Positions 1 to 32,000 of a DNA stretch of 32,000 nucleotides are shown here, piece by piece (position 1 is the stretch's first letter; every line of letters starts with the position of its first letter). The notes under the pieces were generated by a model, which was not told where the DNA came from, searched no databases, and worked only from the letters and a program-made list of their open reading frames with translations. The stretch spans positions 1 to 32,000 of the forward strand of contig FR903525.1 of the NCBI GenBank assembly GCA_000438075.1. The letters run 5' to 3'. The position numbers and the translations under genes were made by a program. This stretch comes from Clostridium sp. CAG:609 (lineage in GTDB: Bacteria > Bacillota_I > Bacilli_A > RF39 > UBA660).

Positions 1-40
1 CCTCTATTCTTGAAGCCTCTATTCTTGAAGCCTCTATTCT
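1..40. repeat. 15-bp tandem repeat (cctctattcttgaag, about 2.7 copies) running off the left window edge
   Basis: Read directly: cctctattcttgaag / cctctattcttgaag / cctctattct at 1..40. The array may continue upstream of the window. Confidence 0.8.
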
Positions 41-425
41 ATAAAAATTTTACCATTTATTATTTTACTTTGCAATAGTTTTTTAAACTTTTTTCTGAAA
101 TGAAACATTATTAAATAAAAAATTACTATTACCATAAAACATGTTGAACTTCCTAATTTTTACAGTTAGTCCTATTTTATATATTAATCCAGCCCTCAGT
201 CTATAAGATTTTTATGTTGTGTTATATCTTGACTTTGACAGCAAAAATGAGCAAATCATTATATTTACAAGAAATGCCTGTTTTTTAAATGATTTTGTTA
301 TTCCAATCACTAATACCATTACAAATATTGTTTATAACAAACTTATTAATATTATTTTATTACGTTTATTCATGCATTCACCTTCTAGTATGATTAAATT
401 ATATCATATGAAGTGAAATTTGTAA

Positions 426-1115
426 TTATTTTTTATACATATCATAAATTAAATTAGCTATTTGTTCATGAGCTTTATAATTTAAGTAATAACTATTATC
501 TTCTAGGTAATAGTCTTTTTTTAGTGATAAAGCTAAGATATCTAGAAAATTTATATTATATTTACCACATAATAATTTTAATTTGGAATTTACTTCCACA
601 ACGTCACTTTTTTTAAAGTTGACAGCTGGGTATAACCCAATAAAGATTATATCTTTTTGATAGAATTCTCTGATAGATGAAAATAAAATATTTATTTCAT
701 CTATATAAGAATCTATCATGTCTTTATTTATTTTTTCTAATATAGATTTTTCTGCAAATTCATTTAAACCAATTGATATAGTTATTAAATCTGCTTTAGC
801 AAGTACTTGTTTTATAGGTAAACCAGTTAATTTACCTTTTTTATTATTAGATATTATTTCATTTAACATATGAATAGTTAAATGTTCTTCGGTAAATTCA
901 TGGTTATAATCATCTAGGTTATTATCCTTAAGATATAATTCTTTTAGATAATCATTATAACTCATACCTGCGACATTATATGGAGTCATACCTTCACTAA
1001 AGCCATCTCCGAGTGCCACTATTGATGTTTTTGATGTTACTTTTAAACTATTAATAATAATTGTTAAGATAATACCAATACAAATGATTATAATTAACTT
1101 ATATCTTCTTTTCAT
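426..1115 (-). CDS. membrane-anchored SGNH/GDSL-like hydrolase (229 aa)
   Basis: ORF 426..1166. Start moved to ATG 1115, which follows a GGAGGAAC RBS. N-terminal hydrophobic anchor KLIIIICIGIILTIII. Block I-like VALGDGFSEG (GDG rather than GDS), block III-like ISIGLNEF, and a C-terminal ...YKAHEQIA resembling block V. Confidence 0.55.
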   Translation of the reverse strand: MKRRYKLIIIICIGIILTIIINSLKVTSKTSIVALGDGFSEGMTPYNVAGMSYNDYLKELYLKDNNLDDYNHEFTEEHLTIHMLNEIISNNKKGKLTGLPIKQVLAKADLITISIGLNEFAEKSILEKINKDMIDSYIDEINILFSSIREFYQKDIIFIGLYPAVNFKKSDVVEVNSKLKLLCGKYNINFLDILALSLKKDYYLEDNSYYLNYKAHEQIANLIYDMYKK

Positions 1116-1155
1116 GGTTCCTCCGCAAATAAAAATGTAAAGATTTCTCTTTACA

Positions 1156-2409
1156 TTATATTTCAACTATCTTAATATTAGCACCAACTTTTGAAAGTTT
1201 GTTGATAATTCTCTCATAACCTCTTAATATATAATCTGCATTATTGATAATAGTTGTTCCATCTGCAATTAAACCTGCGGTTACTAAGGCAGCACCTGCT
1301 CTTAAATCTGTTGCCGATATTTCTGTGCCATGTAATTTTGTTGGCCCAGTAATTTTTGCACGCATACCAGATTCTGCAATATTAGCACCCATCATATTTA
1401 AATATTTTACGTGACCCATTCTATTTTCCCAGATTGTTTCTTCAAAAAGTGAAGTACCTTCGGCTTGTGTTAATAACACAGATATTGGTTGACCTAAGTC
1501 AGTTGGAAAACCTGGGTATTCACTAGTTCTTACATTAGTTGGTAATAATCTATCTATTTTATTCAATATTATTTTATGGTTCTTAATTTCAAAACTTACA
1601 CCCATTTCTTGTAGTTTATTTAAAAGTAATATATTATGTTCTGGTACCATTCCATCTATTTCTAGATTATCTCCGAGTAAGGCTCCCATTATAATGTATG
1701 TACCTGCTTCAATACGGTCTGGTATTACTTTAACTTCTGCACTATGAAGTTTTGGGACTCCTTCAATTGTTATTTTTTCGGTTCCTGCTCCTTTTATTTT
1801 AGCACCCATGTTATTAAGTAATTGTGTAATATTAGATATTTCTGCTTCTCTGGCTGCATTATTTATTGTAGTTATTCCTTTTGCCATTGATGCTGCAAAC
1901 ATGATGTTTATTGTTGCACCAACTGATGCAAAATCTAAGTATATGTCTGCACCTTTTAATTCATCTGCAGTTATTATATATTTTGATTCTTCTTTAATTA
2001 CTTTAGCACCAAGACTTTCAAAGCCTTTTAAATGTAAATTAATGGGACGTGTTCCTATATTACATCCACCTGGAAAATACATTTCTACATGTTTAAATCT
2101 TGCAAGTAGGGCTCCCATAAAATAATATGATGCTCTTAATCTATTACTTAATTCTTCTGTTATTAATTTGTTATTTAAATTGCTTGCATCAATAGTCATG
2201 CTATCTTTTTCTGTTTTTACTGATACATTTAAATGTTTTAATATATCGACTAATGCATCTTTATCAGATATATTTGGAACATTATTTATATGGACTATTC
2301 CATCTGCCATTATAGATGCTGGTATTAATGCAACAACGCTATTTTTTGCTCCACCAATTTTAATTTTTCCACTTAAAGGTCTATTACCCTCAATAATAAT
2401 TCTTTTCAA
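1156..2409 (-). CDS. murA: UDP-N-acetylglucosamine 1-carboxyvinyltransferase
   Basis: About 417-aa ORF with KRIIIEGNRPLSGKIKIGGAKNSVVALIPA at the N-terminus, the catalytic-loop motif FPGGCNIGTRPINLH, and full MurA length. The track start is GTG 2418; TTG 2409 sits better behind the AAGAGGTG RBS. Confidence 0.93.
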   Translation of the reverse strand: MKRIIIEGNRPLSGKIKIGGAKNSVVALIPASIMADGIVHINNVPNISDKDALVDILKHLNVSVKTEKDSMTIDASNLNNKLITEELSNRLRASYYFMGALLARFKHVEMYFPGGCNIGTRPINLHLKGFESLGAKVIKEESKYIITADELKGADIYLDFASVGATINIMFAASMAKGITTINNAAREAEISNITQLLNNMGAKIKGAGTEKITIEGVPKLHSAEVKVIPDRIEAGTYIIMGALLGDNLEIDGMVPEHNILLLNKLQEMGVSFEIKNHKIILNKIDRLLPTNVRTSEYPGFPTDLGQPISVLLTQAEGTSLFEETIWENRMGHVKYLNMMGANIAESGMRAKITGPTKLHGTEISATDLRAGAALVTAGLIADGTTIINNADYILRGYERIINKLSKVGANIKIVEI

Positions 2410-2439
2410 AATTCCCACCTCTTTAAATTTTATGGTAAT

Positions 2440-2835
2440 TTATTGTTCTTTACCACAATTTTTACAAAACCTAGAGTCACTTTCTATGGAAGCACCACAA
2501 TATCTGCAATATATTTTATTACTTGTTAATCCATCTTTTATAGCTCTAGCTGTTACTTCAATACCTTCTTTTTTAATATTTGCTTTCCTTCTTTCGTTGT
2601 TAGACATTATATCTTCATTTTCATCAAGTATCTCTTTTTCAGCTATAGTCCCTGTTTTAGCAGTTGTCTTCATTAATTCTTTTAAATCATCTTTACTATA
2701 ATCCATCATATGTTTTACTGACTTTATTTGTTTACTCATCATTTTTCCTTGAACTCTTGGACTAAATAAAGATAATATAACAAAGATAATAATTGAACAA
2801 GCTAATACAGCTATAACTATTATTGCAATCATCAT
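2440..2835 (-). CDS. single-pass membrane protein with C-terminal zinc-ribbon (CxxC...CxxC)
   Basis: ORF 2440..2883. Likely start is ATG 2835 (MMIAIIVIAVLACSIIIFVILSL transmembrane helix) downstream of AGGAAGTGA. C-terminus CRYCGASIESDSRFCKNCG. Confidence 0.6.
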   Translation of the reverse strand: MMIAIIVIAVLACSIIIFVILSLFSPRVQGKMMSKQIKSVKHMMDYSKDDLKELMKTTAKTGTIAEKEILDENEDIMSNNERRKANIKKEGIEVTARAIKDGLTSNKIYCRYCGASIESDSRFCKNCGKEQ

Positions 2836-2914
2836 TGTATCCGTAGTACTCACTTCCTTTTCTTGATTATAACACAATATCAATTATTTTACTATTTATT
2901 ATTGTTAATAAGTG

Positions 2915-3448
2915 TCAAATAAGGTAGAATATGCCAAGGATGAGTAATAAAAAAATACCACATAAACTTGCATATTTGCCAATTACTTTAAAAGAATACT
3001 TACCAATTAACAAACCAATTGTGGTAAAAGTAAAACTACATATTGCAAAGATAAAACTTGCTAAATAATGTTTAGTTGTAATATCACTAATACCAAGACC
3101 TACTGTAAAAGAATCTATTGATACACTAAATGCAAGAAATAATACACTTAATAAATTTAGATTTAGATTTACATTTTCTTCTTTATAGTAATGAATTGCT
3201 AGATTAACTGCTAGAGTAATTAATACTAAACCAAGTACAATATTACTTGCAATATTAAATGTATTCATTATAGTTATACCAAGTATGTTTCCAAACAATG
3301 GCATAAAAAAGTGAAATATACCTACAAGAAATGGAAATACTTTTAGATATTTACTAGTTTTAGATACAGAGCCAAGACTTAATGATAAAGAAAATGTGTC
3401 CATAGATAAAGATACTCCGATTAATAACAATGATATAAACTCTTGCAT
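2915..3448 (-). CDS. mntP: MntP/DUF204-family manganese efflux pump-like membrane protein
   Basis: 177 aa, multi-pass and hydrophobic. Duplicated SMDTFSLSL / SVSIDSFTVGL motifs are typical of the two DUF204 repeats. YtaF-type sporulation paralogs share this fold, so the symbol is tentative. Confidence 0.65.
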   Translation of the reverse strand: MQEFISLLLIGVSLSMDTFSLSLSLGSVSKTSKYLKVFPFLVGIFHFFMPLFGNILGITIMNTFNIASNIVLGLVLITLAVNLAIHYYKEENVNLNLNLLSVLFLAFSVSIDSFTVGLGISDITTKHYLASFIFAICSFTFTTIGLLIGKYSFKVIGKYASLCGIFLLLILGIFYLI

Positions 3449-3487
3449 GCAATCACCATTTTAATTATATGTTATTTATTATGTTAA

Positions 3488-4420
3488 TTAATCTAATTTT
3501 TTGAATATATTTAATAACTTCATCAGATTTTTTCTTGCTTCTTCAATTGTTATAATTGCATCCAAGTCTAAAACATAGAGTCCTTGCATGTTATTAAATG
3601 AATCTATAAATTCTTTATCAAAACATGCTTTCATATACTCAAAATTTTTTATTTTTTTGTTTTCTTCTATTCCTCCAATTCTCTGACGTTCTTCTTCTCT
3701 TTTATAATTTATTAATTTTAATAGTTTATTTTTATTTTTTAATAAGTTAACTATATTTTCATTATTTGATAAAATTGTTATATCATATAAGTGTTTAACA
3801 GCATCTTTATAGTTATGTCTTATGTAGTAAAATTCACAAGCAAAGATTTTATCAACAAATATTCTTTCCAATTCTATCATTTGTATGTTAAATCCGCTTA
3901 TATCAAAATTTCTTTTTAATATTTCTTTTTCGTCTTCCGTGGCATATTTATAAACTAATGGTTCTATATAGTATGTTTTTACCGGTTCAGACACAGTAAA
4001 CGATGTCGCTTCAATTTGTATTTCTCCAGATTTATATAAATCTTTTGTGTTAAAAACACTGTCGTACTTATAAAATGATGTTATACTTCCTTTTTTATCT
4101 ATGGTTTTATCTTTAATTAATTCTAGCCCATCTATTTTATAATTTAACGCAGATTTTTTTAATCTATTTTTATTACTATTTTTGGAGTCATCTTTAATTA
4201 CTTTTACTGTTAAATCTATATCTTCTGAAAATCTTTTCATTACATTTAACGTTTTATATACTGCTGTTCCACCTTTAAAATATGCAAAATATTCTTTTTG
4301 TTTTGAAGCAAGTTCCTTTAGTATTAGACAAACATAATAATCCTTTTCTATTATGTCACCTCTTATTTTGCTTCTTTCGCTTGTAATGTATATCAAATCT
4401 TCTAATAGTTCCTTATTCAT
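3488..4420 (-). CDS. abiEii: AbiEii/AbiGii-family nucleotidyltransferase toxin (type IV TA / abortive infection)
   Basis: 310 aa. N-terminal EKDYYVC motif, then the pol-beta NTase signature FKGGTAVYKTLNVMKRFSEDIDL (GG[ST]...x13...SxDxD). Overlaps the upstream partner gene by 8 nt. Confidence 0.8.
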   Translation of the reverse strand: MNKELLEDLIYITSERSKIRGDIIEKDYYVCLILKELASKQKEYFAYFKGGTAVYKTLNVMKRFSEDIDLTVKVIKDDSKNSNKNRLKKSALNYKIDGLELIKDKTIDKKGSITSFYKYDSVFNTKDLYKSGEIQIEATSFTVSEPVKTYYIEPLVYKYATEDEKEILKRNFDISGFNIQMIELERIFVDKIFACEFYYIRHNYKDAVKHLYDITILSNNENIVNLLKNKNKLLKLINYKREEERQRIGGIEENKKIKNFEYMKACFDKEFIDSFNNMQGLYVLDLDAIITIEEARKNLMKLLNIFKKLD

Positions 4421-5063
4421 TTTTTCCCCCTAATTCATACAGTTTTTTAATCGGTTTTATATTTCCAATCTTATTTGCATATTCAAATATTTTTTCAAAA
4501 TCCAAATTATTATCTTTAATAAACTTGTATATGATTTCTCTTTCATTTTCTGCTTCTATTGGAACATTATCTTTGTTGAGAAGAATATCTAATAGTTGTA
4601 AATATAAATAATTATCTTTATTTATTTCTACTTTTGGTTTTCTTATTAAAACGCCAAGTTTTTCGTTATAATAGTCATTTTTATTTGGACATTCATTGGT
4701 AACTATAGTAATAACTCTAGGCATTTGAGTTGTTAATCCCAATTTATTAAAAACGTATGCACCACTTATATAACCTTTTAAATTTCTGTTATCATTAATA
4801 TATTTTTTGCTAATAACTTTATTAACATTTAGTTTTTTATTTCCGTATATACCTTTTGTAGGTTTATAATAAACTCCTTTCATGAATTGAAGTATTACTT
4901 TTTCTTTTACTAGTCTATTAATATACACATAAATTTTCTTTATAATTTTTCTTATATCACATTTTAATTCATTTACAAAATATTCTTTTATGTCTTCAAT
5001 AAATATTGGTTCATCATATGGACATAAATTTATATAATTTGTTAATACTTGATTATAATTCAT
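4413..5063 (-). CDS. abiEi: AbiEi-like / DUF6088-like antitoxin-transcriptional regulator (putative)
   Basis: 216 aa, immediately upstream of the AbiEii gene and overlapping it. N-terminal ...FIEDIKEYF...INRLVKEKVILQFMKGVYYKP resembles the winged-helix region of AbiEi/DUF6088 proteins. GGAGGAAATATG RBS. Confidence 0.55.
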   Translation of the reverse strand: MNYNQVLTNYINLCPYDEPIFIEDIKEYFVNELKCDIRKIIKKIYVYINRLVKEKVILQFMKGVYYKPTKGIYGNKKLNVNKVISKKYINDNRNLKGYISGAYVFNKLGLTTQMPRVITIVTNECPNKNDYYNEKLGVLIRKPKVEINKDNYLYLQLLDILLNKDNVPIEAENEREIIYKFIKDNNLDFEKIFEYANKIGNIKPIKKLYELGGKNE

Positions 5064-5235
5064 ATTTCCTCCTTGTTATCTTTTTATTATTTTTTCTTCT
5101 TTTTTTCATATTTCAATAACATTATAACTTAAATTTTTGATTCTGTCAATAAACACATCTGCGTTTTTATGTTATTAGCTTGTGAATAACTTATATTATT
5201 TTCATAATTTAATAATATTGTAAAATACTACACTA

Positions 5236-5264
5236 AAATAAGCAAGATGTTATCTCGCTTATTT
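5236..5264 (-). terminator. hairpin overlapping the spoIIR stop codon (possible terminator)
   Basis: aaataagcaagat-gtt-atctcgcttattt forms a 13-bp stem with one mismatch. The trailing U-tract is poor. Confidence 0.35.
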
Positions 5265-5769
5265 AGTTACTTTTTGCTATTAATTCTTTTATGTATGAAG
5301 TGTAAGTTATTTCATCATAATCTTCTTCACTTGCTTCAATTAAACATAATGGTGGAAATAATACACACCACCAATTATCACCTAAACCATCACCCAATGT
5401 TACTACTAATGATTCATAATCTCCACTTTTATAAGTTACTCCCTTATATGTTTTTTCTGGAAAATGATTTATACCATAATTAACATTATAATTTGTATTA
5501 TACTTATAAATTATATTGTTAATATTTTTTATATTACTCTTTATATTTAATCTACTTTCTTCGATATTATTTGATTTATTTAATATATCACTTATAACAG
5601 GCTCTAATTCATTTTTTATTCTTATTTTTTCTTCTTGATCAGATAAGTTATTACTATTTGCAATTATTCTAAATCTAATTGCATTATCTGGTATTATTAC
5701 TTTTTCTTCACTTGTTGAAAATATAACTAATAATGTTATTATGAATAAAACTATTACTATTTTTTTCAA
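5263..5769 (-). CDS. spoIIR: stage II sporulation protein R
   Basis: 168 aa with a signal anchor. RFRIIANSNNLSDQEEKIRIKNEL and the hallmark GDNWWCVLFPPLCL motif. Confidence 0.85.
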   Translation of the reverse strand: MKKIVIVLFIITLLVIFSTSEEKVIIPDNAIRFRIIANSNNLSDQEEKIRIKNELEPVISDILNKSNNIEESRLNIKSNIKNINNIIYKYNTNYNVNYGINHFPEKTYKGVTYKSGDYESLVVTLGDGLGDNWWCVLFPPLCLIEASEEDYDEITYTSYIKELIAKSN

Positions 5770-5810
5770 ATTTTATCACCTGTATAGATAATGGGTGAAA
5801 CCCATATGTC

Positions 5811-6530
5811 TTATTCATAAAATATAAATAAATATCTATCTAAACCTTGTAAATCTTTTTCAAAACTATATTTTAGGTTTAATTTGTCTACTAGAGGTTC
5901 TAGAGACTTTCTTTGATTATCTCCGGTTTCTAATGCTATTAAACCTGGTTTATTTAAGTTTTTTAAATGATTATTTAAAATATACTTGTAGAAGTATAGA
6001 CCATTATCATTTGCATATAAAGCAAGGGGTGGTTCATTATTCTTTACTATTTCTTGAACATATCCATCATACGGAATATATGGTGGGTTTGATATAATTA
6101 TATCATAGTTATTTTTTAGTGGTTCTGTCATACTTTGATTAACAAATGTAATATCTGTGTTATTAAGTATAGCATTTTGTTTTGCGACTTCTAGTGCATC
6201 ACTAGAGATATCTAATGCCGTTATGTTTGCATTTAGATTTTTTTTAAGTGCTATAGCAATACATCCTGAACCCGTTCCTAAGTCAATTATATTTATTGTT
6301 TTATTAAATATATTGGATGCATATTTTATTGTTTTATCAACTAAGTATTCTGTTTCAAATCTTGGTATTAGTACTCTTTTATCTATGGTAATTGTTGTAT
6401 TTAAAAATTCAACATTACCAATTAAGTACTGGGGTGATACCCCAGTAGATAATAAATGATTTAATTCTTCTTTAGAATATTTACTTGTTAATATATCCCA
6501 ATCGGGTTTACTTATATAATCTGGTTTCAT
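5811..6530 (-). CDS. prmC: release-factor glutamine N5-methyltransferase, with a short N-terminal domain
   Basis: SPQYLIGNVEF, VLIPRFETEYLV, the SAM motif DLGTGSGCIAIAL, and the catalytic NPPY (IISNPPYI). Start chosen at ATG 6530, behind AGAAGGG that begins right after the upstream stop codon. The track ORF extends to 6569. Confidence 0.9.
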   Translation of the reverse strand: MKPDYISKPDWDILTSKYSKEELNHLLSTGVSPQYLIGNVEFLNTTITIDKRVLIPRFETEYLVDKTIKYASNIFNKTINIIDLGTGSGCIAIALKKNLNANITALDISSDALEVAKQNAILNNTDITFVNQSMTEPLKNNYDIIISNPPYIPYDGYVQEIVKNNEPPLALYANDNGLYFYKYILNNHLKNLNKPGLIALETGDNQRKSLEPLVDKLNLKYSFEKDLQGLDRYLFIFYE

Positions 6531-6543
6531 TATTTTCCCTTCT

Positions 6544-7758
6544 TTATCTGGATCTTCCTTGAAGTTCATTTGTATACAATTTATCTAAATCTTGTGGCGA
6601 AATATATATTACTTTGCCACCTTTAGGTCTTATTTTTTCAAAACCAAAAACTATCCATATAGCATCAATTGGAGTATCAGGCATTTGAGCATGTCCATCA
6701 GTAAATATTATTTTGTTTTCTACTCTTTTAGTAAATGAATTAACTGCGATATTAAAGTCAGTTCCTCCGCCACCTTCAAATTGCATGTTTTCTATATCTT
6801 GTTCTGTTCTTATTTCATTAAAACCATAAAATTTTGTATCAAAACAACCTACTTTTAATCTAGAAGTATGTAATATATTTTTGCATTCACGAAGGAAACC
6901 ACGAAGTAAGAAGTCACTGATTGAACCACTTGTATCAAGTAATATTTCTGTTTCTGGATGAGGTTGTTCTTCTAGGTTAGCAGATATAACACCATCTTCA
7001 ATTTCCGCATTTTTATAAGACCAATCAGCATTATAAGTTATTGCTTCTTTTAAGATGTATCGCCAATCAACTATTGGTTTTGATTTACCTATATCATTAA
7101 TAGTTCTAATAACACTATTTGATGTTTTACCCCTTTGTGATACTTCTTTTAATATTTCTCTTTTTAACTTTTCAAGTTTTCTTTTTTTCTCAGCAAGATT
7201 TTCTTTGAATGAATCTTTTTCACCCATTTTTTTAGTTTGTTCTTGTTTTTCTTTGATTTGTTTTTCTTGTTCAGTTAAAGACGTTTCTTCTTTAAATTTT
7301 TTTATAGCATCTTTCCACATGTTGTGTGAATCGTGTCCAGCTTGTTCTTTCTTTTGTTCTTGCTCTTTGTCTTTTATTAGTTTTTCATAAAGTTCTTCGG
7401 CATCATAGTTAATTGCATCTTTGATATCAACACAACCTTCGACCATTTCTAATCCATCACGTTTTAAAAATTGGTTGATAACTCCATCAGTTGCAATATT
7501 CCAGGTGTATTCATCTTTTCCTTCACTTCTTAATATGTGATTGAATGCTACGTGACAAACTTCATGTGCAAAAACGAATGTCTGTTCAGAGACATTAAGG
7601 GAATTTAAAAAGTTTGGATTATAATAGATTGTCTTTCCATCAGTTTCTGCTGTTTTTATTGTAGTATCTTCTTTATATGAAACATTAGCTACTACACTTC
7701 CAAAGAATGGATATTTAACGAACATTTTTCTTTTTAATCTTTCAATATCGTATTTCAT
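6544..7758 (-). CDS. zincin-like metallopeptidase (HExxH) fused to a VWA domain (DUF2201_N + DUF2201-like; COG3864-like)
   Basis: 404 aa. N-terminus YPFFGSVV...FVFAHEVCHVAFNH...ATDGVIN (HExxH). K/E-rich linker. C-terminal VWA with MIDAS-like ILLDTSGSIS, GGGGTDF and IIFTDGHA. AAGGATAAATTATG RBS. Confidence 0.8.
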   Translation of the reverse strand: MKYDIERLKRKMFVKYPFFGSVVANVSYKEDTTIKTAETDGKTIYYNPNFLNSLNVSEQTFVFAHEVCHVAFNHILRSEGKDEYTWNIATDGVINQFLKRDGLEMVEGCVDIKDAINYDAEELYEKLIKDKEQEQKKEQAGHDSHNMWKDAIKKFKEETSLTEQEKQIKEKQEQTKKMGEKDSFKENLAEKKRKLEKLKREILKEVSQRGKTSNSVIRTINDIGKSKPIVDWRYILKEAITYNADWSYKNAEIEDGVISANLEEQPHPETEILLDTSGSISDFLLRGFLRECKNILHTSRLKVGCFDTKFYGFNEIRTEQDIENMQFEGGGGTDFNIAVNSFTKRVENKIIFTDGHAQMPDTPIDAIWIVFGFEKIRPKGGKVIYISPQDLDKLYTNELQGRSR

Positions 7759-7767
7759 AATTTATCC

Positions 7768-8163
7768 TTAAATACGTGCTAGTAATGAAAATATTTCTTC
7801 ATTTATTGTATCTTTATTTATATTTTTAGCAGTAACAATTATTACACAGTTATCTGGTAGATTAAATGTTGATATTTTTCTATGTTCTAAAAGTTCACTA
7901 AACTTTAGTTGTTCTTCTTTAGAGATAGAATCTATGTTATCAATTACTAATATTTTTGCATCTTTTGAGTTTAGGATTTCTCTTAGCCATTGTGGAGGTA
8001 AAAACTCTGTTTCTTCATAGTGACCATTTAAATTATTTGATGAAATTGACGCTGGTAACACTATTGCATTTTTAACATCTTTACTTGTTATAAAGTCCAC
8101 AAGTATGGGTGCTACATTTGCTTTTATATATGAAAATAATAATTCTTTTTTATCTTCTGTCAT
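7768..8163 (-). CDS. 131-aa degenerate, P-loop-less AAA+ core paralog of the upstream ATPase
   Basis: KILVIDNIDSISKEEQLKFSELLEHRKISTFNLPDNCVIIVTAKN aligns with HVLFLDEITNALPSIQGIAFNIVLDREVNGIWKLPDNARIVAAGN of the 8160..10010 product, needing one single-residue gap. AIVLPASISSNNLNG aligns with VFLHGPSSEGKS...LNG, so GK[ST] is lost. PPQWLREIL aligns with KPSWLKKL. The start ATG overlaps the upstream TGA (ATGA). Confidence 0.7.
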   Translation of the reverse strand: MTEDKKELLFSYIKANVAPILVDFITSKDVKNAIVLPASISSNNLNGHYEETEFLPPQWLREILNSKDAKILVIDNIDSISKEEQLKFSELLEHRKISTFNLPDNCVIIVTAKNINKDTINEEIFSLLARI

Positions 8164-10010
8164 AGACTTTTATCTCCCACTTCTGCTTCGGCAAGTTTTG
8201 CTTCAGCTATTATTTCTAATCTTTTTTCATCACCATGAGTCCATAATGTTTCAAAAATTGCTTTAAATTCGTTTCCTAACATTCCTGCAAAATCCCTTAC
8301 ATTCTCTAAGTTTTGTTCATCTACACGAGATAATCCCATTGTTGTTGCGTATCTTTCAGCAGTGTTTAGGGAAGCTATTTCTAATTCATCATAGTTTTTA
8401 TTTAATACATCATCTAGAGTTATTACTCTTTGATTACAGAATCTTACAAATTCATTTGTTATATCTTCACCAACTAGAGCTCTTAGCATCTTTGGATTTT
8501 GAGTTTTATAAAGCATTTTTGAAGCCATTTCCCATTTTCTAGGATCCGCATTGGGGTATTCACCATTATATTCACTTCTTAATGTTTGACCATTTTTATA
8601 TGCAATGTATGCATAGATTGCTGGATGAATGTTGTGTTCACTTGCCCACTTTAACCAACTTTCAGTTGTTGTTTTAATATATACATGTGCAAATCTATTA
8701 AATAGAGGTTCCGCTAATTGGTTAGCTGCTAAAGAATCTTTCATGTCATTTCCTGCAGCAACAATTCTAGCATTATCAGGCAATTTCCATATCCCATTTA
8801 CTTCTCTATCTAAAACTATATTAAATGCTATACCTTGAATACTTGGTAAGGCATTTGTTATTTCATCTAAGAATAATACATGAAGCCTTTCTGGTTCTTG
8901 TTCACATTTAGCTTCAAGTTTTTTAAGCCATGATGGTTTAACATCAATCATTTCTCCAGTACTTGCATTATAAACGCTTTTACCATTTAAGCTTTCAGGA
9001 GATGCATTACGTAAGTATATTATTTCACATGTTGGATCTATTTGTTTTACTCTGGCAGATTTACCTTCGGATGAAGGGCCATGTAAAAATACCGCTACAC
9101 CACTTTCAATAGCTCCTTTTATTATATCTTCTTCACTAACATTATCAAATGATAATCCATATGAATTTCTTTTTACTTTTACATTTGTTGATTCTCTTTC
9201 TTTATTCATATCATCTGCTTTAATGAATACCATATTTTGTGTTAAATCATGTAACATATATTTATCAAGATATTCTTTCATTTCAGATGTACTATATTTT
9301 AAGTCTGGCGCACCATTTCCAGCATATCTTATACCTGAAGCTAACCCACGTGTTGATATTAACAATCCATTTTTATTATCAACTAGCCATTTAACTGGAG
9401 TAACTTCAACCCAGACATGGTTATCATTTAAATACTTAATACCATTTGAAAGTTCAAAACAATCTTTATAAGCTTGAGCTTTAATACGAATATATTTTTT
9501 TCCACCAAACTCATATTCATCATAAGTTACTGGCATAAATTTATAATAATAATCAGGATTTTTGTTACCATCGAATGTATAAGTATTTCCAGTTTTTTTA
9601 AGTCCTTTGTAAAATTCTGTTTCTAGTATTTGTTGCATACTTGATGGTGCCGCATATTGAGGATATTCACCAAATTCAACGATATCTACTCCAGTTATTG
9701 TAGTATCTCTTTTTAAAGTTCCATTTGTTAAAAGTTCAGTAGATGATAGAACTGGACGTATCGTACCTCTACGAAGAAAACTTGAAGTAGGAACCATTTC
9801 ACCTTTGTTATTTATGCAACCTATTTTTTCATTTCCGCTGATATTTTGAGTCCAATACCAACCACGTGCTAATGCACCAAAATATATATATGCACCTGTT
9901 AAAATAGATAAATCTGTGTTTGATATATCATATCCGTAACTGTCAAATATATATTTTTCATCTCTAAATATTTGTTCAATAGATAACAAATTTATTTCTA
10001 AATCATTCAT
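8160..10010 (-). CDS. unknown ~265-aa N-terminal domain fused to a MoxR/AAA_5-type AAA+ ATPase
   Basis: Walker A LHGPSSEGKS (track residues 313-322), Walker B VLFLDE (382-387), sensor-1-like IVAAGN, and LFNRF. N-terminal region is W/Y-rich (ARGWYWTQN ... RRGTIRPVL ... VTPVKWLVDNKNGLLIS). Start is probably ATG 10010, since GTG 10022 lies inside the GGAGTGA RBS. Confidence 0.8.
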   Translation of the reverse strand: MNDLEINLLSIEQIFRDEKYIFDSYGYDISNTDLSILTGAYIYFGALARGWYWTQNISGNEKIGCINNKGEMVPTSSFLRRGTIRPVLSSTELLTNGTLKRDTTITGVDIVEFGEYPQYAAPSSMQQILETEFYKGLKKTGNTYTFDGNKNPDYYYKFMPVTYDEYEFGGKKYIRIKAQAYKDCFELSNGIKYLNDNHVWVEVTPVKWLVDNKNGLLISTRGLASGIRYAGNGAPDLKYSTSEMKEYLDKYMLHDLTQNMVFIKADDMNKERESTNVKVKRNSYGLSFDNVSEEDIIKGAIESGVAVFLHGPSSEGKSARVKQIDPTCEIIYLRNASPESLNGKSVYNASTGEMIDVKPSWLKKLEAKCEQEPERLHVLFLDEITNALPSIQGIAFNIVLDREVNGIWKLPDNARIVAAGNDMKDSLAANQLAEPLFNRFAHVYIKTTTESWLKWASEHNIHPAIYAYIAYKNGQTLRSEYNGEYPNADPRKWEMASKMLYKTQNPKMLRALVGEDITNEFVRFCNQRVITLDDVLNKNYDELEIASLNTAERYATTMGLSRVDEQNLENVRDFAGMLGNEFKAIFETLWTHGDEKRLEIIAEAKLAEAEVGDKSL

Positions 10011-10031
10011 TTTTATCATCACTCCAACTAT

Positions 10032-10060
10032 AATATACAGAATATACTTTGAAAAGTCAA
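10032..10060 (-). promoter_or_regulatory. sigma-A-like promoter in front of the ATPase gene
   Basis: On the minus strand, TTGACT (10060..10055), a 17-nt spacer, then TATATT (10037..10032), just upstream of the RBS. Confidence 0.4.
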
Positions 10061-10088
10061 TAGAACAGAGATGCTACTTAACACATAT

Positions 10089-10640
10089 TTATTGATTTAA
10101 TGAAATATCATATTTTGATATAAAGCTATCTTTCTTTTGTTCTGGTACTTCCTCATTTTTATATGCTTGTTGATATCTTGTTATTAATTCATCTTTAGAA
10201 TCATTAAGTTCTATGTAGTTATAATTGCTATTAATTTGTAAATCCCCATTATATTCTGGTACATATGAAAGTATTAAATAAGTTTTTCCTTGTTTTAGAA
10301 GTTTTGTATCACTTGGTAATATGTATTCTTTTTTACTTTTGGAAATACCTCCCATTTGAGTTAATGTTATATCTGTTAATAAATTTCCTTTTATGTTTTC
10401 TAATATAGTTATGTTATACACTGTGTATGGTTCATAATCACTATATATAGTTTCTTTGATAGAATTAATTTTTGCTACGAAAACATAGTCTACAGCACCA
10501 ACTGCTTTTTCTGGAGTAGACATATCATACACATTCAATATTGGATGATAATTAAATTTGATATCTTTATTCATATTTGATTTTACTAGTATTATTGTTG
10601 ATAACAGCAATATAATTATTATTAATAGTTTTCTTTTCAT
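10089..10640 (-). CDS. secreted/exported protein of unknown function
   Basis: 183 aa with the N-terminal signal-like sequence MKRKLLIIIILLLSTIILVKS. No motif recognised. Confidence 0.6.
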   Translation of the reverse strand: MKRKLLIIIILLLSTIILVKSNMNKDIKFNYHPILNVYDMSTPEKAVGAVDYVFVAKINSIKETIYSDYEPYTVYNITILENIKGNLLTDITLTQMGGISKSKKEYILPSDTKLLKQGKTYLILSYVPEYNGDLQINSNYNYIELNDSKDELITRYQQAYKNEEVPEQKKDSFISKYDISLNQ

Positions 10641-10673
10641 AAAATACCTTTCTATATCTAAAAAAAGCTGGAC

Positions 10674-11738
10674 TTATTCTAAAGACATTCCAGCTAATTT
10701 TAATTTTAAATCTTCATTTATAAGTGCTTCAATAATAGGTTCTAAGTCTCCATCCATAACTCTATCTAGTGACATAATTGAGAAATTGATTCTATGATCA
10801 GTTACTCTATTTTGTGGATAGTTATATGTTCTTATCTTTTCAGAACGATCTCCGGAACCTATTTTTGATTTTCTTGTTGCTCCGATAGCACTTTCTTGTT
10901 CATGCATTAATTCATCATTTATTTTGATTTTAAGAAGTTGCATTGCTCTTTCTTTATTACGAAGTTGACTTCTTTCTGTTTGACAAGTTACCACTACACC
11001 AGTTGGAATATGAGTTATACGAACTGCTGAATTGGCAGTATTAACTGATTGTCCACCTGCTCCACTTGAATGATATACGTCTATTTTTAAATCACTTTCT
11101 TTAATATCAATATTAACATTATCAACTTCAGGCATAACTAACACAGTAGATGTTGATGTATGAACTCTTCCTTGTGTTTCTGTGACAGGTACTCTTTGAA
11201 CTCTATGAGAACCACTTTCATATTTTAATTTACTATATACGTTAGCACCCTTTACCATGAATTCAATTTGTGAAAAACCTCCACTTGTACCTTCAATTTG
11301 GTGAATAACTTCAATCTTCCATCCATTAGCTTCTGCATAATAAGAATACATTCTAAATAAGTCTCCGGCGAAAATATTAGCTTCGTCTCCTCCGGCAGCT
11401 CCTCTTATTTCCATTATTACATTCTTACCATCATTTTCATCCTTTGGTACTAGTAATATTTCAAGTTCATGATATAATCTATCTATTTCTTTTGTTAAAT
11501 TTTCAACATCTTCCAAAGCAATTTCTTTTAAATCTGGGTCTTCCACCATCATTTTTGCTTCTTCTAAATTATTTTTTGCTTGTTTATAAGCTTGATATGT
11601 TTTAACAGTTTCTTCTAAATCACTATGTTCTTTAGATAATTCTTTAACTTGATTAAAATTACTTAATACTTCTGGATCACTTAATTTAGTAGTTAATTCA
11701 TTATATTTTTCTTCGATTGCATCTAATCTATTAAACAT
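10674..11738 (-). CDS. prfA: peptide chain release factor 1
   Basis: 354 aa. SGAGGQSVN (GGQ), RVQRVPVTETQGRVHTS (RF1-type PxT tripeptide region), and typical RF1 length. Confidence 0.95.
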   Translation of the reverse strand: MFNRLDAIEEKYNELTTKLSDPEVLSNFNQVKELSKEHSDLEETVKTYQAYKQAKNNLEEAKMMVEDPDLKEIALEDVENLTKEIDRLYHELEILLVPKDENDGKNVIMEIRGAAGGDEANIFAGDLFRMYSYYAEANGWKIEVIHQIEGTSGGFSQIEFMVKGANVYSKLKYESGSHRVQRVPVTETQGRVHTSTSTVLVMPEVDNVNIDIKESDLKIDVYHSSGAGGQSVNTANSAVRITHIPTGVVVTCQTERSQLRNKERAMQLLKIKINDELMHEQESAIGATRKSKIGSGDRSEKIRTYNYPQNRVTDHRINFSIMSLDRVMDGDLEPIIEALINEDLKLKLAGMSLE

Positions 11739-11778
11739 TTTATCCTCGCTTTCTTATTTAAAAATAAATATTTAATTG

Positions 11779-12225
11779 TTACATATTGCTTTCTTCTAAA
11801 TCATCAACTACCATAAGGTCTGCTAAATCATCTTCTGTATCATCAACAGTATCATCATCTTCATCGTAGAATAAATCGTCATCTTCTTCACGTTCAATGT
11901 CATTATTATTTTCTTCTTCATCCTCTTCCATTAAATCATCTTCGTCTTCTTCTTCATCTTCGAATACGATATCTAATTTATGTCTTGCTTGAAGATCCCA
12001 ATAACCTTTATCTAACATGATAAACTTTTTATTGATTGACATTAATTCAAAGAAATCCATTATTTCATTATCTACGGTTTCTTCTGGTAATTCAAGAACT
12101 TGACAAACTTTTGCGAATATATCACGCAATTTCATTTTCTTGCCATTTTCTTGTAATATTAATAAAGCAATATCGTCATACCCCATTAGTTCTAGTTCTT
12201 CCTTAGGTATATCTTTTAGCTTCAT
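11779..12225 (-). CDS. rpoE: DNA-directed RNA polymerase delta subunit
   Basis: 148 aa. N-terminal domain ELMGYDDIALLILQENGKKMKLRDIF...KKFIMLDKGYWDL, followed by a long D/E-rich acidic tail. Confidence 0.85.
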   Translation of the reverse strand: MKLKDIPKEELELMGYDDIALLILQENGKKMKLRDIFAKVCQVLELPEETVDNEIMDFFELMSINKKFIMLDKGYWDLQARHKLDIVFEDEEEDEDDLMEEDEEENNNDIEREEDDDLFYDEDDDTVDDTEDDLADLMVVDDLEESNM

Positions 12226-12243
12226 AAAATCATTCTCCTTACA

Positions 12244-13851
12244 TTACATTTGTTCTGGTGGTATTACCCCGATTAAATTTAGTGCATTAAATAATGTTTG
12301 TTTTACACATTTAATTAAATTTAAATTTTCCAAAGTTTCTTCTTCATCTTCAGTTAGTACACGTTTTTTAGCATAGTACATATGGAATAGACCTGCTAAT
12401 TCATATACATAATTAGTTATTAAATGTGGCAATTCTTTAGTTGCTGCAGTTTTAACAACTTCTGGAAATTCATAAACTTTTTCTAAAACATTATATGATG
12501 TATCGTCATTAATTGCAATATATTTTTCACATTTTTTGTCAAATTGTTGTGAATTTAGTATCGAACATATTCTTGCATATGCATAACTTACGTAAAATAC
12601 TGGGTTTTCATTTGACTTACTTTTAGCAAGACCAAGATCAAAATCCATTTGAGTATCTAAGCTATATCTTGAGAAATAATATCTTGCAGCATTAACCCCT
12701 ACTTCATCAATTAATTCTTTTAAAGTAACTGATTTACCAGTTCTTTTACTCATTTTAACAACTTCACCATTTTCTACTAATCTAACAAGTTGTAATAGTT
12801 TAATTTCTAGTTTTTCTGGGTCATTTCCAAGTGCTTTAACACTACTTTTTAAACGAGCAACATAACCATGGTGATCTGCTCCGAATATATCAATCATTTT
12901 ATCAAAACCACGATTATATTTATCCATATGATATGCTATGTCTGGTAAGAAGTATGTTGCATTACCATCTTCTTTAATTAAAACATGGTCTTTTTCATCA
13001 AATAAAGCACTACATTTAAACCAAGTTGCTCCATCTGCTTCATAAGTATATCCATTTTTTCTTAAGATATCCACAACATCCATTAAATTATATTTTTCTG
13101 ATAAAGCTTTTTCACTTGATTTAACATCAAATTCTATTCTATATTCTTTTAAGTCATCAAATATATGACCAACCATTTCTTCAGTACCTAACTTTTTAAA
13201 GTAATCAAGTTCTTTATCTAAGTATGTATCTTTATGTTCATCATATAGTTTTTGAGCAATGGCAATTATTTCTTTTCCATAGTATCCATTTTCAGGCATT
13301 TCAAATGGAAGACCACATATTTCTTTATAACGAGCTATAATTGATAAACCTAAGTTAGTAATTTGACTACCTAAGTCATTAATGTAATATTCTGTTGTTA
13401 CATCAAAACCACAGAAACGCATTATTCTAGCAAGAGAATCTCCATATGCACCACCACGAGCATTACCTAAATGAAGTATACCAGTGGGATTTGCACTAAC
13501 AAATTCAATATTTATTTTTTTACCATTACCAATATTACTTCTTCCATAATTTTCTTTTTCTTCTAAAACTTTGTTAATATTTTCAAGTAAGTATTCTTTT
13601 GATACAAAGAAGTTAATAAAACCTGGGGCTTTAATCTCAATACTCTTGATATTTTCATTATCAATATTTTTAGCAATCATATCTGCTATTTCCATCGGAT
13701 TTTTTCTTAAACTCTTAGCAAGTTTCATAGCTATATTACTTGAAAAATCTCCATTTTCAGCTTGAGCTGGTTTACTTATTTCAACATCAACTCCACTTAT
13801 TTCTAATTTTTCTAATGCTTTTTTAATTTCATCAATTAATAAATTTTTCAT
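12244..13851 (-). CDS. argS: arginine--tRNA ligase
   Basis: 535 aa. SANPTGILHLGNARGG (HIGH-type) and KMSKRTG (KMSKS-type). ATGA overlap with the upstream DUF1934-like gene. Confidence 0.95.
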   Translation of the reverse strand: MKNLLIDEIKKALEKLEISGVDVEISKPAQAENGDFSSNIAMKLAKSLRKNPMEIADMIAKNIDNENIKSIEIKAPGFINFFVSKEYLLENINKVLEEKENYGRSNIGNGKKINIEFVSANPTGILHLGNARGGAYGDSLARIMRFCGFDVTTEYYINDLGSQITNLGLSIIARYKEICGLPFEMPENGYYGKEIIAIAQKLYDEHKDTYLDKELDYFKKLGTEEMVGHIFDDLKEYRIEFDVKSSEKALSEKYNLMDVVDILRKNGYTYEADGATWFKCSALFDEKDHVLIKEDGNATYFLPDIAYHMDKYNRGFDKMIDIFGADHHGYVARLKSSVKALGNDPEKLEIKLLQLVRLVENGEVVKMSKRTGKSVTLKELIDEVGVNAARYYFSRYSLDTQMDFDLGLAKSKSNENPVFYVSYAYARICSILNSQQFDKKCEKYIAINDDTSYNVLEKVYEFPEVVKTAATKELPHLITNYVYELAGLFHMYYAKKRVLTEDEEETLENLNLIKCVKQTLFNALNLIGVIPPEQM

Positions 13852-14180
13852 ATTTCCTCTTTCCTTTTTATAATTATTTGTTTTTGTTCATTACCTAATT
13901 CATAAGTAAGTATTATTAATTCATCTTTTTCTTCGTAATTTGTTTTTATATCATATTTTAAATTATTACTCCCAAATGATACTGTTAATAAATTATTTTT
14001 AAAATCAACACGAAATGTATCATCTGGGCATCTTCGTTCATAAATCCTATTTGTTCTATCCACTACATGGATACCATATTCATCTTCATAATAGATAGTA
14101 TTGTTTTCAAATTTAGTTAATTTATCTACTTCATCGATAACAATTTCTCCATTATCAAGTAGTTTCCAATCAATTTTCAT
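13848..14180 (-). CDS. DUF1934-like small beta-barrel protein (YwiB-like by position)
   Basis: 110 aa, translationally coupled to argS, as ywiB is in Bacillus (recalled synteny). No catalytic motif. Confidence 0.5.
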   Translation of the reverse strand: MKIDWKLLDNGEIVIDEVDKLTKFENNTIYYEDEYGIHVVDRTNRIYERRCPDDTFRVDFKNNLLTVSFGSNNLKYDIKTNYEEKDELIILTYELGNEQKQIIIKRKEEI

Positions 14181-14437
14181 GGTTAGCCACCTCTTTTTTT
14201 CTCACATATTATAACAAACTTTCTTATAAATGTATAGTGCTATTTAATTATTTTTTTCAATATCACTTTTTTCAATTATTTTCGTTTTTAGAACCAGTTA
14301 AACTAACTCCCACAATTAATATAATTAATCGTATATATCAATCCTTTTATACATGTATTATAGTATAGATTATTATTTTTCACAATAGTGTATATTAATT
14401 TTATTTTTACATCATAATAATACCTAGGTGATATTCC

Positions 14438-16378
14438 TTGAAAATAATAAAAATCACATTAAAAAGTATGATATTTTTGTTTATATCCTTTGTTGTTATA
14501 TTAATTGGTTTATATACTTATGCTTATTTAAGTCCGAAGCTTGATTTAAAGAAAAGTGGTAGTTTATATATATATGATAATAAAGATGAGTTGTTATATC
14601 AAGGTTCTAGAAATAATGAATGGGCTAATTTAAGTGATATAAGTCCTTATTTAGTGGATGCTGTTATAAGTGTTGAAGATAAAAATTTTTATGATCATCA
14701 TGGTTTTGATTATTTAAGAATTGCAAAAGCAATGGCTACGAATATAAGAAGAAATAAAATAGTTCAAGGAGCATCAACAATATCACAACAATATATTAAG
14801 AATCTTTATCTAGATTTTGATAAGACTTGGAAAAGAAAGATTGAAGAAGCTTTTTTAACCCTTGAACTGGAAGTGCATTATGATAAAGATGATATACTTG
14901 AGGGTTATTTAAATACAATAAATTATGGTCAAGGTAATATGGGTATTGTTAATGCTGCAAGTTATTATTTTAATAAAAAACCTAATGAACTTACTTTAGA
15001 GGAAGCTATTATGCTTGCAGGTATTCCTAAAAATCCATCTGGTTATAATCCTGTTAATAATTATGAAGCATCAGTAAATAGAGCAAAAGTTGTTGCAAAA
15101 GCTATGCTTAATAACAAATATATAGATGAGGCAACTTATAATAATTTGTATAAAGAAAAAATAGAGATATATGGACAAAATAAAACTAATAATTTACAAA
15201 TGGTTATGTATTATCAAGAAGCTGTATTAAATGAACTTAATAATATAAAAGAAATACCTACATCTTTGATTAATTCTGGTGGTTTAAAAATATATACTAA
15301 TTTAGATATGGAAATGCAAAAGAATATGGAAGATGCAATATTATCTAAAAAAAGTGATGATGAAGTACAGGTTGCTAGTGTTGTTGTTAATCCTGATACT
15401 GGTGAGGTTAGAGCTTTAACGGGTGGTATAGATTATGCTAAAAGTCAGTATAATAGAGCATTAAAAAGTAAAAGACAAGTTGGTTCAACGATGAAGCCTT
15501 TTTTGTATTATGCTGCACTTGAAAATAATATGACTATGGCAAGTACTTTTAGAAGTGAAGAAACTACATTTAATTTATCAAATGGAAAAACTTATTCACC
15601 ATCTAATGCTGGAGGTATTTATGCAAGTAAAGAAATTACAATGGCCGCAGCACTTAGTTTATCAGATAATATTTATGCAGTTAAAACCAATTTATTTTTG
15701 GGTGTTGATAAGATGATTGATGTTGCTAAAAGAACTGGGATAAATGAAGAACTTCAGGGAGTTGCATCACTTCCTTTGGGCACTAGTGAAATAAATATAC
15801 TTGATTTTGCAACTGGTTATAATACTTTTGCAACTGGGGGGTATAAAAAAGATTTATATTTTATTAGAAAAGTGACTGATTTAGATGGAAATGTTTTATA
15901 TGAACATGAAGATAAAAAAGATTTAGTAATTAATCCAAATTATACTTATATATTAAATGAAGCATTAACTAGTACGACGAATGATGCTTTTGTGGATTAT
16001 ACAACTCCGACGGCATTAAATATAAGTGGTAGTTTAACACATAAATATGCTATTAAGACTGGTTCTACGAATACTGATTATTGGATTGTTGGTTATAATC
16101 CAGATGCACTTGTTATGATGTGGATGGGTTATGATGATAATAGAGAATGTGATAAAAGTGTTAGAAATCAAGCTAAAAAAATATGGGCTGAAGTAATTGA
16201 AGATGCAACAAAAGATAAAGATGATTGGTATGAAACTCCGAAAAATGTTGTGGCAATTCCTTTAGATGCTGTTACGGGAAATGTACCAAAAGATAATAAT
16301 AAAACTGCTTTGTATTATTTTGTAAAGGGTTCAGAACCTGGGGTTACTCCGGAACAATATGTAATGAGTGGTGAGTAA
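14438..16378 (+). CDS. class A penicillin-binding protein (glycosyltransferase GT51 + transpeptidase)
   Basis: N-terminal transmembrane helix. GT51 motifs EDKNFYDHHGFD, GASTISQQ and RKIEEAF. Transpeptidase motifs STMKP (SxxK), SDN (SxN) and KTGST (KTG). TTG start behind AGGTGA. Confidence 0.9.
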   Translation: MKIIKITLKSMIFLFISFVVILIGLYTYAYLSPKLDLKKSGSLYIYDNKDELLYQGSRNNEWANLSDISPYLVDAVISVEDKNFYDHHGFDYLRIAKAMATNIRRNKIVQGASTISQQYIKNLYLDFDKTWKRKIEEAFLTLELEVHYDKDDILEGYLNTINYGQGNMGIVNAASYYFNKKPNELTLEEAIMLAGIPKNPSGYNPVNNYEASVNRAKVVAKAMLNNKYIDEATYNNLYKEKIEIYGQNKTNNLQMVMYYQEAVLNELNNIKEIPTSLINSGGLKIYTNLDMEMQKNMEDAILSKKSDDEVQVASVVVNPDTGEVRALTGGIDYAKSQYNRALKSKRQVGSTMKPFLYYAALENNMTMASTFRSEETTFNLSNGKTYSPSNAGGIYASKEITMAAALSLSDNIYAVKTNLFLGVDKMIDVAKRTGINEELQGVASLPLGTSEINILDFATGYNTFATGGYKKDLYFIRKVTDLDGNVLYEHEDKKDLVINPNYTYILNEALTSTTNDAFVDYTTPTALNISGSLTHKYAIKTGSTNTDYWIVGYNPDALVMMWMGYDDNRECDKSVRNQAKKIWAEVIEDATKDKDDWYETPKNVVAIPLDAVTGNVPKDNNKTALYYFVKGSEPGVTPEQYVMSGE

Positions 16379-16458
16379 TTTGTAAAGTTTGCAAATTTTA
16401 TTTCATATTGTGATAGACATATAAATATTATTGTTATATAATTTAGTTGGGTGGAGTT

Positions 16459-16776
16459 ATGTATAATTATGATTTTTTAAAAGACAAGGAACATGCTATT
16501 AATGAAAAGGAACAAGTTTTAGTTAGTTTTGGAAACAAAAAATTATTAGTTAATATAATGCTTACTGATAAAAATTTGTTATTCTTTTATGATACTGAAA
16601 AAGACTCACCACTTAAATGTAGCAGAATAAGTGTGGTTCCTCAATATGAAGTATTATTAAAATTGAGTCTTGATAATCTTGACTATCATATTATAGATAA
16701 TTTCACTGAGATTAACTTTAAAGGGGATGTAATATCAATCTATAATTTTAACTTAGATGATTTTATAAAACTTTAA
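16459..16776 (+). CDS. hypothetical small protein
   Basis: ORF 16447..16776; the ATG at 16459 follows GGTGGAG. No recognisable motif. Followed by a strong terminator. Confidence 0.5.
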   Translation: MYNYDFLKDKEHAINEKEQVLVSFGNKKLLVNIMLTDKNLLFFYDTEKDSPLKCSRISVVPQYEVLLKLSLDNLDYHIIDNFTEINFKGDVISIYNFNLDDFIKL

Positions 16777-16824
16777 AATTATCAAAAATTCTTATAGTTC
16801 CTACAAAGATGTTCGTATGAAGTG

Positions 16825-16856
16825 AAAATGACTAGAGTTTTTTCTAGTCATTTTTG
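16825..16856 (+). terminator. rho-independent terminator
   Basis: aaaatgactaga-gttttt-tctagtcatttt forms a 12-bp stem followed by a T-run. Confidence 0.75.
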
Positions 16857-16870
16857 ATTGTTAATTTTTA

Positions 16871-16900
16871 AACAAAATAAAATGACTAGATTATCTAGCC
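16871..16900 (-). terminator. weak hairpin plus T-rich tail after noc
   Basis: Minus strand reads ggctag...ctagtc followed by attttattttgtt. The stem is short and imperfect. Confidence 0.3.
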
Positions 16901-16902
16901 AC

Positions 16903-18030
16903 TTAAATTTTATCTTTTTTAATTTTTATAGTTATTATATATTCTGTTGGTAAGTTCATCTCTTCCATAGTAACTTTATTTGAATCAAAGTTAAGTCCAC
17001 GAACTGTTTTAATAACAGTATCTAAGTATTCATTTTGAACTGGAATATTAGAATTTGTTTCAGGAATAAAGAAATCATCAAGCATTTCAATATTTTCTGT
17101 GTTATTAATTAAATTTTCTTGAGCTTTAACCTCAGGTGTTTTTGATGTAACGATTGGTGTAATTTCTTCGGTATTCATATTTGCTGCGGAATCTTCTAGA
17201 AAGTTAAAGAACTTGTTAGGCATCTTTTCAGGATTTGAAAAGAATGTATCTGGTGTAACTACCTTTTGTTCTTTTTTATCATCAATAGTTAGTTGTTCTA
17301 TTTGTTCTGGTTTATTTAAGCTATTTATGTCAATAGCATTATTAACAACATTATTTATATTAGGCATATTATTTATAATAGGTACTTCTTCTTGTTCCAT
17401 ATTAACCTCGCTATTTTCTATATTTTTTATTTCATCTTCAAGTTGTTTAACTGTAAGACGTTCATTAATAATTTTATTTAATAACACTTTTTGAGTTTCA
17501 TGATTTGATACTTTTAGTAAAGTTCTGGCATGTCTTTCAGAGATTTTTCCTTCTAAAATAGCATTTTGAACAGATTCATCTAATGTTAATAAACGTAGTT
17601 TATTTGAAATTGCTGATTGAGATAATCCCATTTTTCTAGCTAATTCTTCTTGAGTCATGTAACCTTTGTCTAAGAGTGCTTGATATGATTTAGCTTCTTC
17701 GATTGCTGTTAGATCTTTTCTTTGAATGTTTTCAACAATTGCAACTTCTGCAGAAGCATTATCATCTAAGTTAGATATTATTGCTGGAACTGATGCAAGA
17801 CCTGCTAGTTTTGCTGCTTTATATCTTCTTTCTCCGGCGATAATTTCATACTTATCGTTTTTTCTTCTTAATACAAGAGGTTGAATAATTCCATGTTGCT
17901 TAATTGATGAAGCTAAGTCTTGTAGTGATGCATCATCAAAAGCTAATCGTGGTTGAAAACGATTAGGAATTATGTCCTCGATAGGAACTTGTAATATAGT
18001 ATTTTCAATTTTATTATTCACATATATCAA
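16903..18030 (-). CDS. noc: ParB-family nucleoid occlusion protein (Noc-like) with a long low-complexity insert
   Basis: PNRFQPR, IIQPLVLRR...YEIIAGERRYKAAKLAG, the HTH segment TQEELARKMGLSQSAISNKLRLL, ISERHARTLL, and a C-terminal ...EYIITIKIKK. These resemble recalled B. subtilis Noc segments (ITERHARALI; EYIQLTIRIPK). The gene sits next to rsmG, as noc does. Confidence 0.75.
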   Translation of the reverse strand: MIYVNNKIENTILQVPIEDIIPNRFQPRLAFDDASLQDLASSIKQHGIIQPLVLRRKNDKYEIIAGERRYKAAKLAGLASVPAIISNLDDNASAEVAIVENIQRKDLTAIEEAKSYQALLDKGYMTQEELARKMGLSQSAISNKLRLLTLDESVQNAILEGKISERHARTLLKVSNHETQKVLLNKIINERLTVKQLEDEIKNIENSEVNMEQEEVPIINNMPNINNVVNNAIDINSLNKPEQIEQLTIDDKKEQKVVTPDTFFSNPEKMPNKFFNFLEDSAANMNTEEITPIVTSKTPEVKAQENLINNTENIEMLDDFFIPETNSNIPVQNEYLDTVIKTVRGLNFDSNKVTMEEMNLPTEYIITIKIKKDKI

Positions 18031-18053
18031 CCCTTATCATATATAATCATACC

Positions 18054-18773
18054 TTATTTAAGTTTTTTTTGCAATGGCTTTTTTATAATTTTTTCATATG
18101 GTCTTACATCTTTACTTAAAGTTTTATTTATTTTCTTTATTTTAATAATGTTTCTCATTCCTGTATCATTGTAAAGTTCGAAACTTTCTACTTTTTCTAT
18201 TTTACCATTCATTTTTTCAATTGCATATTCTGCAAGAGTTATTTCTTCTTTGTTGCTTCCCTTTAAAGCTATAAAAAATTTATCTTTTTTTACCAAAGGC
18301 ATAGCTAGTTCAGTTAAAATAGTCATATTTGTTACTGCTCTAGCTGTTACAACATCATAGTAGTTTAATCTTTCTTTTGTAAGAGTTTCTACTCTGATGT
18401 TGATAACTTCGACGTTATCAACATTTATTTTTTTTACGAGTTCTTTTAAAAATGTTGTTTTTTTATTGTTGGAATCTAACAAAGTTACTTTTAAATTTGG
18501 ATAAAATATTTTTAAGACCATTCCTGGAAAACCTGCACCTGAACCAATATCAAGTAGATTATCACAAGTATTTAAATCTATTACTTTTGTTAAAGTTAAG
18601 CTATCATAAAAATGTTTTAAATATATTTCATCTATTGTTTTTATAGCAGTTAAATTAGTATGAGCGTTATATTCCATTAAAAATGATGCATAAATACTTA
18701 GTTTGTCAAGTTGTTCTTTATTTACATCAATACCAAGTAACTTTGTATTATTTATAAATTCATCTATTGTCAT
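18054..18773 (-). CDS. rsmG: 16S rRNA (guanine527-N7)-methyltransferase
   Basis: DIGSGAGFPG SAM motif, about 239 aa, downstream of mnmG. The start at either ATG 18773 or 18782 overlaps the end of mnmG. Confidence 0.9.
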   Translation of the reverse strand: MTIDEFINNTKLLGIDVNKEQLDKLSIYASFLMEYNAHTNLTAIKTIDEIYLKHFYDSLTLTKVIDLNTCDNLLDIGSGAGFPGMVLKIFYPNLKVTLLDSNNKKTTFLKELVKKINVDNVEVINIRVETLTKERLNYYDVVTARAVTNMTILTELAMPLVKKDKFFIALKGSNKEEITLAEYAIEKMNGKIEKVESFELYNDTGMRNIIKIKKINKTLSKDVRPYEKIIKKPLQKKLK

Positions 18774-20628
18774 TTTTACCATACTCTTTCTTTAAATAAA
18801 CAGTTAATACGGAAATATCAACTGGATTTACTCCGCTGATTCGAGATGCTTGAGCTATTGTTTTTGGTCTAATATTTGATAATTTTTGTTTTGCTTCACT
18901 TGCTAAGTTTGTTACTAAGTCATAATTTATATCATCTGGTATTTGTTTTTCTTCCATACGTTCAAGCTTTTCAACTTCTTTTAAAGCTTTGTTAATATAT
19001 CCTTGATACTTTGCATTTATTTCAACTTGTTCAATCACTAAGGGATTATAATTTATTTCAATGAAATTTTTAATGAACTCCATATTTATTTCTGGTCTTT
19101 TTAATAAGTCATAAAAAGATAAACCTGTTAGTGGAACATTTAAGTTATTTGTAACAAATATATTTTTTACTTCTTCACTTAAATGAAGAGTATTATCTTT
19201 TAAATAGTTTGTTAAGTTCTTTATTGCTTCTTCTTTTTCTAATAATTTTTTATATTGTTCATCAGTAATTGTACCAACCTCTTTAGCATAATGTCTAAGT
19301 CTTAAATCTGCATTATCATGTCTTAATATAAGGCGAAACTCTGCACGTGATGTTAGCATACGGTATGGTTCAATTGTGCCTTTTGTTACTAAGTCATCAA
19401 TTAAAACACCGATATATGCATCACTTCTTTTTAATACTAATGGTTCTTTATTATCAATTTTTAAAGATGCATTTATACCTGCCATAATTCCTTGACCTGC
19501 AGCTTCTTCATAACCACTTGTTCCATTAATTTGTCCCGCAGTAAATAAATTTTCTAATATTTTATTTTCTAGACTTGGTTTTATTTGTAATGGATCTATT
19601 GCATCATATTCAATTGCATAAGCATATTTACTTATTACAGCATTTTCTAATCCATGAAGACTATGAACCATTTTTTCTTGAACATCTTCAGGCATACTTG
19701 TTGAAAAACCTTGTAAGTACCAATCATCATAATAAAGACTTTCAGGTTCTAAGAATAATTGATGTCTTTCTTTATCTTTAAATCTCACAATTTTATCTTC
19801 GATTGATGGGCAATATCTTGGACCAACTCCGGTTGCATATCCACCATACATTGCTGATTTAGTTAAATTATCTCTGATTATTTGATGAGTATTTTCATTT
19901 GTATATAAAAGGTAACATGATTTTTGGTCTTCGATTTTATAAGATGGTTCATCATCATAAGAAAAAGTCCAGAAAGTGTTATCTCCCTTTTCTTCTTCCA
20001 TCACAGAAAAATCTATTGAATCTTTTTTAATTCTTTGAGGTGTACCTGTTTTTAATCTAATTATTTTTAAACCATAATCTTTTAACTTTGTTGATAAATA
20101 GTTACTTCTTTTTTCACCATGAGGTCCACCCGGAGTATTTTTACTACCCACTAAAATATTACCACATAAATATGTACCTGTTGTTAAAATAACAGCTTTT
20201 CCTTTAATTTTTTCTCCATTTTCAAGTATTACACCTTTAACTTTGTTATTATCTACAATTAAATCTTCAACTAATGATTCTTTTATTGTTAAGTTAGGCA
20301 TATTAAGTAATATTTCTTGCATCTTTTTTGGATATGTAACTTTATCTGCTTGAGCTCTTAAACTTCTTACTGCAGGTCCTTTTGAATTATTTAACATCTT
20401 TATTTGTAAGTGAGTTTTATCTGCTACTTTACCCATTAATCCTCCTAGGGCATCAACTTCTCTTACAATTATACCTTTTGCTGTTCCACCTATAGATGGA
20501 TTACATGGCATATCTCCGATATTATTAATATTTCCTGTTACTAATAATGTTTTTTTACCTAATTTTGCAGCGATGTGACTTGCTTCAATTCCGGCATGTC
20601 CACCACCTACTACTATAACATCATACAT
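18760..20628 (-). CDS. mnmG: tRNA uridine 5-carboxymethylaminomethyl modification enzyme MnmG
   Basis: MYDVIVVGGGHAGIEA FAD-binding motif, about 622 aa. Start ATG 20628 lies behind GTGAGGA; the track ORF extends to 20652. Confidence 0.95.
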   Translation of the reverse strand: MYDVIVVGGGHAGIEASHIAAKLGKKTLLVTGNINNIGDMPCNPSIGGTAKGIIVREVDALGGLMGKVADKTHLQIKMLNNSKGPAVRSLRAQADKVTYPKKMQEILLNMPNLTIKESLVEDLIVDNNKVKGVILENGEKIKGKAVILTTGTYLCGNILVGSKNTPGGPHGEKRSNYLSTKLKDYGLKIIRLKTGTPQRIKKDSIDFSVMEEEKGDNTFWTFSYDDEPSYKIEDQKSCYLLYTNENTHQIIRDNLTKSAMYGGYATGVGPRYCPSIEDKIVRFKDKERHQLFLEPESLYYDDWYLQGFSTSMPEDVQEKMVHSLHGLENAVISKYAYAIEYDAIDPLQIKPSLENKILENLFTAGQINGTSGYEEAAGQGIMAGINASLKIDNKEPLVLKRSDAYIGVLIDDLVTKGTIEPYRMLTSRAEFRLILRHDNADLRLRHYAKEVGTITDEQYKKLLEKEEAIKNLTNYLKDNTLHLSEEVKNIFVTNNLNVPLTGLSFYDLLKRPEINMEFIKNFIEINYNPLVIEQVEINAKYQGYINKALKEVEKLERMEEKQIPDDINYDLVTNLASEAKQKLSNIRPKTIAQASRISGVNPVDISVLTVYLKKEYGKNDNR

Positions 20629-20636
20629 ATTAATCC

Positions 20637-21980
20637 TCACTTTCCTAGACAAAAATTACTAAATATTTTATCTACTAATTCATCTTTATAACTCATTCCC
20701 ATTATTTCGCCAAGATAATCCCAAGCATTTTTTAAATCGATTTCAACAACATCAACTGGAAAACCTGCATTTAAATTATCTTGTGCACTTTTTAAAGAAT
20801 CACTAGCTTTATTAACTAAATCTATTTCTCTGACATTCGATAAATAACTCATATCTTTATTTATTACATTTTTTAAATTCAATTTATCTGATATTTTATT
20901 TTTTAATTCATCTAAACCATTTAATTCAATTGTATTACCGTATATTACATCTTTGATATAATTAGGTACAATTAATTTCTTTTCTAAATCTGTTTTATTT
21001 ATGAAAAGTATTAGTTTATCTGAATTATATTTATTTAACATAACTTCTTCTTCATTAGTTAATTCTTCATTGTTATTTAAAACAAATAATATTATGTCAG
21101 AATTATCTGCAGTTTTTTCACTTTTTTCTACTCCGATTTGTTCTACTAAATCATCTGTTTTTCTTATACCTGCAGTATCTATTAAATTAATTGCAACGCC
21201 ATCTATGGTAATTGTTCCTTCGACGATATCTCTCGTTGTACCTGGAATATTCGTAACTATTGCTTTATCTTCATCTAATAAACTATTTAATATGCTACTT
21301 TTACCTACATTTGGTTTACCAATAATTGCAACATTTACGCCTTCTTTAATAAGTCTTCCATTTTTGGCACCATTTACTAGGGAATCTAAATCTTTTTTTA
21401 TGTCTGTTAGGTAATCATGCATTAATTCATTTGTTACATCTAATTCATCAGTATATTCTGGATAATCAATATTTACTTCGATGTTTGCAAGTATCTTTGC
21501 TATTTTTTCTCTTAGGTTAGATATTTTTTTACTTAACTTTCCATCTACATTATTAATTGCTAGTTTTCTAGCTGCATCAGTTTTTGCTGTTATTAAGTCG
21601 TTTACTGATTCTGCTTCAAGAAGATTTATTCTTCCATTTAAATAAGCTCTTTTTGTAAATTCACCAGGTTCAGCAAGTCTTGCACCTTTTTTTAGAAGTA
21701 ACTCTAACACTTTATTAGTGGTTGTTATTCCTCCATGACAATTTATTTCTACGATATCTTCTGTTGTATATGTTCTTGGACACTTCATAACCATAACAAG
21801 AACTTCATCTATTACTTCATCTTCATCTTTAATGTGTCCATAATATATTTTGTGTGATTCTTCTGTTATTTTTTCAGTAAAAATACCACTTACTATACTT
21901 ATAGAATCTGCACCACTTAAACGAACAATGGATATTGCACCATTTATAGCCGTTGATATTGCACATATTGTATCATCCAT
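20637..21980 (-). CDS. mnmE: tRNA modification GTPase MnmE
   Basis: 447 aa. G1 GKPNVGKSS, G3 DTAGIR, G4 NKTD, and the C-terminal FCLGK. Confidence 0.95.
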   Translation of the reverse strand: MDDTICAISTAINGAISIVRLSGADSISIVSGIFTEKITEESHKIYYGHIKDEDEVIDEVLVMVMKCPRTYTTEDIVEINCHGGITTTNKVLELLLKKGARLAEPGEFTKRAYLNGRINLLEAESVNDLITAKTDAARKLAINNVDGKLSKKISNLREKIAKILANIEVNIDYPEYTDELDVTNELMHDYLTDIKKDLDSLVNGAKNGRLIKEGVNVAIIGKPNVGKSSILNSLLDEDKAIVTNIPGTTRDIVEGTITIDGVAINLIDTAGIRKTDDLVEQIGVEKSEKTADNSDIILFVLNNNEELTNEEEVMLNKYNSDKLILFINKTDLEKKLIVPNYIKDVIYGNTIELNGLDELKNKISDKLNLKNVINKDMSYLSNVREIDLVNKASDSLKSAQDNLNAGFPVDVVEIDLKNAWDYLGEIMGMSYKDELVDKIFSNFCLGK

Positions 21981-22061
21981 AAAAAATACTCCCTTTCATC
22001 GGAAGTATTATAACATACATTTGATTAAATATAAAGGGTATTTTGGGCGACATTTTTGTGC

Positions 22062-22090
22062 TAAAAAAATAAGTTCATAACAAACTTATT
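22062..22090 (-). terminator. AT-rich hairpin plus U-run after the XRE gene
   Basis: aataagtt-cataaca-aacttatt (8-bp stem, overlapping the stop codon), followed on the minus strand by TTTTTTT. Confidence 0.4.
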
Positions 22091-22421
22091 AATTTTTAAC
22101 TTTATCCTTTAAAGATTCTGCATAACCTATGAGTTTTAATTGATCTTCACTTTTCATATAAATAAACATATCAATTAATTCTTGTTCTTTAGGATTTAAT
22201 GTTTTATTCATATATTTTATCGGTGTATCATCAGTTGTTAAACCTAGTAAATAATCAGTACTTGTTTCTAAATAATTAGCTAAATCTATTAAAGTTGTTG
22301 CTTTAGGATAACTTTGACCTGATTCATACATGCTTATGGCTTCTTGAGTAACTCCGATGCTGATAGCTACATTTAATTGACTTTTGTTTCTCTTTTCTCT
22401 GATAATTCTTAAATTTTCCAT
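22089..22421 (-). CDS. XRE-family helix-turn-helix transcriptional regulator
   Basis: 110 aa. SQLNVAISIGVTQEAISMYESGQSYPKATTLIDLANYLETSTDYLLGL is a classic Cro/C1-type HTH. Confidence 0.8.
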   Translation of the reverse strand: MENLRIIREKRNKSQLNVAISIGVTQEAISMYESGQSYPKATTLIDLANYLETSTDYLLGLTTDDTPIKYMNKTLNPKEQELIDMFIYMKSEDQLKLIGYAESLKDKVKN

Positions 22422-22532
22422 AGATTATTCCTTCCATAAATAATTTTACAATAATAATTTATATTTTAAATAAGTATTTCTTATATTAGAAACAATCTAC
22501 ACTTATATTTAGTATAACTTGTATTTATTTTG

Positions 22533-22559
22533 CAAAAAAAATTGCCTCTTTATAGAGGC
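22533..22559 (-). terminator. rho-independent terminator of jag
   Basis: Minus strand reads gcctct-ataa-agaggc followed by aattttttttg. The hairpin overlaps the jag stop codon. Confidence 0.65.
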
Positions 22560-23155
22560 TTAATAACAACGTGTCTATTTGGCTCTTCGCCTTCGCTTTC
22601 TGTTTTAACTCCTTTAAAGTCTGTTAATATATTGTGTATAATTCTTCTTTCATATGACGTCATATTATCTAGAGAAACAGGCATTTTTGTTTCTACGACT
22701 TCTTTAGCAGTTTTCTTAGCTAACCATTCTAATCTTTTTTGATTCTTTTCTTTATAGTTTGACACATCTAAATTAAATTTATAATATATTCCTGTTACAT
22801 TTTGAATATATTGTTTTGCTATAGTTTCAATAGCTTTAAGTGTTGCTCCTTCACGACCAATTAGAATCTTATCTTTATTTGAGAATAATCTAATTGTTAA
22901 TCTGTCATCTTTGTTGGTAACTTCGATTGTTACTTCAAGTCCCATGTTTTCAACAAGTTTTCTTATAAATTCTTTTAATTCATTGTTAATATCACTTTTT
23001 AAGAAAGCTGTTACTTCATAGATTGTTCCTTGAAATAATTTACCTTTTTTTACTGTTGATGTATAAAGAAATTCTTCTTTGGAAAGATTATTTTCTTCCA
23101 TTAATTTCTTTATTGCTTCTTCAACAGTTTTTCCTTCTTTAGTTAGTTTTTCCAT
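22550..23155 (-). CDS. jag: RNA-binding protein Jag/KhpB (Jag_N-KH-R3H)
   Basis: 201 aa. LIGREGATLKAIE (KH-like) and SYERRIIHNIL (R3H). Overlaps the end of yidC, the conserved position. Confidence 0.88.
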   Translation of the reverse strand: MEKLTKEGKTVEEAIKKLMEENNLSKEEFLYTSTVKKGKLFQGTIYEVTAFLKSDINNELKEFIRKLVENMGLEVTIEVTNKDDRLTIRLFSNKDKILIGREGATLKAIETIAKQYIQNVTGIYYKFNLDVSNYKEKNQKRLEWLAKKTAKEVVETKMPVSLDNMTSYERRIIHNILTDFKGVKTESEGEEPNRHVVIKPL

Positions 23156-24179
23156 ACTTCATACCTTCTTTCTTAACTAATTTATCTTTAATTTTATCTT
23201 TTTTATTTGTTTTATCCTTTTTATTAGTTAAGTCTTTGTTATTTACTAAATTAATTATTATGTTTTGAACAGCGATGAATGCATATGTTACAATCCAGTA
23301 GAATGCTAATGCAGTTGGAAGGGTCATTGATGCATAAGTTATAACAAATAACATAACATATAACATAATTTTCATTTGTTTTGCGGCTTCAGGTGATTGA
23401 GTTCCAGCCTGAGACATTGTTTGTTTGAATGAATAATATGTTGATACGGCAATTAATAATAGTAATAATAAATATAGATAGTTACCAGATTTAATGCCAA
23501 CAAGTGGTGTCATACCTAGGTTATATGTAAGAAGTGTTTCTTCATATATTGTTGGTGTTCTATAAATTGCTTGTAAGAAAGCAAAGAATAATGGAAGTTG
23601 AATGAATGACATTAAGCAACCTACCATTGGGTTTACTTTATACTTTTTATATACAAGAATTGTTTCTTGACTTTTTGCCATTAATGATTCATTATCTGTT
23701 CTATTGCGATATTTTCTTTCTATTTTTTCTATTTCAGGTTGAGCTTTTTTCATATTCATTGTTTGTTTTGTACTTTTAATTGTAAATGGCAACAAAATGA
23801 TACGTATTGCTAAACCAATTAATATTAAAGAAATACCTAGATTACCAACTAACTTGCCTAATGCAAGGATAAGGAATGCTAGTGGTTTTACAAATAGAAA
23901 TTCCCATAGACCAGATGATTCGTTTGAATTAACTTTAAAACTATCACAAGATGGAAGTTCGTCAAAATCAACATTTAATTGGTCTTTATATTCTTTATAT
24001 ATGTTATATAGTTCACCATCTTTTTCAGGTAAACATACGATATCTTTTTCAAGCATTTGACCTGTTTCTTCATATGTTACTATTTTGTTGTCTTTATCTT
24101 TAATGTATTTGTTACTACCACATCCACTAGTTAATAACAATACACTTATTAGTGTTATGATCATTAATTTATTTTTCAT
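23139..24179 (-). CDS. yidC: membrane protein insertase YidC/OxaA (lipoprotein type)
   Basis: Lipobox LLLTSGCGS, multiple transmembrane segments, PLxxKSxxxMxxMxxxQPE-like segment (LPFTIKSTKQTMNMKKAQPE), and a basic C-terminal tail. Confidence 0.9.
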   Translation of the reverse strand: MKNKLMIITLISVLLLTSGCGSNKYIKDKDNKIVTYEETGQMLEKDIVCLPEKDGELYNIYKEYKDQLNVDFDELPSCDSFKVNSNESSGLWEFLFVKPLAFLILALGKLVGNLGISLILIGLAIRIILLPFTIKSTKQTMNMKKAQPEIEKIERKYRNRTDNESLMAKSQETILVYKKYKVNPMVGCLMSFIQLPLFFAFLQAIYRTPTIYEETLLTYNLGMTPLVGIKSGNYLYLLLLLLIAVSTYYSFKQTMSQAGTQSPEAAKQMKIMLYVMLFVITYASMTLPTALAFYWIVTYAFIAVQNIIINLVNNKDLTNKKDKTNKKDKIKDKLVKKEGMKYGKTN

Positions 24180-24504
24180 GATTTTCCTTTCTTAATGCTT
24201 TTACTAAATCATTTTGTAAATCATTATATGAAGCATTATTTGCTTCCCTTTTAATCATTATAATATAATTACGATTATTTTTAAAGAGAAATCTGTTATT
24301 ATCTACAATATTTCTAAATTGTCGTTTAAATTTGTTTCTTACAACAGCATTTCCTAACCTTTTACCTACGGCAATACCAAAGTTAGGCTTTATAAATTCT
24401 TTTTCTTTATAAAATACTATTGAATATTTTCCTTTAAGTTTGTTTCCACTATTAATTATCTCATGGAAGTCTTCATGAGATTTAACCATTTCATATCTTT
24501 TCAT
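24169..24504 (-). CDS. rnpA: ribonuclease P protein component
   Basis: 111 aa. GIAVGKRLGNAVVRNKFKRQFR (RNR motif region). Lies downstream of rpmH. Confidence 0.92.
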   Translation of the reverse strand: MKRYEMVKSHEDFHEIINSGNKLKGKYSIVFYKEKEFIKPNFGIAVGKRLGNAVVRNKFKRQFRNIVDNNRFLFKNNRNYIIMIKREANNASYNDLQNDLVKALRKENHEK

Positions 24505-24519
24505 AATACGTAGTTTAGG

Positions 24520-24546
24520 AAAAAAACCACATTAAAGTGGTTTTTA
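24520..24546 (-). terminator. hairpin/attenuator between rpmH and rnpA
   Basis: aaaaaccac-attaaa-gtggttttt overlaps the rpmH stop codon, with a U-run on the minus strand. Confidence 0.5.
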
Positions 24547-24666
24547 TTTACATAAAACTTTGCGTCCTTTTCTACGACGATTATTTAGAATATCAGTGTT
24601 TTTACGAGCAAAAAATCCATGTTTTTTAGCTGCTTTTCTTTTATTTGGTTGATATGTTCTTTTCAT
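24544..24666 (-). CDS. rpmH: 50S ribosomal protein L34 (40 aa; absent from the supplied ORF track)
   Basis: Hand translation of the minus strand gives [60 protein letters not shown]. Confidence 0.9.
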
Positions 24667-24700
24667 AATATAATTTCTCCTTTTCTTTAATAGCGTTATT

Positions 24701-24730
24701 ATTATAATATTAAAATGAGTAATAAGTCAA
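24701..24730 (-). promoter_or_regulatory. sigma-A-like promoter of rpmH
   Basis: Minus strand: TTGACT (24730..24725), an 18-nt spacer, then TATAAT (24706..24701). Confidence 0.5.
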
Positions 24731-24930
24731 GAAAAATCGGTATAAATCAGAACAATTGTGTAAATAATTTTGTTTTTACCGATGTTTTCTAAGTTATATT
24801 TATAATTTTTTTGCTTTTAAGTATGATGTATATAATGATTTTTCATACATTTTCTCCTTATCATTATATTTTTATTATACATTATATTAGTTTTATCTGC
24901 AATTTTAATGTGTAAAATTTGCAGTTTAAC

Positions 24931-25542
24931 TTAATTTATCGTTTCAGTTATAATGATATTAGGTCTTTTGTAAATACGCATACGTTGTTTATTTGTTCTT
25001 TTTAAAGTTACCTCTTCTAAATCTTCTTCAGAAATATGATAATCTTGATATAATCTATTTACTAATTCTGAAGTTATAATTGATTCTTTCTCTGTTTTTG
25101 AAAGATTAGATCTATTTGTATTTACTGGAATATCTTTTCTAAATAAATTAATAGCTATTTTATTTTCATCTGGGTAATTGTAGTTTAATTCTAGGAGTGG
25201 ATATTCAAAATATGTTTTAGAATTTAAATAAATTCCATTTATAAATAATGTTTCATAGTATGCTCTGGTATTTGATTTTTCTGTGTATTTTAAGCTTGGT
25301 AAAACATCTAGTGAACGAATTATATTCATGATACGATGATAAATATTATATAATGCAACATTATAATATAGTGATGTATCTGAAATTTTATCAATATCAC
25401 TTTTAGAAAGATATTCTTCCACTACTGAAAACTCAAGTTCAATTAATGAATTTAAGTAATCATATATTTCCTTAGATAAAGTATTTTTGTGGGTCTCTAG
25501 TAGACATTTTAAACTTGCTTTTGTATTAAATAATGAATTCAT
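24931..25542 (-). CDS. hypothetical protein (203 aa)
   Basis: Long ORF with a GGAGGGAG RBS (ccctcc at 25551-25556 on the plus strand). No recognisable motif. Confidence 0.55.
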   Translation of the reverse strand: MNSLFNTKASLKCLLETHKNTLSKEIYDYLNSLIELEFSVVEEYLSKSDIDKISDTSLYYNVALYNIYHRIMNIIRSLDVLPSLKYTEKSNTRAYYETLFINGIYLNSKTYFEYPLLELNYNYPDENKIAINLFRKDIPVNTNRSNLSKTEKESIITSELVNRLYQDYHISEEDLEEVTLKRTNKQRMRIYKRPNIIITETIN

Positions 25543-25684
25543 AACAAAACTCCCTCCGATTTAAGTATATTTTACCATGTTTTTGTGAGAAATTAAACTT
25601 ATTTTACGTAAAATATATTTTAAAAAGATATTTTTTGTTGCCTATAAATATTTTATGTGCTATGTTGGTATTGGAGGGATAGTT

Positions 25685-27013
25685 ATGGATAACAAAAATA
25701 TAAATCCGTTTGATGATGTATCGGATGACCGTAATTGGAGACATAAAAGTGATAAACTAAAAAAGTATATTGAAGCTGGTGCTAATGTTTATGAAGGAGA
25801 TTTAATTTATGAAAATTTAACAACCGCGGAAGGTATTGTTTTTCCTGAAGTAGTTAATGGTAACGTGTATTTAAGTAATTTAAAAAGTGCAAAGGGATTA
25901 GTTCTTCCTAAATACATTAATGGATTCTTAGATTTAGAATTTTTACATGATGCAGAAGGATTACAACTTTGTGATGTTGAAGATGCAGTAATTTTAAATG
26001 GATTACATTCTGCTAAGGGACTAAAAATACCATATGATTTTGATTTAGATAAGATTCAATGTGAAGATGAAAGTGTATTATATGAAATTAAGCAAAACCC
26101 AACTAAGTATTTTGTGGACTTACCAGAAAAAAAGGATATAAATGAAAAATTTTATGAAAGAAGAAATACAAGTTTAAAAGAAATATATTGTCAAAGGATG
26201 ATTGAACTAATTACCAGAAAATTAGATCTTGGAGTTGCACTTGATGAAGACGAAATAAAGTTTTTAAATAATGCCAAAGATAAAGCTATATTTTTTGATG
26301 TTGATAGCAGATATATGGTTGATCAAATTGAAGATTTGAAAAAAAGAGTTCAAGAAGAAAATGGTAAAAGTATACAAAAAAGTGAAAATGTTGAATATAA
26401 TGGAGATTTAAACTTTAATAAAGTAACTTATGCTTCGAGATTAAATCTTCCAAAAAAACTAAATGGTGATTTAAATTTAGATGGTGTAACTAGTGCAGTT
26501 GGTTTAGTTCTACCTGAAGTTATTAATGGAAATCTTAGTTTAAATGGTTTAACTAGTGCAGTTGGTTTAGTTCTACCTGAAGTTATTAATGGTGATTTAA
26601 ATTTAAATGGAATAATAAGTCCGGAAGGATTAGTTTTACCTAAGATATGTAAATCTATTGAATTAAATAGTTTAACTTCTGCGGAAGGATTGGTTTTTCC
26701 TGATACAATAGTTGGTTTATTAAGTTTAAATAGTTTAACAAAACCTGATGGACTTGTACTTCCAAAAGATGAAGTGGGTGAACTATGGTTGCCCAAATTA
26801 GTTAGTGCTGATGGATTAATCATTCCAAAGAAAATTATTGAAGCCGTTAACTTAGATAGTTTACAATCTGCGGAAGGATTGAAATTTCATCCAGGTTTTG
26901 ATCTTGATTATATAGATTGTAATGATGAAATTAAAGAAGAAATAATGAATAATCCAGAAAAATATTATGTAATCGAAGAAGAATTAGAAGAAAATACTGA
27001 AAGAGGTAGATAA
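25685..27013 (+). CDS. cytoplasmic 21-residue-repeat (LRR-like) protein with duplicated architecture
   Basis: Start ATG 25685 follows GGAGGGA. Contains 4 + ~8 repeats of consensus LxxLtSAEGLvlPexInGdLn. Each block ends with a similar cap (GLKIPYDFDLDKIQCEDE...NPTKYF and GLKFHPGFDLDYIDCNDE...NPEKYY). No signal peptide or transmembrane helix. Confidence 0.75.
   Translation: MDNKNINPFDDVSDDRNWRHKSDKLKKYIEAGANVYEGDLIYENLTTAEGIVFPEVVNGNVYLSNLKSAKGLVLPKYINGFLDLEFLHDAEGLQLCDVEDAVILNGLHSAKGLKIPYDFDLDKIQCEDESVLYEIKQNPTKYFVDLPEKKDINEKFYERRNTSLKEIYCQRMIELITRKLDLGVALDEDEIKFLNNAKDKAIFFDVDSRYMVDQIEDLKKRVQEENGKSIQKSENVEYNGDLNFNKVTYASRLNLPKKLNGDLNLDGVTSAVGLVLPEVINGNLSLNGLTSAVGLVLPEVINGDLNLNGIISPEGLVLPKICKSIELNSLTSAEGLVFPDTIVGLLSLNSLTKPDGLVLPKDEVGELWLPKLVSADGLIIPKKIIEAVNLDSLQSAEGLKFHPGFDLDYIDCNDEIKEEIMNNPEKYYVIEEELEENTERGR
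26488..26592 (+). repeat. 63-bp-period tandem duplication inside the repeat-protein gene
   Basis: The 42-nt string aactagtgcagttggtttagttctacctgaagttattaatgg occurs exactly at 26488..26529 and again at 26551..26592. Confidence 0.9.
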
Positions 27014-27014
27014 A

Positions 27015-27037
27015 AAAGAATCCGTTGAGGATTCTTT
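27015..27037 (+). terminator. terminator hairpin after the repeat-protein gene (left copy of a duplicated hairpin)
   Basis: aaagaatcc-gttga-ggattcttt, starting right after the TAA stop at 27011..27013. Confidence 0.65.
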
Positions 27038-27230
27038 CAGGCTGTTGACAAAGTCGTTTTTTCAAATCGGCTTTGTTACAGCCTTTTATATTTCTCCCAC
27101 TAAGATATAAAAAAAGAGCATTTTTTAGGGATTAAGTACCTAATATTTGCTCTTTTTTAAACAATTTAACTCACTTTGCTTTTTTTTAAAACTAATTTTT
27201 TTCAAAAAAGATAGTTTGTCAACAATCTGA
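27037..27230 (+). mobile_element. MITE-like ~194-bp element, copy 1
   Basis: About 95% identical to 29142..29332. Imperfect terminal inverted repeats: tcaggctgttgacaaa versus the reverse complement of tttgtcaacaatctga (14/16 matching). Internal long stem-loop aggctgttgacaaagtcg...cggctttgttacagcct, followed by ttttat. Confidence 0.7.
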
Positions 27231-27477
27231 GACTTTATTCATTAAGTCAGTTTGGCTTTTACTTTTTATGTAGTAAAATATCAATCTACTATTTAAGAGT
27301 AGAAAATTATGATAATTTTAAAAAAAGAAATGAAGAAATGTTTTTATAAACGTTGAATCATTCTAAAGTGCACAAATAAGTGCAATTAAGTAATAAAAGT
27401 GTGTTTTCAATGATGTGAACCCCGTTTCTTGGACAAAAGAGAAGCGAGGTTTTTATATGTCAAAATTATATTAAAAT

Positions 27478-28314
27478 TTAATAAGAACCTAAATTACTAT
27501 CATTTCCTAAATATTTATATTGTTCATTGATAAAACTTTTATATTGATCAAATACTTCTCTATTAGTATTTGAGAATTTATAAACATAATTAGAAATATC
27601 CAAAAAGAAATTTATTTCATCAATTGTTTGTAAGTTTGCTATACATTCAAAATGAAAACGTAAAACACCAAATAATAACTTTCTATCATCTATTGTGCTA
27701 TTTTTACAAATTTTTTGTAACATTTCAAAATAATTTTTAAACAAATATAAAGCAGATTCATTTTCTTTAAAATAGTCTTTTCCCATACTAGCATTAAATT
27801 TAATATTGTTTAAAACGCTACTATAATCCAATTTAACATCACTATCAAAATCTTCAATAGTTATAGATTTAGCACCACTTAAAGGATAAGTAGAAAAAGT
27901 ATTTGGTAATGTAAATAAGCAATAATGCGTCTTATAAAATTTTTCCTTATAAGTTTCGTATTGTTTTTTGTAATCATCATCATCCATAAATTTTAAATTT
28001 AAGTTACAAAAGCTATCTTCAAATCTTATATACATATCACGAAGTAAATCCCTGTAGCTCAAATCATCTTCTACTATTTGTTTTACCTCATCATAACTAA
28101 CCTTTTTTCCATAATATATCATACTAACTAATTCAGATGGATAAATATCCAATATTTTTCCATCAAACATTCTTTTTTCACCATCTAAAAATGACATTCT
28201 TAACCAAGTATTTTTATAAAGTGGTAATTTTCTAATAGTTTCAAGTGAGAAATCTTCAACCTCATAAAAAGTTGGTTCATCAGTTCCTACGTCAAATTGT
28301 ACAAATTTTGCCAT
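27478..28314 (-). CDS. hypothetical protein (278 aa)
   Basis: Long uninterrupted ORF, divergent from 28517..29110. No motif recognised. Confidence 0.55.
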   Translation of the reverse strand: MAKFVQFDVGTDEPTFYEVEDFSLETIRKLPLYKNTWLRMSFLDGEKRMFDGKILDIYPSELVSMIYYGKKVSYDEVKQIVEDDLSYRDLLRDMYIRFEDSFCNLNLKFMDDDDYKKQYETYKEKFYKTHYCLFTLPNTFSTYPLSGAKSITIEDFDSDVKLDYSSVLNNIKFNASMGKDYFKENESALYLFKNYFEMLQKICKNSTIDDRKLLFGVLRFHFECIANLQTIDEINFFLDISNYVYKFSNTNREVFDQYKSFINEQYKYLGNDSNLGSY

Positions 28315-28470
28315 AATATCAACTCCATATAATATAATTATAACATTTTTTTTACAGAATTTATAGGAATATTACATAACTTTACAATGTTTGTACTCAT
28401 CACACACAAATAAAAACATAATTAAAATTAGATTAAATTTTTTATAATAAACACATGAAACATACTAAAC

Positions 28471-28499
28471 TTGTAAAAAAAATAAAAATATGATATAAT
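28471..28499 (+). promoter_or_regulatory. sigma-A promoter with extended -10
   Basis: TTGTAA (28471..28476), a 17-nt spacer, then TGaTATAAT (TG at 28491-28492; TATAAT at 28494..28499). The GAGGTGA RBS and ATG 28517 follow. Confidence 0.6.
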
Positions 28500-28516
28500 T
28501 TAATCGAGGTGAAATC

Positions 28517-29110
28517 ATGGATAAAATTAGAAATTTACCAAATTATAATACTTATTCAATAGAATTAATGAATGCCGTTGTTAAAGAGGATCAAAATACA
28601 ATTAATCAAATTTTTAATAAGATAGATGAAGAATTAAGAAAAATTAGAAAAGAAAAAAGTATAACTTTTGAAAGAAGTCAAAAAATGTGGAATGACCCAG
28701 AATCACATCTTAGGGCAGTACAATTAGAAGAAGTAACAGATTTAAAAATGGAATTTGATGATAATTTAGGGTTATTTCAATTAGCAAATTTAATTCAATA
28801 TGAACCTGTTATGACAATAACATTCACAAAAATGCTTAAAAATCTCAGTGATATAAGACTAAGAACAAATATAAGAACTGCACGAAGTGAAAAAATGTGG
28901 AATAACCCAGAATCACATTTCAAAGCAGTAGAAGCGGAAAAACAAGCAGATTTAGAAAATGAAATTACTGATTTAATGAGTTTATACAATATTGCACAAT
29001 CTGCAAATTATACTAAAGGTATTGAATTAATAACTAATAGATTAAATAAGATAGCACCAAATTTAGCTGATAGTTTAATTCCTAAAAATAGTGGTACAGT
29101 ACATAAATAA
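28517..29110 (+). CDS. hypothetical protein with an internal duplicated module (KMWNxPESHxxAV)
   Basis: 197 aa. ERSQKMWNDPESHLRAVQLEEVTDLKMEF and ARSEKMWNNPESHFKAVEAEKQADLENEI are two copies of one module. Confidence 0.6.
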   Translation: MDKIRNLPNYNTYSIELMNAVVKEDQNTINQIFNKIDEELRKIRKEKSITFERSQKMWNDPESHLRAVQLEEVTDLKMEFDDNLGLFQLANLIQYEPVMTITFTKMLKNLSDIRLRTNIRTARSEKMWNNPESHFKAVEAEKQADLENEITDLMSLYNIAQSANYTKGIELITNRLNKIAPNLADSLIPKNSGTVHK

Positions 29111-29141
29111 TTTTAAAAGATGACTACAATTCGTAATCATC

Positions 29142-29332
29142 TCAGGCTGTTGACAAAGTCGATTTTTCAAATCGGCTTTTTCACAGCCTTTTATATTTCT
29201 CCCACTAAGATATAAAAAAAAACATTTTTTAGGGATTAAGCACCTAATATTTGCTCTTTTTTAAACAATTTAACCCACTTTGCTTTTTTTAAAACTAATT
29301 TTTTCAAAAAAGATAGTTTGTCAACAATCTGA
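29142..29332 (+). mobile_element. MITE-like ~191-bp element, copy 2 (same orientation as copy 1)
   Basis: Aligns end to end with 27037..27230, with about 7 substitutions and 3 indel positions. Same terminal inverted repeats. Confidence 0.7.
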
Positions 29333-29354
29333 AAGAATCCGTTGAGGGTTCTTT
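29332..29354 (-). terminator. terminator hairpin after the phosphoesterase gene (right copy of the duplicated hairpin)
   Basis: aaagaatcc-gttga-gggttcttt differs from 27015..27037 at one position. It abuts the stop codon at 29354..29356. Confidence 0.6.
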
Positions 29355-30175
29355 TAATTTGCATATATTTTAGGTAAGTTATATATAAAAGTAAATTTGT
29401 AGTAATTTGATTTCATGCTTTTATTTAAGTCATAGCTTTTAGTAAATTTTTTATTATAATCGATGCCTGTTTTTAATATATATAATATAATGTTAGACCA
29501 TTCTGGACATTCTTCATAGTATTTACTAGATTGGTAATAGTTTTTAACTTCATCAAAGATAAATGGTAATTCAATTTGTTCATAAATTGTTATATCTTCA
29601 TTTATTGATAAAATACCAAAAGTTGAAGTAGATGGTTTACCAAGAAATGTGTTAATGGCACCGGTGTTAATAAATAAATGATTTTTATATTCTTTATAAA
29701 AGTATTTATGTGTATGTGCAAATAAGAATATATCTGCATCATAATCATTAAGTAGCTTATTAAATGTTGATATTGATGTTTGATTTATTATATCTTTTGT
29801 ATTGTATGGACTTCCATGAGATAAAAGTATTTTTTTATTATTAATTGTTACCATTTTTGATGTTGGTAACTTTTTTAAATATTCTAAATTTTCTTCAGTC
29901 AAATTTTTTTTTGTATAATATAATGGGTAGTATTTTTCATTTTCACTGGACATACTTGGAGTTATATTTAATACTGATTCTTCGCGATTTCCAAGGATCA
30001 CTTCAGCATTTAGGCTCCGTAAAGTATCTATTATTTTATTATCATCTGGTCCATCAGTTAAAAAATCTCCGCATACTAAAAATTTAGATATATTCATATC
30101 TTTACAATAATCTAATACTTTTGTTAATAAGTAATAGTTTCCGTGGATATCATTTAATATTGCAACTTTTTCCAT
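29354..30175 (-). CDS. calcineurin-like metallophosphoesterase
   Basis: 273 aa. VAILNDIHGN (DxH), CGDFLTDGP (GD), LGNRE (GNH[ED]-like), LLSHGSP and LFAHTH (GHTH-like). Confidence 0.8.
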   Translation of the reverse strand: MEKVAILNDIHGNYYLLTKVLDYCKDMNISKFLVCGDFLTDGPDDNKIIDTLRSLNAEVILGNREESVLNITPSMSSENEKYYPLYYTKKNLTEENLEYLKKLPTSKMVTINNKKILLSHGSPYNTKDIINQTSISTFNKLLNDYDADIFLFAHTHKYFYKEYKNHLFINTGAINTFLGKPSTSTFGILSINEDITIYEQIELPFIFDEVKNYYQSSKYYEECPEWSNIILYILKTGIDYNKKFTKSYDLNKSMKSNYYKFTFIYNLPKIYAN

Positions 30176-30206
30176 CTTACATCTTAATCATTATAACATA
30201 CTTTTT

Positions 30207-30415
30207 TGTTGATAACTAGCCCTTTTTGTGGATTGTGGATAATTTGTTGATAACTTAAAAAAATTATCCACAGAATTAACAACATTTTATCAAAAGTGAC
30301 TTTGTGGATAAAATGTTAGTAAGTGATGTGTTTATAAAAAATTGTTAGTTTTGTTGATAACTCTTGTAAATAGGCATATTTCTGGGAATTTTTATGTGGA
30401 TAACTTTGTGGATAA
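30207..30415. promoter_or_regulatory. oriC part 1: DnaA-box cluster upstream of dnaA
   Basis: Perfect TGTGGATAA/TTATCCACA boxes at 30234..30242, 30264..30272, 30303..30311, 30395..30403 and 30407..30415. One-mismatch TGTTGATAA boxes at 30207..30215, 30245..30253 and 30352..30360. Confidence 0.9.
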
Positions 30416-30520
30416 AATGTTAATTTAAAAAAATTATCAAAATATGTTAATTTACTCTTTTATTTTTATCAAAAATGGGGTAAAATTTAGATACAGATTT
30501 AAGTGAAGCGGGGTGAGGTT

Positions 30521-31864
30521 TTGAAAACTGATGAATTATTTACCAAATTTTTGAATGATATACAAACTCAAGTTAGTCAGAATGCATATACAATATGGTT
30601 TTCGAAACTAGAGCTCTTGTCAATTGTTAATAACGTTGTTACTATCAAGGTTCCAATGGAAATACATAAACAAATGCTTTCTGATACTTATGCTGATATT
30701 ATTGATGCTTCATTCTTTGCAATGACAGGAATCAACTATACATTTAAGTATATTACTGAAGATGAAGTTGAAACATTTGTGGAACCTGTTGTGGAAGAAC
30801 AAGTTGAAGAAAAGGAAATTGAGTGGAATACTAACTTAAATCCTAAGTTTACCTTTGATAATTATGTTGTTGGTAATTCAAATAGACTTGCTTTTGTAGC
30901 TGCTAGGGCTGTTGCTGAGGCACCCGGAACTATTCATAATCCTTTATTTATATATGGAAGAAGTGGAATAGGTAAGACACATTTGATGCAAGCAATAGGT
31001 AATTATATTAAGGATCATTCAAATTTAAAAGTTTTATATACAACAAGTAATGAATTTAGGGATGAATTTACTGGTATTGCTAATAGTAATAATAAAATAG
31101 GGTATGCTAATGATTTTAAAAATAAGTATAGAAATGTTGATGTGTTGATAATTGATGATATTCAATTTTTAGTAGAGGCTGAGAAAACTCAACAAGAATT
31201 CTTCCATACATTTAATGCACTTCATCAAGCAAATAAACAGATTATTATTAGTAGTGATAAGAGTCCGGATGACTTAAAAAAGATAGAGGAACGTCTTCGA
31301 AGCAGGTTTATGTGGGGACTTCCTGTTGATATTTATCCTCCAGATTTTAATCTTAGATGTGAAATAATTAGATCAAAGGTTAAAAATACAAGTATAGAGA
31401 ATAAATTAAATGATGATGTTATAGAATATATAGCTAATTCATGTGTTAATGATGTTAGACACATTGAAGGAACTATAAACAGGTTGCTAGCTTACACAGC
31501 AATGATGGTTCCTGATAAAATTACTTTGGATTTTGCAAATGAAGCATTGAATGATTATGTTAATACCAACATATTTATCAACAATTCTATTAGCTCGATT
31601 CAAAGTGCAGTCGCAGAATACTTTAAAATATCGGTAGATGATTTAAAAAGTAAGAGGCGAACTAATACAGTTGTTAAGCCAAGACATATTGCTATGTACT
31701 TATGCAGGGTAGAAACTGATGAGAACTTAATGAAGATTGGTTTAGAATTTGGTGGAAGAGATCATTCCACGGTTAGTACAGCGTGTGATAAGATAAAAGA
31801 AGAGTTAGAAAAAAATCCTAATTTAAACAATGTTATCAAAGATATCAAAATGAAATTACAATAA
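30521..31864 (+). CDS. dnaA: chromosomal replication initiator protein DnaA
   Basis: Walker A GRSGIGKTHL, Walker B LIIDDIQF, and the domain IV segment RHIAMYLCR...GGRDHSTV. TTG 30521 behind GGGGTGAGG is preferred over GTG 30503, which has no RBS. Confidence 0.95.
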   Translation: MKTDELFTKFLNDIQTQVSQNAYTIWFSKLELLSIVNNVVTIKVPMEIHKQMLSDTYADIIDASFFAMTGINYTFKYITEDEVETFVEPVVEEQVEEKEIEWNTNLNPKFTFDNYVVGNSNRLAFVAARAVAEAPGTIHNPLFIYGRSGIGKTHLMQAIGNYIKDHSNLKVLYTTSNEFRDEFTGIANSNNKIGYANDFKNKYRNVDVLIIDDIQFLVEAEKTQQEFFHTFNALHQANKQIIISSDKSPDDLKKIEERLRSRFMWGLPVDIYPPDFNLRCEIIRSKVKNTSIENKLNDDVIEYIANSCVNDVRHIEGTINRLLAYTAMMVPDKITLDFANEALNDYVNTNIFINNSISSIQSAVAEYFKISVDDLKSKRRTNTVVKPRHIAMYLCRVETDENLMKIGLEFGGRDHSTVSTACDKIKEELEKNPNLNNVIKDIKMKLQ

Positions 31865-31866
31865 AA

Positions 31867-31985
31867 TGTTGATAACTTGGGGATAATGTTAACAATTTTT
31901 TCTAGATTTTATGCTGATTTTTGTGAGTTATCCACATTATCAACGCTATAATAAAAATAATAATAAATAATAAAAAGAAAGAAGG
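31867..31985. promoter_or_regulatory. oriC part 2: DnaA boxes plus an AT-rich putative unwinding region between dnaA and dnaN
   Basis: TGTTGATAA at 31867..31875 and TGGGGATAA at 31878..31886. Abutting boxes TTATCCACA (31928..31936) and TTATCAACG (31937..31945). These are followed by ctataataaaaataataataaataataaaaag. Confidence 0.75.
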
Positions 31986-31995
31986 ATGAAAAATT

Positions 31996-32000
31996 ATGAA
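31996..32000 (+). CDS. dnaN: probable start of dnaN (only 5 nt lie in the window)
   Basis: An ATG at 31996 lies 9 nt after AAGGA, and the position after dnaA/oriC is conserved. This is an assignment by position only. Confidence 0.3.

Follow-up and report, generated by a model that had tools for sequence, protein, structure and literature searches.

In Clostridium sp. CAG:609, three minus-strand genes, here named A, B and C, lie between prfA and prmC. The question that this locus raises is what an ATPase with an unassigned N-terminal domain, a degenerate copy of that ATPase and a zincin-VWA protein are doing in the middle of a housekeeping transcription unit. The window, which is the whole stretch of DNA that was analysed, comprises positions 1 to 32,000 of contig FR903525.1. 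A sequence-only reading of it had described the cassette and proposed an NTP-driven switch that acts on a VWA-tethered protease in defence, stress response or quality control; the description is confirmed here, and the interpretation is supported in part.

The cassette and its insertion site

The open reading frames of A, B and C are real and lie where they had been placed (ORF call; Table 1), and their translational coupling is borne out by an ATGA stop/start overlap at 8160-8163 and a 9-nt gap at 7759-7767. The start of A, which had been set at GTG 10022, is most likely ATG 10010 instead, because public gene calls give a protein of 616 aa.

Table 1. Features of the cassette and its surroundings in the window (all on the minus strand).
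Feature	Position	Strand	Description
prmC with its RBS	5811..6543	-	AGAAGGG 6537-6543; ATG 6530
Presence/absence block	6544..10088	-	A, B, C and 78-nt leader
Gene C	6544..7758	-	404 aa; zincin, K/E-rich linker, VWA
C, VWA domain	6589-6951	-	with MIDAS residues
C, K/E-rich linker	6994-7383	-	
C, zincin domain	7384-7758	-	with HEVCH
Gene B	7768..8163	-	131 aa; inactive paralogue of the A ATPase core
Gene A	8160..10010	-	616 aa and stop; N-terminal recognition domain, MoxR-class AAA+ ATPase, helical C-terminal region
A, AAA+ core (residues 300-450)	8661..9113	-	Walker A GPSSEGKS at 9057-9080
A, N-domain (residues 1-275)	9186..10010	-	
A, fossil DGR variable region (residues 50-90)	9741..9863	-	GWYWTQ...GTIRPVL
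Promoter-like TTGACT-17-TATATT	10032..10060	-	cassette leader; 10/12 consensus positions
183-aa exported-protein gene	10089..10640	-	hydrophobic N-terminus; resident neighbour upstream of the insertion site
prfA	10674..11738	-	PCRF 3.9e-72, RF-1 1.2e-40; first gene of the interrupted host transcription unit

Among strains of the species, both states of the prfA-prmC interval are found, with and without a block of 3545 bp whose boundaries are uncertain by 4 nt because of an ATAA microhomology. The empty site reads ...CAATAA/AGAAGGG and the filled site ...CAATAA/ATATGTG...CCAGATAA/AGAAGGG, with slashes marking the junctions. PrfA is identical in all empty (L084, L086, L087, L090) and filled alleles (L085, L088, L089, L091), and the cassette is therefore accessory in Clostridium sp. 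CAG:609, where some four in ten of the strain contigs that were read carry it. Being strain-variable here and situated at different loci in other species, it is not a universally conserved core locus. All three reading frames are uninterrupted in every filled allele, and dN/dS values of 0.15, 0.18 and 0.22, to which that of prmC (0.26) is comparable, indicate purifying selection on the cassette.

The stop codon of C (6546-6544) is directly followed by AGAAGGG (6543-6537), and the ATG of prmC lies 13 nt after the stop, a spacing that is equal after the 183-aa gene in the empty alleles. This latter gene had been named alongside the cassette; its position between prfA and prmC stands, but it is not part of the inserted block, because it is found in empty and filled alleles alike. 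The cassette is inserted in the prfA-prmC unit and contains no terminator-like site, so that prmC must be read either through the cassette, as had been proposed, or alternatively from a promoter of its own. The promoter-like element noted earlier is present at 10060-10032, but it lacks statistical support, since AT-rich DNA such as this has them by chance at least as often (41 found vs 51.6 expected from shuffled sequence). An AbiE system is located 1.5 kb from the cassette, in a second strain-variable slot.

Domain architecture of A, B and C

Numbered from ATG 10010, the ATPase part of A carries the motifs GPSSEGKS (residue 311), LFLDE (379), VAAGN (417) and NRF (438), and the Walker A, Walker B, sensor 1 and post-sensor-1 arginine elements are all present in A and invariant in 20 homologues. 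A itself has no significant Pfam match, as the AAA_5 model suggested for it stays below its cut-off (14.9 vs 22 bits, E 0.027). Residues 299-592 match phrog_1297 (1.4e-47), a phage member of which passes the AAA_5 cut-off with 25.6 bits, and PF07728 is carried by most phage homologues. In the AlphaFold model of the ATPase core (pLDDT 83.4), strands 69-73 and 78-82 are predicted before helix 2 and a short hairpin ahead of the sensor-1 strand. The best Foldseek matches of this model are NorQ structures (9qhd, 9qh4; E ~1e-9, target-normalised TM 0.66-0.68), followed by CbbQ (6l1q, 5c3c) and then by CHU_0153 and RavA. On the basis of the PHROG match, the phage relative and the predicted structure, A is classed as a MoxR-class AAA+ ATPase and, as such ATPases do, it has an adjoining gene for a VWA partner, namely C.

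The proposal that B is a P-loop-less paralogue of the ATPase of A is upheld by hhalign (probability 88.8%, E 2.5e-6), which places B residues 34-130 on A 330-442; B has no P-loop, and the DE of its Walker B has become DN. The gene is kept next to A in Bacilli loci and is absent from Clostridia loci. C exceeds the gathering scores of both families named for it, DUF2201_N (4.7e-39, 135.1 bits vs 23.2) and the VWA-like DUF2201 (3.1e-12, 47.1 bits vs 26.4), and carries the HExxH motif as HEVCH at residue 65. The motifs DTSGS (275), GGGGTD (329) and FTDG (352) supply the MIDAS residues DxSxS, T and D of its VWA domain, and the protein matches phrog_1314 (2.9e-67). Judged by its sequence, C is a DUF2201_N/DUF2201 zincin-VWA protein of COG3864-like type. 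Of the earlier domain calls, the MoxR-like AAA+ ATPase, its decayed paralogue and the zincin-linker-VWA protein hold, but HMM searches give no support for direct AAA_5 membership or for DUF6273 in A.

A search with PADLOC (PADLOC-DB 2.0) returned no match for A or B and, for C, only weak matches to the composition of the linker (PbeC, 9.5e-5). As A, B and C have no signal peptide or membrane segment, their ligand should be cytoplasmic.

The N-domain of A as a DGR target in relatives

The key part of the cassette is the N-domain of A, which had been overlooked as unassigned. It still belongs to no Pfam family, its own family counting at least 1368 clusters at 50% identity, but in relatives this domain serves as the variable region of a diversity-generating retroelement (DGR). 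The A-B-C module is also found in ~75 other species of gut Bacilli and Clostridia, always at another genomic place. Of the 50 informative species, 14 have it immediately downstream of Avd, a template repeat and a reverse transcriptase; the last of these is full in eight and present as fragments in six. The reverse transcriptase gene, which adjoins A, matches RVT_1 (1.2e-16) and, where intact, encodes 338-372 aa with LGNQSSQ and YMDD motifs, while the bAvd-like protein (bAvd, 1.4e-5) is under the curated cut-off.

In these relatives, where A has ~640 aa, the template repeat corresponds to codons ~72-108. Every mismatch between template and variable region falls on a template adenine in six species, L003 (12/12), L013 (10/10), L020 (10/10), L026 (12/12), L029 (8/8) and L031 (14/14), and most do in another three, L022 (9/11), L039 (7/9) and L092 (11/14). 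Because of these adenine-only mismatches, the A family is the variable protein of a DGR in the relatives, diversified near its N-terminus; reverse transcriptase motifs, Avd and adenine-specific repeat pairs, by which a DGR is recognised, are all found at the orthologous loci. Among strains of a DGR-linked species, the variable region is hypervariable, at 0.69-0.94 bits against a mean of 0.12, and paralogues in tandem arrays show their greatest divergence in it.

At the window locus, neither a reverse transcriptase nor Avd was found in the 32 kb by tblastn and HMM search, and the A gene has no repeat there that could represent a template, so that the reverse transcriptase with its accessory gene and the template repeat are both missing. 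Residues 50-90 of A are homologous to the variable region of the relatives, yet AT-rich and decayed when compared with L003, and they have lost the GC-rich 3' end common to active variable regions. Among 42 strain variants, these residues show no excess variability and strain entropy is flat. The window copy has lost its retroelement and is a fixed-specificity, or “frozen”, version kept under purifying selection.

The AlphaFold model of the N-domain has a pLDDT of 80 overall and of 54-72 in the part that holds the variable region; with this model, Foldseek gave no match at E<0.1 in PDB or BFVD and a C-type lectin fold was not recovered, and a profile search of PDB sequences found nothing. DUF6273 (PF19789), which had been named as a candidate, does not match A even at E<=10, and is carried by 3 of 102 N-domain homologues. 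The WxW...G...RP[AV]L motif of the domain weakly resembles the C-terminus of a DUF6273 protein (E 0.055).

Proposed mechanism, alternatives and known systems

The favoured reading, to which we give an even chance, is that the cassette is a cytoplasmic sensor-ATPase-protease conflict module, horizontally acquired, which belongs to a family of DGR targets and whose window copy has a fixed specificity. A would form a MoxR-type (NorQ/CbbQ-like) AAA+ ring with one N-terminal recognition domain per subunit. The VWA domain of C may dock on this ring, by analogy with NorQ-NorD, in which a finger of the VWA domain sits in the pore of the ring and lets NorQ remodel the NorD linker (PMC13036017). ATP hydrolysis would then pull or twist the long charged linker of C and activate or position the zincin at its other end, with B probably serving to modulate the ring or as an adaptor. 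The retroelement directly upstream in sister species (Avd, template repeat, reverse transcriptase) rewrites ~13 codons of the recognition domain, which would make the machine retargetable. Most plausibly, its ligand would be an invader's protein, for example one from a phage, with proteolysis coupled to its binding. The window copy, which has lost the DGR, sits in the 3545-bp insertion that separates the 183-aa gene from prmC and is maintained by selection.

Bolder, and held only tentatively as a possibility, is the proposal that A-B-C represents a distinct, undescribed class of retroelement-programmed cytoplasmic immune sensors in unicellular gut Firmicutes, with a VWA-tethered zincin aimed at invader proteins. 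If so, a MoxR ATPase would carry at its N-terminus the hypervariable domain that directs the protease, possibly with a fold that is not of the C-type lectin kind, and copies devoid of a DGR would be frozen specificities that are kept for still recognising a common invader.

Several side observations touch the conflict-module reading. The neighbouring AbiE system in its strain-variable slot speaks for it. Against it stand the flanks in 25 other species, which are mostly housekeeping genes with few methylases or HTH regulators and give no clear defence-island signal, the lack of PADLOC models for A and B, and the virion assembly role proposed for the phage pairs. The N-domain likewise could not be matched to a C-type lectin, the fold that DGR targets are expected to have, and the window copy is without diversification.

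It is unlikely that the cassette instead serves a single host protein as its dedicated chaperone for maturation or remodelling, like the classical MoxR-VWA pairs NorQD, CbbQO and RavA-ViaA, with the N-domain as fixed substrate adaptor and the zincin as the protease for processing. The closest structures, NorQ and CbbQ, would fit such a role, as would co-transcription with housekeeping genes and purifying selection, but many strains whose PrfA is identical lack the cassette, no client gene is conserved in its neighbourhood across the ~75 species, and hypermutation of the recognition domain by the DGR of relatives is hard to fit with a single fixed client.

Relatives of the ATPase and zincin-VWA pair (phrog_1297/phrog_1314) are adjacent, in the same gene order as in the cassette, in N4-like and PA5oct-like phages; related pairs occur in lytic N4-like and jumbo phages, where a virion assembly role has been proposed (Iyer et al. 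2021, PMC7824862). These matches would suit a module that came from a phage, as a prophage remnant or as a moron, with a native role in virion assembly or host takeover, which we consider very unlikely. Identity to the phage proteins is only ~25-30%, and neither the window nor the flanks of 25 other loci contain phage genes. A relative is present on just one of 2.9 million IMG/VR contigs, and there host ABC-transporter genes lie between it and the tail genes. The phage ATPases (~340-375 aa), which are encoded in lytic phage genomes, have no N-domain, and B is missing as well; phage nACB1 has a small ORF between ATPase and zincin-VWA, as in the cassette, but it is unrelated to B.

Loss of the DGR, the decayed variable region, the many strains that lack the cassette and deletion derivatives elsewhere (e.g., P0134) might suggest that the cassette is a remnant in decay, without function and simply carried along in the prfA-prmC operon, which is highly improbable in view of three intact reading frames in all filled alleles, intact catalytic motifs and dN/dS values (0.15-0.22) close to that of prmC. 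Although DGRs with remote targets are known, template repeats having been reported at other sites of a genome (PMC7159879), and the analysis covered 32 kb of the genome, it is scarcely credible that the window copy is still diversified in trans, as residues 50-90 are not extra-variable among the 42 strain variants, their GC-rich 3' end is gone, and the window holds no reverse transcriptase or template repeat.

The cassette family can be compared with further known systems. NorQ-NorD and CbbQ-CbbO (PMC13036017, PMC9976466) provide the best structural matches to the modelled ATPase of A, with no sequence-level match found, and the NorD/CbbO partners resemble C in that a linker connects an N-terminal domain with a VWA domain. 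These systems insert metal into or remodel one enzyme, and they lack the protease domain, variable ATPase N-domain, dead paralogue and retroelement of the cassette family. The DGR targets of CPR bacteria with an AAA/Midasin-type ATPase (Wu et al. 2018, PMC5758913; Paul et al. 2017 in PMC10907252) have in common, as far as these descriptions go, a variable domain with an AAA-type ATPase. According to PMC10907252, they sense by their C-terminal region, whereas the cassette family varies at residues ~72-108 of ~640 aa; Wu et al. (PMC5758913) found no more than three DGRs whose variable region is N-terminal. The descriptions also set them apart by host phylum and operon partners.

MoxR-vWA systems with DGR-diversified sensors have been proposed as conflict systems (Kaur et al. 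2020, PMC7159879; Dore et al. 2024, PMC10907252), and because the N-domain is a DGR variable region in relatives, the cassette family sits next to them, with a different architecture. Common to both are a MoxR ATPase, a vWA partner and a third protein, a peptidase as the likely effector, a predicted cytoplasmic location and a proposed sensing role and, in the relatives, a ligand-binding domain of one component that is hypermutated by a DGR; the window copy differs in having no DGR. The variable domain is the ATPase N-terminus in the cassette family, that is, in A and not C, and the vWA-protein C-terminus in the systems of Kaur et al. 2020. Unlike the vWA proteins of the Kaur and Dore systems, C is of the DUF2201_N/DUF2201 zincin type and has no beta-propeller. 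B, a dead AAA+ paralogue of 131 aa, takes the place that VMAP, iSTAND, FtsH or a beta-propeller fused to the vWA protein has as third component in the ternary systems of Kaur et al. The cassette family occurs in gut Bacilli and Clostridia with small genomes in place of multicellular cyanobacteria, actinobacteria and Chromatiales.

An accessory block between prfA and prmC

Three minus-strand genes, encoding an N-domain joined to a MoxR-class AAA+ ATPase (A), a P-loop-less paralogue of 131 aa (B) and a zincin-linker-VWA protein (C), are present in the window as the sequence-only reading had described them. For A, ATG 10010 is the most likely start, given the 616 aa of near-identical proteins in public gene calls. 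No terminator-like sites are found in the window sequence within the cassette. The promoter proposed upstream exists as an element but counts as a candidate only, because promoter-like sites occur no more often than in shuffled sequence (41 observed vs. 51.6 expected). An Rfam search of the window matches no RNA family, and this includes an intergenic element of ~170 nt present in two copies, 88-92% identical, with two hairpins each.

Features of the cassette and its surroundings, with window coordinates or the contigs carrying each allele
Feature	Location	Strand	Description	Basis
A	8160-10010	-	N-domain and AAA+ ATPase
B	7768-8163	-	P-loop-less paralogue
C	6544-7758	-	zincin-linker-VWA
A/B junction	8163-8160	-	ATGA; TGA stop of A within ATG of B	sequence
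B/C spacing		-	9 nt from stop of B to ATG of C	sequence
C stop and prmC start	6546-6544; 6530	-	AGAAGGG immediately after the stop; prmC ATG (6530) 13 nt further	sequence
Candidate promoter	within the 78-nt cassette leader	-	TTGACT-17-TATATT	sequence
Accessory block	6544-10088		3545 bp
183-aa gene	10089-10640	-	resident gene
Variable-region equivalent	9741-9863		residues 50-90 of A
AbiEi/AbiEii	3488-5063	-	downstream of spoIIR
Intergenic element	27037-27207; 29142-29311		two copies
Empty allele	L084, L086, L087, L090		prfA, 183-aa gene, prmC, spoIIR
Filled allele	L085, L088, L089, L091, window		prfA, 183-aa gene, A, B, C, prmC, spoIIR

Contigs with identical PrfA fall into two classes, empty and filled, which differ by exactly one block of 3545 bp, located after the stop codon of the 183-aa gene and ahead of the prmC ribosome-binding site, and bounded by a common 4-nt ATAA microhomology. 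The 183-aa gene had been placed beside the cassette between prfA and prmC; its location holds, but it is a resident and not co-cargo, since the block starts beyond its stop and the gene is found in both alleles. Its presence in that operon is unusual; it occurs there in all strains, cassette-less ones included, and its product has a signal-peptide-like N-terminus and a weak match to the NTR module (PF01759, 7.7e-4).

With one genome taken per species, gut Bacilli and Clostridia yield 76 loci with the A-B-C module; prfA and prmC flank it in the conspecific L002 alone, and in other species the neighbours are heterogeneous housekeeping genes. The cassette is therefore strain-variable, with different flanks elsewhere, and is not a universally conserved core locus. 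Its genes are maintained by selection, as indicated by dN/dS values between the window and L002 of 0.15 (A), 0.18 (B) and 0.22 (C), compared with 0.26 for prmC. An AbiEi/AbiEii pair (PADLOC 2e-42 and 6e-94), of the toxin-antitoxin/abortive infection type, lies 1.5 kb away in a separate slot, which is also strain-variable: L087 and L090 have three unrelated genes instead (213, 409 and 284 aa, no Pfam match). The 140 genes flanking the module in 25 species are mostly housekeeping, with a few C5-methylases and HTH regulators, and their PADLOC matches are mostly to generic models.

The three proteins and the N-domain family

The assignment of C as a zincin plus VWA protein is borne out by HMM searches (DUF2201_N, 4.7e-39; DUF2201/VWA, 3.1e-12), by the HEVCH motif at residue 65 and by the MIDAS residues DTSGS, GGGGTD and FTDG. 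The two domains are connected through a K/E-rich linker, whose length differs widely between species, C ranging from ~400 to 760 aa among the C genes of L002-L077. One related protein, P0134, is a deletion derivative in which the N-domain of A is fused to part of C, namely the C-terminal half of its VWA domain.

For A, Pfam and NCBIfam searches give no significant match, DUF6273, which had been named as a family to check, is not detected, and PDB sequence searches with A alone, a 20-sequence profile or an N-domain profile retrieve no relatives. The phage family phrog_1297, annotated as "ATPase", covers residues 299-592 (1.4e-47), and a phage member of it exceeds the AAA_5 cut-off. The AlphaFold model of residues 276-616 (pLDDT 83) is most similar to NorQ, from the new NorQ-NorD complexes, and to CbbQ (E ~1e-9, target-normalised TM 0.66-0.68), followed by dynein, CHU_0153 and RavA. 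The MoxR class is thus supported by the predicted fold and not by the HMMs originally named for it. B is a dead paralogue of this ATPase, as had been proposed: it aligns to residues 330-442 of A, a span running from strand 2 up to the post-sensor-1 arginine (hhalign probability 88.8%, E 2.5e-6), the P-loop is missing and the Walker B DE is replaced by DN. Neither signal peptides nor membrane segments are detected in A, B or C, and a PADLOC search with the three proteins gives no match.

An exhaustive profile-free search (E<=1e-3) places relatives of the N-domain in at least 1368 clusters at 50% identity, mostly stand-alone proteins of 280-350 aa, some fused to an A-type ATPase, ankyrin repeats or STAND-type NTPases. 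Pfam domains are nearly absent from these relatives (DUF6273 in 3 of 102). In L083 (242-3681), three tandem stand-alone genes encode proteins of 363-364 aa composed of an N-domain and a coiled-coil tail, without ATPase and with no reverse transcriptase within 10 kb. The N-domain model has a pLDDT of 80 and a pTM of 0.83, with only 54-72 pLDDT in the portion containing the variable region, and Foldseek finds no match to it in PDB and BFVD at E<0.1. A WxW...G...RP[AV]L motif is reminiscent of lectin-type variable regions, the alignment to a DUF6273 protein being weak (E 0.055). The domain may be a divergent C-type lectin or have a different fold. Conservation is much higher in the ATPase half than in the N-domain (82% and 43% identity to P0050), as one would expect of an engine with a sensor attached to it.

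A diversity-generating retroelement in relatives

Directly upstream of A, the commonest orthologue group has a gene matching RVT_1. The locus order of this diversity-generating retroelement (DGR) is a 162-177-aa ORF, a bAvd-like protein, a non-coding template repeat, the reverse transcriptase, A, B and C. The reverse transcriptases (338-372 aa) have the DGR-type LGNQSSQ motif and YMDD, and the template repeat, 80-103 nt long, matches A codons ~72-108, which end in GAVRPAL. Mismatches between the repeats are all at template adenines in L003 (12/12), L013 (10/10), L020 (10/10), L026 (12/12), L029 (8/8) and L031 (14/14), and mostly so in L022 (9/11), L039 (7/9) and L092 (11/14); read in frame, the template is abundant in AAY and AAR codons. 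Such adenine-confined mismatches and codon content are a DGR signature, by which the N-domain of A is identified as the retroelement's target in relatives. The ORF preceding the Avd gene is conserved (L003:4337-4825; also L013, L020, L022, L029 and L031), has no Pfam match, and may encode one more accessory factor in this lineage of DGRs.

In one DGR-linked species, entropy among strains is highest at residues 81-100 (0.69-0.94 bits vs. a mean of 0.12), and the A paralogues of A-A-B-C-A-A-B-C arrays show their largest differences in the same segment. Tandem A copies that are identical, in L038 and L072, were left out of the evidence, as they may be assembly artefacts. On the single contig of L017 and L023, A-A-B-C is repeated in arrays at least two times; the A paralogues diverge most in the variable-region segment, and the stretch examined shows no reverse transcriptase.

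Loss of the DGR is frequent: among the 50 species whose loci extend far enough upstream, the reverse transcriptase is full in 8, present as fragments only in 6 and absent in 36. In L078 (8988-9934), from the most widely sampled orthologue species, it is split and shortened to pieces of 82 and 187 aa, and the template/variable repeat pair also has non-adenine mismatches. Judging from these repeats and fragments, this DGR is decaying, yet strains continue to differ most in the variable region.

Searches of the 32-kb window found neither reverse transcriptase nor Avd, and no template repeat. In its variable-region equivalent, the GC-rich 3' end common to active variable regions is gone, and no excess variability is seen at these residues across 42 strain variants. 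The closest relatives of the window copy include L029, 69% identical and with its DGR intact. The simplest history would be that the DGR was lost or that the cassette was transferred on its own.

Proposed function and comparison with known systems

A sensor-ATPase-protease model, to which we give about an even chance, would have the N-domain of A bind a cytoplasmic protein, probably foreign, and the A ring, docked on the VWA domain of C, pull the charged linker of C; the zincin would thereby be activated or presented, and ligand or host targets cleaved. By this model the ring is predicted to be engaged by the VWA finger and C-terminus of C, as in NorQ-NorD, and B to bind either the ring or the N-domains. 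A role in conflict is suggested by DGR-driven diversification in relatives, presence/absence at strain level, changes of genomic position between species and the nearby AbiE pair in another variable slot. Against it count the lack of a PADLOC match, the lack of clear defence-island enrichment around the loci of 25 species and the homologous ATPase/zincin-VWA pairs of lytic phages. The observation made in the sequence-only reading is confirmed, and its interpretation is partly supported and substantially extended.

Sensors diversified by DGRs and linked to MoxR-vWA machines have been proposed to be a bacterial counterpart of adaptive antigen recognition. Through the A-B-C family, the idea extends to human-gut Bacilli and Clostridia that are abundant and have small genomes, and does so in a compact set of three genes; the family also suggests a hypothesis to work with for DUF2201 zincin-VWA proteins, which are widespread and uncharacterised, and for their relatives in phages. 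Natural comparison sets are available in strains that have or lack the cassette, in species whose DGR is intact, broken or absent, and in paralogue arrays differing mainly in the variable region; they make testable the ligand of a cytoplasmic hypervariable receptor and the conversion of recognition into proteolysis by a MoxR ring.

MoxR-vWA ternary conflict systems have been defined (Kaur et al., PMC7159879), and such DGR targets have been proposed as antigen sensors signalling via MoxR, a lectin domain and an AAA ATPase often being combined in CPR targets (Dore et al., PMC10907252). Variable regions are essentially C-terminal and lectin-type (Roux et al., PMC8144416), an N-terminal one being reported in three DGRs only (Wu et al., PMC5758913). 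In NorQ-NorD, a VWA finger of NorD is gripped in the NorQ pore and the NorD linker is remodelled (Kahle et al., PMC13036017). A phage MoxR and metallopeptidase-vWA pair, homologous to A and C, has been described with a proposed role in virion assembly (Iyer et al., PMC7824862). The small ORF between the two genes in phage nACB1 was considered as a counterpart of B and rejected, being unrelated to it. A scan of viral contigs with A alone finds nothing, and with an alignment one prophage-adjacent locus. Our literature search found no paper connecting DUF2201 proteins with DGRs.

Compared with these published systems, the logic is shared but the architecture is different: the ATPase carries the sensor, the VWA protein carries a zincin as effector, and a dead AAA+ paralogue, missing in the Clostridia versions, makes up the third component. 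The hosts are unicellular gut bacteria, whereas most of the DGR-MoxR-vWA sensors described until now come from multicellular ones. The cassette fits best among the DGR-associated MoxR-vWA systems, as a variant of them, here in a retroelement-less, fixed form.

Follow-up and report, generated by a model that had tools for sequence, protein, structure and literature searches.

The 32-kb window (the whole stretch of DNA that was analysed) carries a 2.3-kb unit in which 1.9 kb of foreign DNA lies between two MITEs, and we found that this pair is bracketed by a duplicated hairpin, H_A. The hairpin is a duplication of the target site left by structure-directed transposition, neither an att core nor a common terminator motif. 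Hairpin-targeted transposition of the IS1182 type very probably produced the duplication. On the evidence of their terminal sequences, the repeats are IS1182-family MITEs, that is, non-autonomous deletion derivatives of an IS, and the pair is a clear, though rather ordinary, instance of mobile DNA of a kind already known. The positions of all features are collected in Table 1.

Table 1. Features of the MITE-bracketed unit and its flanking genes, in window coordinates
Feature	Position	Strand	Sequence or remarks
Left flanking gene	25685-27013	+	442-aa protein with 21-aa (63-nt) repeats; no Pfam family
H_A, left copy	27016-27036		AAGAATCCGTTGAGGATTCTT; 9-bp stem counting flanking A/T; duplicated target hairpin
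MITE copy 1	27037-27230	+	194 nt; non-coding IS1182-family derivative
MITE copy 1, inverted repeats	27037-27052 and 27215-27230
MITE copy 1, 5' stem-loop	~27039-27084		Long; T-run after it
MITE copy 1, central hairpin	~27110-27157		Bidirectional, terminator-like
191-aa-ORF remnant	27231-27350	+	3' end; ORF intact on a Tn4451-like mobilisable transposon
Orphan-gene segment	27351-28434	-	Contains 278-aa gene (27478-28314); absent from the Tn4451-like relative
197-aa gene module	28435-29141	+	Promoter-like site 28471-28499 (promoter scan), gene 28517-29110, terminator H_C
H_C terminator hairpin	29119-29141		GATGACTACAATTCGTAATCATC; fold z −4.4
MITE copy 2	29142-29332	+	191 nt; orientation as copy 1; at 3' foot of H_C
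H_A, right copy	29333-29353		AAGAATCCGTTGAGGGTTCTT; one mismatch to left copy
Right flanking gene	29354-30175	-	273-aa calcineurin-like metallophosphoesterase; ends at H_A

The preliminary description had reported two repeats of about 95% identity in the same orientation, each with imperfect 16-bp terminal inverted repeats and a long 5' stem-loop followed by a T-run, and our measurements agree with it on each of these points. The two copies, in direct orientation, have 95.4% identity in an alignment of 194 columns, both are bounded by the terminal inverted repeats TCAGGCTGTTGACAAA and TCAGATTGTTGACAAA with 14 of 16 positions matching, and the stem-loop with its T-run was seen in the folds of each copy. 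When the inverted-repeat arms were extended to 26 nt, their complementarity was 77%. The MITEs fold with a z-score of about −7 and contain no internal ORF of at least 50 aa, and the outer ends of the bracketing pair are intact. Only these two copies are visible in the 32 kb of the source genome. The earlier statement that the window holds no integrase or transposase stands for an IS1182-type transposase, which was not detected in the window by tblastn with a transposase query, and, as regards recombinase and transposase Pfam domains, it stands for the five ORFs around the MITE pair, in which none was found. Rfam searches of the whole window returned nothing at gathering thresholds, and around the MITE pair, at permissive E-values, gave only weak matches at chance level.

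The left flanking gene ends 2 nt before H_A and is convergent with the right flanking gene. The duplicated hairpin that had been described immediately outside the pair was recovered as a 21-nt sequence in which 20 of 21 bases are the same in the two copies. Folded as DNA, H_A gave −7.6 kcal/mol (z −3.9). It occurs twice in the 32-kb window, where 0 occurrences are expected by chance, and among the approximately 200 loci that were fetched it is confined to the present locus, which disposes of the earlier reservation that the hairpin might be a terminator motif found genome-wide. In three strains (L125, L132 and L141), the H_A copies are identical to each other. Neither MITE is individually flanked by a duplication; the pair as a whole is, by H_A, and the inner flanks of the pair are unrelated to it. 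The boundaries between MITE and H_A are ambiguous by 1 nt per side because the target hairpin lies between an A-run and a T-run. We read H_A as a target-site duplication since single MITE copies elsewhere are flanked by duplications of a whole hairpin that differs from site to site.

The affiliation with IS1182 comes from a 1,700-bp IS at another locus (L162, positions 252-1951), whose terminal bases are identical to those of the MITE (25 of 25 on the left, 16 of 16 on the right). This IS is flanked by a 28-nt hairpin duplication, and its 509-aa ORF reached 420 bits against the IS1182 transposase model NF033551, for which the cut-off is 270; a match to the same model was also seen at locus L048. 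An autonomous IS with the same terminal inverted repeats, which the preliminary description had advised seeking in the genome, therefore exists at that other locus and encodes an IS1182 transposase. The MITE terminal pattern matched at least 120 genomic stretches, many of them 55-130 nt from contig ends, and 89 of 117 matched ends adjoin a hairpin (stem of at least 6 bp), whereas for positions drawn at random from these loci the figure is 7.5%. Uncultured Bacilli MAGs and metagenomes yielded full-length copies, as did Firmicutes bacterium M10-2, at 6 loci. Relatives have multiple copies of the element, and the possibility that it is limited to the two copies seen here, which the preliminary description had named as telling against a mobile element, falls away. 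Among 33 distinct MITE flank pairs, 16 showed a perfect or near-perfect direct duplication of a whole hairpin, 14-24 nt long, and these duplicated hairpins are mutually unrelated and different at each site. The proposal of hairpin-targeted transposition with hairpin duplication, made earlier from the sequence of this locus, thereby extends family-wide. At approximately nine other MITE loci, the hairpins on the two sides differ. A second locus (L179) has a like architecture, consisting of a hairpin, a truncated MITE, one gene, a MITE and the same hairpin again, and two contigs (L146 and L158) have a single MITE at that site.

The closest known systems are IS1272 and TnSha1/TnSha2 of staphylococci, which share the transposase family IS1182 with the present elements. 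IS1272 and TnSha pick a hairpin target by structure over sequence, often a confirmed transcription terminator (PMC4923244, PMC5678879), and this choice by structure is shared by the present MITE family, as seen in the hairpin-adjoining ends described above. The outcome for the target differs: IS1272 and TnSha1 delete or replace the hairpin with no duplication, whereas the present MITEs and the 1.7-kb IS duplicate the whole hairpin (14-28 nt), so that in place of the hairpin deletion that marks the IS1272 type, duplication was found at 16 MITE sites and around the L162 IS. Whole-hairpin duplication had been sketched as a possible alternative pathway (PMC5678879). An IS1272-type element can also carry neighbouring genes as a composite, as in TnSha1/2 (PMC4923244, PMC5678879); the composite ends are a full IS in those systems and two non-autonomous MITEs here. 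Tn5405, as far as it is presented where it is cited in PMC4438569, likewise has cargo bracketed by two IS1182-family copies, but with full IS ends and resistance genes, whereas 190-nt MITEs and uncharacterised cargo genes are found here.

The cargo is a mosaic of a 191-aa-ORF remnant, an orphan gene encoding a 278-aa protein and a 197-aa gene module. Window positions 27230-27350 are 100% identical to positions 2602-2722 of L195, the locus with the Tn4451-like mobilisable transposon, and the 197-aa module is 94% identical to its positions 2708-3402. The H_C of L195 is MITE-free and has a T-run after it, while in the window MITE 2 stands exactly at the 3' foot of H_C. The Tn4451-like relative has genes for a large serine recombinase, for TnpV and for a Mob_Pre relaxase, and H_A is absent from it. 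The remnant, at whose truncated start MITE 1 has its inner flank, begins with a weak hairpin (GACTTTATTCATTAAGTC; z −1.4, 5-bp stem). The notion that both inner flanks are halves of earlier hairpin duplications was rejected, only H_C being convincing as a hairpin. The borders of the orphan-gene segment show TTTTTATAA microhomology. The 197-aa gene has an internal duplication, and relatives of this gene have Abi_C and YhcG-like nuclease genes as neighbours. For the proteins of the cargo and the flanks, the metallophosphoesterase excepted, sequence searches (Pfam, NCBIfam, PADLOC, PHROGs and PDB) remained below threshold, and the 278-aa protein had no match in any of these collections. Its AlphaFold2 model, a confident one (pLDDT 88), had no significant fold neighbour in PDB or BFVD, and its homologues in other species (L143 and L144) have no adjoining MITEs.

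Within the same gut species, the site has three alleles: the two-MITE arrangement, which is the majority form and recurs in more than 20 independent assemblies, a single MITE, and an unrelated 724-aa gene. In all of the 23 contigs that were read, from a total of 159 index blocks, the exact 278-aa protein was at the present locus. A lone unoccupied hairpin between the flanking genes, which the preliminary description had suggested looking for, did not turn up: three look-ups around these genes found no empty site. The single-MITE allele (L125, sample ERZ4560761) was seen in 1 of approximately 19 contexts, and its MITE is identical to copy 1 of the cassette strain L132. L132 is also the strain nearest to L125 in the flanking sequence past the 442-aa gene, where 1312 nt contain 4 differences. 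Because L125 nests among cassette strains, beside L132, this sequence comparison suggests that its allele is a derived deletion; we infer in this way the direction of change between the alleles. In another strain (L141), sequence is swapped between the two MITE copies in a manner that resembles patch exchange; these swaps, like the single-MITE allele, come from metagenome assemblies, in which a repeat of approximately 190 nt can be mis-resolved. The repeat number of the 442-aa protein is also variable among strains, giving lengths of 421, 442 or 463 aa.

As for the origin of the arrangement, we favour, with about even confidence, the insertion of a 2.3-kb MITE-bounded composite in one step over recombination into a resident MITE. 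A DDE transposase supplied in trans would move the MITEs, selecting DNA hairpins, mostly intrinsic terminators, and joining the element ends at the two hairpin feet, and because the ends join at these feet, repair would then copy the whole hairpin to both sides. The cargo would have been assembled on a Tn4451-like mobilisable transposon, on which the 197-aa gene had acquired a MITE at its terminator and the upstream 191-aa ORF a second one in its interior. If the outer ends of the two direct copies were used together, the 2.3-kb composite would therefore have been inserted as such, entering the terminator hairpin common to the convergent 442-aa and phosphoesterase genes, each of which would retain its own hairpin copy. 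Subsequent recombination between the direct MITEs could delete the cargo and give rise to the rare single-MITE allele. We infer both the movement of the pair as one unit and the origin of its transposase. Three features agree with a composite: the H_A duplication at the level of the pair, the position of MITE 2 at the foot of H_C and the recurrence across assemblies. Counting against a composite, it was seen at no second site with another duplication, under limited sampling, and the reciprocal donor junction (the MITE right end, then H_C) had 0 matches in the metagenome collection. The negative results for a transposase gene in the window and for an empty site around the flanking genes weigh on the same side. 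The inner hairpin of MITE 1, weak and inside coding sequence, is also atypical for the MITE family, and this flank could instead be a deletion endpoint.

That last feature is what would be expected if the cargo had been captured in two steps, an explanation that we regard as quite possible, though somewhat improbable. A single MITE would first have entered H_A, producing the duplication, and the cargo would have come later by homologous recombination, when a circular Tn4451-like intermediate with a MITE at H_C recombined, in a RecA-dependent manner, with the resident MITE and the whole transposon was thereby placed between two direct copies. A deletion that began at the right end of MITE 1 and reached into the 191-aa ORF would then have taken out the genes for the relaxase, TnpV and the serine recombinase and left the present 1.9-kb cargo as its residue. 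Tn4451-like elements do excise as circles, and the cargo is collinear with such an element (large serine recombinase, TnpV, Mob_Pre relaxase); L125 has a single-MITE allele in which the H_A copies are identical, but this allele is rare and its nested position suggests a derived deletion. The loci with unlike hairpins on their two sides are expected if MITE copies recombine, and the L141 copies resemble such an exchange, although assembly artefacts may underlie both the mismatched flanks and the exchange. The full transposon was present at the locus in 0 of approximately 70 contigs read, and this route takes one event more than the composite route.

Integration of the Campbell type, in which an integrase would have driven a circular element with a hairpin att core into the site and duplicated the core, had been offered earlier as an option, and it can be set aside as very improbable. 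It would account for a 21-nt direct duplication at both insert ends, and a relative of part of the cargo does lie on an element with a serine recombinase; however, the ORFs around the pair showed no recombinase domain, the window yielded no transposase, H_A is missing from that Tn4451-like relative, and the duplication adjoins inverted repeats identical to the ends of an IS1182-family IS. Moreover, the MITE is flanked elsewhere by 16 different duplicated hairpins, so it is the target and not the element that determines which sequence is duplicated. We consider it scarcely credible that the arrangement is a coincidence of independent MITE insertions beside two pre-existing common terminator motifs, or an assembly artefact. 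Terminator hairpins are abundant and the MITE family seeks them, but independent insertions would each have their own duplication, which neither copy has, H_A occurs only twice in the window, with 0 expected by chance, and at no other of the fetched loci, and the arrangement is present in more than 20 independent assemblies.

The natural insertion set described here is defined by sequence and comprises 16 MITE sites and one full-length IS, each with the whole target hairpin duplicated. A comparison of these duplicating elements with their hairpin-deleting relatives (IS1272 and TnSha1) could make clear how DNA structure is recognised by a DDE transposase, and also on which side of the stem joining takes place. 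Through MITEs of approximately 190 nt, part of a mobilisable transposon can become fixed in the chromosome without harm to the terminators of the neighbouring genes. Whether MITE pairs act as a general cassette shuttle, carrying small accessory-gene modules from mobilisable transposons to chromosomal terminator hairpins, is a broader proposal that we advance only tentatively and judge rather unlikely. Under it, the transposase would cleave at both feet of an extruded hairpin, the length of the duplication (14-28 nt observed) would therefore be set by the target, and both neighbouring genes would keep a terminator. If true, this would be a structure-guided, safe-harbour form of gene acquisition and the mirror image, within one transposase family, of the hairpin-deleting IS1272 reaction.

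Parallels to parts of this arrangement exist outside the IS1182 family. In integron mobilisation units, a gene cassette lies between two MITEs of the same orientation, and the whole, which is mobilised in trans, has a target duplication at its outer ends. Those MITEs, however, belong to another transposase family, and their duplications are short, of constant length and made with no hairpin targeting. IS1397 and ISKpn1 insert into REP/BIME extragenic palindromes as safe sites; their target is a specific family of repeated palindromes and their duplications are short, whereas here any terminator-like hairpin serves and the length follows the hairpin. In IS26 pseudo-compound transposons and translocatable units, direct repeats likewise bracket cargo that is gained or lost as a one-element circle, through a conservative reaction of the element's own transposase with 8-bp duplications, whereas such an exchange here would need host recombination.

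The element explains why gut metagenome assemblies so often break off or are wrongly joined at this locus. One contig (L181), which reads H_C, MITE and 191-aa remnant, was considered as a circle or tandem junction and rejected as chimeric because, exactly 55 nt past the MITE, its GC content rises abruptly from 0.25 to 0.5, and another contig that touches the cassette (L153) is likewise demonstrably chimeric. Viral contigs gave four single matches to the end pattern, of which only that in L001 resembles a real element end. The MITE unit adjoins the replication origin, approximately 850 bp from a DnaA-box cluster.

The two repeats that bracket the cargo genes lie in the same orientation and are 95.4% identical by sequence alignment, in agreement with the roughly 95% given in the preliminary description, and the imperfect terminal inverted repeats of each copy (TCAGGCTGTTGACAAA and TCAGATTGTTGACAAA) and the long 5' stem-loop with its trailing T-run were confirmed by sequence and fold. 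Each copy also contains a central terminator-like hairpin, and the copies fold with a z-score of about −7. As had been described, a copy of one hairpin, designated H_A, stands on each outer side of the pair; no further copy was found in the window (chance expectation, 0 matches). No IS1182-type transposase is encoded in the window, consistent with the earlier reading that a transposase is lacking there.

Positions of the features in the window
Feature	Position	Strand	Remarks
Variable spot between 203-aa gene and rpmH	24505-25655		
442-aa protein gene	25685-27013	+	
21-aa (63-nt) repeats of the 442-aa protein	26462-26615		
H_A hairpin, AAGAATCCGTTGAGG[A/G]TTCTT	27016-27036 and 29333-29353		directly outside MITE pair
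MITE copy 1	27037-27230		194 nt; direct orientation to copy 2
Loop of MITE 5' hairpin	27060-27066		
Remnant of 191-aa ORF	27230-27350		100% DNA identity to 3' end of ORF on Tn4451-like element
Segment with 278-aa gene	27351-28434	-	1.08 kb
Terminator-like hairpin with T-run	27423-27455	+	just past stop of 278-aa gene
197-aa gene module	28435-29140	+	94% DNA identity to module on Tn4451-like element
Internal duplication of 197-aa gene	28643-28762 and 28853-28972		73% identity; motif KMWN-PESH
MITE copy 2	29142-29332		191 nt; direct orientation to copy 1
Phosphoesterase gene	29354-30175	-	
DnaA-box cluster	30207-30415		upstream of dnaA

A degenerate pattern for both MITE ends, run against a single genome of each species, matched at least 120 stretches, and many of the listed matches lie 55-130 nt from contig ends, as is typical of an assembly-breaking repeat. 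The further copies of the 190-nt element that the preliminary description proposed to look for were found at full length in Firmicutes bacterium M10-2 (six loci), in several uncultured Bacilli MAGs and in a later metagenome scan, at 74-94% identity to the window copies. The same type of ends also borders full-length insertion sequences encoding proteins of ~490-510 aa, two of which (loci L048 and L162) scored 434 and 420 bits against the NCBIfam IS1182 transposase model (cut-off 270). The L162 element (1700 bp) is identical to the MITE over its terminal left 25 and right 16 bases, and its left end has a similar stem-loop with inverted repeat; it is the leading candidate for the MITE's autonomous partner. 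Since the ends are common to the MITE and to insertion sequences encoding an IS1182 transposase, the window repeats can be classed by sequence as MITEs of the IS1182 family.

In other genomes, a single MITE copy has the same complete hairpin repeated directly on both sides, for example GAAACCTAAGAATTAAGTTTC (L031), GCTGTCACATGAATCGTGACAGCA (L112) and AAAAAGCACCTCAGTGCTTTTT (L070). Such whole-hairpin duplication was present in 16 of the 33 distinct flank pairs in all data, spanning 14-24 nt with a different sequence at each site, and the full-length L162 element has a 28-nt hairpin duplicated on its two sides. Of the 117 ends matched across the wider family, 89 adjoin a hairpin whose stem is 6 bp or longer, compared to 7.5% of random positions in the same loci; the ends without a hairpin are mostly chance matches in GC-rich genomes. 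Of the two mechanisms proposed earlier, these counts support hairpin-targeted transposition, whereas Campbell-type integration is rejected, as the duplicated hairpin differs from site to site and would be produced by a structure-selecting transposase; the same variation rules out H_A as an att core. That H_A is a common terminator motif was also excluded, its occurrence being confined to this locus among ~200 fetched. The transposase would pick hairpins by structure and join at the stem feet, duplicating the hairpin, and given the family-wide pattern the H_A duplication is best read as a target-site duplication. Because the targets are flanked by A- and T-runs, the ends of the elements can be placed only to within one base.

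Composites bounded by MITEs are known, as are IS elements that seek palindromes; what is added here is a clean collection of insertions that duplicate a whole hairpin, a composite with MITEs alone at its ends, and cargo whose origin can be traced. The closest studied relatives, IS1272 and its composites TnSha1/2, likewise target terminator hairpins by structure, but they delete the hairpin with no duplication, whereas the present family duplicates it whole (PMC4923244, PMC5678879). Whole-hairpin duplication has been drawn as a possible alternative pathway (PMC5678879), which the MITE family follows, judging from its flanks. The composite Tn5405 is bounded by IS1182 itself (PMC4438569).

A homologue sharing 89% identity with the 197-aa cargo protein is found on a small AT-rich element (L195-L198) that also encodes a large serine recombinase, TnpV and a Mob_Pre relaxase, the gene set of Tn4451-like mobilisable transposons. 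On this element the 191-aa ORF and the 197-aa module are adjacent, and the module includes, MITE-free, the terminator GATGACTACAATTCGTAATCAT with a T-run after it; MITE 2 is thus placed precisely at the 3' foot of a hairpin vacant in the relative. Where MITE 1 adjoins the truncated ORF, the stem is weak, with 5 bp (z −1.4). The segment with the 278-aa gene is missing from L195 and has TTTTTATAA microhomology at its bounds. The 197-aa module also occurs MITE-free in several other places: at another chromosomal locus, next to an Abi_C protein, next to a YhcG-like nuclease and next to an IS3 element. Homologues of the 278-aa protein form only 11 clusters; the protein's predicted structural model is confident, and searches for a family, a defence system or a similar structure gave no match. 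Upstream of the plus-strand hairpin just past the stop of its gene there is no plus-strand gene except the ORF remnant. Homologues of the 197-aa protein include many separate variants at 93-98% identity, and L133 encodes a truncated 127-aa form.

The exact phosphoesterase protein occurs in many human-gut assemblies, with three alleles at one position. The cassette allele, with the arrangement of the window, is the majority (at least 14 of ~19 contexts reached via this protein, and all contexts reached via the 278-aa and 442-aa proteins). In a single contig (L125) one MITE stands between two H_A copies that match each other exactly, and the cargo is absent. L130 and L131 have an unrelated gene of 724 aa, with no MITE present, and their phosphoesterase terminator is the similar hairpin AAAGAACCTACATGGTTCTTT. 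The empty site anticipated earlier, a bare single H_A between both flanking genes, was not seen in the strain contexts of the locus. The L125 MITE is identical to copy 1 of the cassette strain L132, including a derived 5'-hairpin loop flip, and past the 442-aa gene L132 is the nearest strain to L125 (4 differences over 1312 nt); on the opposite flank the alleles are intermixed. From this identity and closeness, the single-MITE allele is most simply read as derived from the cassette by recombination of the two direct MITEs.

Two courses of events fit these data. A one-step movement of a composite, which we favour at about an even chance, would begin with MITEs inserting on the mobilisable transposon at H_C, the terminator hairpin of the 197-aa gene, and within the 191-aa ORF; transposase acting on the outer ends would then move the pair with its cargo into H_A, duplicating it in one step. 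Alternatively, and somewhat doubtfully, a MITE would have entered H_A, a MITE-bearing circular transposon would have recombined with this resident copy, and a deletion from the MITE 1 end would have removed the mobility genes. This stepwise course is consistent with the atypical MITE 1 junction, the existence of the single-MITE allele, mismatched flanks at other MITE copies and an apparent patch exchange between both copies in L141; a full Tn4451-like transposon was not found at the locus in the strain contigs compared. One-step movement is favoured because it needs the fewest events, the family has known composites (PMC4923244, PMC4438569), the single-MITE allele looks derived, and a second locus of like layout (L179) has only its outer ends intact. 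The one-step insertion of a 2.3-kb unit proposed in the preliminary description looks likely, but a MITE-cargo-MITE composite at a second site was not found in the strain contigs and metagenome collection searched.

The comparative evidence comes mostly from metagenome assemblies, in which the assembler can skip or wrongly phase a 190-nt repeat whose copies have >100 identical bases in common, so that the allele with one MITE, the flanks that do not match and the patch exchange are all provisional. Two public metagenome contigs that reach the cassette are chimeras in which GC changes abruptly. In L181 the sequence passes from 25% to ~50% GC 55 nt past the MITE (1099-1100), which rules it out as a circle junction; in L153 the MITE breaks off around its position 164 (contig position 11040), and the rise in GC comes farther along, close to 9000. 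Both are probably mis-joins of the organism's AT-rich (25% GC) sequence to ~50% GC sequence.

The window lies at the replication origin, with rnpA and yidC on one side and the DnaA-box cluster (nine boxes with at most one mismatch each, five perfect) and dnaA on the other; the cluster thus places several strain-variable genes between rpmH and the origin. At a second variable spot, between a 203-aa gene and rpmH (seen in L129, L133 and L135-L137), some strains carry three additional genes (81, 174 and 148 aa) and others the 81-aa gene plus a 324-aa HipA_C-like gene; the window has none of these, and no MITE was found at this spot. The 442-aa protein, for which no Pfam family was found, differs in length among strains by 21-aa steps (421, 442 or 463 aa).

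The loop of the MITE 5' hairpin occurs in both orientations (TTC or GAA), one change perfecting the stem. This variation was noted at the matching position in L132 copy 1, L125 and L179, and its presence in two different species suggests recurrent template switching at the palindrome. A related element end abuts a hairpin in a predicted viral contig (L001 2213-2244; IMG/VR IMGVR_UViG_3300045988_097115), hinting that phages may carry members of the family. In L157, a truncated MITE copy (7298-7456) lies ~4 kb from a Mob_Pre relaxase gene (11510-12892) with 72% DNA identity to that of the Tn4451-like element, a further case in which the MITE is associated with mobilisable elements. Two MITE copies at L108 39-269 are separated solely by the hairpin AAAATAATCATTATGATTATTTT and have a different hairpin on the outer flank, an arrangement that points to nested or recombined insertions.
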